A stretch of DNA of 64,000 bases, taken from assembly GCA_030390025.1 (NCBI GenBank), contig CM059447.1, positions 13,640,001-13,704,000 on the forward strand. Reading direction: 5' to 3'. Both the position numbers and the translations under genes were made by a program. This stretch comes from Squalus acanthias (taxonomy: Eukaryota). The notes under the pieces are model-generated. The model did no database searches and was not told the origin of the DNA. It saw only the letters and a program-made list of their open reading frames with translations. This document shows positions 1 through 64,000 of the stretch, one piece after another; the stretch's first letter is position 1, and each line of letters opens with the position of its first letter.

Positions 1-102
1 CAGCGACATTGATGGAGGCCTGGGAACTGGTTGCTTGCCATTTTGTTGGCTGTAGATAGTGTGTGGCATTGGGAGATCGGTTTTGGGTAGGGAGCAAAAT
101 AT
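1..102 (-). CDS. Possible next exon of the CCCH zinc-finger gene (runs off the window edge)
   Basis: Pyrimidine tract ending TTTAAAG| at 103-104 on the minus strand. The phase-0 frame is open to the edge (IFCSLPKTDLPMPHTIYSQQNGKQPVPRPPSMSL). The implied intron is only 66 nt, so this is tentative. Confidence 0.3.
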   Translation of the reverse strand, partial: MFCSLPKTDLPMPHTIYSQQNGKQPVPRPPSMSL

Positions 103-168
103 CTTTAAAAAGAACACAGGTTCAAACTGTCAATATATAAAAACAGTAACAAACAAATCATGCAGTAC

Positions 169-288
169 CTCTCGATTTAAATGTTTTTGGGGGCAGGCAC
201 TGTTTGTGCACTTCGTTTGGTGATGCCACTCTGGGCAGACATCTTCTGATAACTTACAGCTCTCTCTGTGTAGAAAACTACATTGCTC
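169..288 (-). CDS. Internal exon encoding CCCH zinc-finger sequence (ZC3H11A/C12orf50-like)
   Basis: Acceptor TTGACAG| and donor GAG|GTACTG bound 120 nt, phase 0/0, translating EQCSFLHRESCKLSEDVCPEWHHQTKCTNSACPQKHLNRE. This is the C-x3-H end of one finger plus a full C-x8-C-x4-C-x3-H finger. It resembles ZC3H11A [40 protein letters not shown] (recalled). Confidence 0.6.
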
Positions 289-2037
289 CTGTCAAATCAA
301 ATTTATGATGTTTAAGATTAAATGCTGAGACATCGACGATATCACAATACTCCCAGCCAAAATATCTACTTCATATGTACTGTTTAACAGGAAGTAGTAT
401 ATAGCAGATTTAATTAAAACATTTTTAATAACAAATTTATTTTTCAGCTTTCAAAATGAGCAGGGACTTTTTGTCATTTAGATGATTGTACACATCTAAC
501 ATTGAATATTAAAACACAGAATTGGAGAATTGTACAGAACAATAAACAACTCGTAATTTACTGAGCACATAGATGATTTAAATTCAGGAAAGTAGATGGT
601 TAAGTAATTCCAATCACTGAGCTATCAAGTACATACTAGAAGAATGTAAGAAAACCCAGGGATAAGAAAACCCCATTTAACCTCTGTCCCTTAGTACATT
701 AATTCCCTTTGCATTTTGAATGAACCCATTAGGGTTGTCTCTATTACCTTGCTTGGTAGATCATTTGAGTAAAACATTTTTTCTGCTATTTGATCTAAAT
801 TTACTTCTCACTCACTTCCATTTTTTCCTCTGATTCTATTTTCTTGGTGTACTTTGAAGTAATGATTTGGTTGCACTGTATCTAGACTATTTAGTATTAT
901 ATATACTTCAGTGAGGTCCTCGTCCAACCCATTGCCAATCACATGGTGGTTATCTGATTATTTGTAAAATGTGAACGTTTGAAATTAAATCCAGTAATAT
1001 TTATATTTTGATTATTTCAACAATCTTTCATTAATATTATGAAAGGAAATCCACTAATCTACATAAAAGCTAATTTTATAAATAATAGCGTAGGGTGTCA
1101 TATGAGTCGGATGTCTGTGAAGCCTTCAGTAGGTTATCATTTTAAGAAAAGATCCCACATGTAATTTTGTCCTGCTGCATGCAGAGAAAAAAAAAATCAA
1201 AACTGAACTTAATTTCTTCCCATTATAAAAGAAGCCATCCAGTTTAATTTTATCTTCTGTTCTGGTGCAGGCAAATAACTAAGTAACACAACAGCTCTCA
1301 GACACTGCAATAGGATCAAACAGCTGAAAGTCAATACAGCGAACAAAACAGCATATTGATCCAGTTACTTGGAGTTGTTTGCATGTATATGCTGCCTGAA
1401 ATCTAAGGCTTTTCATTTTCTTAATAGCATCATATCCTAGATCAAACTATTGCTGTATAGTTGTTCTGGTGCAAAGATTTACAATTTATTTTCATTAAAC
1501 AAAAGACTGTACTAAAAGGTTCATTACACAGGCAATGAAACAACCAACCTTCAGTAACAGCATGCAAAATGTCCCCCTCAGCGTGGTATCCGCCTCACGG
1601 ATACACTGCAGCAGCTCTTACCACCACTGATACAGTGACCCCATTTAAATCAGGCGGAACAGGGTCTTAAAGAGTACTGGCATTTTCTTTGGGGTGGGGG
1701 GGCGGGGGGGGGGGGGAGAGAATTCAGGTGCAGTTTTTTGTGGCAGATTTGAGGCGGTAGCCTTTAAGAACACATCTTTTCGGTTTCCCAGCCCAAAGTG
1801 GATGGTAATTCAGATGAGAATTCAGACCAGTGTGAGATGCAGTTTGTAAAGGCTGTAAAATGTGTTAATGCCCAAAAGTATGTCCTTCACAAGAATTTAG
1901 TTAAAATTATTCAATCAACACAATTTTCAATGAGTGGATAGTAATGGTTTGTATCTATTCAGTACAAGAAACTAAACCATTGTTAAAATGTTTGTGGTTG
2001 GATCGCCAGATCTCAGCTGAATAATGTGTGTTAAACA

Positions 2038-2897
2038 ACTAATGGGATGAGGAGGCTCCTTGAATATCCCCATCCTCAATGGTGGCGGAGCCCAGCATGT
2101 GAGTGCAAAAGACAAGGCTGAAGCATTTGCAACCATCTTCAGTCAGAAGTGCCGAGTGGGTGATCCATATCGGCCTCCTCCTGAGGTTCCCACCATCACA
2201 GAAGCCAGTCTTCAGCCAACTCGATTCACTCCACATGATATCGAGAAACGTCTGAGCGCACTGGATACAGCAAAGGCTGTGGGCCCCGACAACATCTCGG
2301 CTGTCGTGCTGAAGACTTGTGCTCCAGAACTAGCCGCGCCTCTAGCCAAGCTGTACCAGTACAGCTACAACACTGGCATCTACTCGACAATGTGGAAAAC
2401 TGCCCACGTATGTCCTGTCCATAAAAAGCAGGACAAATCTAATCCGGCCAATTACCATGCAGGACAAAGCAGCCTGCTTGATTGGCACCCCATCCACCAC
2501 CTTAAACATTCATTCCCTCCACTACCAGTGCACCGTGGCTGCAGTGTGTACCATCTACAAGATGCACTGCAGCAACTCGCCAAAGCTTCTTCGGCAGCAC
2601 CTCCCAAACCCGTGACCTCTACCACCTAGAAGGACAAGAGCAGCAGGCACATGGGAACACCATCACCTCCAAGTTCCCCACCATCCTGACTTGGAAATAT
2701 ATCGCCGTTCCTACATCGTCGCTGGGTCAAAATCCTGGAACTCCCTCCCTAACAGCACTGTGGGAGTATCTTCACCACACGGACTGCAGTGGTTCAAGAA
2801 GGTGGCTCACCACCACCTTCTCAAGGGCAATTAGGGATGGGCAATAAATGCTGGCTTTGCCAGTGATGCTCACCTTCCAGGAACGAACAAAAAAAAA
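2038..2897 (+). mobile_element. CR1/L2-clade LINE fragment with internal deletion and 3' end
   Basis: ORF 2060-2629 has pre-RT motifs (KAVGPDNI, LKTCAPELAAPL, WKTAHVCPVHKKQDKSNPANY), then jumps at about 2455 to the element's 3' end, which has AATAAA and an A-rich tail near 2890. Confidence 0.9.
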
Positions 2898-2954
2898 TTA
2901 TTAACTTAGAATATTTCTTTTATTTGATTAATTTTGTCTCTCTCTCCCAAACGG

Positions 2955-3145
2955 GATACCGGATGAGATAAAAAATAGATACGAGAGGTACTAGAAAGGC
3001 TGGTAATACTTAAAAGTGGATAAGTCACCCGGTCCGGATGGGATGCATCCTAGGTTGCTGAGGGAAGTAAGGGTAGAAATTGTGGAAGTGCTGGGCACAG
3101 GGGTGGTGCCAGAGAACTGGAGGATTGCAAACGTTACACCCTGTG
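2955..3145 (+). mobile_element. CR1 LINE internal fragment
   Basis: Translates ...VDKSPGPDGMHPRLLREVRVEIVEVL, then WRIANVTP; matches the CR1 ORF at 47493-49421. Confidence 0.85.
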
Positions 3146-6114
3146 AAGTAATTGCATGAGCAACTTTCTGTTTCAGATAACTAATAATATACGTTCAAAC
3201 TAATCTAGCACAACTGGGCTGACGGGTTTTGATTGGTTTCAACTGGAAATTTTGATCAGATAATCTTTAATTGTGTTGAGGTATATTTTAGTAGTTTTCA
3301 AAAAAAGTCAAAACAGAATCCAGGTATTGTGACAGAAGCTCAATTGAAAAGTAAAAAGCATACAAATAACTTTGAACTGAATTATAACACAAATGTAAAC
3401 TGCTTATAGAGAGCCCACCCTTCAGTGCATAGATTCTGTTCCTCTGACATCACTGATGATGACAATTGGGTTGAACCAAATGATCTGTTGGTAAAGACTC
3501 TTGATCATGTTACTTATTCCTTCTTTGTCTCCCTTTAAAATTAGAAAGATTCCTGAAACACTTTCATGGATTCCACTATGCATTTATGATCTCTAAATGC
3601 ATCAAAAGGTTTTATTAGACCAAACTAAATAAATAACTTCTTTCTCACTCCTATGCAAAATCTCAAATGTGAGTCAGTCAGACCCTGAAGAGAACATTTA
3701 CATTAAATTTATTATGGACTGTTGTGCCTTAGATGTTAATGTTCAGATTCTGATCTGCTCTGTTATTTCTGAGCCAGTTCATATCTTTCCTTGTAAGATT
3801 CTGGATTCCTTTTAAAATGAAATAGGGTGCAGGCCCATTAAAGAGGCATTGACTCTGTGGAAAAAGTGTTTAATAAAGATTATTATTCCCTTGTTTCCAA
3901 GTACACAGCGCAACATGAAGTAAATGACATAGAATCATAAAATGTTACAGCACAAACAGGCCATTAGGCCATCAAATCAGTGTCAACTATTCTAAACAGT
4001 ATCAGTTAACATTTATGTCCTGTGTTGTTACAGGCCAAGGAGTGCCATCCTGTGGAGCAATTCTATTACATTAATGCATTTACAAAATATTAACTGATAA
4101 TTTCAGCCCCACAGATAGCACATTTAGTGCAGTTCAGCAGGGCTCGTACTGACTGAGATACCCCATTATTCACTTACAACTGCCTCAAATCAATTGATTT
4201 TGTGCTTATTAATGATATTGATGAAAGTGCTGGGCAGTTTGCATTTTTCCATTTTCTGCACCATTAATCTTACTGGGTTGTACAGTTGTCACTATCTGGT
4301 TTTGTACCAGTCTCATTTTTAAGCCAAAATTAGTATTTGCATTACTTTTTTTTATTGACTATAGCACCAAATCATATATTTTATAATTTCTATAACCTTT
4401 ATCCTGGAAAATAAACTATAATAAAACAAATTACATAATTCACAATGACATGATTAAGCTTACCTATCAAATTGACTGTTCTATCTATGAATACCTTCAC
4501 TAACATTTACTGAAAACTTCAGCCTCCCTGAAAAGCCTAGGCAAGCAGTTAATGCCAGAAATTCCCACCATACATCAATATTATTCTCTCAACTTGAAGT
4601 GTCGTTTTCTTCATGCTGTAACAAGATTTCGGAGTTTTTTTGTTTTTCCAAAAGATTTGAAAACAAGCTGCAGAATGAATTTTGAAAGCCTTTTTCAGGT
4701 AAAGTTTCATGATATCAAGTGGATACATTTTTACTTCAGGGAGAGAGTATCTGTGCTATCATCAGCTATTTGTAAGCCCTGCCCCATTATAGTAGCGGGG
4801 AAAAGTCCTGCAGAGTAATTAAACTGTTTTTGTATAAAAATCTGATAACATGAACCATGAACTTTGGGACTGTTTTATATGAGGTAAATTATGTTTATCT
4901 GAGGATAATTTTAGAAAAATGTTATGATTAACAACAAGTCTTTCGGTTTGTAAGCCTGTCCCTTCAATCATCTTTCCGAATCATTGTTAATGGAACAAAG
5001 ATGCAAAACCATTTTCAGGCTTGAAAGCAAAGTTAGGGTTTTATTTTGTTCATTTATACAGTTCATGTTTATTAAACCAGCCATATTTATAAATTTACTG
5101 TTAGAAAGAGCAAGTAACAAAGGCAAATGATTTACAGCACTGTTCTTTTTTCATTATACTGTACTGAGAATTACAAAAAGGTTTAAATATGTAACAGGAA
5201 GAGGTCAGAGATAAACGTATCGGTGAGCAAGACTTTAGAAGTAGAGGTTCCACAGGAGATGGCAAGGTCAAGGAAGTGGCTGTGGGTGGAAGAGATTATA
5301 TGAAGGGTGAGACTGAGTGACGAATGGCATGCTTAGAGGCTACTACCTATAGTACCCATGGAAGCATTAGTTTGAACTTTCTTCCTCAGGTCACCTGTTT
5401 TCAATATCTCATCACGTAGCTTTTAAGACTCCTCTCTGGGCCATCCCTTCTACAATTATGACTGCATTCATATATATAAAACTGCATGATCATACTGGCT
5501 TTTGACCATAATTAGTTTAAAATCTTCCTAAAGTCAATTTGTAACAGTACACCCCACCTGAAAACGGCCCAGCACATCTGGCATTATTACTGGACACAAG
5601 AGTATATTTACCAAGCTTGAGCTCCCAGTGGAGAACTTCACTCAAAGGGGACATGGGTTGGAGATTCGGGCTGCATTGTTGTAGCCCTATCTCTGAACTG
5701 CACTCTCTTCATGCGTGACTCCCTGCTGGGAATGTAGAACTGCTGAATTTACCCAAAATGGATGCAGAGGTGATAAATGGAATATCTCAACCAAGCCTGA
5801 TCCTGTCCTCACCTAATGTCAATGCAAGTAGTTTTCTGTGGATTAAAGAAACATTGATGTCTGCGCTTCTACAACTGAAGTTGTTGAAAATCATTTAGTT
5901 ACACTTGGGAATTGTGATGATTTGTAAATAATAATTTAACAGCCTGATTATATATTAAAATACAGTATTTACCTTAAATATCAGGAAAAAAATTATATCT
6001 CAGAGAAAATGGAATATAAGATCATGCATGTTTTATTTAAAAATGTCATAATTGCTTCAACGTGAGTAGATTATATGCCTCCTACTTACCAAGTGACTGA
6101 AGTTCTTTTTCTTC

Positions 6115-8160
6115 TCAATCCGGACTCGCATTATGTAAATGAAAAGATATCCTGGAGGAACCAGTCAGAGCAACAGGCTGCTGTTCCTGTCCCTCACTGG
6201 CAGTATTCATGATTAATTTCCTTTTCACTCTGTGGTCCAACACGTTCAGTCCAAGTTCTGGAGTGGCTGAGATTTTTGAATTATCCATATCTTGCTTCAA
6301 CTTAAAATCCTGCGTCCAAAGTGGAGATGGGAATTCTACATCAAAGGACTTGTTAATAGTTCGGTTTTGTGCAATTCTGTCTGCAGTCGTATGAATGGTG
6401 GACTTCAGATTTGCCATCGGAGGTGTTGATGTTATGGGAGCATTCTGTACAAATAACTGTTGGCTGGGGCACTGCATCTTTTGTGCCACAAAGGACTGTA
6501 ATTTACTGGCATGAAATGCAGCAGGGGCACTATTAACAGTCTGTGGGATAGAATTTTCATGTGATAGAAACCTTAGGTCATTATGTCCTTTATTCCAGTG
6601 TAAGTCAGCTACTGCAATGTCAGCAGTTTCATTATCTTCCTGTGTGCACTTGATGCTCAAAGAGTCACTGTTTCTCTCCAGTGGAGTTGCTTCATTATTC
6701 AACAACTGCTCATTTATTGTTACTTCACAGGATGAAGTTAATGTAGTTTGCAAACCTGCTCTCAGAGCTTTCAGATTGGCCAAGTTCACCTCCAGTTCAG
6801 TAATACATTGTGTTTGAGCCCGGTTGATTTTTGGTTGGTCTCCTGGTGTGTCTGAACTACTTTCCTTCTCCTGTTGTTCAATCATTTCACTATCTACATT
6901 GATTGGAGCATTTACTAGCAGCTTTTGTGATGGACAGGTCCACTTTTTTGAAAATACTGGACTTTTGCTCAATGCTAAGTTGGGTACCATGAAGCCTCTA
7001 TTATGACTTTTTGCAGACCTGTTCACATCGTTACCTCCCTCCTGGCACTGGGATACTTGTCCCCCAGAGTTTGAATGTACTGGACTTCTCTTGGAGCTGT
7101 AACGTTTATTCATCACTTTAAATGGCTTTGAGAACTTGAAGATATTCTTTGGATCCACCTCATCTATTTTGGTACCTTTATTCTCCTTAGGCAAGATTTG
7201 ACACTTGTGTAGCACTTCATTTGTTTTTTCTGTGTTCACATCGCTGGCTATGAAAGTTTGGTTGCATTCAGAAAAAGTATGGGAACATGGCGAGAAACCA
7301 GAAGGCAGAGCTGGATCAGGGTTTAACAATGTGTTAGGCAGCTTGGCTTTTCCTGAATCATTTCTTTTCCCCCTGGTATTTTTGCTATCTTTAGTTGCAT
7401 CCAAATCATTTTCCTTGTCAGAAAGGTTTTCGTCTTGCACTTTGAACTGTAAGCTATTCAGCAGCTTTAGTTGTCTCTGCCTATCTCGATACTCCCTTGA
7501 TTTTTTCAATAGGCTCTGTAGGCTTAGTGCAGTGGTGTCAGGAGACGAATTCTGACTCATATTGGTCTCATCAGTAGGATGATGAAAGTGTTCCGAGTTA
7601 CTGCCACTGGTTTTATCTCCTGTGGATATTACTATAGAGCCATCACTCCCAACTTCACATAAATTCTGTTTATTGGTAGAATTGATTGCATTGTGCTTTG
7701 TTGTATCAATTATTTTATGCACAGTAAAGTTTTGAAGAGCATGAACAGCTGCATTTTGAAAGTCATCTGATTTTGGACCATTATTTATGTGACTATTGGC
7801 CCTTGTATTATCACTTGCCACAAGACCCAAGCAGGAAGAATCAGCCTGGTAATTTGAAATACCAGATTTTTCATTAATCAAATCAGAGGTCACTATTACA
7901 GGCACATGATCTGTCACAAGGCTTGTCGTATATGTTTCTTCAATCTCATTTGACATCTGTGCAATAGTAGGCTCAAATATTAGAGGTTCACTGTGTCCAA
8001 GTGAGGTTTTGTGCATAGTGGTTGTGTTGGTTGTGGTGTTCCATTCCTCTACGCATCCACTGTTCATCTCTTTAACTGGGTCAGTATTCACAGGCATGTT
8101 GGGCAACATTAGAAATGAATAATCTTCTAGAGTCTCCTGAATTGCTGGCACTTTGATTAG
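6115..8160 (-). CDS. CCP110-like gene, large coding exon 3 (ends in TGA)
   Basis: Acceptor TTGTTATAG| at 8161, phase 0 (LIKVPAIQ...), with a 2-kb open frame. CP110-like blocks: SLQSLLKKSREY..ENLSDKEND, INKSFDVEFPSPL, RVKRKL (recalled human: SLQNLMKKSKEY, LNKSYDVKNPSPL, VKRRL). TGA at 6115-6117; donor G|GTAAGT at 6090/6089. Confidence 0.85.
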   Translation of the reverse strand, partial: LIKVPAIQETLEDYSFLMLPNMPVNTDPVKEMNSGCVEEWNTTTNTTTMHKTSLGHSEPLIFEPTIAQMSNEIEETYTTSLVTDHVPVIVTSDLINEKSGISNYQADSSCLGLVASDNTRANSHINNGPKSDDFQNAAVHALQNFTVHKIIDTTKHNAINSTNKQNLCEVGSDGSIVISTGDKTSGSNSEHFHHPTDETNMSQNSSPDTTALSLQSLLKKSREYRDRQRQLKLLNSLQFKVQDENLSDKENDLDATKDSKNTRGKRNDSGKAKLPNTLLNPDPALPSGFSPCSHTFSECNQTFIASDVNTEKTNEVLHKCQILPKENKGTKIDEVDPKNIFKFSKPFKVMNKRYSSKRSPVHSNSGGQVSQCQEGGNDVNRSAKSHNRGFMVPNLALSKSPVFSKKWTCPSQKLLVNAPINVDSEMIEQQEKESSSDTPGDQPKINRAQTQCITELEVNLANLKALRAGLQTTLTSSCEVTINEQLLNNEATPLERNSDSLSIKCTQEDNETADIAVADLHWNKGHNDLRFLSHENSIPQTVNSAPAAFHASKLQSFVAQKMQCPSQQLFVQNAPITSTPPMANLKSTIHTTADRIAQNRTINKSFDVEFPSPLWTQDFKLKQDMDNSKISATPELGLNVLDHRVKRKLIMNTASEGQEQQPVALTGSSRISFHLHNASPD

Positions 8161-8203
8161 CTATAACAAACAATTGAAAACCAGTCTAGGATTATAGAAT
8201 TAT

Positions 8204-8282
8204 CGACCTGAAACGTCAACTCTCTTTCTCTCTCCACGGATGCTGCCTGGCCTGCTGAGTTTTTCCAGCGTTTTCTGTTGTT
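8204..8282 (+). mobile_element. Short Penelope-like pLTR terminal insertion with 13-bp TSD
   Basis: CGACCTGAAACGTCAAC...GATGCTGCCTGGCCTGCTGAG...TTCCAGC matches 14066-14145. Flanked by ATTATAGAATTAT at 8191-8203 and 8283-8295. Confidence 0.8.
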
Positions 8283-8599
8283 ATTATAGAATTATTGATA
8301 TATTCACATATCATAGCTCCCAACTAGAACAGTGCTCTTCTAGGACCTGCTATGTACCATTGCCAATGACTCACTCATTCACCGAGGGACCATAAAATTG
8401 TCCTTTCTAGAACATATTACAAGATGTATTTTTATAATATACTCTAAGAGAGTTTCTACTGCAGACTTTAGATTCCAACTACTGATTTGGTGTCAATTAT
8501 TTTTAAATAAATGATAACAAAAGCAGTTTAAAAAAGTCAAGTATATTAGTATACAGAAAGGGGAATGGAAATCAGGGAGAGGGTTGGGTGGGGAGTATA

Positions 8600-9037
8600 T
8601 TCTTTACATGCCTTTCATGACCTCAAGATGTCCCAACTGGCTTCACAGTCAATGAAATACTTTTTGAAAGTGTATTCATTCTGCAAATGTAGGGAAATGC
8701 TGCAGCCAATTTACAGACAGCAAGGTCCCATGAACAACAAGATAAATGACCAGATAATCTGTTTTTGCTGGTGTTGGTTGAGGGATAAATGTTGGCCTGG
8801 ACATCGGGAGAACTCCCCTGCTCTTCTTTGATTAGTGCCATGGGATCTTTTATGTCCACATGAGAGGGCAGAGGGGTCCTCAGTTTAATGTCTCATCCAA
8901 AGATCTCCAACAGTGCAGCACTCGATTAGTACTGTACTGGAGCATCATCCCTCATTATGTAGCCAAGTCTCTGGAGTGGGGATTGAACCCACAATCTTCT
9001 GACTCAGAGGCGAGTGTTACCACTGAGCCAAGGCTGA
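8600..9037 (-). mobile_element. Deu-SINE (SacSINE1-like), diverged
   Basis: Reverse complement of the 9370-9800 element: tRNA-like head, AAAGATCCCATGGC Deu core, L2-like tail. Confidence 0.85.
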
Positions 9038-9369
9038 CAGCTTATTGACTTTTTGGAAAATATCTTTGATTTTGTTATTTTTACTCTTGTGCAGATTAAC
9101 ATTTCACATCTCCAGCTCCCTTCTCAGCCACTCCAGAGTACATCAGCATGTATCGCAGAGTGGCTCAATTAACTTTAATAGGAGCTAGACTGCAGGTGAT
9201 ACTGGGGGTCTATGTAGTTGCTTCTGTTATTTCATTTTTGAAATTTGTCATGATATTTTTTAAACTATACTTACAATCCAGAAACTACAGTACAGACCCC
9301 CTTTAGAACTATGCTGGCTGAGTATACAGCAGCACCCAGCCATCAGTGTTTTGTCCCTGCTAATCTTAT

Positions 9370-9800
9370 GGTCAGCCGTGGCTCAGTTGGTAGCACTCTT
9401 GCCTCTGAGTCTGAAGGTTGTGGGTTAAAATCCCACTCCAGGGACTTGAGCACAAAAATCTAGGTTGACACTCCAGTGCAGTACTGAGGGAGTGTTGCAC
9501 TGTCAGAGGTGCTGTCTTTTGGATGAGACGTCAAACTGAGGCCCCGTCTGCCCTTTCAGGTGGACGTTAAAGATCCCATGGCATTATTTCGAGCAGGGGA
9601 GTTATCCCCTGTGTCCTGGCCAATATTTATCCCTCAATCAACATCATTGCTTTGTGGGAGCTTGTGGTGCACAAATTGGCTCCCGTGTTTCCTACATTAC
9701 AACAGTGACTACACTTCAAAAGTACTTCCCTGGCTGTAAAGCGCTTTGGGACGTCATGCGGTCATGAAAGGTGCTATACAAATGCAAGTCTTTTCTTTCT
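9370..9800 (+). mobile_element. Deu-SINE (SacSINE1-like), full length
   Basis: tRNA-like head with A box TGGCTCAGTTGG and B-like GGTTAAAATCCC. Deu domain GTGGACGTTAAAGATCCCATGGC...GTCCTGGCCAATATTTATCCCTC. Tail GAAAGGTGCTATACAAATGCAAGTC. Confidence 0.9.
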
Positions 9801-9929
9801 TATGCAGATAACCTGGCAGGTTCCCTGGAATTCATTTTTTTTTTTACAAACAACTGAACCTTGCAGTACTGTGCTAAACATACAGTTTACCTGTTAAATT
9901 GAAATAACAAACAAACAGGAAGGCCTCAC

Positions 9930-10070
9930 CTGCATAGTGTTGAGCAGTTTGTGTACCTCCAATAATTGCATACTTGTTTCTGTTTCATGCAGTTTGTCCT
10001 TTGAGGTTTTACTGTAGCTCTTGGCCTTCAATTGATATTCCTGTATCTCTTTCCTCTGTTCTGGGGAAAG
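9930..10070 (-). CDS. CCP110-like gene, coding exon 2
   Basis: TTCTTTCCAG| ... CAG|GTGAGG; 141 nt, phase 0/0. Translates LSPEQRKEIQEYQLKAKSYSKTSKDKLHETETSMQLLEVHKLLNTMQ (recalled human: LNIEKRKEMQQEKQKA...VQEILDNVQ). Confidence 0.85.
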
Positions 10071-10744
10071 CTGGAAAGAACCAGTATGATTTAATTAATG
10101 TTTTTTATCCTGTTTTATTCCCCTTACAGAATAACAATAAATGTTAACCTTTAGGAGTCATTTTTAATATCAATCAGTCAACATGAAAGCATTTACTCCA
10201 GTGAAAATTGTCCTTTCTTGTTGTTACTTCAAAGAAACTTCAATTTTGTGTCATTAGTCTGTGGTTTAGGTAGAAAGCCACAATGACCATATAAATAGTA
10301 GGATTCTTATCACCTGTGTGGTGAGCCTAACAGCTATTATGGAAAGCATGCAGGAAAATGTGAGTGTAGTGCTGTGGTAACATTTTAAGTAAATTGACAA
10401 TCATTTTAATTATTTCATAGTTCTTGTTATCCATTACCTTGAGAATAAAAATTGCACATTTCATATTAATAAACATTTCTGAAAATAGCATACCAAAAAC
10501 ATGGAATTCATAGCACTAATTTAACCTCATCCTTAATAAAGTGTTGACAAATTAACGCAATGAAATGTCACCTGAGCCCTGTTAGAATATAATGATGAAG
10601 GGAAAATTCCAGGTGACTTGCCTTTACAAATGTTGCTAAATGTGTCAAAAACTGCCACATCCCATAATTATACAATATAAATACCAGGACTTCAGTGAAT
10701 AAACTAGCCTATGGATTGCTGCACTGTTAAAGGTATGTGCTTCA

Positions 10745-11010
10745 AAGCAGACATTGAACCAAGGCCTCGTCTGCTTGATTAAGTGACAGTAAATATCTCA
10801 TGACTCTGCTTAGAAAGCTCTTCCAGTGCCCTGGCCAACGTTCTTTCTTCAAATCAACACTAACAAAAATACATTATCTAGTCAGTTCATTCACCTCATT
10901 CCTGTTTGTGTGATCTTACTATATGGAAAATGCATCTGCCTACATAATGACGACTACATTTCAAAGTAATTCATTGTATGTGAAACTCTTTGAAGCATTT
11001 CTGAGTGATG
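10745..11010 (+). mobile_element. Degraded Deu-SINE fragment
   Basis: Diverged match to the Deu core (AACCAAGGCCTCGTCTGC, GTGCCCTGGCCAAC, GACTACATTTCAAAGTA). Confidence 0.6.
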
Positions 11011-11233
11011 TACTTTTACTGCTGTTAGTCCTCCAACTCACACACATTTAAGTGTGGTACAAGCATTTGGCCAGACAGCATCAAATATTCCCAACTAATT
11101 TTGCACATACAATTCTTACACAATTTCATTTTCTTCAGTTGAAAGGGCTGGTCTGTCTAAATTTTGTGTCCCCCCACCCCCACGTTTCAACATGTTAAGT
11201 CAAATTAGACATAGCAGGGCCATGATCACTTGC

Positions 11234-11374
11234 CAGTGGTGAAAGTATGGCAGTGCCATGAAACCGAATCAAAGAACCTCCACAGTTTGTTGCCGGTAGA
11301 GAACTTTTTTCCAAGTTAACCTTAGCTTTAATCTGAGCAAGTTGAGCTTTGCAGAATTCTTCGTAACTCTCCAT
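11234..11374 (-). CDS. CCP110-like gene, first coding exon (GC donor)
   Basis: Acceptor CTTTCTACAG|A ATG. Translates MESYEEFCKAQLAQIKAKVNLEKSSLPATNCGGSLIRFHGTAILSPL, versus recalled human CP110 MEEYEKFCEKSLARIQ...SLIRFHGVAILSPL. Donor is CTG|GCAAGT. Confidence 0.9.
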
Positions 11375-11634
11375 TCTGTAGAAAGAAATACACAGAAAAT
11401 AACGTCATTTCATGAAATACCCTACATGGTATTGTCTAAATAAACTAAATTCAGTGGTTAAAAATACCAGCATTGCACACTTTGCATTGATACTTCTCAA
11501 GATGTACTTTCTGAAACCTATCAATCACTTTTCCTATACGAAACTTCAATTTCACCAGATCCATAGACTCAGTTCAGCAGAGAAAAGGCTCTTCAACAGC
11601 AAAATGGGCAACTCTCCTTCACATACACAGAAAC

Positions 11635-11830
11635 TTTTTCCCCCTTTCTGAAGGCACTGACTTGTGCTGAGTTATGTTTCCATGGGCATCAAAGGCCCGC
11701 TGGCGCCTAACCCAAATAGCCAATCTTCCCATGTGGGCCTGGACAGTGAGCATTGGCAAGTTTCTCCATGGGGTGGTGTGGGGCATGAGGTCTGAGCCCA
11801 ATCCTATCCAGCAATAGCCACTGGATAGCA
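11635..11830 (-). mobile_element. LF-SINE-like 3' fragment
   Basis: Reverse complement resembles the 3' half of 61620-62030 and 60470-60660. Confidence 0.55.
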
Positions 11831-12851
11831 ATTACAAGCAGAAATGTTGGTTCATTTAACTTAAGGCCTTTGGAGTTCGTGTGGCAAATAGGGAGCAGTT
11901 GCATCTTTATTTCATACGGTTTTGCAAATAGCTGGAGTTAACATGAAAGCTAGCCTTCCTCATCAAGATTCAGAATGGAGGATCGCAGTCTGTGTGAATA
12001 TAAGAAAGCAGCAAATGCCTGTGTTCAGACCAGCTTATTTGAAATGTTTATACTGTATATGTGGATTGACACACAGTGACGTAGGTGACTCTATCCAGCA
12101 CAGAAAAACCTCTCCAGAATACTGAACCATTATACTGGCAGGATATGAACAAAACAAGAGATGATATTAATTATTTGGACCATTATACTGGGAAAGTGTG
12201 AACATCTCTGAATTGATACTTCTTCCTTGGACCATTAACACATGGCTTGCGATGATGTGTGTTTTCTAAGGATAATCTTCAAAGCGATCTGCTTTTTAAT
12301 CGAAGGGGAAAATATTTTAGAGCCCACAGATTTTCTCACATTCTTTATGCCTCTACCTGTGAGGGGAGTATTAAAAGCTTCATGAATAATCATATCCTAC
12401 ATAACCTACTATCTGAAATTGTTACTCAGAAGCTCCTAAAAAGAACTACAAGTATTTCAGGTTACTTTTTACTTATTTTGAAACGGTTTATAAATTATAT
12501 GGAAAAAAATTGCAAATGCTGGAAATCCTGGACAAATACATGGTCACAATAATATTCTAGAGAAGGGTTATATCCAAAACATTAACTGGAGTGACCTGTG
12601 TATTCCTGTTTTTGTTATAAATTACACAAGTTTGGCTATTGTACTTTTAGTATTTTGATGTATTTTCTCACTTCTAATATTATTTCACTTTTAATTAAAT
12701 TATGTAGCCTCAGTCTTGTACGCATTGGTCAGGCAATTTTCCACCTTCGGAATGACATGGTGGGCATCCCGTGAATTCTCCAGTGAACTAGATACTGCAA
12801 TTAGAGCGAGATGGCTAACCTGGGCATGTTAATCTACACTCAAGTGCAAAT

Positions 12852-12903
12852 AAAAACTGAAAATACTGGAAATACTCAGCAGGCCAGGCAGCATCTGTGG
12901 AGA
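12852..12903 (-). mobile_element. Penelope-like pLTR piece (inverted)
   Basis: GAAAATACTGGAAATACTCAGCAGGCCAGGCAGCATCTGTGGAGA is the reverse complement of about 14095-14145. Confidence 0.75.
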
Positions 12904-12904
12904 C

Positions 12905-13212
12905 CATTGTGGATCTGGGGTGGAGAGTGTTGGATGGAGCAGTAGTGTACACTTCATGGACTCCCAAGCCACCTGCAACTTTTGCGGCCTGAATGAGTCC
13001 GTCTTCCATATTTTTGTTAAGTGTTTGAGGTTGCAGCGTCTCTTCTTGAAGTGACGAAGTGGCTTCTAGCTCAACTTCTAGCTCCACTTCAGACCCACGC
13101 TCGGGATATTTGGCCACCTAAGGTGGCAGGCAAGTCGGAGAACCTCCTTGTTGGTCTGCTCCTGGGCCTGGCCAAGGTGGCAAGTCACAGGTCCAAGTTG
13201 TAGGCGGTCGCT
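12905..13212 (+). mobile_element. Tx1/L1-clade LINE C-terminal fragment
   Basis: Degenerate zinc-knuckle region C..CGLNESVFHIFVKC.RLQ followed by LLVGLLLGLAKVA.HRS, typical of the Tx1-type ORF2 C-terminus. Confidence 0.65.
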
Positions 13213-13584
13213 CTGGCTCCCTGCCAATCTCTCAAGGAGCAGCACCTCATCTTTTGATTAGGCACTTTATAGCCTTCCAGCCTTAACATTGAGTTCAACA
13301 ACTTCCGATCATAACCATCGCTCCCATTTACTCGGACAGTAGATGCTGATAATGGTTCTGCTGTAACTATTTACAACTCCTCTGGACCCACCTATTGCTT
13401 CTTTATTGTCCCATTACCATCCCCTTTTGCCTTGCACCATCATCCCTTTTATCATTCAATCACTCCTGCTCTCCACCCTATCACAGGCTATCACCACCCT
13501 TTTGCTCTTTCCTTCGCACTGCCCCCCCCCGTTTCCCCTGGCTCTGTACTTGCTTATAAACTGTTAAATCTCCAACAGCTACCA

Positions 13585-14040
13585 TGAGGAGACGTTAAAC
13601 CGAGGCCCCGTCTGCTCTCTCAGGTGGATGTAAAAGATCCCATGGCACTATTTTTCGAAGAAGAGCAGGGGCGTTATCCCTGGTGTCCTGGCCAATATTT
13701 ATCACTTAATCTACATCACAAAAACAGATTATTTGGTCATTATCACATTGCTGTTTGTGGGACCTTGCTGTGCGCAAATTGGCTGCCGCGTTTCCTACAT
13801 TACAACAGTGTCTTTCCGAGACTGGTGGGCGCCGCGGGGACTGGAGTGCATCGTCACACCGGTTAATATAATTTTAATTTAATCTGTTAAGTTTTATTCA
13901 AAGTTTTATTGATTTACAGTAGTTTTATGTTTGCTCAAAAAAGAGTACAACAGTGACTACACTTCAAAAGTACTTAATTGGCTGTAAAGCTTTTGGGACG
14001 TCCAGTGGTCATGAAAGGCAATATATAAATGCAAGTTTTT
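13585..14040 (+). mobile_element. 5'-truncated Deu-SINE nested in the Penelope pLTR
   Basis: GAGACGTTAAACCGAGGCCCCGTCTG...AAAGATCCCATGGCAC...AATGCAAG, itself split by the insertion at 13811-13945. Confidence 0.85.
13811..13945 (+). mobile_element. Tx1-type LINE 3' terminus inserted in the Deu-SINE, 10-bp TSD
   Basis: Encodes FRDWWAPRGLECIVTPVNIILI*, then an AT-rich 3' UTR ending AAAAAAGAG. TACAACAGTG is duplicated at 13801-13810 and 13946-13955. Confidence 0.75.
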
Positions 14041-14046
14041 CTTACC

Positions 14047-14083
14047 AGTTCTGATGAAAGGTCATCGAACTGAAACGCTAACT
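14047..14083 (+). ncRNA. Degenerate minimal type-I hammerhead ribozyme in the Penelope pLTR
   Basis: AGTT-CTGATGA-A-AGGTC(ATC)GAACT-GAAA-CGCT-AACT: core boxes CUGAUGA and GAAA, stem I AGTT/AACT, stem II with one mismatch. The copy at 8204 shows the intact GACCT-GAAACGTC form. Confidence 0.6.
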
Positions 14084-14689
14084 CTCTTCTTCTCTTTCCA
14101 CAGATGCTGCCTGACCTGCGGAGTATTTCCAGCATTTTCTCTTTTTATCTCAGATTTCCAGCATCCGCAGCATTTTGCTTTAGCACAAGAGCAAATAACT
14201 GGGCAAGTTGGGAGTTTGGAAAGGTCTCAGTATGTTAATAGAAACTGCTGTGTAGCCACTGGGGGGGAAAAGCGTCCTGACTGTGGCCTGTGCGTATGGC
14301 TAGTGTTGAGGGGCATTTGAAGTCAGGTAATACCATAGAAGGATGATGAAGCTTTGCTGCAGAAAAGGCCATTCATTCAGTTCCACAGATCTGCCCCTCC
14401 CACAGACCATGTACAACCTTGTCAGGGACTCAGCTTCACCCCAAGTACAAGTAACCCAAAAAGTAAGTGGAATCGTCACCGACTCCAGCCTGCCTGTTGC
14501 AGCCCAGGCAATATTTATTTGTTTAACCTCAGTGTTTTGTTTCTTTGTGAAGTTTGTGCATCTGAAAGCATAAAATGAAACACTAAATATTGGAAGCACA
14601 TCGTTCTGCGTCAATAATATTGTTTTGTCTTCATCATTTCAGTGTTTTATACACTTTGGAGTGACATTATTGACAAACCTTCAGAGTGG

Positions 14690-14910
14690 CCCTTCTAAGT
14701 CACACCGGCTCCCCGCTTTACTCCTTCGCCACCGCTCGGGCCGAGTTCGACTGAGGTGAGATTTAAACAGGAAAGCGACGGTTGCACAACGGCCCTCGAG
14801 CCCACAGCGGGCTCGCTCCCGGAGAGGAACCGGGCTCGGTCCCGGACTGGACTATACCACACCGGACCGGACCGCACCGCACCGGACCAGCCCCTCCCCT
14901 CAGCCCAGGC
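14690..14910 (-). promoter_or_regulatory. CpG-rich candidate promoter/first non-coding exon of the CCP110-like gene
   Basis: Isolated CpG-dense patch about 3.3 kb upstream of the ATG exon, which begins with an acceptor and so needs a 5' UTR exon. Contains TTTAAA (14762-14767) and CGGTTG/CAACGG (14779-14792). Possible donor AAG|GTTTGT at 14679/14678. Confidence 0.55.
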
Positions 14911-15004
14911 ACTCTGCAATCACTGGAGCTGGAGTCACACACACACCAGGACTGGGTTCACACACTCAATGGGACACATTCTCACACACAGTGGCCCTGG
15001 CTAG

Positions 15005-15460
15005 GCACATTTACTGAAATGATAGCAGAACTGAGAGGTTATACCTGTCAGGAAAGATTGATCAGGCTGGGGCGTTTTTCTCTGGAAAAGAGAAGACTGA
15101 GGGGGGTGACCTGATTATGAAAAGGTTTGATAGAGATATTTTACACTTCCGGGCGAGACCAAAACTAAGGGTCACAAATATGAGCTAGTCACCAATAAAT
15201 CCTATAGGGAATTCAGGAGAAACAACTTTACTCAGAGTGGTTAGAATGTGGAACTCGCTACCACAAGGAGTAGTTGAGGCGAATAGCGCAGATGCATTTA
15301 AGGGGAAGATAGATAAGCACATGAGGGAGAAAGGAATATAAGGATATGTTGATGGGGTTAGATGAAGAAGGGTGGGAGGAGGCTCTTGTGGAGCATAAAC
15401 ACGGGCATGGAACTGTTGGGCCAAATGGCCTGTTTCTGTGCTGTAAATACTTTGTAAAAT
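15005..15460 (+). mobile_element. CR1 LINE 3' end
   Basis: ERLIRLGRFSLEKRRLRG, TQSG.RMWNSLPQGVVEA, and tail GGGCCAAATGGCCTGTTTCTGTGCTGTAAA. Near-identical family copy at 63310-63925. Confidence 0.9.
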
Positions 15461-15679
15461 ATACACACACACACACACACACTCAATGGAACTCCATTCA
15501 CGCTCAATGAAAGTGGGCTCACATTCTTAAACACAATGGTACTGCATTCACACTCACAATGCAACTGGATTCACACACACATAATAAGCAATCTTAGAGT
15601 GGAGAAACAGAGCCATCTAGGGATGTAGATACATAAATCTTTATATGGCCATAAAAGACAAATGGGATTCGGAGGGGGA

Positions 15680-16212
15680 GAGCAGGGACATTGAATATAA
15701 AAGCAAACAAGTGATGTTGAATTTTCACAAGATATTAGTTAGGCTACAATTGGAATATCATGTGCAGTTCTGAACACCCTAACTTTTGCCAGAATAACAC
15801 TGGGAATTATATTTATGAAGTAAAGCTCAGAAATGGGGCTTTTCTCATTGGAAAGGAGATTTAAGAGGATCTAATAGAGGTTTCCAATATTATTTTAAAA
15901 AATTGTGAGGGCAAACAATGAAAGATTGGTTTTGCTTGTTGGAAAATTGGTAGTAACAGGATACGGACTTAAAATGACCACTAAAGGAACAAAGAGGGAA
16001 GTTAAAAGAAATATTTTCACACAATGTCATTAGGTCATAGAATACTTTACCACAAACAGCTATTGAGGCAGAGACCCCAATATCATTTAAAAAGGGGTTG
16101 GATATTTTAAAAATAATTTAAAATGATGTGTAAAAATGAAATTAGAATAGAAATCTCCATTTGAAGAGCTGGCACATGTGCAGTGGACCAAATGGCTGTA
16201 AATTTCTATAAT
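15680..16212 (+). mobile_element. Older CR1 3' fragment
   Basis: Degenerate LEYHVQFW and DLIEV motifs and tail GGACCAAATGGCTG. Confidence 0.7.
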
Positions 16213-16619
16213 ACTATTAACTGAATTCACAGCCCGCCACACCCAATAAGACTCACACAATGGGACCAGTGTCACACTCTTGCACACATAATGAACTGCT
16301 TTCGCACACGCTTTCTTTCATAGTCTGTTTTGTATAGTCTTCGAATCCAATCCAGAATTTCCCTTTATCCTAGAGAGAGAGAGAGAGCAGGGAGTTGTAA
16401 TATTTTAATGATTGGCCCTTACTGTAGCACAAACAACTGTAGCTTTCATGTAGAGTGCCACCTATTACAAGGAAGACCTCAGTGCAGCAACTGTACGTAG
16501 GGATATGAGATTATACAGAGTGAAGTTACTTTGTTTTTTTTAAACTTGTATACTACAATATTGTTTATCCCTCCTTGACATATCTGCAGCATTTCACACT
16601 GTTGATCACACCATTCAAT

Positions 16620-17047
16620 AACAACTTGTATTTATAATTTGACACCGAGCCACATAAGGAGATATTAGGGCAGATGACTAAAAGCATGGTCATAGAGGTA
16701 GGTTTTAAGGAGCATCTTAAAGGAGGAAAGAGAGGCGGAGAGGTATAGGGAGGGAATTCCAGAGCTTAGGGCCTAGGCAACAGAAGGTACGGCCGCCAAT
16801 GGTGGAGCGATTAAAATCAGGGATGCTAAAGAGGCCAGAATTGGAGGAGCACAGATATCTCGGAGGGTTGTAGGGCTGGAGAAGATTATAGAGATAGGGA
16901 GGAGCGAGGCCATAGAGGGATTTGAAAACATGAATTTTAAAATCGAGGCGTTGCTTAACCAGGAGCCAATATAGGTCAGCGAGCACAGGGTTGGCTGGTG
17001 AACAGGACTTGGTGCGAGTTAGGACACGGGCGACAGAGTTTTGGATG
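16620..17047 (-). mobile_element. L2-type LINE 3' end
   Basis: ORF 16717-17148 has IQNSVARVLTRTK, LYWLLVKQRLDFKI, GGRTFCCLGPKLWNSLP; tail ATAAATACAAGTTGTT. Confidence 0.9.
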
Positions 17048-17439
17048 ACACATATCCTAATGACATTGTGTGACAAGATTTCTTTCCGCTTCCCCCTTTG
17101 TTCTTTTAGTGATAATTCTTGATCTGTATAATCTCTGGAGTCCCCCAAGGCTCTATCACCATCCCTTATTCTTCTTGACTATATACAATCTCCCAGCAAT
17201 ATCTTCAGGCTCTGAGCCAATTTTCACATGTACGCTGATTACACCCACCTTTATCTCGCCACCACTTCTCTTGACCTCTTGAATGCTTCATGTTTATCTG
17301 ACATGAAGTCCTGGATGAGTTGCTCCAGCTCAAAAATCGAATGACTAAAGCCATTATCCTAAGCCCCTGCCACGAAATCCTCTCCCTTCCCATTGACTTA
17401 AATTCTCAACCGGCCCACCTCTCGGGCAGAATCAGACCA

Positions 17440-18123
17440 TTTGCAATCTGGTTATCCTGTTAGACTCCAAGCTGAGTTTTAAATGCTACATTTAATCCAG
17501 CCCCAAGATTGCTTACCAAGATCCACAACAGTGCCTATCCCTGTTTTTAAGTTAGCCCCTCCGCTGCTGAAATCCTTATACATAACTTTGTCATTTCTAG
17601 ACTTGACTACTCAATGCTGTTCTTGTCCTTCCTCCATAAACTCCAACGTGTTCAAAACTCTGCCATTCATGTTCTGTCCCACACTAAGTCCCGGTCATCC
17701 AACATCCCCATTCTTGCTGACTTTTACTGGCTTCCCATCACATTAAATTTCAAATCTTCATCTTGGCTATAAATCCCTCTATGGCCTTGCTCCATCCTAC
17801 CTCTAAAAGCTCCTCCAATACTATAATCTCCTAGATGCTCTGATTTCAGCCCTCTGTTCTTTACTCCCTCCTTCACCCCACCATTGGTGGCAAGGCCTTC
17901 AGCCACTTGGTCCTAATCTCTAGCATTCCTTCCCTCGACCCCTCTGCCCCTCCACCTCTTTGACCTTAAAACCTTCTCAAAATCCATCTCTTCAACCAAG
18001 CTTTCTGTCCCATCTCCTAATCTGTCTTTACAACTTGGTGTGCTTTTCCATTCCCAATAATCATTGGTGAAGCTATATGTGCCTTACATTAAAAGGTGCT
18101 ATACAAATTCAGGTTGTTGTTGT
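17440..18123 (+). mobile_element. Degraded L2-type LINE 3' region
   Basis: SRLDY-like, LYWLP and GGKAFS remnants; tail GGTGCTATACAAATTCAGGTTGTTGTTG. Confidence 0.75.
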
Positions 18124-19128
18124 CATCTCATCTTAAAAAAAAGCCTGGAGACTGTAAACAGCAGTACTCAGTCTGTATTGGCTTAAGGAATGAATGGCAA
18201 CTTTAGATCAGCAGCCAGGAGAGAAAGGGAACTGTTCATCATACTTTCTAAGCCTGTAGATGATTTCAGCTAAGTGACAATACCACCCTAAAATGTCAGC
18301 TCTCCTTAGGAACAACTTAAATGGGAAGCATTAAAGGGAGATGTACTTTGCATTGAAAATACTTCTCTTTATAGTCAGTCCCCACCCACTTTGAGGTAAT
18401 GATATGAAAGGTACAAATGGTCTCCCACTGTAGCAGGTTGAAATAGCAACATTTCCGCAGCTAGGCTTAGCACCTATTAGAGTAGGATACCCATTTAAAG
18501 TCTGATTGCTTTTGTGACTTCCAGTTTACAATCTTTTAAGCTCATTACCACACAGTACTGAGGAGCTGGGGATTACAGCTTTAATTGTATTAGCCTTTTT
18601 GTTTTAAATGGAAGTTAAATGTACCTTTATACCTCTGGAGAGGGTACATACAAAAATCATGGTTACTTGGGTGCACCGAACCCATCTGGTTCTGTCTCTC
18701 TCCAGATCAGCTGGAGTGATGGACATAATTGTGAAATTATTGCAGATACCATTGATCTATATGCTGCCTCGGGAACTTAAAGTCATCAGGCAAATCTGAT
18801 GGGGTTACAAGCTTCATAGAAACATAGAAATTTACAGCACAGAAGGAGGCCATTCGGCCCATTGCGCCTGTGTCGGAAAGCTTGCTGCTCCACTCAAATT
18901 AGCTTTAAAGAATTCAGTTATATATTTTAATTAAAAGTTTGTTGGTGGCAGAATTGTAATGCCAATGTTAGCTTAATCTAGTTCTTTGCATAAACAACTA
19001 AAATCCCAGTTTACTCCTATTTCTTCATTTGCAAATGTGACTTGTTTGCATGGAAATCCCTCTAATTTGCATGACATTATGTTGTATACTGTGTTCCTGC
19101 CAAGGTAAATCAATGCCTTGACAAAGCG

Positions 19129-19556
19129 AACATAGAAACATAGAAACATAGAATCTAGGAGCAGGAGTAGGCCATTCGGCCCGTCGAGCCTGCTCCGCCA
19201 TTCAATACGATCATGGCTGATCATCCAAATCCAGTACCCTGTCCCTGCTTTAATCCCCACAGTACACATATCCCACCCTACCCCCGTAACCCCACGTATT
19301 TAATTCCCCCTAACATATCCCATCCTATCCCCATAACCCCACATATTTAATCCCCCCTAACACTAAGGGTCAATTTATCATAGCCAAATCAACCTAACCC
19401 ACACATTTTTGGACTGTGGGAGGAAACCGGAGCACCCGGAGGAAACCCACGCAGACACGGGGAGAATGTGCAAACTCCACACAGACAGTCACCCGAGGTC
19501 AGATTCGAACCCGGGTCTCTGGCGCTGTGAGGCACCAGTGCTAGCCACTATGCCAC
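19129..19556 (-). mobile_element. HE1-type V-SINE (tRNA head, V/MER6-like core, CR1 tail)
   Basis: GGAGGAAACCGGAGCACCCGGAGGAAACCCACGCAGACACGGGGAGAATGTGCAAACTCCACACAG core (as read on +) and (CATAGAAA)n tail. Near-exact reverse complement of 26972-27406. Confidence 0.92.
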
Positions 19557-21452
19557 TCTTATGCCACCTGTTCAAACCAGCACACACCAGAAATAAACCA
19601 AAGTCAAATTGGAACTTGTGCCATTTCAGAGTTCTGCAGTAGTTTATAATCATTTCAGTTACAAGTGCTTGTCCCAAATGGTAATTCTAATACAACACAG
19701 TGGGTTGACACAATGCAGCAACATCCCCTGTTGATTGCACATTCAGCCAGCTTACTTGAATAGACTTTTTCAGTTCTTACTTTGGGAAATTGGAGAGGCA
19801 TTCCTGAGGAATTGGTAGCAGAAATTTCTTGCATAGACAAATGTAATTCACGTTGCAGTGTAAAAATAAATGTAAAAAATTACCAGTCCAGAAAGCAAAC
19901 CAGTGAAAAATGTACAAATTATTTTTATATCATGAGAGATATCAGTAAAATATGAACTGACTTTTTGCCACAATAGTATTGTAATACAATTCCTTTCCTC
20001 TCATCTGTTTGTAAAAATACTGCCTGCTCCTTTTAATTTGAGGTTGCTTAATTCAAATGATATGATAATTCAGCATTTTTCTGACTGATTTCCCACTTTG
20101 CTGTGCTATTTATATTGCTTCAACTTAACTCAAATCACTGGATAATTCTAATTTGTTTTAGTGCAAAAATCAACTTCAAATTATCAAGAGTAGACTAGAT
20201 GAAGGAAAGTGTTATTGGGGCTGAACGATAAAAAGGCCAATGTAATTGAATACTTGATGGCTGAAAAATGGGCTATCTTACAAGTAAAGTAAAAAAAATA
20301 TCCTTAAAATTATCCATGACCTAGTTAAATAACTTTAATTCAGTTTTCCTCTCAAAGAGAATCTGACCTGCAGGTGGCAGGGTTGTCCAGATTGTTCCAC
20401 CACATCGAACAATCTTGAAAATCTCTTCTGATAAATCTGGAAGGTGGGTTTTCCTTTGGTTTTATTCATAATTAAAAACAAAAAAAAGCGATTATTTATT
20501 TAATGAATGTTTAATAATTTTATGTATCCAATATTGCTTTGTCTTTTAATGTAAATGTAAGTAGCTCCTAAATAATTTTTGAAAAGAGTAATATAACAAG
20601 AGAAAGCCAATAGTCTTAGTATTTTTTCCAAATACTATTTTTCAGGCGTGAATTAAAATGCTACATCAACCACTTTAACACCTGTCCTGTGTCTCCTGAG
20701 TTACTCTATGTAAGCTGGGGAGCAATGGGGCAGGTTTTATGCCCTTAGTTAGGGACTGATGTGTCAGTGTTAAGTGCAACAATCTCTCTGAATTTAAAAA
20801 AAGAGCATCTCTGATCAGGAGATTGAGCACAGGTAATATTTTAATATTAAAGGTGTAACTGTGGGATACAAGTTTTATCCCACCTGTGAGTAAACCTTCA
20901 TAATTCATTTATGATTTTTTCACTCACGGGTTACCTGATCTACAATAAAAAGGTATCCTTCATAAAGCCTAATAAGAATATTTCCAATAACAAACAAAAA
21001 ATAGTTTGGAGAAAGAATGCCCTTTTGGCAGAGTTTCACTGTGTTGCAATTCAAACATGAAAACGCAGATCCTGGCAAAATTCATTGCAAAACGCTTTAA
21101 GGCATTATTCAGTTTACACAAATCAAATTATTATTTATTTATAAATCTGACATTTTTCCTTCCAGGCATTTGTTTAGAATTGTTTCAAAAAGTCAATTTT
21201 TCTGTCCCCAGATGCCCTACAACTTAATGGGCAACCAACTAGCCAGAGACTAGAGATTTTCAAAGCTTGACTGCAAATATTCATTACAGAATTAATATGG
21301 ACAGAGAATGAAAAAATACTACTTTAATACAGAAGTATATAAATAATTATCCATTCATAGCTATTAATCTAATGAAGTTGCTTTCATTTCAATTATATAA
21401 ATTGACACTGTGTAGTTCAGGCTTCATTTTGTTCAGATCCAGTTTCTGTACT

Positions 21453-21503
21453 TTAAATCCTTTTGCTAATTTTCTTAAAGGTAACATTTCCATCGGTCAG
21501 AGT
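21453..21503 (-). CDS. FABP1-like exon 4
   Basis: TTTCTTTTAG| then TLTDGNVTFKKISKRI*, 51 nt (recalled human FABP1: TMTLGDIVFKRISKRI*). Confidence 0.93.
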   Translation of the reverse strand, partial: TLTDGNVTFKKISKRI

Positions 21504-22282
21504 CTAAAAGAAATCAGACAAAGTACAGAAGTGAATCACTTCAACTGTAGGCTTTACATTCACCTTATCAAAGTATCTCACAGTATAGGCTAATCAAGGG
21601 CAAAAACCGAACATGCTGGAATTACACAGTTGGTTGCCAATATCTGAAAAGAGAAAAGATAAGTTAATGTTTCAGTGTCAGCTCCCCCACAGACCTGGAA
21701 TCTAAAATATAAGCAAGTTTCTTTATAGGACTGTAAAGAAGAGGGTGGGAGGATAAGAACAGCTCCGAAATTAAAAGCTAAAGATCCTGTCGTATCCGAG
21801 AAGAAAAAAGTCTAGAGGATTTCTATCTACTGATATTTGGAAGCCCTTGGCATTTCACGATCCCATTGAATACTGAATGTCCTTTGGCTGATTTCTATCT
21901 ATATTACTTCTGTTTACTTTATATGTAATTGCCTAATATAAAATAGTTAATACTTTAAAAAAAATCAAAGATCTGTACAGAAATGATTAAGAATTTTTTT
22001 TAAGTAAACGAAAATAGTTATCTGGTAGTATTTTGATATTGATGTTGAAAATTGCTGCAGAAAGTGGTTATGGACTAATATGAAAGGTAGAATTTTATAA
22101 TGAGTTGAAGAATCTCAGAAGACACATTATAAATCCTCTGACATTGCTCGAGGCCATTTAAGATTAATATATTGCCCGGTGGAAGTATAAATGCTATACG
22201 GTGTTACTATACTTTGTAAGCTATAATAAACACTTGTGACTTGATGTAACTGTATTCAATTTTGAAGATATGAGAGCTATGG

Positions 22283-22500
22283 ACAACAACAACTTGTATT
22301 TATATAGTGTCATTAACATAGTAAAACCTTCTAAGGCGCTTTCACAGATGAGATGAAGATTTGACAATGAGTCATAAGGAGATATTAGGACAGGTGGGAA
22401 AAAAAGCTTGGTCAAAGAGGTAGGTTTTAAGGAACGTCTTAAAAGAGAGAGAGAGAGAGAGAGAGAGGTAGAGAGGCAAAGAGGTTTAGGGAGGGAATTT
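22283..22500 (-). mobile_element. L2-type LINE 3' tail with (GA)n
   Basis: Same tail as 16620-17047 and 53335-53718; (GA)n at 22444-22467. Confidence 0.8.
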
Positions 22501-22555
22501 AGGGTGGTATTTAACAATTTAATTGGATAGAATCACTTATGTTAAGAAAAACAAT

Positions 22556-23138
22556 GGGGTCGATTTTCTCCCAGAGCAGACTTTGGGTGGCTGGCCAGCG
22601 GAGCTTGTGAGAAGCTGGTCCATTTTGAGGACCGGGTCTCATTAGTATTGGGCCGATGGACTGCAGCCAGAAATCGAGCAGCCCGGGACAGCCTGCTGAC
22701 TCCGGGCCACCACAGAATCAAGTGGTCTAGCCAACCTCCGGGCCAGAAGGTAGGTTCCTGGGAGGCCCCAATCTCTGGAGGTGGGGGGATGCAGTGGCAG
22801 CGGCCCGACTCCTGCTCCTCCCAGACCCACAAAAATAAAGTCTAACTTACCTTTTGTCTCCCCAGCTGATACTGGGTGGAGCGTGCGCAGCGCAAGCTCT
22901 GCCCGGTTCAATCCAAAAATGGCATTGGGGTCCCATTGACGTCATAGGAACCCTATTTAAATATTTCAATCAGATGGGCACCCTGTTCAGGCGGCTGCTT
23001 GGGTCCCATGCTCGTAGGACCCCAGCAAAATTGCAACGGCCACCACTCCGACGGTAACAGAGCAGTAAGTTCTTACAATCCACTTTCAGACTGTTTTCGC
23101 CTCGTTTCTACTGGATTGGAGGCCTGAAAATTCAGCTC
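22556..23138. mobile_element. Non-autonomous DNA transposon (Harbinger-like MITE)
   Basis: Imperfect TIRs GGGGTCGATTTTC / GAAAATTCAGCTC; 3-bp TSD AAT (22553-22555, 23139-23141); GC-rich interior. Confidence 0.65.
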
Positions 23139-23353
23139 AATAAATCCATTCAGCCTAGGAACCGCCAATTCAAAATAGCTTTGTACCTGTACTTTTGTGA
23201 TAAATATTAGAGAATGTTTGTGCAAGATTTTTCAGTAGAGAGTAAAATCGGGCGGGTTGTAAAACTAGCGTTGCACCTGATCCCATCAGTTTCCCAACAT
23301 GCGGGTTGGGTTAATATTGCCCCCATTATATCAAAAGAACTTTCCTACTCATG

Positions 23354-24190
23354 GGGGGCGATTTTTCCAGCCCTGGGGAGGCGGGTATGGAGGCAGGACT
23401 GCCGGGAAAATGGCAAAATCTGGGAGCGGGTACCCGTCCCGTCCCCAACCCACCTCCGTGCCATCTTCCTAGGAGGCGGGTACCCAACCCGCGCCGGGTC
23501 CCATCTCCTCGAGGCGGGAAGGGGATTAGTGTCAATTAACTGCCAGTTAACAGGCAGTTTTTTTTTACCTAATCCCTATTTTGAGCTCTAAAGTGTGGGC
23601 TTCCCGATGGCTCCGAACCTTGCCAGGGTCAGCGAGGCGAGCCGTGGGTCTGCGGGGGGTCGGAGGGGCTGAAATGTCCGGTGTGCAGGTGAGTGATGAG
23701 TGCAAGTGTGGAGAGGTAAGTGTGTGAGGTGAGTCTAAAGTGTTTTAATAAGATTACTTACCTTTGCTTCTTCCTCCAGGCTTCATCCCTTTAGGCTGCG
23801 GAGCTGCCTCATCTCCACAGCAGAGATGACAGAATGGCTGCTGCATTCTCCGATGCAACAGCCATCTGATTTCTGCTCAGGAAAGAGGTTTGGTGAGTCT
23901 TGAGCACAAGGACTCACCAAAGAACAGAGATTGTCAGTGTTTGACAGCTTCTCAAAGCTGTCATAGATGACAATTCATCTGTCAAAAATTTTGGACAGAT
24001 GAAACGTCATACGCTGACGTTCTCTGTCATCGGCTTTCCCTTAATTGGCCTGCTAAGGCCGCTGGGCGGGCTTAACAAGGTCAATCAAGGGAAAATAGCG
24101 TGGGTTGGCCGGACGTCGATGGAGGCGGGACTAAAACCCGACAAGCAGCAGTCCCGCCTCCATCACGTCCCCATTGATAAAATCACCCCC
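23354..24190. mobile_element. Non-autonomous DNA transposon (Harbinger-like MITE)
   Basis: TIRs GGGGGCGATTTT / AAAATCACCCCC; subterminal ATGGAGGCAGGACTGC / GCAGTCCCGCCTCCAT; TSD ATG (23351-23353, 24191-24193). Confidence 0.85.
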
Positions 24191-24819
24191 ATGGTGTCTT
24201 CCCCAATATTTAGCCATCAGCCACACTGGCTACACAAGCTCTTTAATCAGTTTAGCAGTCAGTTTGTATATAGATATCCATTCAATAGACGGTTAGTATT
24301 ATCTGTAGCCTTTAATTTGGAATCAAGTTCATCATTGCTTAGCTAGTTTGGGAATTTAAGTATGCCTATAGCAGGGCTTATGACCTTTGGCCCGAGGCTA
24401 ATGCATCATGTTATTTTAGGTAATTTGAGACATTCATCATAATTCTTTACTGGTCTGAGTGTGGTATCTATGGTCTTTGTGTCATTTGTGTTCTGGTTCA
24501 GTAACTAGAATGATAGTATCTCCAGTTTAGTTTATAATAGTGGAATGAGCTCAAATGTTATTTTATTCTATTTTGGTTTTTAAAATGCATACATTGATTG
24601 TGTGTACATGTACTCACTTGACACATAAATACAGGACATAACTAAATTAAACTTCAGAACTGAATATTCAAGTCCATGATTTAAAGAGAGGTTTCCAGAA
24701 ATCTAATGTAATCAGATTTCCTGGCACTCACAGAATCGTGCCATTGATAAGACTTTGAGTAATCCCAAAGAGCAGCTCCAACTCCTTCAGCAGCAGTGCC
24801 AGTAATAACAGTAACTTAC

Positions 24820-24912
24820 TTCAATCATTTTGTCTCCATTCAGCTCCATGACTGCAGTCAGTCCCTGCATTGTGACAACAAGCTTATTTTCACCTTCCAG
24901 CTTCGCCAAAGC
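24820..24912 (-). CDS. FABP1-like exon 3
   Basis: GGTTTTAG| ALAKLEGENKLVVTMQGLTAVMELNGDKMIE |GTAAGT; 93 nt, phase 0/0. Confidence 0.93.
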
Positions 24913-25689
24913 CTAAAACCAAACAACAGGATGATGTAAAGTCTCTTCAAAAAGATTTAAAACACTTTTTTTTTTAAAAAGGAGTGTCCCCAATATTATC
25001 AATCATCCATGAAGAATTTACAAAACCAATCATTAGTGCTGGCTGCAACAATCCTAGGCTAGAGAACAGCATTCTCTGATGCTGCTGATTTATCCTTTCT
25101 TTTAGCCTCAATACTTGACAACATGAGCTAGTCCGTGTACTTGGGATGGTATGAAACTCCATTTGGCTTTAGGCCTTCTTCATTTGTTGTGTGTGCAGAG
25201 TTTGAACCACCCTCAGACCGCTTCTGCAGGTTACAGATTTAATGTTAAAAAGACTCCAGTAACTTCCACATGCCTGCCAATTTTCCAGGATATTCTGGCA
25301 ATCTGATGCTTTTTAGAAGATGCAGCGTTTGTTGCAGCCCCACAACAATGCCAATGGTTAAAAAAAACATAAAATGTTTCTTTTAGCAGCCAGCAACAAG
25401 ACGATCTATTGCAACGGCAGAGGGTTTCAAAATCTCTAGGCAATAGGGGCTACAATCTCTGCTCGGTGGTAGTTGGGGGTGTAATCTATGCCCAAACTGT
25501 TCAGTGCAGGAGATGGGGAAAGAGAGCGGCTATGACCTCGGCTGAGGATGTGAAAATAACGTCTATCCATTACTTGCCTTAGTTTGGCAAGATAACCTGA
25601 ATCACTACTCTGCCTTTCAGGTGTACATACATTCAGTGCTCAATGGAAGGCTGTCTTGATGTCTGCTTATTGAGGGAGGGTAGACTGGC

Positions 25690-26100
25690 ATGACCTCTGC
25701 TCAGTGCAGTGGGGGGGGGGGGCGCGACCCCTGCTCAGTGCAGTGGGGGGGGGGCATGACCTCTGCTCAGTGCAGTGGGGGGGGGGGGGCGCGACCTCTG
25801 CTCAGTGCAGTGGGGGGGGGGGGGGCGCGACCTCTGCTCAGTGCAGTGGGGGGGGGGGGCGCGACCTCTGCTCAGTGCAGTGGGGGGGGCATGACCTCTG
25901 CTCAGTGCAGTGGGGGGGGGCGCGACCTCTGCTCAGTGCAGTGGGGGGGGCGCGACCTCTGCTCAGTGCAGTGGGGGGGGGGTCGCGACCTCTGCTCAGT
26001 GCAGTGGGGGGGGGCGCGACCTCTGCTCAGTGCAGTGGGGGGGGGCGCGACCTCTGCTCAGTGCAGTGGGGGGGGGGGGGCGCGACCTCTGGTCAGTGGT
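25690..26100. repeat. G-rich minisatellite, about 13 copies of a ~30-35 bp unit
   Basis: Unit (GC/AT)GACCTCTGCTCAGTGCAGT-Gn-C with variable G-run length. It accounts for the three Gly-rich ORFs at 25690-26257. Confidence 0.95.
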
Positions 26101-26424
26101 GGGTGTGCGGGGTTGTTTGGAAGATGTAGTGTGTTTCAGTGCTCTTCCTTGCCGAGTCTACCATTCCTCAGCTCTGCGGCCATTTTCAGTACATCCGCCT
26201 AAAGACTACGATAAGCCAGTAAATTCTTTCAACATCTCCTTAAGGTTAATATGGTAAGTCTCAAATATTCTGATAAATCAGGTTATTTTGGACTTTGAAA
26301 TGTTTGTATGGCCTGTTTCTGGGAATCTGGAAATAGGATTTTTTTTTCCCCCAGAAAGGGCTACAGAGGGTGCAGTTTGAGGCTGTCACATAATGTTAGG
26401 TGCTGCCCCGTTGTAATCTATTGG

Positions 26425-26947
26425 CACTATGTCGATGACACCTTCCATCACTTTGCTGATGATTGAGAGTAGACTGATGGGGCGGTAATTGGCCGGATTG
26501 GATTTGTCCTGCTTTTTGTGGACAGGACATATCTGGGCAATTTTCCACATTGTCGGATAGAGGCGCAGCTAGTTCTGGAGCACAAGTCCTCAGCACGACA
26601 GCCGGGAAAACTGTTGGGGCCCACAGCCTTTGCTGTATCCAGTGCGCTCAGCCGTTTCTTGATATCACGTGGAGTGAATCAAATTGGCTGAAGACTGGCT
26701 TCTGTGGTGGTGGGGACCTCAGGAGGAGGCCGATATGGATCATCCACTCAGCACTTCTGGCTGAAGATGGTTGCAAACGCTTCAGCCTTGTCTTTTGCAC
26801 TCATGTGCTGGGCTCCACCATAACTGAGGATGGGGATATTCATGGAGCCGCCTCCTCCCTTTAGTTGATTAATGGTCCACCACCATTCACGACTGGATGT
26901 GGCAGGACTGCAGAGCTTTGATCTGATCTGTTGATTGCAGGATCGCC
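26425..26947 (-). mobile_element. CR1/L2-clade LINE fragment (same family as 2038-2897)
   Basis: Reverse complement of 2038-2455 extended to YRPISLLSIISKVMEGVID, with a small internal deletion. Confidence 0.88.
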
Positions 26948-26971
26948 CTTTTAAAAAATTATTTTCTTATA

Positions 26972-27406
26972 GGGCAACACGGTGGCATAGTGGTTAGCGC
27001 TGGTGCCTCACAGCGCCAGAGACCCGGGTTCGAATCTGACCTCGGGTGACTGTCTGTGTGGAGTTTGCACATTCTCCCCGTGTCTGCGTGGGTTTCCTCC
27101 GGGTGCTCCGGTTTCCTCCCACAGTCCAAAAATGTGTGGGTTAGGTTGATTTGGCTATGATAAATTGACCCTTAGTGTTAGGGGGGATTGGTTATGGGGA
27201 TAGGAGGGAATATGTTAGGGGGAATTAAATACGTGGGGTTACGGGGGTAGGGTGGGATATGTGTACTGTGGGAATTAAAGCAGGGACAGGGTACTGGATT
27301 TGGATGATCAGCCATGATCGTATTGAATGGCGGAGCAGGCTCGACGGGCCGAATGGCCTACTCCTGCTCCTAGATTCTATGTTTCTATGTTTCTATGTTT
27401 CTATGT
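26972..27406 (+). mobile_element. HE1-type V-SINE, full length
   Basis: tRNA head GGTGGCATAGTGGTTAGC...GGGTTCGAATC, V core, CR1-derived tail GGGCCGAATGGCCTACTCCTGCTCCT and (TTCTATGT)n. Confidence 0.93.
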
Positions 27407-27435
27407 ATACTTCTACAAAAATCGAGCATTCTTAC

Positions 27436-27608
27436 CTTGACTCTGTGCCCTGTGAAAGTCACAAACTCACTCGCTTGTCCAATGGTGAATTCATTTGTAA
27501 TCACTCTGCTGCCGAAATTATAAATGAATTTAAACGAATTCCCATTTTGAATAAATTCAACAATGCTGCTTATGTCTTTATATTTCATAATGATATCATT
27601 TGAGAATC
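27436..27608 (-). CDS. FABP1-like exon 2
   Basis: TTTGCTAG|GA TTC... (G)FSNDIIMKYKDISSIVEFIQNGNSFKFIYNFGSRVITNEFTIGQASEFVTFTGHRVK |GTAAGA; 173 nt, phase 1/0. Confidence 0.93.
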
Positions 27609-28577
27609 CTAGCAAATAAAAACAAATGTACAAATAATTCAATATTTATCCATGGTAAAAGGAAAGTCTCCTCAGAGCCCCTAACCATTAGTACTCAAGT
27701 AAAGGTCGAACAGAAGATGTTTCCCCATTGCGACATGGAAGGAGTGCGAACATTTTGCTCTGTGACTCAGTACAAACACAAGACAAATTCCTGTTCTCCT
27801 CTGTTTTATCACAGGAAGTCAGACACTTGAAAACAGGGAGGCAGAGAGTCACTCCAGGTTGCACGTTCCTATTGGCTGAATTAAGAACAGTATTGACAGA
27901 GGAAGGGTTGCAGGCCATGTGCCTGTAGGAGTGACATCACTTAATTTGTTTTACAAATGCAGAATAGATTGGTGCAGGTCACTTGTTAAAAATGAACACA
28001 GCTCCTAATATTTAAAATAGGTTTGAAATTTGCGTCACTCTTGTTTGGTCACAGTTGTCACTCCTAACATTTCCCTGATGTTGACAGACCCTGTGTACGG
28101 TCCTAGGAGAATAAGAGAGAAGGCAAGAAAGTAAATTTCAAAATGGGGACCAAGGTTGCGCACGTACATACACAACCCTGCTGAAATTTACCATGAGTTG
28201 CTTTATGGAAATATAAGCAGCTTTTTTGATTCAGTTTCATGCAGCACTATATAAGTGCAACACTTCAGCTATAAAACAAGACTGGTGTTAGCATTATGAC
28301 TGGGGCAAATTCTCACAATATATAATATACGTACATATTACAAAATACAAAGCCAAGCTGTTCACTGTCGTCAACAACAATCTAGCTTAAACCCATTATA
28401 AGGATCTATTCCACCCCCATAATTTTGAATTATTTACTCCACTCCCATTATAAGGATCTTTCAGGGCTCTGTAACTAGGAAGTAAATAGTTTGTTGTTTT
28501 CTTTGGTAAGGTGGGGCAGGTGCACCAGCACTGCTTAATTTGTCATCTAAACATTTTCCATAATCCCTTACAGATTT

Positions 28578-28643
28578 TGTCACAAACACATATGATGTTT
28601 GGTGCAATCATGTCACAAACACATATGATGTTTGGTGCAATCA
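28578..28643. repeat. Perfect 33-bp tandem duplication
   Basis: TGTCACAAACACATATGATGTTTGGTGCAATCA occurs twice in tandem. Confidence 0.95.
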
Positions 28644-30043
28644 TTTATAAAATAATGAAATACTGTTGCAACTATAGTCTTTTAAAAAAAAAAAATTCAG
28701 TCTAATCTCCCTCTAATATTCTCCCCATTTTTCTCCCCTGGTCCTCTCATGTTATACATCACCCAAAGGCAATGCTGCTGTGTACCTGCTGCTAGGAATT
28801 ACATGGCATTGGCTTCTCCCTCTAATTTTCTCTCTTCGCGGAAAGCCTCCATTCAGCACTTCCCCATAGCGATGTCGCCGAGTGCAGGAACTTAGTACAA
28901 AGGGATTTAACCTGGGTCCTGTCATTTGCATGCTGCCATGTCATTGTGCTGCAACATGCTACACCATTGATGCATATGACTTTTTTGTGGTGGTAAGCAC
29001 TTTTATGATTAAAGAGCGGTATACTATTAAATGTATTTTCCTTCTGAAAACTGTCGGGAAACAAAGGAACTCTGCTGTAGTTATTAATTGGGGAAAAACT
29101 TGTAAGCAAAAAATAGAAATTGTTCATCTATAATGGAAAATACTGAAAAGCTGAAATATGATGAATCAAATAAATGGTAATATGGTACAGTGTTGTTATT
29201 GTTGCTAACCTGACAGACAAAACCTAATATTAAGTCAGATTTGCACAAAGAATGTGATGTTGGATGATTATCTCGCTAAAAACTCAAGCAGTCAAAGAAA
29301 CTAAGTAGATGTAGTTGAAGGAGATTAACTACAACAAAAAGAGATGGCATAGAAATTGGTGAGAAGGGATTCAAGAATTGAGCCAATATATCGGGGTTCT
29401 TATGCATTTCTTTTTTCGATATTTAATCACAATTAGGGTACTGAGATATAAAATGGTGAGGTAACAAAAAAAACACCTTTTGCTGTAATTCATATTCAAC
29501 CCTTTGCTGGATCATTTAGTGAAAAACTTTGTTGCATTACAGAGTTTTGAAGATTGTGAAGTTACAGTTCAAAGTCCCTTCCATTTTGTTTTCTGGCTGG
29601 TACCCTCGAAACAGTTTTGCTCAACTCTTCAGCATCCTGTACAATAAAGCACACAATTTTCAGCTCTCCTGGTTAAATGCAGCTCCTTCATGTGATTCTA
29701 CAAATCAATATTTACACATGTGCCAAGTAACATGGATAACTGTGCCAATCTGAAAACATATTTTCAAAGTACCTATTGTCCTACAGAATAAGGACAAGCT
29801 TGGTTTCTTGCTTCGACTCCAGTACAACATCCTAATGCAGCACCTCTCAACAAAAATCAGAAGAAAAAAAACAAAGTGCAACACAAATCTTTAAATCAGA
29901 TAAGTGAGCTACTATTCAGCCTTTTCATTTTCGCCCAAATGGGAACAGCTTTTAAGCAGCTAACTGCCCATTGTATTGATTGATTTAAGCCCAGCACAAA
30001 AGCAATTAAACACAAAATAAAGTAAGGTGCAGTTTAAACTTAC

Positions 30044-30110
30044 CCAGAGCTTTCATGAGTTGTTCGAAGTTTTCCTGACTCTCCAATTCGTACTTTCCAT
30101 TGAAAGCCAT
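30044..30110 (-). CDS. FABP1-like (liver-type fatty acid-binding protein) exon 1
   Basis: MAFNGKYELESQENFEQLMKAL G|GTAAGT, 67 nt. The four exons (67+173+93+51 nt) give 127 aa, colinear without gaps with recalled human FABP1. Confidence 0.93.
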
Positions 30111-30896
30111 TTGGAATTTATTTGCTGTGAAGTAGTTAAGAGCTGATTCTGGAGAATATCAGCAGCTCTTAAAGAGTTGTCTTCAAATTAATTTTCAAAA
30201 AATAGAATGAGTAACTCCTTGATAAGTAATATTAATAGTGACTTACTACCGTACTATCAAGGACATGAATCTGTAAATAAGATGGTAATTTTCTGTTTAT
30301 ACAGGATTACCAGTGGTAACCCAGGGGATTGGCAATGGAAAAACAATGCAGCTGAGGCTTGTTTTTAAACAAAAGTAATGCAAAAGGCGTCACCATTTAT
30401 TCTGTGGCCTTTAATAATTATATGTTCTAGCTGATGATTATATGTCACCTGAACTATTAGACTTTGCTGTTGAAATTAGGCATAGGGCTATAGATGCTTT
30501 CAAAGTTAGTTACCAGAAGCTCAAAGGCACCAATAAAAAAGATAAAAAGTTCACAGTTGCTGCTGATAAGGTTGGATCTTCCATATTTTACTTTAATATG
30601 GGCAACACGAACAACTGCTTTCTCTCCACCCTCTGTCCCATCTGGGAACTTTGGAACTTTTATTTGTGCCAGACTGCAGTCATACTGCACCCGAAGCAAA
30701 ACCCAAATGATGTGAAACTACTTTCTGGAGGTATTCTCACACCTTGTGTCACCACGCAGTCAGATCAGCAACCTAAACCCCAAGTTATACTACCCATTGC
30801 GAATCAATGCATGTCTGAAACTGCTCTATGTTGACACAAAACCAGTAGAACAGGCCTTTCATATGAAACTGTAATAATTGATTACTGTTATTGGAT

Positions 30897-31298
30897 CATC
30901 CTTGTTTTCAAATCCCACCATGGCCTCGCCCCTCCCTATCTCTGTAATCTCCTTCAGCCCCACAACCTCCCCCCCACCCAAGAGATATCTGTGCTCCTCT
31001 AATTCTGCCCTCTTGAGCATCCCTGATTTTAATCGCTCAACTATTGGTGGCCATACCTTCTGTTGCCTGGGCCCCCAAGCTCTGTAATTCCCTCCCTAAA
31101 CCTCTCCGCCTCTCAACCTCTCTTTCCTCCTTTAAGACGCTCCTTAAAACCTACCTCTTTGACCAAGCTTTTGGTCATCTGCCCTAATTTCTCCTCATGT
31201 GGCTTAGTGTCAAATTTTTGGTCTTATAATACTCCTATGAAGCGCCTTGGGACGTTTTACTACGATAATGGCGTTATATAAATACAAGTTGTTGTTGC
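30897..31298 (+). mobile_element. L2-type LINE 3' end
   Basis: GLAPPYLCNLLQP, IPDFNRSTIGG, and tail GCGTTATATAAATACAAGTTGTTGTTG. Confidence 0.9.
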
Positions 31299-33388
31299 TG
31301 AGTGTCAATAGCAACCATTCTGTAAAGTCTTTGATTATTTACAGTCCCTTGCTATGTTCTTTTTCCGCAGCACTCCAACATACTCAATGTGTGATTTAAC
31401 ATACGTCATTGATCATGATTCCTAGCTTGCAATTTAAAAGAATGCATTTTGAAGTACTGGAGATCAGTCATTGCATGTACAAACAGAGAAACAGCATGCC
31501 ATTGAGAGGTTCCACTATGTAATTTCAGGCTAAACTGGGACTGGAATTCATGGAATTTGATGTAGATTGCCCAGGGGATCTCCAGGTGGAGTGCTGAGTA
31601 ATGGAGTTTAAGCTTCATTATAGGTTTTGACATGGGGCCTCCTAATCTGTTTTATATGAGAAGTATATTCAACTTGAAGAATAACTTGCACTTATGTAAC
31701 TGTTGGAATTTCACAAGTATTTAAAAAACATTTTAAACAGAAAACCCCATAAAAACTTTTTTTTAAAACTTTTAGAAAATCCAAAGTTTACATTCTTAAT
31801 TGGTAACAAAAAAAGTTTAATGAAAAAAATGTTTTTGGGTCTCAGTTTTGGAAGAGAAACAAGTGCACCTTGGTCTGTAGCAAGTGTACATCCTCTTCCC
31901 AAGTGCAAATCTCCAGTACAAAATTATAGAAAAACTGGCAAATCAACCGACAACAGTCTGCCCTGATTGAACTGTGACACTCGAGTCCAGACTGCATCAT
32001 TGGGATCCTGGTTGGAGTATCATGGAATGTCATGGAAATCCAAATTCTGATTTGGAACTCCAGTTTATCAATTTCCAGATTTCAAATTTGGATTCAGATT
32101 TCTTCTGTGAAGATGCTACAGGTTTGGTTTTCTGAGCTACCCCACTTGCACTAAATAATTCAAAACTCCCAGTTGATCCTTTACTACCACTTGAATCCTA
32201 GTAGTCCTAAAATGGTTAAATTCAGAAACATAAAAATGAATTAGCATTGATCTAATTCACAAGATAGATTCAGATGAAGAAAACCTTTCAGTCCATATGA
32301 TTGCATCCTTCCAGAAACATCAACCCTACAGTCTTCCCACTACTGACTTAACATCCAGCCAGACAGGATCTCAGTTTAATATCTCATCTCATTGAAATAC
32401 TTTGGTATAAATGGCAACAGTCTTTGCTTCCGATATAAAACCATTGCAAATCTGACAGTGCAGCATTCCTTCAAGTCCTGGCAGGGGCTCAAACCTATAA
32501 CATTCTGACCTTGTGGTAAGGATGCTACCAAATGAGCCAAGCTGATACTGAAATATCAGATCAATGTGGATTTAGAAACCACATTGAAGCTCGGCCCTAA
32601 ATCTGAGTGAGCCATGGTTTGAACAGTGAATTAACTGTCTGGATGGTGTGAACATGTTGGCTTGGATCAGTTCACATAGAACTGAACTGAAGATCTGATC
32701 TATGGACCATTTGCAAATTCTGGAATTATTCATCACTGACCAGCTTGTTTCATGTACAAACAGCTGCTCCATATCAAACTCTTTGGTGAATTATCAAATG
32801 TGCATTTGTGTTCTCCATTTACATGGCGATGCCTTCTACATTGCTATGAACCCCAAAAGAGAAGCCTTACACATCAAAAACGATAAAGAGAAGCAATCTT
32901 CAACCACATGGAATTTTAGCAAAATCCACCCAATTGTATTGTATTTCTCAATCTAACTGGGATGAATTTGACTTGACTGGTGGATGCAAGGTCCACTGGT
33001 GAATAAAAAATCTTCAGCCACCACTGTCTATAGTATACATAATGCCATAGAACATTCACTTCAGCTCTTGGTGTTTGTTTGACACCTGTTCACTTACACA
33101 TTATAGATATTGAAATGTTTTGGTGTCAATGACAACAATCTCTGCTGCAGCTATAAAACCACCTGGCTGTGGTTTTAACCACTGTAACATTAAATTATAT
33201 ACATCCTCCAGCTAACTCTTCTCTGTTTCAGTCCCTTTCCTCTCAGTACAAGTTACTGCACAAGGACTTAATTTTTTTTTTACTGCTCCACAATATACTC
33301 AGTAGCCAGTCCACCATGACTCTGGACGAACCAACCGCACATTATAGCAGCTGCCTATCATGTCGATTTTGAGGAATTCTGGATCCAC

Positions 33389-33978
33389 GGGGCGATTTTA
33401 ACCCTAACTGGGCAGGTGAGCAGTTAAAATCGCCTGGGTTAATTATCCGACCAGATCCCGCTAACTACGATTTTTACATAGCCTTCTGGACGGGCAGCCA
33501 AGCGGTCTGCCCAAAGCTGGCGGGGACCTTTAATCTGTGGAGCGATCAGATGATGTCATTCCGCCCCCGACTACAATTTCAACTCCAGCGGTTGTGGCTT
33601 TCCCGCCAGGCTAAACCAGGCGAGAAGAGGATTGGGACATGAAAAGGCCCTCCAGGTAAGTAACTTTTTTTAAAAAAAAACTTTCCGTTGTGGGGCCAGG
33701 AGGAGCAGAAGTGCTCCTGTGGACTCCACAAGGAAAGTTTAGACCTCCCCTGATCCGAACTCACCTCCACCGCGTGACCCATCGGAGCCCACTTCCCACG
33801 TTTGCCCCAGTGTCGGGAGCAGCCTGATTTTCCGGAGTCCGGCAGTCGCTTCCCGTCCACTTCCAGCCAATCTAGGCAGGAAGTAGACCAGCAGCGCCAT
33901 GCTAACTAGGCCCAGCAGTTAAAATCGTCATGGCCTCGTACTCCCACAAGTGGGCGGGAAACTAACTGAAACCTCCCC
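33389..33978. mobile_element. Diverged Harbinger-like MITE
   Basis: Starts GGGGCGATTTTAACC. The interior shares GGAGCAGAAGTGCTCCTG...CCCACAAG with 22556-23138 (reverse). Right end is degenerate and the TSD is unclear. Confidence 0.6.
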
Positions 33979-34663
33979 AATGGGTCGCTGGTATTCAAAA
34001 TTATACAGAATTACATTACATGAAGCTGATAAATGACAAGCTGTATGTTAAAAATAAATTTTCCAAAATCAGTGTTGTACTCAACAAAAATGAGATATTT
34101 TTGCCTGACTTTGGGATTGGTGTGTGCTTCTTCAAATCCAGTCTTAGTACATATGCAGTTTATAAAAGATTGTAGTTCCGATTCCTGTATCGAACATATC
34201 TGGATACAATGTTGGAAGTGTGAGTCCATTACAGATTGGAGGGAGGAATAATTCAAACTTAAAACAACGCTGCGATTAGTTCAGTTCATAGATTACCTTT
34301 TTAAGTTTGAGTGGTGGAATACTCAAAAGGCCCGGAAGTCGGTTGTTTAAAATCCATGAATCAACTTGGAGATTCTTTGAAAGAGAAAAAAAGTGTGACA
34401 TTTCCAAGATTAGATATTATAGGCTTCCACAGTGATTAGAAATTCAAAAGAGGTAGAAGAAACAATTGAAAAGTAATTTGCAAAGAATTAGCTCAGTTCC
34501 CAGATCTGCAAGCTTCTTATTTTACCTAGTTACATAACTTTTTACTGTAACTCTATAATTATTACCTGTTATTTGCTTGTTCATCGTGTGTTAAATAATT
34601 TTGTTTAATGGTTTTAAACTTAAAATGAATTCTGAAGGTGGGCAGCTCGATTTGCTCATTGAA

Positions 34664-34878
34664 GAAAAGAAAGACTTTCATTTATATAGCGCCTTTCACG
34701 ACCACCGGACATCTCAAAGCGCTTTACAGCCAACGAAGTACTTTTGAAGTGGAGTCACTGTTGTAATGTGGGAAACGCGGCAGCCAATTTGCGCACAGCA
34801 AGCTCCCACAAACAGCAATGTGATAATGACCAGATAATCTGTTTTTGTTATGTTGGTTGAGGGAGAAATATTGGCCAG
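34664..34878 (-). mobile_element. Deu-SINE 3' half
   Basis: Reverse complement of the Deu-SINE tail (ACAACAGTGACTCCACTTCAAAAGTAC...GAAAGGCGCTATATAAATG). Confidence 0.85.
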
Positions 34879-35700
34879 GCCAAGAAGTGAAAGCAATTAA
34901 GAGACAGGCACCTGGAATTTCTGTTGGCGGGTGAAGGCTTCTCTGCTGTAACTTTGTTTGAAACCCCGGAAAAATGGCATACACAGTTGGATGATTGAGA
35001 GAACCCCAGCAGAAATTCGAACACATGTTTTTTTGTGTCGACAGCCTGGGTGCATTACTGAAAACTCGTCTAGACCTTGCAGTTAAAATAGACAATCGCG
35101 AGGGTATGGGGAGAGGGACTTGCTCATGAAAGTGATCTAAGACACGGTTGTAAATACGAAACACTACTGGATCGGTATATATCTTGCTAATTTCAAAATA
35201 GAGAGTTCAAAATAATTTAAGAGTAAGAGGGTAGAAAAGACCCACAAACGTAACAACCCTCCAAACCACTAATTCCCAGCAAGGACTCAGCATTAGTGTA
35301 GTGCAGTCTCACAACACCGTCTCAGTGCTTTTGAAGAAAGTACAAATTGTGACCCCATCCTTGTGGAAGACAAAAAAAATTAAGGACGCAAGTCTTTGAA
35401 CGAAAAGGGGAAGAATACCCATGTTTTCCAAGATTAACAACCAGCTAACAAAACCATCCTCCCAGAGATCCCTTAGGAACATAGGCATTGCTCGATGGAT
35501 AAAGACTACGGTCCACCTAGTTAGAGTCTACCATCCTGGTAGTCACATAATACAACGATAATGGAGTTGTTGACTAATCACAGCAATCAATCTCTATCAA
35601 TTGGTCTACAACAGACCCAGACATAACACAAAATTTTTTTTGGGAACCATAGGTCCAAAGTCACCTGTTCCTTCCAAACATGCTACACTTACCACACGTT

Positions 35701-36813
35701 GGCCCTAAATTCGCGGTCGGTGTGACGGCGTACTCGGAGTACGGCATCATACCGCCTTTGAAATTGACCACAAGTTCGGGATTTCCCGAACTTGTGATGT
35801 CAAGTTCCGACTACATAGGCTTCGCTGCACATTTCACCTCCTTATTCAAATCAACGTGCTGCTGAAAAGTTGGGCTAATTGCCCACCTACTGTGCATTAA
35901 TTACCCTGAAAATTTTTAAGTCTGGTGCAAACAGGCACAGGAGGTTGTTGCACAGCGTAAGGGGGGGGAGGGGGAAATGAGAAAATTGTATTAATATTGA
36001 GCTAGGTTTATGCTACAACCCATAACAATGAGGTTCGTGACTGAGCGGATACAAACTTTGAAAGAAACTTTCATTTGTTCGAGTTTGAAAACAGGGCCTT
36101 TTTGTGTCAACGTCTTTGCTGCCCAAAAGCTTTTTGTAGTTTCGGTTTAATTACTTCCCAACTTCTATTTAGATAGGATTTAATTCACTTTCATGATTTC
36201 CTCATGTTATCAGACATTTAAACTCTTGATTTTAGATTATTTGAATTAATCAAAAGTTAGTTAGTCTAAGAGCAGAGAAACGAATTTGATAGGACTGCAA
36301 GACTGTAATTATAGGTTTATGTTCTCATGGCTCAGAATGAAAGGGCCAATGTTAATTCAGCAGCAAGCATTGTATAAAAGACGTCCTAATTTATGGTCTT
36401 AAGGACACCTTCAGTAAAAAGTATCTCAAGACTTTTCAGTGTTTGACCAAATTCTATTACTGTTGAAATCTTGGTTTGTGTATTAAATACTATTGCAGTG
36501 ATTGTAATTTATTAATAAAATAGCATTTCTGGCTGCTAAATTATTAAAAATGAGTTGTGGGCAAATCAGCAATCTCCTCTGTTTCCTGATTGGCTAAGAG
36601 TCAGGAAGTGAAAGGAGCACCGCCCCACGTGATCCCAGGTTCACATACACACAACGGTGCGTCCCTGGGCTCTGTGGGGCGCTACGCTGCGCACAACTGT
36701 GCAGCGTTTGAAAGCAGCTTCTCGAAGGGGGGCTCGCACGAGGTAAGTGCGGATTTCGTTCGGACGCCTGTGGCGTACTCCTTAGCTACGCCGCCGAGCA
36801 CGAATTCAGGGCC
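35701..36813. mobile_element. Non-autonomous DNA transposon (Harbinger-like), TIR GGCCCT(A/G)AATTCG
   Basis: Left GGCCCTAAATTCGCGGTCGG, right CCGAGCACGAATTCAGGGCC; TSD GTT (35698-35700, 36814-36816). GC-rich ends and AT-rich middle. Confidence 0.85.
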
Positions 36814-37124
36814 GTTATTTTCTGAAAGAGATCTATCTCATTTGCATTTGAATGAAGCAATACTAACTGGTTCCACCGACTGACGAGGGAGCTTGTTCTA
36901 TAGATTGACCACGCGCTCACTAAAATATTGGTACCACAGATTAGTTTTAAACTAACCCCCCCCCCCCCATAAGCGCAGTCCGTGTCCTCTGGTTCTACTG
37001 TTCCTGCGATTTACTAAGAAAAACAGCTATTCTTTTGTTTTTCATTTAAAAAATAAATACATTTGAGCCCCAGTCTCATTGGAGTTGCTGTACTACACCT
37101 CTCAGGCTGTTGGTGTTCTCTGCT

Positions 37125-37236
37125 TCCCACATTACAACAGTGGCTACACTCCAAAAAGTACTTCATTGGCTGTGAAGTGCTTTGAGATGTCCGGTGGTCG
37201 TGAAAGGCGCTATAAAAATGCAAGTCTTTCTTTCTT
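37125..37236 (+). mobile_element. Deu-SINE 3' tail
   Basis: TTCCCACATTACAACAGTGGCTACACT...GAAAGGCGCTATAAAAATGCAAGTC. Confidence 0.8.
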
Positions 37237-38459
37237 CCCAATCAGGTGAAGTCATAAACCCAGCACATCATTTTGTCACACTCAAAACAGGTTCAGGCTG
37301 CGGGTGATTGGAAATGCACATCTACTCTGTTCAGTCTGACCACATGGAACATGGGAGCCCGATAGGACAGCAGAAACTTTAGTTGGAAACTAAACTGAAA
37401 GAAATTCACTACATTTTTAAATTGGATTTTTAGCATTAGAATTCCAGCATTAGCAATTGTATTACCAACAACGCTAAATGAAGGAAGTTACATGGCAGTA
37501 TTGAAATCAAATCTGCATGCATGTCACGTCACCAAGTATAAACCACAGATGGATTTCTGCATATTCATAATCTACAAGGAGAAAATGTCATGTTACTTCT
37601 TGCCATTACTCCATACAAAAGAAATTCATGCAATGTGCTGGTGGAAATTAATTTTGTTTCACAATTAAATTGGAAATCATGGACATTTATGGCACAGCAG
37701 GCTGTGCCGGCTGAAAAAGAGCTATCCAGCCTAATCCCACTTTCCAGCTCTTGGTCCGTAGCCCTGTAGGTTACGGCACTTCCAAGTACTTTTTAAATGC
37801 GATGAGCGTTTCAGCCTCTACCACCCTTTCAGGCAGTGAATCCAGATTCCAGGATATTCAGTACTAATTCACCTTAACAGGGATATCGATAGATGCTAAT
37901 CTTTGAGGATTTTTCCAGTAGAGAGTTTTTTTGGTAACGGCTGCAGAGGTTTGGCTAAACTGAAACAATTCTACTTGTATCCACCATTTAAAAAAAAAGT
38001 CCAGCTGAGTATCTGACATGCAAGGAAATCCATGACGCTGCTTAAAAGTTTTGAAATCCACCTAGAAAAAGAAGTGTTTCACTTGGCTGATATCGTGTCC
38101 ACACCCTTTCCTGAAGGGATGGACCCGACTTACTCAAGCTTAGAGAATTTGGGCGCAGGTTAGAAAAATTCAAGCCTTAGGGATCTGAAGTGTGTGTAGG
38201 AACGCTGCCAGAGTGAAGAGTAACTGCCTAAAACCATGCATTTTGCCCAGAGTGCTATTAAGGTTCCTGCCAGTTGTCCAGCTATCTGTTGGGACATTGG
38301 CATGCAGGGTTTTGGCATCTGTAAATTGTGTGTTACACAAACACATTCCAGGTTCTCTATTCACATGAAGAGGTGGCATGTTCATTTCGATGCATGCAAA
38401 TTTCCTTTTACCTGAAACCTGTTCCAAAATGCAAAGGAGCGTTGTAAACGAAGGGCATT

Positions 38460-38720
38460 TTAGAGTCATACAGCACAGAAAGAGGCCCTTCCGCCCATCG
38501 TGTCTGCACCGGCTATCAAGCCCTATCTATTCTAATCCCATTTTCCAGCACTTGGTCCGTAGCCTCGTATGCTATGGCGTTTCAAGTGCTCATCTAAATG
38601 CTTCTTGAATGTTGAGGGTTCCTGCCTCTACCACCCTTTCAGGCAGTGAGTTCCAGATTCCAACCACCCTCTGGGTGAAAAAGTTTTTCCTCAAATCCCC
38701 TCTAAACCTCCTGCCTCCTA
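38460..38720 (-). mobile_element. CR1 3' tail (related piece at 37675-37850)
   Basis: CATACAGCACAGAAAGAGGCCCTTCCGCCCATC...ACCACCCTCTGGGTGAAAAA is the reverse of the CR1 FFTQRVVGIWNSLP tail. Confidence 0.85.
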
Positions 38721-40099
38721 CAAATGTTGATGTTAACTGAACTGCCCAGCAATGTAGCAATTCACTCCAGTTAATTATTACTTAATGGTTTCATTTACTA
38801 AACAGAAATCATTTAAGGTATGCGATTTACCCATTGAATAGAATGTCATCACTTGCATGGATTACCATAGTTCCTTCACTAACTCAAAAAAGGCTGTAAC
38901 ACATTATTAAGCTTTAGAACTTTCTAATACTTCAGAAGAAAGTCTTGTAAGATTATAGACAGTGACTTTTATTATGTGCTTTTAACCCTGTTTTTAATGT
39001 TTTATTAATTCTCCCCATTTTGTGCACAGTCCCCTTGTTAATCTGCTACCAGAACCTGGTCATTGTTCTGGCGCCTATTTTCAGGAGACCTACACCAATC
39101 AGCGGCACAGCATATTGCAGCATTAATACTCCTGCTCTCTTGGCTCACAAGAAAACCATAAAATGTTTTAAAATTTACTTTGCTGGCCCTGGCTGCTGTT
39201 GCCTAGTGGGAAAGCCACCACTGCTCCCCACTTAGGCCTTGGGCTAAAATGGCAGCTCAGGTTCCGATGACATAATTGGGAGCCCGATCTGCATAATTTA
39301 AAGGAGGACCTCACCGGTTTGGGGCAAGTGGTCTTCTCTCCTGTAAATTAAAATTACAGTTGGCCAGAGAAGGGCAGGAAAGAAGTGGCCAAGTCCTCCA
39401 CTCCATTTGAACTGTCCCCCCCTCTCCCCCACCTGGTTTCCGCCAGGATGGGGGGGTGGGGCGGGGAGTTAAAATCAAGCCCACAATGTATTAAGTACCA
39501 TGTGAACTTAATGCAGACTGACCAAATCCAATAGGCAAATTTGTGCTTTTAGTGAAAATAAAATATGTCTATAGAAAATCCAGGCCATTTGATTTGAAAA
39601 AAAGACTTGTATTTAGAAATGTTTGCACTTCAGATTCAATGCATTACTTCGAAGTGAAGTGACTATGCAGGCAAATGCAGCAGCCAAACGGCTTAGAGAA
39701 AAATGCTTCCAGCTTATGAGCTGAATTCCTGTATTGGGGCTTGAACTCAACATTTTGGAGGGGAAAGAGAAGTGGAGCAATGAGACTGTCATGGTGTCTT
39801 GGATTGAAGCATCATACTGTCTTGGATTGAAGGATTAAAGTGATGACCCAAAAGACTAAAAGGGAATATTTTTCTAACAATACACCAGATTTTAAACTAA
39901 AAATTCAAATTCCTCCTTGTAAACTCACTAGCTTAAAAATGATATTTTTAGTTGTCACTCAATGCATTTACTAATCAAAGAAATTAAACTACTTCCTAAT
40001 GGTCAGGTTGATGGGGTCGGAGATTAAGTTTACACCCAAATTAGATCACCGCACTTATTCTACACATTGTAAAAAGATAAATCTTTCATTACACTAGGT

Positions 40100-43000
40100 T
40101 AGATCACTTTAAAAGGTGTTTATTGGTCATATACAAAATAAAGTAAGCTGTATCTCAACAAACATACAGTATATACAGAAATAAATTAATGATGTGTCCA
40201 ATGGAAACTGATACAGTTAATTTTCATGGCGGTTATGAATACATACTTATCTACAGATCATAAAGTACAATAATTTAGGTAATAAATACTTATTAAATGG
40301 ACACTTTATACAAAGTACAACAACAGAGTGATTCATTACACCCTTTGGGCCAGAATTTGATAGAGCGCGCATTATTCATCAGAATAGTTTTAACTTTATT
40401 CATCTAATACTGCACAAATTTCATTTTACTACATTGGTAGTATGCAACCTCCTCACAACAGCATTTCAACCCTCAACAGTGTGATTACAATGCTCCTGGG
40501 AAGTAAAAAGTAACGACCTTTTCCTTACGCTTCAAAAAAACAGATTTAGATCTGTTAAGCACCCACACTAACATCCCATTACTTTGTATTGATGGTGTAC
40601 GACATTTTTATTTTACAGTAAACACATCTAGACCTTGGAAAATCTTTGCAAAATATATTAGGCTCCAAAAGATCTAGACAGATTGCGTGGAGGGGCAGTA
40701 AATTTAAATAGGCTTCAAGTTCAATCCAGTACCCAGCTTTGCATAAGTGTCAAGAAAAGGATTAGCTGAATCAGGTACAATATTTTGTAAGTACAGTGAT
40801 ACACTAGCCAGCTGCATCAGAAAAACGTTTGTCAAAAACTAAGATACTGCAGCTAGACTCCAGCTCCACGCAAAAATAAAATCTACAATAGCATATTCTT
40901 CTGATGCACATTCACTTCCCAACTGATCTCCAGAAACAGGATCTCATTTCAAAAAGACCCTTACCCAGCTTCCACATTCCAATTCCTTTACTAGTTCCTT
41001 GTATTTAACTTCCCAGTGACACGCAATCACCCAATAATGTGCTTGCAATGGTCAGTAATGCTTCTGAAAATTTGCCAGCATCTGGTCAAAGGGCTGTAAT
41101 AAATGTAAAGCTGGATGCAGCACTCTGGCAACAGTACAACAGTAAAACGGAATACCTGCCCAACCGACTCCAAAAAGTGAGCACTGCTCTGCAACAATAT
41201 GGGGATTATACATCCTGGGTTAGAATCTTATCTACAACAAAATGCAGCCAGGAGGGATGAGGATATTTCACTCCTTGTCCAGTAGCCTATTTCCAGTAGC
41301 CCAAGTATCATTAGTAAGCAAAGAACAGTATGACTGAAGGTTTGCTTGCAAAGTTGAGAAGCACACACTAATAACTGGTTAGTCAAGTGTGCAAATCTGG
41401 TCATCAGGCTAGATGTGAACATCCAATCAAATGGACAGCTTTATTTTTGCTTCCGATTTCTGATTAATTTGAATCTCATTATCAGGTCAAGCCGTTGGTG
41501 GAAATAAGAAACTATTCATCACTAATATGTCGAAAATATTTCATGTGGGCTTCAAGCCTAAGGGTTTAAACACAATAGTGATGTTCTTTTTGTTATTTGT
41601 GCTAATATATTAACAAAAATGACCTTTAGCATGTATTACTCCAGTCTATAACTTTGAACACTATAAAACACAGACACACACACAGACACTCCTGTAACAC
41701 AAATAACTCTTTAGCCCTTATATCAAGACATTATTTGTACAATGAGTAGTCACCCCTGCTATCTGTAGGGCACTATTCCAGCACTGTTGTCCTGGACACC
41801 AATTGCTGCTTGCATATTTGAAAGAACCTCACTTGACAACAGTCACCAAGCCGTACACACGTACGCCACACACCTCACGTACAAAGCACTTGCTAAAACA
41901 AGCACTTACACTTACACTATTCACAGAATAAATGTTACAGGCTGACAGCATTAAAGAACAGAGAAAACAAATCACTACAGCATCTGAATGGGAATCAGAA
42001 CAAGGCTTCAGTTATTAATTCTCGTCATTTTAGGGGAGTGAAGGGGGAAAGAGATTCTTTCACCTACTGGTGATATATTGATCAGTTTGTATACAAAATG
42101 CCTTCTTTAAAAAAAGGTCTTGACAATCAAAATAGTACTTTTTTCCTTTAACTCCAATGGCATAAGACACGTGAATCTTGGGTACCCCTTCTCCTGATGA
42201 TCAACACAATGATGACACTGCTTCTCTCTTTAAAAATGTTGAGTTGATGCATTCTAAAAAATCCTTGTTGTGAAATAAATCTCCCCCATACTGTAGTTCT
42301 AGTGCAATTTCCTTTTGTCTGGAATAAGACCCCTGCTTCAAATATAATTGCTAAGTTGCTTCAGGATTATTGTTCATGCCCCCTCCCCCACTTACTTTTT
42401 AAAAAAAAGTTATTGAAATTATAACTTTCCCACCAGAAACTACATCTTTCTTAGAACCAATCCTTGCTGGTATTGTGCAATCAAATATTGTGGTCAAAAA
42501 TTATTCTACTTCTCTAAATGGATTTGAAATAGGCTTATACAATTCAAAATCAAATGGATAATTAACATATTTGGATAAACCACATCCCAGGTTTATAAGT
42601 GGAGGGAGAGGAAAAACCCACAAGATATACAAATGTAATTAAATTAACTTGACATTTGTCTCAATTTGACTTATAAAACTCTGCTCTGTGTTTGAACAAT
42701 AGGCATATATTTTAAGAATGGAAGCCACGTTTGAGTTTAAAAGGCTTCAAGAATCAGGTAGTTTTGATTACAGCAGAGTTAGTGTTAAAAGCAATTAAAA
42801 CTGAAGACTGTTAAGCATTTGCTCTCACTTAACACCCGTCTACATGATTCCACATTCAACAATATGCTCATTGCCAGAAGGCTAGACTTGAACTTAAATT
42901 CTAGCGATAAGTTGCTGTGTCCTCACGTGATTACTTAATCACAACACAGCTTATGCGTTATTCAAAACATCTACACATGGCACTAAAGCTGGCCAAAGGC

Positions 43001-46000
43001 AGGCATGGTCTCAGCACCAGACACTCAACACCTCAAACTGACATCTATACCCTCAAACTGGCATCTATATAGAGTATGGGCTAAATGTTTTGTAACTATA
43101 TTGTGCTGCCTCGTAGCTATTTTAACTAATATTCAGTTCTGCAATTAAAAACTTCTAATATATAGTTACACAATATCCCATTCAAAAATTCTACATGATC
43201 CTTAAGGTTTTCACAAATTAACAGATCACTATAGGACAAGCTATAAATCCTATTTGGTTTAACTGGATTGATTAGGATTCCATCCCAGAATTCTTGGTAA
43301 AAGAGGTTAGCGGATGGTTGGGTAGATCAAAGCCAGGTTGAGTTGAGATGCTGAGGGTATTTTGCACAGCCCTTTATGGCACAGAGAGAAATCGTTTTTG
43401 ACAAAAATAAGTTTCTTCTTACTGAAAACTATTGTGTAGAACAGCATTTTCTACAATTACAATATCACAATTAGATAGAGGTGTGCGAGAAACCAAGTCA
43501 TATATGCAGTTTAGCCAAATAGATTTGTATTTCAGACCAAACATCGGGTTAACCATTTAACAACGAACACTCAGCAACTCCAATAACAGCTCAACAATTG
43601 AACAGCACCTTTGATTACACATTCAACATTGAATATATTTTTGCATTTCCAAATCTCTGTAATATATATTCTACGTCAATACAACTAAAGAATGAATCCC
43701 TTAGTATGCGTTGGCAGTAAATGTGTACAAATTAATGCAAAGTTCAGAAGATACAACATGGGGACACCTTTTGGAGACTACTGTGGTATACAAGCCACCA
43801 AAACGTTCTCAATGAATTCAAGATTCATCACAAAATTCATCCCCCATATTTTTTAAAACTGCAGAGCGAATACAGATCTAAAACAGTTAACATTATGCTA
43901 TTGCTGTGCAATAGTTTGGTACTCCTGGTTTGGTTCAGTTGGGCCGAAGAATATTTCAGAAGCTGAGACTGTTGATCAACTGAACTTGGAGGTTCACACA
44001 CCTCCTTAAAGTTTGTTGCATTTTTTGTAAATTCACATGTGCAGCAAGTGAAGAGGAAATATGGAAAAAAAACACACACAACATAAAACCCCATTGTGCT
44101 CACACACAAATAAATACAGAACTAAACAACTGTAAAATAACACTAAACTGCATATTAACACATCACAGATACATCACCCCAGATCCACTTAACACGCTGA
44201 TTCACTAGAAAGCTATTGATTTCAATAAGCCACTCTAGAAACATCTGTAAAAGCTATTAAACAATTTTTTTGTGAAGTTTTTTGTATATAAATATTGTAT
44301 GATAATCTGTGTACTTATAAAAATTAAACTCGAATACCCTTACATGTTGACAAAGATACTTTGTATACATACACTAAAGAGGAACTTTTACTATCAAAGA
44401 TTCTCTGAATAAATTTTCATTCATATGGTTAATCAGTCCCTTCTACTCACACGTGCTCTTTAGAAGCAGTTTCAAACTTCTGTAATGGTTCAATATAGTC
44501 ATTTTCATTTTTTTTGGTGGAGGAGAGAGAAATGGGATGGGAGGTGGAACAGCAGCTAGTTCTAATCAGCAGGAACAGACAACGAGCCAACTCTCCACAT
44601 CTGACTTACGACAGTCAGAGAGGATTAAACCTATTTCTTAAAAGCAGAACGCAGAGATAACAGGGCTTTTGCTGAAATAAGTGTTCTCCCTTCTGGTGTT
44701 TGGATTGTTGCTTCTCTTTCACCACTTCAGTTAGTCACTTGTGTAAAGAGGCATAAAACTGCGGTACGAGTCACGAGGGGGTGGGGGGTCGAGGGAGGGA
44801 AGTCACTTAAAACCGGTGGTAATCGGAACATTTGCTCACTACAACTTCCACAGTATGTACACATTCGACTGTTGTATGATTAAACACTGTTGTGAAAATC
44901 AACAATTCAAAAAAAACCGTAAACACCAGACTTTTGAGGTCTGACTGCAAGATATTCAACAATTGCATATTACACGATTTAAAAGATAAATTTTTAAAAA
45001 TTCTAAAAAATGGATAGGGTTATCAGAAGCTGCCCATTTGGAAGTATTCAAAGCAACAAAGAGTTAAGCTTTGATATGAAGACTGGACTTTTGAAACGAT
45101 TCAAAAGCTGATTGTGCAGTCTGACATTCCACTGCCTTCTTTGGAGAGTGACAAGTAGATGGTAGGGTTGCTGTAATGGCTTAGTGTTACAAAGAGCGCT
45201 ATAATTCTGCCTCCTCCCATCTTTGCGGGTTTTTAAATGCTGTGCATTGTCTTACAATAGGTATTAGTTTTTTTTTTAAATGTACAAATTAAAACCCAAA
45301 TTTTGAATTTGTGCTATAAATTTGTCAAGAAAGACCCAGTAGTATATGAATAGAAAGGAATACTTAACCATATGAACAGGTCATTTGAACTACCTTACTC
45401 CATGGTGATACGGTACACCGTGTTCAGATGTGCATGAATATGAGAAGCTGTTAACTGGTCAGTGCACAAAGTTAGCCACAAGGTTTCGATCTGAAATAAA
45501 ACCTCCAATAAGAAACACATCGCACTGTACTGACAGACTGTGTTACAATCTAATTGGTTGAACTACTACAGCACCACACAATATTGGGATTTTCTTAAAC
45601 ATGTCATGATGCCACTTCATTCGAATGCAGAAAAATAACTTTTTTTTTTGCAAAGTTTGCTCAAGTTACAGTGAAAATCAATGAACTTGTTCTTTAGGAA
45701 AGCTGTGGAGTCATCAGATTTTGGTCTGTGTGAAATGCTATCAAGCGGCAAGATATTCAAAATAAATGATGGTCTCAATTTCATTCACTTGTGGCTACGG
45801 ACAGTACTCAGTGCTAGTTTGGTGCTGAAATAAATTTCAGAATTTCAACATTAAGTTACCAAACCGAAGTTTTGGTTGCCATGATGAACTAGGTTGACTA
45901 TTTCAACTAATGCTTTGCTTATTGATTGAGTTGCCACCGACCTGTGCACGATTTTCTCCTGTGGAAAAATACATTTCAAATGTTTGTTTTGAGAGAGTGA

Positions 46001-46104
46001 GAGTGGGGAGCGAAATCTTTTGAAAACCTTGTGTTTAACTCCATGAATTGACCAGTTCTACTACAAACTAGTTTGGCTCCGGCCTGTGTCTACAGCAGTA
46101 TATA
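40100..46104 (-). other. MAFG: Probable long MAFG 3' UTR
   Basis: About 6 kb directly after the MAFG stop with no recognisable TE. AATAAA on the minus strand at 40119-40124 and 40395-40400. The end point is inferred. Confidence 0.55.
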
Positions 46105-46557
46105 CTAAGATCTTGCATCGGTTTTGGATTTGACTATTGTGATAACGCTGGTGGTAGCCACTTTGCCTGGCATAATGGGGCCAATGGCAGAGGTGATGGG
46201 ACCTCTAACCGGCATGACGGGTCCTCTGGCCACGGTCCTGGCGAAGCTCTGCAAGGCCTCATACTTGGATCGCAGCGCATCTAGCTCCAACTTCATGCTG
46301 GCATTCTCAGATGCCAGCTTCTCCACCTCTTGCTGAAGTTCTGCTTTCTGCTTCTCTAATTCTTCCTTCTGAGTTACCCTCTTGACACGGCAGCTGGCTG
46401 CGTAGCCACGGTTCTTGAGCGTTCTGCGACGTTGTTTCAGCCGGATGATGTCCTCTTTGGTTAGGCCCCGCAGATGTTGGTTCAGTTCTCGAACAGACAT
46501 CGAGACAAGCTCCTGATCTGTGAGACTGGCTCCATTTTCACCTGGCTCTCGCTTCAC
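46105..46557 (-). CDS. MAFG: MAFG (small Maf bZIP), last coding exon
   Basis: CACAG|GTG, then [31 protein letters not shown]...[21 protein letters not shown]...[20 protein letters not shown]. The C-terminus is MAFG-specific; 150 aa. Confidence 0.97.
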
Positions 46558-47417
46558 CTGTGTGTGGGGTGGTGGGGGGGGGCGGGGGGCAGAGGGGGGT
46601 GTGGAGGTAGAGAAGAAGGAGAAAGCTTTCAAAATGTAGCACCAACTTAAAAAAAGGCATTTAGAAATTCTGAGTCATAGGACAGAAATTCCCATTTGAT
46701 AGGTTAAACGCATTCAAAATTATGGCAAATATGAGGGTCCAATGCATCTTTTCCTAACACTGGGGGAGGATTCTCAACATTACCATTTATCACAAAATCA
46801 TAATCACATGTATAAAGAACAGGTGAACAATTCATTATAAAATAGCAAACAGTGGAAGTGTTGACAGTTTCAAAAAGGTTATTTCTTCATAGAAGTGCTT
46901 TCATATGAAGGTTGGTCCTTTGACACCACAAAAATATTCTCAATCTATAACCCATGCAACTCATACTTCCACCACCAAAAATAGCTGTCTGTACACAACA
47001 ATTCCTAATGTTTAACCAACTGGCTGATCTTACTTTAGATTAAATAAATGACCTTTAAAACCACTGTTAGGAGAAAATGTGAAAATATTAAACACTAAAT
47101 AAGTTGAAGTGTTCAAGTACAAGGGGGCACAAATGGTCATTAGGAAGTAAGGAAATCAACTTTTTCCACTCAAAAGATAATAAAAGGTGGTAAATAAATT
47201 AGCAGGGAAGGCCTTTAAAGAAGACAGTATAAATAGGAGTCCAAGGGAGAGCTCGATGAGAGATTTAAGAAAAGGAAGGATATGATAAGGAAGTAGGCAG
47301 GGGGGCTGATCCATCAAAAAGGGAGTAGCTTGTTGGGCTTAAATGTTATGTAGTTCATTTGCAGGGAACAAAGTTCACTAACATACTAGCACGCCCAAAA
47401 TTCCTAACTGTACCATT

Positions 47418-49690
47418 CATAGAACATAGAACATAGAACAGTACAGCCCCTTCGGCCCTCGATGTTGTGCCGAGCATTGTCCAAGACCAAGATCAAGCTA
47501 TCACACTCCCTATCACTCTGGTGTGCTCCATGCGCTTATCCAATAACCGCTTGAAAGTTCCTAAAGTGTCCGACTCCACTATCACAGCAGGCAGTCCATT
47601 CCACACCCCAACCACTCTCTGAGTAAAGAATCTACCTCGGACATCCCTTCTATATCTCCCCCCATGCACCTTATAGTTATGCCCCCTTGTAACAGCTGCC
47701 TCTACCCGAGGAAATAGTCTCTGAACATCCACTCTATCTATCCCCCTCATCATCTTATAAACCTCTATTAAGTCGCCTCTCATCCTCCTCCGCTCTAAAG
47801 AGAAAAGCCCCAACTCCCTCAATCTTTCCTCATAAGACCTCCCCCCCAAACCAGGCAGCATCCTGGTAAATCTCCTTTGCACTCTTTCCAATGCTTCCAC
47901 GTCCTTCCTATAGTGAGGTGACCAGAACTGCACACAATATTCCAAATGTGGTCTCACCAAGGTCCTGTACAGTTGCAGCATAACCTCACGGTTCTTAAAC
48001 TCAAACCCTCTGTTAATAAACGCCAACACACCATAGGCCTTCTTTACTGCTCTATCCACTTGAGTGGCAACCTTCAGAGATCTGTGGATATGAACCCCCA
48101 GATCCCTCTGCTCCTCCACGTTCCTCAGAACCCTGCCGTTGACCCTGTAATCCTTATTCAAATTGGCCCTACCAAAATGAATCACCTCGCACTTATCAGG
48201 GTTAAATTCCATCTGCCATTTTTCGGCCCAGCTCTGCATCCTATCAATGTCTCTTTGCAGCCGACAACTGCCCTCCACCTCATCCACTACTCCACCAATC
48301 TTGGTGTCATCAGCAAATTTACTGATCCACCCTTCAGTCCCCTCCTCCAAGTCATTGATAAAAATCACAAACAGCAGAGGACCCAGCACCGACCCCTGTG
48401 GCACACCGCTGGTAACTGGTCTCCAGTCCGAAAATGTTCCATCCACCACCACCCTCTGCCTTCTATGAGATAGCCAGTTACTTATCCAATCGGCCAAATT
48501 TCCCTCTATCCCACAACTCCTTACTTTCTTCATGAGACGACCATGGGGAACCTTATCAAACGCCTTACTAAAATCCATGTATACGACATCAACTGCTCTA
48601 CCTTCATCTACACACTTAGTTACCTCCTCAAAGAATTCAATCAAATTTGTTAGGCAAGACTTACCCTTCACGAATCCGTGTTGACTATCCCTGATTAAGT
48701 TGCCCCTTTCCAAATGGTCATAAATCCTATCCCTCAGGACCTTTTCCATTATCTTACCAACCACCGAAGTAAGACTAACCGGCCTATAATTACCAGGGTC
48801 ATTCCTATTTCCTTTCTTGAAGAGAGGAACAACATTCGCCACTCTCCAGTCCTCTGGCACCATCCCCGTGGACAGTGAGGACCCAAAGATCAAAGCCAGA
48901 GGCTCTGCAATCTCCTCCCTTGCCTCCCAAAGAATCCTAGGATATATCCCATCTGGCCCAGGGGACTTATCGACCCTCAGGTTCTTCAAAATTGCTAAAA
49001 CATCTTCCCTCAGAACATCTACCACCTCCAGCCTATCCACCTTTATCACACTCTCATCCTCAAGAACATGGCCCCTCTCCTCGGTGAACACTGACGAAAA
49101 GTATTCATTCATCACCTCTCCTATCTCTTCTGACTCCATGCACAAGTTCCCACTACTGTCCTTGACCGGCCCTACCCTCACCCTGGTCATTCTTTTATTT
49201 CTCACATAAGAGTAAAAAGCCTTGGGGTTTTTCTTGATCCGACCCGCCAAGGACTTCTCATGCCCCCTCCTAGCTCTCCTAAGCTCTTTTTTTAGCTCAT
49301 TCCTTGCTACCTTGTACCCCTCAATCGACCCAACTGAACCTTGTTTTCTCATCCTTACATACGCTTCCTTTTTCCTCTTGACTAGACATTCAACCTCTTT
49401 TGTGAACCATGGTTCTCTCACTCGCCATTTCCTCCCTGCCTGACAGGGACATACCTATCAAGGACACGCAGTAATTGCTCCATGAAAAAGCTCCACTTTT
49501 CGTTTGTGCCTTTCCCTGATAGTTTCTGTTCCCATCTTATACTCCCTAATTCTTGCCTAATCGCATCATAATTACCCCTCCCCCAATTATAAACCCTGCC
49601 CTGCCGTATGGCCCTATCCCTCTCCATTGCAATAGTGAAAGTTACCGAATTGTGGTCACTATCTCCAAAGTGCTCTCCCACATACAAATC
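47418..49690 (-). mobile_element. Young 5'-truncated CR1 LINE with open RT-containing ORF2 fragment, in the MAFG intron
   Basis: 642-aa ORF 47493-49421 with YMDFSKAFD, GVPQGSVLGP, FADD and CR1 C-terminus. An upstream piece (GDSDH, end of the endonuclease domain) is offset by one frameshift at about 49420. Tail (CATAGAA)n on +. Confidence 0.96.
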
Positions 49691-50489
49691 AAAGCTTCAT
49701 TTATGCTAGAACCTCTGCTAATACGTGGAGAGTTCTTAATATTTCTGCAACCATTCCAACATAGTATTTTGTTATGTGCCCTAGTTGATAAAAGTGCTGC
49801 AAATCAGATTTACACGTGAAAGAAATGGATGTTGTATATTCGCAGTGTTGAAGTTCAGAACAATTTGGGACTCAACGGTTTATATCTAAAACACTGTTGC
49901 ACTGAAATTGGAAATATGTTGTCACCTTCACTGTAGTTGTTGATTCTGTCACGTCAGATAACTCATTGTACGGTTTCATTACTTTAATGACCACTATATT
50001 TAGTCAGATTTTTAAACATCTGGATGGTAGTTAACTTTCCAGAGAAATTACATTAAGCATAGTTTTTTTTTTTTTAAATACAGCGAGTCCATTAACTAGA
50101 ATGATTTGTTGCTCGATAGTTACAAGTCAATGTAACTGCATAACCTCCAGGTGAGTGGGTTTTAAATAAAAACGAATATTTATTATTGTAGTCCTAAATT
50201 ATTAATAAAGCCTGGATCTTGGTGAACTCCCAGAATCAATGTTTAGGGTGGCAGTGCACAGCACATTTGAAAAAGACCTAAAAGCCCCCCTTGTAAACCA
50301 GAGATGAATGGCTGTCGCTGTCCAGGAGGGAGCATTATATACACAATTAATGCCAGGTGAACATTAAAATCAATTTTTTTTTTTTTTACAGTTAACTGCA
50401 ATACTTACTATTTTCCATCTGTAAAACTCAAATGACATAGCAGGAGCAATTTAAATGTATCGTTAATTCTCAATTAACGTACTGTGCGT

Positions 50490-51245
50490 AGGACTGCAAG
50501 AGACTTCAGGAGGGCATAGACAGGTTAGTAGATTGGGTAGATGGATGAAATGTACATTTTGAAAGAAGGACAAACGTTCATATACACTGAATGGTAACAT
50601 TTTAAAAAGGAGTAGAGGAGCAGAGAGATTTAGAGGTTCAGATATGCAGCTCTTTAAAAAGTGGGTGAACAAGATGATAAAGCGGTTTAAAAATAAAGCA
50701 CAATGGATCATAGGTTTTAAAAGTAGGGGAATGGAGCACAAAAGCAACAAGGGAATGCTAAACCTATTAAATCAGTGGTTAGGCTGCAGTTACAGTACTG
50801 TGTCTAGTTTTGGGCACCTTACTTTAGGAAGGATGTCAAGGCCATGGAGAGATACCTGGGATGAGCGGCTTTTGTAATGAGGAGAGACCAGAGAAACTGA
50901 GCCTCTGAGAAAGGTTAAGAGAGGATCTGATTGAAAGTTTTGCTAAGGTAAATATTATTTCTACTGGTTGGGGCGAGTCAGTAACCAAAGGGCAAAAGCT
51001 TAAGATAATCACCAAAGAACTGAACGTAAAGGTTGGGAGAACAGCAGTGTACGACATGGAATGCCTGCCCCACCAGAAACAGGTGACAGAAGCAGAATCT
51101 ATAATAGCATTTAAAATTAAAGTGGATAATATTTTTTTTTTTTAAATGAAAAGCTTAAAAAGGGTATGGGGAAAGGGGCCAATTGGACATCCCTTTCCGA
51201 TGGAACAAAATGACCTTCGATGCTGTAAAATTCTACGATTCTAGA
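50490..51245 (+). mobile_element. Degraded CR1 3' region
   Basis: Remnants LQYCV.FWAP and LRED LIE, plus the tail. Confidence 0.75.
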
Positions 51246-51418
51246 TAAGGCTATTAAAAAAGATAAAGAAAACTAGGAGTATATAAAATGACACTATTTT
51301 AAGTGTACATCAGTTTCATCGAGAGTCATCAAACATGGATTATACATCACAGTAGCAGAATTATTTGACAAAACAGGAAGAAAGGCAAATTTTACTTTCT
51401 GAAGACAGAAAAAACATT

Positions 51419-52164
51419 GGCCCGAAAATTAGACCTAATACGCGAGAGTACGCACTGTGTACTCTCGCGTTTTAGGTCTCCAATTGCCGGTTTCCTGCAT
51501 GCACTGCGCATGCGCGGGAAACCGGCACTTCGTGAATTCAAAAGGGGGCGGTTCCTAAGTGAACCGCGTGCGCGCTACAGGCTGCGCGCACGCAGTGCAC
51601 TTAGTGCTTTGAACGCGCAGGTAAGCATGGAAGATTTTACACATAAAGAAAGGAGGCGTAAGACCCTCTTTTAACAAGGTAAGTAGTTAATTAAGTATTA
51701 TTTTAAATTTTTCTCAGCAGGTTTATCTTTTTTAGAGACTTTAAAGAAAGGTAAGTTTATTTTTTATAACTTTTAAAAAGATTTTAAATTTTTTCAAAAA
51801 TTTAATTTTTTGTTTAAAGTGGTTAATTTATTTAACTATACTTATTTTATTAATGTGATGACTTTTTTTTTAAATTTAATGGAGGTTTAGCTGTTCTTTT
51901 GGGGGTGTGTAGGATTCATAGCTTTGACAGCCCTTGCTGTTAAAACTATGAATGAAAGATGGTGTGCTGCCATTGGCTCTAACTGAATCACGTGATCCCA
52001 GAGCTCGCACGAACTAACTGCGTCTCTGGGTCACGCAAGCACTGCACAGCTGCAGCCTTGAAACTAAAGTTCGTGGGGGCCCGGAGGAAAAAGGTAGGCG
52101 CGGAGTGAGATATCGCGGGGAAGCCTTACCCCCGCGTGAACACTCAGTGTTTAATTTCTGGGCC
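51419..52164. mobile_element. Non-autonomous DNA transposon (Harbinger-like), TIR GGCCC(G/A)..AATT
   Basis: GGCCCGAAAATTA / TAATTTCTGGGCC; TSD ATT (51416-51418, 52165-52167). Shares ATTGGCT...CACGTGATCCCAG with 35701-36813. Confidence 0.85.
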
Positions 52165-52625
52165 ATTAAAAATTAAAGCTCAATGTGTCACCAACACTGC
52201 ATGTGGCAACTTCAGAAGTGACAAAAAAAAAACTATTGAAATAAGCCATTAAATAACAGGAAAAAAGTACATCAGTTTCATTAACCTTTTACCAGCCGCC
52301 TTACGAGAAAATAAATAGCATTGTGGTGTGGGGGGCAGCAAAAAAAAAATCACAATGTTTAGTTTTTTTTAGAGCAAGGCCTCAATAAATAATGGTATAG
52401 TCCAACTAATTTCAGTTTGCTCTACTGTATCGAAGTATCTTTGGACTTGATGCTTTGGGCAGGTGTAGAATTATTAAGACACATTAAAAAAAGTTTATTT
52501 TTTTACATTTTCAACCAAGAGAAGATGAACCAAATCCTTAGCCCCACCCCCCACATTTATAAGAATAGTGCACCCGGAAAAGCACTTCCCATTTTCTCAT
52601 TGAATATTTAACTTTACTCTCTCTA

Positions 52626-52686
52626 GGAGATATATAGATATAGATATATATATATATAGAGAGAGAGAGATAGATAGATAGAGAGA
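52626..52686. repeat. Compound (TA)/(GA)/(TAGA) microsatellite
   Basis: Directly visible. Confidence 0.9.
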
Positions 52687-53334
52687 TAAAAATAAAACTC
52701 TATATAGAAAAGGCTTAAACCAGGATTTGGCTTTTTCGGTCTTCAGAAAATAAAATTTGACTTTTACGTAACAACACAGTTTCTACTGAATTTCTGATGA
52801 AATTTTACTGCAGGTTATTCACTACACATTTTAGGGAAGCCTAGCAAAATGTGGAAGGGTTCAGCAACGTGAACGGTTTAATTAAAATCATTGTGCGGAG
52901 AGGTCTTGACGGTGGCACAGCAGAAAGTTGCTTTGTTTCAATATTTAGATGAATGGAAATATTTTTTTTTTTTTTTTAAACACGGTGGGTAGCCATCAAG
53001 ACCTCAAGTGACAAAAAGCCTTGGCTAGCTCTCTGATCTGCAGCAATGAAGAGAAGCTGCAGATAGATAGCATCAATATAAGGACCATGTGCACCGTTAG
53101 ACAGCTCACGGAGACCCTCTAGGGACAGCAACATATAGCACCACAGGATACCATGCTATTTTTGTCACCACAGTTGGGCATTTTCTACTGATATGGCCTC
53201 CGAAACAAACCCCTTCACAGGAAAGGAGACCAGGAACCTGAAATTTAGTAACCACTAACAAAATCTATATTTTACAGATGATAAATTATGCTACAGTAAA
53301 TGGAGATAGTTTGACCACAAAAAAGTTTTGGGTA

Positions 53335-53718
53335 ACAACAAACAGCATTTATATAGCACCTTTAACGTAGTAAGAAGTCCCAAGGCGCTGCACAGGAGTG
53401 TTACAGGACAAAAAATTTGACACTGAGCCACTTAAGGAAAAATTAGGGCAGATGACCAAAAGCTTGGTCAATGAGGTAGGTTTTAAGGCGCGTCTTAAAG
53501 GAGGAAAGAGGTAGAGGCGCGGAAGAGGTTTAGGGAGGGAATTCCAGAGCTTAGGGCCTAGGCAAGAGAAGGCACGGCCACCAATGGTTGAGCGATTATA
53601 ATCAGGGATGCTCAAGAGGGCAGAATTAGAGCTGCGCAGATATTTCGGAGGGTTGTGGGGCTGGAGGAGATTACAGAGATAGGGAGGGGCGAGGCCATGG
53701 AGGGATTTGAAAACAAGG
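53335..53718 (-). mobile_element. L2-type LINE 3' end
   Basis: SIPDYNRSTIGGRAFSCLGPKLWNSLP; reverse complement of the 30897-31298 family. Confidence 0.9.
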
Positions 53719-53896
53719 ACGATCTCAGTACAGCAGTAGGTTCTATTCTATGAGTCTACATATGAAAACATACTGCAGCTAGCATTTTCTGGGAAAGGCG
53801 CCATGCATTCTTGATCAGCCAAAAAAAAACCGGATAAGTAGAAATAACAACGGGGAGAGATGTAGTGATTTTTAACAAAAAAAACACAACATATTC

Positions 53897-54120
53897 TTTG
53901 GAATTCTCTACCCCAGAGGGCTGTGGCTGCTCAAGTCGTTGAGTAGATTCAAGACTGAAATCGATAGATTTTTGGCCATTAAGAGAATCAAGGGATATGG
54001 GGATAGGGCGAGAAAGTGGAGTTGAGGTGAGGTCGAAGGTGAGCCATGATCTTATTGAATGGCAGAGCAGACTCGAGAAGCCATTTGGCCAGGCCTGCTC
54101 CTATTTCTTGTATTCTTATA
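53897..54120 (+). mobile_element. CR1 3' tail
   Basis: WNSLPQRAV, EIDRFL, and GCCATGATCTTATTGAATGGC...CCTGCTCCTATTTC. Confidence 0.85.
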
Positions 54121-55269
54121 CATTTTGAATAATGAGTAAGCTTGTTTTGCTGAAATTTAAGTGTTTATTTTAGGGGGCGGAAACGCACGTGGAGCACAAA
54201 TCAAACGGTGGAAATGTTCCGACGTTCCCTACTGTGAATTACAGTGTAAACAGGACGGCTCCAAATGAGTCTGTCTGGTACCTGGAGCAAATTATACTGG
54301 AACAGCTCCAGGAACCTGTATAAAAATAGGGTCTCGGATTTCCCCCAAGTGTTGCATGTTCATTTACCAAACATGTTTCTGAATGTTACTCCGCTTCACG
54401 GATTATGCACTTTTAAAGGGAAATGTTGAGTAATTTTTGAATTAGTTGCAGCAATAGAGGAACGGTGAATCTCTGCCCAGAATAATTTGTGTGAAGAGAA
54501 ATCTTTGTTCCTACTTTGTTGAAATATTATCATTTGTCTTTAGAGGGCTAGTCCTGAGTGCACTTGCACTGCTCTCCAAAGATCACCACTATTATATTAG
54601 GAGGTTTTTATTTTTAAATTAGATTTTTTGTGAATTATGTGCTAATCAACACAAAGGATGTTAGTGCTGGGAAATGGCAGTGTTCCAGTCCAGATGCTCA
54701 ATGTGATGATGCAATCACAGGTCAGCTATAGTAAAACTTCTTCTATTCTTCCCCACAAATTGCCTCTGCCCAAATCTCCCATTCCCACTGGCACCTCTAT
54801 GTCATGTTTACATTTTCCATACCAGCCAGCCTTTCTTAATGAAATTGCAAATTTAGTGCAATTAAAACTGAATTAGAGGCAGTTTTGTGCTGCCGACTAG
54901 CAATTGGATTGAGTTTGGGCAAATTTACAGGTATCAGACAGAGGTGGCTTTCACTCCATCACACCGGGCTGAAATTTAGGCCAGTTTCTAAACTTGATTA
55001 TTTATGAAGAAAAGCTTTGAACTGCACATTTTACAAAGTACTTCTCCAAAACCCAAAAATATGACCGAGATATTTCCTATTTATTCAGAGATATCCACAT
55101 TTTAGTAAATTATTTTGACCTTCTTGGAGGTCCACCATGTCAGAGCTTCATTCCATTTCCGAGTTGCTTCAGGAACGTAGGATACAGTGTTGGGACTGCA
55201 TGCATTCCACAACAGCTCCATTCATTTCAATGAGTCGGCCCTTGGGACAACCCTACAGCTGCCTGATCA

Positions 55270-57050
55270 ACATAGCAACAGGAGCAGGCCATTCAGCCCC
55301 TCGAGGATATTCTGCCATTCAATTAGATCATGGCTAATCTGTACCTCAACTCTATTTCCTTGCCTTTGCTACATATACCCCTTGATACTCATACCCAACA
55401 AAAATCTATCAATCTCAGTTTTGAAAATTTAGCATCCACAGTCTTTGGGGGGTGGGGAAAAAAAAAAAGAGTTCCAGATTTCTACCATCCTTTGTCTGAA
55501 AAAGTGCTTCCTGATTTCACTCCTAAAGGCCTTACTCCAATTTTAAGATTATACTCCCTAGTTCTGGATTCCCCCCCACCAGAGGAAATAGTTCAATCTT
55601 TACCCTATCATTCTAAATTAGATCACCCCTCAACCGCCTAAACTCAAAAGGAATATAACCAAGTTTAATCAACCTTTTCTCATAATTTAACCCTTTAAAC
55701 TGGCATCAGTCTGCTGAATATACACTGTGCTCCCTCCAAGGCCAATATATATTTCCTGAGGTTCAGTGCCCAAAGCTGAACGCAGTACTCCAGATAGTAT
55801 CTGACCAAAGGCTCTGTATAACTGAAGCATCACTTCCTCACTTTTGAATTCCAACGGCCTTTTCCATTAGCTATTTTGATTACTTTTTGTATCTGTACAC
55901 ATGGACATCCAAACCCCTTTGCTCCTCCACAGCTCCCAGTCCCTCTCCATTAAGAGAATATTTTGATCCGTCTTTCCTCAGTTCCAAAGTGGCTGATCTC
56001 ACACTCGCCACATTTGAGTTCCAGCTGCCAGTTTTGCCCACTCACTTAATCTGCCCACGTCCCTTTGTAACTTCCTGCTGGAAGATACCCTGTTCTTATA
56101 TACATAGGATTAGGATTTGGTTTAATTTCATATGATTAAAGTTTTTTTCTTTTGACATTAATAGCTTGTAGATTTGTACTGTAGCTAGAAATAATGCAAT
56201 GGTTAAGTTGTTTAAACCCTAAAGCATCCTGGGAATGATGTGTCAGTGCACCATTTAGCTGACTGTTGTTTATTTTCTGCCGAGGTGCGGGATGTGCTAA
56301 TTCGTGCCTGTTGCCTAAACTTTGTCAATGCATTGTGAAATGATAGCCTTGAGATAGGAAACAAGATAATGGGACCAAGATGATTAGTTACATGGTTAAT
56401 GGTAAACAAGACTGGCCATCTGGAATTTGTTTCGAACTACCTCATTTCTGGGGTTCTTGTTCACATTGAACTACTATCATGCCATAATGAATCATCAGGG
56501 ACAGTGTGTGACTAGAGGCCTATAAAGATCTTGAGCTTTCCTTCACAATTTGTAGAGCGAGATAATAACGAAAGGATCGATGAAGGTTACGGCTCTCTAC
56601 CTAGAGGAAAAGCAGGGCAATTGCGTTTATATCTCTCTGTGTGACTACTGCTAAGACATCGAGTGTGTCAAGACTTGGTCGAACACAATAAATGGTTTGG
56701 TTGCAACCATATTTGGGGTCAGATTCGAACTCTCTTACACTCCTCCCATCTGTACAACTTACTGTGCCTCCTAACATCCAAGTCATTAATATAAATGGTG
56801 AAAAGCTGAGGCCCCAGTACAGACCTATGGAGAACACCACTTGTCACATCCCGCCAATCAGAGAATGTTCCCTTTATCCCTACTCTCCGTTTCCTACTTC
56901 CCAACCCAGATCACAAGGTTACCTCAGACACCATAAGCTTTAATTTTTGCTAATAATCTATTACACGGAACCTAATCAAATGCCTTCTGTAGTCCATGTA
57001 GACAACATCCGTAGACATTCCACTATCCACCATGCTGGTGACTGCCTCGA
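55270..57050 (-). mobile_element. Older CR1 fragment split by a solo LTR
   Basis: Tail GGCCATTCAGCCCCTCGAG at about 55287, LEYCVQLW remnant, and WRDVTSGVLHRSVLGPQLFTIYINDLD (ORF 56719-56904). Confidence 0.85.
56079..56739 (+). mobile_element. Solo LTR (Gypsy/ERV-like)
   Basis: TGGAAGA...TCTTACA termini (one mismatch from a TGTAAGA inverted repeat); near-TSD CTGC/CTCC; TATAAA at about 56521 and AATAAA at about 56687. The flanks rejoin as continuous CR1. Confidence 0.7.
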
Positions 57051-59985
57051 GAAATTACAGACAGACAAACACTTAGATTGTGCCATAAGCTAATCACTCA
57101 AGAAACTCAAAATTGGATCAGAGATCCAAAATGGTGGGTCCCCATATGGCTGAAAACACATTGTAAAAAATAGGGACAGAAAATACTCCCCCTCAGCCTT
57201 ACTTTGTGTGTGTTTATAACAGCAATTGTCCAACAATCCACCGATGAAATAAACTAAATAGATCAAACGTTTACATGTGCAGTCATTTCATTACTATAAG
57301 TGCATGGCAATTTATCTGCAACTGACATTTTCCATTTTAAGTTTTAAAGAAAAATTCAGCTGTCATAGCTTTCAGGCATGTGGTCCCCTTGAGTTTAGAA
57401 ACACATTCATGAAAACGTCGGCAAACCGAGAAGATTCCTTGGAGCCTAAATTAAGCATCAACTGGTGTTTAGTTACGTTCTGTATAGCATTCAGATTTAC
57501 TTTATACTAGTAAATCCCTTGTGGCGTTGCTGAAGGTTATGGGGTTTTGTAATGACAAGAGCACACAGATGTATTATTCTGCTGCTAAAAGTGGAGATCT
57601 GTTCAAGATGGCCTATCCTTTTAAGGTCACAAAGTCTAATTGTTGTGAAAATACACAAGCCCGAGGTCATTTAGAGTTGAACTGCAGTTAGTGGGGACAG
57701 TTTGCAGATTGCCAGCTGCTTGTAAATTTCCAGCTGTAGGTCAAGCTGCAAGCCTCCCTCACCAACAGCAAACAATCTTCATTTGGACTGCAGTATCAAC
57801 TCAAAAAAAAACTATATACACACACAATAGATTTAGGAACATGCAAACACAGGAATATATAGGATCAGAAAAAGACAACAGTGGTCCATTTTACCAGTCT
57901 CAATTTCTAAAAGAAATATCATATCCCACACCTCTACCACATTTTTCTTTGGGTAATAATCCAATTCTCTTGAATTGGCAATATAAATAGATCTTCCTGC
58001 CTCCTTTGACAGACCATTCCATACATTTACCATCCACTACAAAACTAGTTAAATTTCATCCTTCAAGTTTAAGATCACGTGGTCTTATTGCAGAATCTGT
58101 GACTATGTTAAATATACTGACAGTCATCTTCTCTGTACCCTTTAGGACCTCGAGGACTTCTTATAAAGATCACTCCCGATTTGTTGAAAATAAAGTTGAT
58201 TTAATCATGACATTCCAATCAGGAATTACATTTGGGCTCTCCGCTTGAAGGGATGGGAGTGTTATCAGGAATCAGGAACAGCCCCTGCTTTTTAGGAGAA
58301 GTAGTCAGGGGGGGGGGGGAGCAGTTTTGAACCATTAAGGTCAGGCCGACAGGATGACAATTTTCAAACACTTCACCCAAAGGTGAATGTTCCCAGCAGT
58401 AAAACACCTCCCCATAACTTTGCACTGGGCATGTTAGCATGCGATAAGATTTCAACTCGTAGTCCAATGGAGATCTGCACGCACAAACTTCTGGCATAGC
58501 ATCTGGTCACGTAATTTCTACTGGCTTTCTGCTTGCTGCATGGTCTGATAGTGAATCAACTTCCTCCACATGACACCGCACAAACCATTTTCTGCTTATT
58601 AGTAAGCACAAGGCCACAGCTGGTCAATACAGAGGATGACTAATTGCAGCCGTTCATCAGAAAAAAGTAGCGATGAGTAATTTTGAAAAAAATGTTTTTT
58701 AAGTTTCACTTTTTAAGTGAGATGGTGGATTCTGTGGCTGAAATGATCAAACTAGCAATGTTCCTCAGAATGCACTTAAAAAAAATGATTGAGTACTGAA
58801 ATGTTACTGATGGTGATATTAGCAGACAAACCTTTAAGCCTTTGTATGGTGTTTCTTTGGCTGCTATTTTAAAGCAGGTGTCAACCAATTTATTTTAAAC
58901 ACCTCCATTATCATACAGACACATTAGGTGTTCACCTGCTATTATTGTAACATTAATTTCTAGGGCTATATCATTAGGAATACACAGTTTCTAGCATTAA
59001 AACAACTCATGCCAAGATAACTCAAATGAGAAACTGATGTCAGAGCATCACAGTCCAACGTAGTACCAAATTTATTACTTCGCAGGCTTGGTTACTGGCT
59101 TATTCTGCTGTTTGCAATGTTATCCTACACATGACTCCATGGAACTGAAGTAACACAAGCGACATTTCTTTCCATATAGCACCCAATGGCAAATTTGGCC
59201 AGGTTTGCTTTGAATTATGGAGTCGGGTAGCATCACTCACTATTAGCAGGATCTGGAGCTCAAGTTGCCTTGCAACTAGAATATTCCATCTTTACTATTT
59301 AGACTTTCAGGCTGGTGGACAGTCACACCGGGACGTATAAATGTTCTACGGGGAGACATATTATCCCACAAGTCTATCCTACAGGATATATAGTGCGTGG
59401 GGGAAAAGAAAAGTTTTCTGCACTTGTCTTCTATCTAGTAATCCCTGCTCGGTGCACATTGGGTGATGACTGCATCAGTCTTGATTGTGATGTTTCCAAT
59501 GGTCAAATAGCCTGCTAAAACTCTCACACAAAGAATGGCCACTTAAGTGAGGGACTGAAGGGCACCTTGTTACTTGAATCCATAATGTAGTGAGCAAGCA
59601 AAACCACTTGGAGAGAAGGGAGATTGGGGGGGGGGGGGGGGGGGGGGGGGAAATGGAAGAAAAAAAGGCAGAACAATTAGGAAGGCAAAAAGCCAACACA
59701 TAAAAAGAAAGAACTCAGGTAGATCATAAAGAAAATCTCAGTGAAATACTGGCCATTCTTTTCATGTACTAAACTATTTAATAATTTCTAGTTCCTTATC
59801 TTGAGGATGAAATGAAACACAGATACAAATTCAGAAACCAACATAGTAGATTCTAGGTAGCGTTATTAACTCAACATGAAATTTTAGCCAGCAGGATCAA
59901 GACCCGTATTAAAGACATCTGATGCTTTGCTTTACTGGAACTTAGCACCCTGTGCATGAAATGTTTAAAGGGAGGTCAGCTGTAC

Positions 59986-60021
59986 CTTTAAGGCCTTGTT
60001 TCCCTTGTTAGTAGTCGTCAT
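59986..60021 (-). CDS. MAFG: MAFG first coding exon (exon spans 59986-60049)
   Basis: Acceptor CTTTTCCAACAG| at 60050. Translates MTTTNKGNKALK, then |GTACAG (recalled human MTTPNKGNKALK). Phase 0 joins VKREPG. Confidence 0.95.
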
Positions 60022-60186
60022 ACCACGGCACACTTTCAATCACGCAAACCTGTTGGAAAAGAAAGTAAAAAGTAAACTTTTTGGGGGGCAATGTTTTTGT
60101 AAATAGCTAAGGAATTAAATACTTTGCATCCAGATGCAGCTTCCATTTGGAGCCATCAAGAGAGGCTATTAACACACATGTTCAAT

Positions 60187-60395
60187 GAGCAGGGGAGTTA
60201 TCCCTGGTGTCCTGGCCAATATTTATCCCTCAATCTGGTTATCACATTGCTGTTTGTGGGATCTTGCAGTGCGCAAATTGCGTGTTTCCTACATTACAAC
60301 AGTGACTACACTTCAAAAAAGTACTTCATTGGCTGTAAAGCGCTTTGGGACGTCCAGTGGTCATGAAAGGCGCTGTAGAAATGCAACTCTCTCTT
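60187..60395 (+). mobile_element. Deu-SINE 3' half
   Basis: GAGCAGGGGAGTTATCCCTGGTGTCCTGGCCAATATTTATCCCTC through the tail. Confidence 0.85.
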
Positions 60396-60469
60396 ATTCA
60401 ACGAGTAGCTGAGCCTTGAAGTCTAAAGATCTGACACTTGACGGTGCTGAGCAGTAGGGATGCTACAGG

Positions 60470-60660
60470 TATGCCAGGCGAGGTCAGGGTTGGACTTAGC
60501 GGTGATGCTCCCTATGTTTGAATAGCCTGCCAATGTTCATGAAAAAAAAATCACCATTTGGACAAAGTACCCAAGGGTGACCAGATCTGTAAAGTTATAT
60601 CCCAGACGGAGCTTAATGACTTCAGGAGAGATGGGCAGGGGAGAAAATTGTCAAGGAGGA
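60470..60660 (+). mobile_element. LF-SINE-like 3' fragment
   Basis: GAATAGCCTGCC...CTTCAGGAGAG...GGGGAGAAAATTG, similar to 61860-62030. Confidence 0.55.
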
Positions 60661-61196
60661 ATAATCCTTTGCCATCTATACAGAACATCAGCAAAGGTGG
60701 AAGCGGCATGTGGCATTTTTAGTTAAGCGTTCTATATTAATGTTAGCAATACATTTTCATATCACACTTGCACCAACATATACTGCAAGCTCTGCAGGAA
60801 ATAAAGAGACTATGTTTTTTATTGTCATTGCCTGCCCCCCTCAATTACATTATAACGCAGAAAGTCTTCAGAACTTTTCTGATGTCACCAGGGAAATTTA
60901 TTTTCCCTGATCGCTAAGAAAATTTGAGGAAAAGAGGCATTGTCTTACCTACAGATAAAGCACACAGTAGATGCAATTAAACAAAGCAGTCTCTGATAAG
61001 AGTCTTTTGGAATATATCCAGGAGAATATCAAAAACAGAGCGGCGACCAAGGTATTCTGGAGTAAACTCTTAAATTTACTATTTAGCAGAATCATTCAAG
61101 TGTCTATAGCAGCAGGAACTTCCTATTAGTGTAAACCTCATCACAACCCCAGAACCAAATGCTGCCCGTAAGCTAGCTATAAATGTGAGATTCAGG

Positions 61197-61207
61197 ATGA
61201 GTCAGCA
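61197..61207 (+). promoter_or_regulatory. NF-E2/ARE (CNC-sMaf) site ATGAGTCAGCA
   Basis: Perfect match to RTGASTCAGCA, about 1.15 kb upstream of the MAFG ATG exon, in non-repetitive sequence. Confidence 0.6.
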
Positions 61208-61617
61208 GGTCTGACTGAGTACAATACTGACAAGCTGACTACACCCAAGCCACTACCATGGATCTATGGGCTAAACCATTATTCGGCCTTCTCGGATGTG
61301 CTCCAAAAAAAGCCTTTAAGCAGTTCCCCAAAGTGCCTGGATACAAGCTTCCAGTAGCCACCTCAGCTTTGTCCAGTATTTTTGTATCCCAAATCTGTGG
61401 CGTTTTCAACATTCCAGCATTATAAAAGGATTTTTAAAATTAATTAAAATGAGAAATATGGGAAAAACCTGTTTGAGGTCAGCGTGGAGGAGGAGCTCTT
61501 GGTATATGATAGAATAAGAAATAGGAGCAGGAGTAGGCCATTTGGCCCTTCGAACCTGCTCTCGAAGTAATCGATTAATGAATGAAACTCTGAATACAAG
61601 TGTCTGGAGTTTAAGCT

Positions 61618-62030
61618 TCCCTATGGCCTAGTGGGTCAAGACAATGCCTGGTGCAGTGCGAAAGAAAACATACCAGAAGCTCCCAGTTTTGATTCCTGCC
61701 TGGGCAGAATTAGCAGATCTCAGCAGGGCTGTAACTGAGATCCTGCAATCGACCTCGGTGCCAAGGCAGGGAAAAGAAAAATTAATCCCGGGTTCCTACT
61801 CGTTTGTCGCCCAGTGACTCCTGCTGGAATGTGCATGTTATTTAGACGTTGGATGTGGACACCTGGGGCACTGGATTGGGGTACAGCGGTGTTGTCCCTG
61901 CCATCAGCAAATAGCCTGCTGGCCCGTCCTCTAGGCTCGCAGAGAAACGATGGCTAGTTTGGCGAGAAGCTGCTGACCCGTGCCCCAGTATAACTCAGTT
62001 GCTTTGCAGAACGAGGGAAGAAATGGTTGC
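61618..62030 (+). mobile_element. LF-SINE-like element, near full length
   Basis: tRNA-like head TGGCCTAGTGGGTCAAG...TTTGATTCCTG, then GAATTAGCAGATCTCAGC, CCGGGTTCCTACTC, CCAGTGACTCCTGCTGGAA, AATAGCCTGC, as recalled for LF-SINE. Confidence 0.65.
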
Positions 62031-63309
62031 ACTTTTCTAATGCACTGGTCATGTTGGCACCAGGCAAAGGGGCCTCATTCCATCTGGTCCATTCACCTGC
62101 TCCTAGCCTGGTTCCTCTCCTGGTGGCTCACCACCCACCCCAGCTGCTATTGACACACCTGCACTGGTGCAACTCTTCCGGTATGAATGATGTGGTAGCC
62201 CCCACATCATCTTGTCAGTGTGCAGAATGGTCAGCACAAGACCAGGAACCAGAGCAGCCAGCACTATTCCTATTTATTCCATTGGATTTGTCTGTTTGAA
62301 GTTGGTGAGCTCTGGACTCAGTGTTACTACCGCAAATGTAGGCAATCCACCAAAACTCGACACTGGGACTGGGCTAATAGCAGAAATCTGGATTTTTGAT
62401 CCCTTTAGACTTTGAGACTTCAATGCACTTGTATTCAGGAGTTTAAAATTACATCTTTTAGATGCCCATGGTGAGTTATGTGGTCAGCGTACAAAGCAAG
62501 TCCATATCTTGTCCCAGGTATTTAAACAAAATGCAACAACAACAAAAAACTAGGACTCCAACTTATTATATAGGGAATAAACCAAGATTTCCTGTTGCTT
62601 TCTTCTGGTCAGATGTTAACAGCATGTACAGTGTAACCCATGGCCCTCAAGCCCTGGCAATCCAGTTCTCGAAGCCCAGACAACCAAGGCCATCTTGCTT
62701 CTTACTTACTGGCTTGTCCTGTTTAAATTTCATGGACGGAGAGGTTTGGCAAGTGCTGCTGCCTCATTGTAGGATAAATTAGTACAACAAAATCTGTTAG
62801 TACCGGGAACTTCAGAAATGCAAGTTAAAGGGACATTGATTACAATTTTTACGTAGCCATTGAGGCTCCAGATTACGCACTTCTGTAGCCCAACACAAAA
62901 AGCTTGGATACCCCTGACTTAGTGTACTGGTAACAATACACTAATAAATTCCAATCTAGCCAATGTGCTTTAATGTTACGTGACACTCTCATTTCACGAT
63001 CTCCAACTGCTCCTACCACCAGTGACTGGCCTGTAACTACCAGAATTTCACCTTAGTGTTATATAAAACACTCCCGAATTTGGAAGGACAATTTTAATTA
63101 TATTGTTTTATGCTTTACTAAGATTCAGGCACGAACATGATGAGGTTTAATTATTAAAATATTACCACCAATTCAGTCACTCAGAGTAAAGAGATATGAA
63201 AGCACGCTCTATTGGTAATTGTAAGACTCTCGAGTTAATAATTCAGGCTCTACTTTTCTGTTGCATTACTGAAGCCCTGCTGTAGTATTTGCATAGCATA
63301 CATGGAGGG

Positions 63310-63925
63310 TTCATTTCTAGAGGGATAGAATTGAAAAGCAGAGAAGTTATGTTAAACTTGTATAGAACCTTGGTTGGACCACACGGAGTACAGTTCTGGT
63401 CTCCATATTATAAAAAAAGGACATAGGAGGCACTGGAGAGGTGCAAAAAAGATTTACTAGAATGATACCAGAACTGAAAGGTTATACCCATCAGGAAAGA
63501 TTGAACAGGCCAGGTCTTTTTTCTCTAGAAAAAGAGAAGACTGAGGGGTGACCTGATAGAGGTCTTTAAAATTATGAAAGGGTTTGATAGAGTGGATACA
63601 GAGAAGATGCTTCCACTTGTGGGCGAGACCAGAACTAGGGGCCATAAATACAAGGCAGACAGTCACTATTAAATACAACAGGAGAAACGTCTTTACCCAG
63701 AGAGTGGTGAGAATGTGGAACGCGCTGGCACATGGAGTGGTTGAGGCGAACAGCAAAGATGCATTTAAGGGGAAGCTGGATAAGCACGTGAGGGAGAAAG
63801 GAATAGAAGGATATATTGATGGGGTTTGATGAAGGAGGGTGGGAGGAGGCTCATGTAGAGCATAAACACCAGGATGGACCTGCTGGGCCAAATGGCCAGT
63901 TTCTGTGCTGTAAATATTTTGTAAA
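63310..63925 (+). mobile_element. CR1 LINE 3' end
   Basis: VMLNLYRTLVGPH, LEKRRLRGDLIEVFKIMKGFDRVD, FTQRVVRMWNAL, and the tail. Confidence 0.92.
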
Positions 63926-64000
63926 TGAGGGTAACCCCACTGCAGGGAATAAGTGCATATTTCCAAGCCAAATGCAGTACTTTCCAATTTTAAATGCCCA

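Follow-up and report, generated by a model that had tools for sequence, protein, structure and literature searches.

The CP110-like gene and its family

The window, a stretch of 64,000 nucleotides of Squalus acanthias DNA, carries on its minus strand a gene related to CP110. Joining of exons 11374-11234, 10070-9930 and 8160-6090 yields an open reading frame of 775 amino acids. The following features were located:

11234..11375, minus strand: coding exon 1, aa 1-47 (MESYEEF...RFHGTAILSPL), with the ATG at 11374, 1 base after the AG acceptor
9930..10070, minus strand: coding exon 2 for aa 48-94, with the first coiled coil (CC1 / PF16025 region), which has diverged from the rest of the family
6090..8160, minus strand: large exon 3 of 2071 nt, coding for aa 95-775, for the most part disordered, with a spliced contig of run X7 across it
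6115..6117, minus strand: TGA stop (codon 776), unchanged in the contigs of organisms B, C and F
6090..6114, minus strand: end of exon 3 that once was coding (EEKELQSL+G), a drifting part of the 3′ UTR today
6084..6089, minus strand: phase-1 donor GTAAGT, GT at 6089-6088, used in RNA of organism B
6032..6037, minus strand: AATAAA, candidate intronic polyadenylation signal, 52 nt into intron 3
3527..3854, minus strand: exon 4, single copy, acceptor TTTTTCCACAG at 3865-3855; 3527 is the end of the RNA contig

The position of the ATG, a single base past an acceptor, points to a further non-coding exon upstream. The donor of coding exon 1 is of the GC type (CTG/GCAAGT, the slash marking the exon border). 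On the N-terminal family profile exon 1 scored 55.6 bits, compared with 54.2 for canonical CCP110, whereas exon 2 (CC1) reached only 14.7 bits against 52.3 for the canonical exon. Scanned one by one, the window exons fall under the Pfam cut-off of the CP110 family PF16025 (CaM_bind / CC1); the sawshark orthologue, in which a helix is predicted at 50-92 in the CC1 region, scores 39.1 bits (cut-off 27). Exon 3 contains SLQSLLKKSREYR (307), LSKSPV (491), the LEVNL helix (550), INKSFDV (696) and VKRKL (739), of which those at 307, 696 and 739 represent the central SLQxLLKKSREY helix (predicted) and the NKSYDV and KRxL motifs of the family. We take the KRxL motif (739) to be of the cyclin-binding type.

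An intact canonical CCP110 gene lies on another contig (G000:C18:27.42-27.46 Mb; hereafter the C18 gene), and its first three coding-exon boundaries are identical to those of the window gene. With canonical CP110/CCP110 (human, Xenopus, C18) the window gene shares the N-terminal motif, CC1, the SLQxLLKKSREY helix, NKSYDV, KRxL and the first three intron positions of the coding region, among them that of the phase-1 intron past the large exon. It differs in belonging to a separate clade, in its diverged CC1 and in lacking CC2, the KGFLTRRL/IQ exon and the later exons. The tree (FastTree, midpoint root, a single method, 34 rows chosen from matches) placed the window gene with chimaera CP110-like, sturgeon, gar and si:ch73-100l22.3, and the C18 gene with CCP110 of tetrapods, lungfish, coelacanth, gar and chimaera; support was 100 both for the nine chondrichthyan rows and for the 19-row clade. 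The orthologous clade thus comprises the CP110-like genes of chimaera (XP_007886805.2), sturgeon, paddlefish, gar and teleosts (si:ch73-100l22.3), with which the window gene shares the clade motifs LSKSPV and LEVNL; identity of exon 3 to chimaera CP110-like is about 44%. According to database annotations the bony-fish and chimaera proteins have their whole length of about 870-1260 aa, CC2 and the IQ region included, whereas those of sharks and rays stop within exon 3 or at its end.

Chimaera, gar, coelacanth and this shark each have both CP110 copies; the two may be ohnologues from an early vertebrate genome duplication, which would place them on paralogous chromosome segments. The CP110-like locus is adjoined by a Maf gene and a sirtuin, and an ORF screen of the 120 kb left of the window found no neighbouring gene. 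A match to pyrroline-5-carboxylate reductase, considered as synteny, lies 7.6 Mb off and contributes none. The proposal made from the letters of the window, that this is an N-terminal-only CP110 paralogue, agrees with the 775-aa reading frame and with the position in the CP110-like clade. A literature search, with supplementary transcriptome tables and most subscription journals outside its scope, found no paper on the CP110-like paralogue; the available parts of PMC8614155, PMC12635215 and PMC3897186 are silent on which zebrafish gene is cp110 and on the CEP97-binding map. CP110 had no sequence match in the PDB.

The TGA codon, the donor and exon 4

The sequence-only reading had drawn attention to a TGA 25 nt ahead of a consensus phase-1 donor, and this distance is exact (6117-6115 and 6089-6088). 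The minus strand reads GCG AGT CCG GAT TGA GAA GAA AAA GAA CTT CAG TCA CTT G/GTAAGT, translated as A S P D * E E K E L Q S L followed by the phase-1 G. The large exon of the canonical C18 gene also ends in a phase-1 G/GTAAG and is followed by the CC2 exon, and chimaera has QSV-G-EVEKHLL at the aligned place. Judged from these alignments, the donor at 6089 is the ancestral intron position preceding the CC2 exon, as had been supposed. The eight open codons past the TGA are the leftover of the old exon end and are unsurprising by themselves. This segment (6090..6114) is drifting: organisms C and F carry a 3-nt deletion and F also has two substitutions within one codon.

A contig of run X7 (organism B) splices 6090 to 3854, so the donor at 6089 is used. 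None of the listed runs is recorded as RNA, and the sole reason for taking X7 as RNA is that its contig runs straight from a GT donor to an AG acceptor. On comparison by eye, 29 loose letters of the X7 contig equal 3826-3854 save one letter. In the old frame exon 4 reads ESMPL-stop, and the sawshark protein ends ETVPL-stop at the corresponding place. The exon is now wholly 3′ UTR and contains AATAAA at 3713 and 3616. The other AATAAA, at 6032..6037, is invariant in C and F and is crossed by an unspliced X6 contig.

Since exon 4 would add only ESMPL-stop, the TGA costs 14 residues and readthrough would restore nothing. Programmed readthrough or selenocysteine insertion yielding a longer protein is therefore highly improbable. 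An in-frame TGA at an ancestral Cys codon position with an open frame beyond might suggest it, but the gain would be limited to X-EEKELQSL-ESMPL, that is, to 14 residues and no domain, the codons past the TGA drift, and organisms C and E stop upstream. The context, TGA-GAA, also differs from the leaky readthrough motif, TGA-CTA.

We give equally little credence to the suggestion that the TGA is a recent nonsense or pseudogenising allele, a polymorphism or an assembly error in a full-length gene. The frame does stay open up to a consensus donor, and the X6 contig, from a second individual of organism A, spans the TGA with one unplaced difference in 442 letters. Against this stands the identical TGA in contigs of organisms B, C and F; it is certain in these three of the four runs and probable in the fourth (E), and among the pieces listed, none from runs X5 and X9 covers the stop. 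Moreover, the next exon stops after five codons and C-terminal exons are absent at the locus. The residue at the TGA position is Cys in chimaera and Heptranchias and Arg in sawshark.

A stop less than 50-55 nt from the last exon junction escapes NMD. At 25 nt from the junction the TGA fits this rule, and we infer that the mRNA would escape NMD if exon 4 is the last exon; the earlier suggestion of escape holds on that condition. The stops of organism C (codon 754), organism E (codon 759) and distant lineages, more than 55 nt from the junction, would invite NMD if intron 3 is spliced.

Loss of the C-terminal half and probable selection on the remainder

Across 184 kb at the locus the profiles of five C-terminal segments never exceeded 3.7 bits, compared with 32-75 bits in the C18 control. 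The CC2 coiled-coil profile reached at most 2.2 bits at the locus versus 38.6 on C18, and the KGFLTRRL/IQ segment and the downstream C-terminal microtubule-binding region at most 3.7 versus 32-75. C-terminal CP110 exons were found neither in 290-6080, where the first inspection had already recognised none, nor within 126 kb downstream, nor genome-wide; the three best matches of the chimaera C-terminus to the whole genome were the C18 exons, and none lay on C24. These DNA searches for the lost downstream exons cover this genome.

Two candidate relics were rejected. One, a tblastn match (E=0.12) of the chimaera C-terminus some 10 kb to the left of the window, is not flanked by suitable splice sites and belongs to a repeat present in many copies (3577 candidates). 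The other, a LAQK that lies in frame in exon 4 and in register with the AG at 3802-3801, had the appearance of a decayed CC2 exon, but 37 of 24,606 AG-anchored frames score at least as high, and the local alignment gave p=0.32.

All 14 elasmobranch database proteins (13 species) lack CC2 and the IQ region. The C-terminal half is absent from every one of these shark and ray orthologues; the TGA did not cause the truncation, and the loss likely took place in the common ancestor of sharks and rays. The 14 proteins have about 11 independent ends, from residue ~522 to 789 and none earlier. The coelacanth gene LOC102358644 groups with the CP110-like genes, though its branch is long and its placement weak, and also lacks the IQ region and the C-terminus. 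According to its annotation it retains the CC2 exon, so this would be a separate truncation, one exon later.

The sequence-only reading had taken the 2-kb open exon as a sign of current or recent selection, and signs of selection came from motif conservation, simulation of ORF survival and a small count of substitutions. Of 90 sites conserved in chimaera, sturgeon and gar, 45 are invariant in elasmobranchs, whereas the remaining ancestral sites give 48 of 265 (p=1e-8). In exons 1-2 the sites conserved in the outgroups are not conserved in excess (p=0.17). In neutral simulations 520 codons stayed open in 0-19% of the runs without indels and in 0-1% with indels, the first break falling at median codon 15-190. 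Exon 3 differences in organisms A and B comprised 4 non-synonymous and 7 synonymous changes (p=0.003-0.014) and those in the exon 3 tail 6 and 1, matching the neutral prediction; this split was made post hoc, and about four exon differences are missing from the listing. All 18 read differences pooled gave 10 non-synonymous and 8 synonymous changes (p=0.02-0.10). From these comparisons we infer that the first ~520 residues have probably been held by selection and that the tail erodes. The 775 open codons, the spliced X7 contig, the motif conservation and the synonymous excess speak against classing the gene as a pseudogene. The tail portion does behave neutrally.

The gene could instead be a slowly dying duplicate which lost its C-terminus, kept a weak residual function for a time and now erodes from its 3′ side, its present role being slight or nil; the TGA would then be one step of decay. 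We regard this as unlikely, although several observations agree with it. Stops or frameshifts arose about 11 times independently across lineages, the close relatives C and E gained their own stops at most 22 codons from the TGA, the tail shows 6 non-synonymous changes to 1 synonymous, and the coelacanth orthologue is truncated too and long-branched. In Hypanus the protein has no N-terminus, two models from Scyliorhinus torazame end at different points, and the database search returned no carpet-shark or requiem-shark orthologues. These cases suggest a gene that may have died in certain lineages and a sample biased to long ORFs. A search for shorter homologues returned one protein. Decay is opposed by the lack of any break before ~522 in the 14 proteins, the Hypanus N-terminus aside, where the simulated neutral gene first breaks far earlier, and by the preferential invariance of motif sites, the synonymous excess in A and B, the splicing seen in RNA of B and a 569-aa protein encoded by skate contigs from Logan, each about 2 kb long. 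These arguments concern selection over long spans, not necessarily at present.

We favour, with a probability of about 0.7, the reading that the window gene represents in sharks an ancient second lineage of CP110, devoid of CC2, IQ and the microtubule-capping exons, and that the TGA is a later stop, present in several related sharks, which takes 14 dispensable residues off a protein truncated before that stop arose.

A CP110 without the capping half

According to PMC11756378, the N-terminal region of CP110 is reported to bind CEP97, human CP110 1-700 goes to centrosomes, and microtubule binding of the human protein requires 581-991 (CC2 = 635-717), while CC2 and the later exons serve dimerisation, CPAP binding and blocking of microtubule ends. 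PMC5045295 describes CP110 as both blocking and promoting ciliogenesis; there, a frameshift-truncated Xenopus Cp110 was largely functional, and Cp110 without the second coiled coil suppressed cilia almost completely. These C-terminally shortened forms (Cp110-FS, Cp110 minus CCD2 and human 1-700) still localise and partly function (PMC5045295 and PMC11756378). All are experimental constructs of the canonical gene, and none that we saw removes CC2 together with everything beyond, unlike the shark protein; the localising human 1-700 fragment contains most of CC2, which the shark protein lacks.

The truncated protein is predicted to be a monomeric, mostly disordered N-terminal module that would reach the distal centriole or basal body through its CEP97-binding region. 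It should be unable to dimerise via CC2, to bind CPAP or to block microtubule ends, and would act as an accessory modulator beside canonical CP110, not as a cap. The diverged CC1, together with the lack of excess conservation in exons 1-2, suggests that CEP97 binding may be weakened or lost.

A dedicated decoy, which would sequester CEP97 (or CEP290), strip canonical CP110 from mother centrioles and promote ciliogenesis or centriole elongation in particular tissues, is a doubtful alternative. Retention of the N-terminus reported to bind CEP97, with the microtubule-blocking half wholly gone (PMC11756378), and the recurrent C-terminal loss in coelacanth agree with it; the diverged CC1 and the nearly full suppression of cilia by Xenopus Cp110 minus the second coiled coil (PMC5045295) do not. 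The sequence-only reading had suggested a possible competitor at the centriole cap; since that Xenopus protein still inhibits cilia, decoy and partly redundant roles are equally plausible. The decoy is a special case of the truncated second lineage that we favour, with a stronger functional claim. Similarly tentative is the proposal that a cap-less CP110 has been kept since the shark and ray ancestor, binds CEP97 at the distal centriole and antagonises canonical CP110, with coelacanth truncated independently. If this were true, the nested natural deletions would map a minimal CP110 module of ~520 residues with a microtubule-independent function.

By itself the flagged TGA is minor; of greater interest is the gene that carries it. 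The databases contain a second vertebrate CP110, of which sharks and rays keep the N-terminal part only. The natural deletion series, with ends from ~522 to 789, marks the part of CP110 that is selectable without microtubule capping and highlights two little-studied motifs, SLQxLLKKSREY and LSKSPV. Experiments on fish 'cp110' should be read with caution, as they may concern either of two genes. The shark protein is a ready construct for the roles of CP110 apart from capping, a live question.

The TGA stop and the donor behind it

The CP110-like gene is present as a single copy (G000:C24:13.64-13.65 Mb, C24 being the contig of the window), and its three coding exons join into an ORF of 775 residues. 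The end of exon 3, read on the minus strand, is A-S-P-D-TGA-E-E-K-E-L-Q-S-L-G|GTAAGT.

Features of the CP110-like gene
11374-11234, minus: coding exon 1, with a GC donor
10070-9930, minus: coding exon 2
8160-6090, minus: coding exon 3
6117-6115, minus: TGA stop
6089, minus: GTAAGT donor, 25 nt past the TGA
6037, minus: AATAAA, within intron 3

The GC donor of intron 1 (11233-11232, minus; canonical CCP110 has GT there) may be old, because the chimaera model P0138 (62 aa) continues with Ala at this position.

The TGA was checked in sequencing runs from four other organisms (B, C, E and F) over 6010-6270. In B (run X7) 6121 is the sole differing letter, which leaves the TGA exact. C (X14) and F (X18) have no difference listed at the TGA, which lies ~100 letters inside the aligned ends. 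E (X17) likewise shows no listed difference there; with the alignment ending 6-8 letters away and one difference missing from the list, its TGA is only probable. In organism A, which is probably the species of the window itself, a contig of run X6 spans the TGA; one difference among its 442 letters is unplaced. The stop is genuine, and its presence in B, C and F refutes an assembly error or a private allele, both considered in the sequence-only reading. Some changes are common to C, E and F and absent from A and B, and at some of the sites separating the groups the sawshark residue is kept by one group or by the other; this pattern makes an origin of the TGA in the common ancestor of both groups likely. 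The codon specifies Cys in chimaera and Heptranchias and Arg in sawshark. Drift past the TGA includes a 3-nt deletion in C and F and two changes within one codon in F; C has an earlier private stop at codon 754, and in E a frameshift terminates the frame at codon 759. The TGA is ordinary late trimming.

The donor at 6089 is in use, with no domain reached beyond it. In an X7 contig of 1834 letters the match ceases at 6090 and is followed by 29 letters matching 3826-3854 (exon 4) with one mismatch, and a strong acceptor immediately precedes this segment. Readthrough, proposed earlier, gains no domain, since exon 4 in the old frame gives E-S-M-P-L-stop; the unspliced form meets a stop two codons into intron 3. 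The TGA costs 14 residues. The sawshark orthologue, without the TGA, ends in LQSL-ETVPL, so the short terminal exon is older than the TGA; the Heptranchias orthologue ends in QSL-GAM. The TGA transcript would escape NMD if exon 4 is the last exon. The AATAAA at 6037 offers a candidate alternative transcript end inside the intron, and further X7 contigs within intron 3 (3826-4155, 4236-4816, 5412-5675) would fit retention of the intron or alternative 3′ ends.

The X17 contig of E departs from the window sequence at 6097, 7 nt before the donor. Its continuation has no match at ≤5 mismatches within 184 kb and, on visual comparison, resembles an old repeat (5620-5755) in opposite orientation; an insertion, another splice or an artefact may be involved.

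Loss of the C-terminal half in sharks and rays

The canonical CCP110 of the same genome (contig G000:C18) is intact, and its large exon closes with a phase-1 donor followed by the exon of the second coiled coil (CC2). The donor at 6089 is therefore the ancestral internal exon end, as had been proposed. Profiles of five C-terminal segments, built on chimaera and 71 hits, scored 32-75 bits on C18, against no more than 3.7 bits in the window plus 120 kb to the left. Of five matches to the chimaera C-terminus in the whole genome (E up to 10), three were C18 exons and the others were weak and unrelated. The sequence-only reading had recognised no C-terminal CP110 exons in 290-6080. The C-terminal half of the window gene is gone. 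Two candidate relics of C-terminal exons failed controls and were dropped.

In a FastTree phylogeny of 34 rows selected from hits, the window protein clusters with chimaera CP110-like, sturgeon, gar and teleost si:ch73-100l22.3, and the C18 gene with CCP110 of chimaera, coelacanth, lungfish and tetrapods. The two clades place the duplication before the split of cartilaginous and bony fishes, and we infer that the pair came from a whole-genome duplication. A sirtuin gene, presumably SIRT7, lies ~95 kb past the gene's 5′ end (exon at G000:C24:13749958), and the window holds a Maf gene that we take to be MAFG-like, with a fatty-acid-binding-protein-like exon between it and the CP110-like gene.

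Other features of the window
2051-2850: non-LTR retroelement remains, high-copy fragment downstream of exon 4
25674-26257: tandem repeat, short GC-rich unit, open frames in three phases
30009-30158, minus: first exon of a fatty-acid-binding-protein-like gene (MAFNGKYELESQENF..., PF14651 E=1e-4)
46105-46674, minus: small Maf bZIP exon (PF03131)
47493-49454, minus: non-LTR retroelement remains, 653-aa open reverse-transcriptase frame (PF00078)

The full-length protein is retained in chimaera and ray-finned fishes. CC2 and the IQ region are absent in 14/14 elasmobranch database proteins examined (13 species), whose ends are scattered; for early-ending ORFs the protein records are silent on downstream exons surviving as DNA.

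Approximate ends of elasmobranch proteins (window numbering)
~522: two stingrays
540: Heterodontus
577 (P0015) and 696 (P0014): two Scyliorhinus torazame models
656: two lamniforms
656-679: three skates
748: Pristis
771: S. canicula
within exon 4: remaining proteins examined

Counting C, E and the TGA, there were ~11 independent truncating events. The different stops of P0014 and P0015 in one species suggest segregating truncations or assembly differences. Coelacanth LOC102358644 (P0093, P0233-P0236) keeps CC2 and lacks the IQ region, the C-terminus and most of the SLQxLLKKS helix, an apparently independent shortening. The gene is a CP110 paralogue cut down to its N-terminal part throughout sharks and rays, a history to which we assign a probability of about 0.9. 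Literature searches found no publications on the paralogue or its truncation. P0069 (Paramormyrops), of the paralogue clade, carries the NCBI name 'cp110', so fish 'cp110' may denote the paralogue and not CCP110; the ambiguity touches the zebrafish morpholino target in the excerpted text of PMC12635215.

Probable selection on the N-terminal core

The remaining core is probably still functional. Conservation was tested at positions with the same residue in elasmobranchs and chimaera: where sturgeon and gar conserve it too, 45 of 90 positions are invariant in elasmobranchs, versus 48 of 265 others (p=1e-8). By region, the excess is strong at residues 95-540, weak at 541-775 (p=0.016) and absent from 1-94 (p=0.17), a part with higher background conservation. 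In neutral simulations (half of the observed divergences, 200 runs) the frame first broke at a median codon of 15-190; it survived to codon 520 in 0-19% of runs when indels were left out and in 0-1% when they were allowed.

Differences listed for A and B in exon 3 are 4 non-synonymous and 7 synonymous (p=0.003-0.014), and those listed over the final 51 codons in C, E and F 6 and 1, a partition chosen post hoc with the data already seen; pooled they are 10 and 8 (p=0.02-0.10), drawn from 40 of 146 matches. These results speak for selection on the core. Against it count an elasmobranch sample tilted to long annotated ORFs, a Hypanus model without its N-terminus, and several shark orders for which the orthologue search returned nothing.

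Predicted properties of the shark protein

In models, both exon 3 and the sawshark orthologue are largely disordered; helices predicted with confidence lie at ~4-24, 50-92, 309-339 and 539-570. The CP110 N-terminus has been linked to CEP290. Profile comparison shows that the first coiled coil of the window gene has diverged, which lowers confidence in CEP97 binding by the shark protein. According to excerpts of PMC11756378, human CP110 binds CEP97 by its N-terminus and its fragment 1-700 goes to centrosomes; the part that binds microtubule ends and blocks them is 581-991, and CC2 (635-717) serves dimerisation and CPAP binding. By this domain map the shark protein would be unable to cap, to dimerise via CC2 or to bind CPAP. 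By the same analogy it may still reach centrioles, for which we see an even chance. In excerpts of PMC5045295, Xenopus Cp110 without the second coiled coil is weakly reduced in cilia suppression and a truncated clone is largely functional. The shark protein might antagonise CP110 or assist it.
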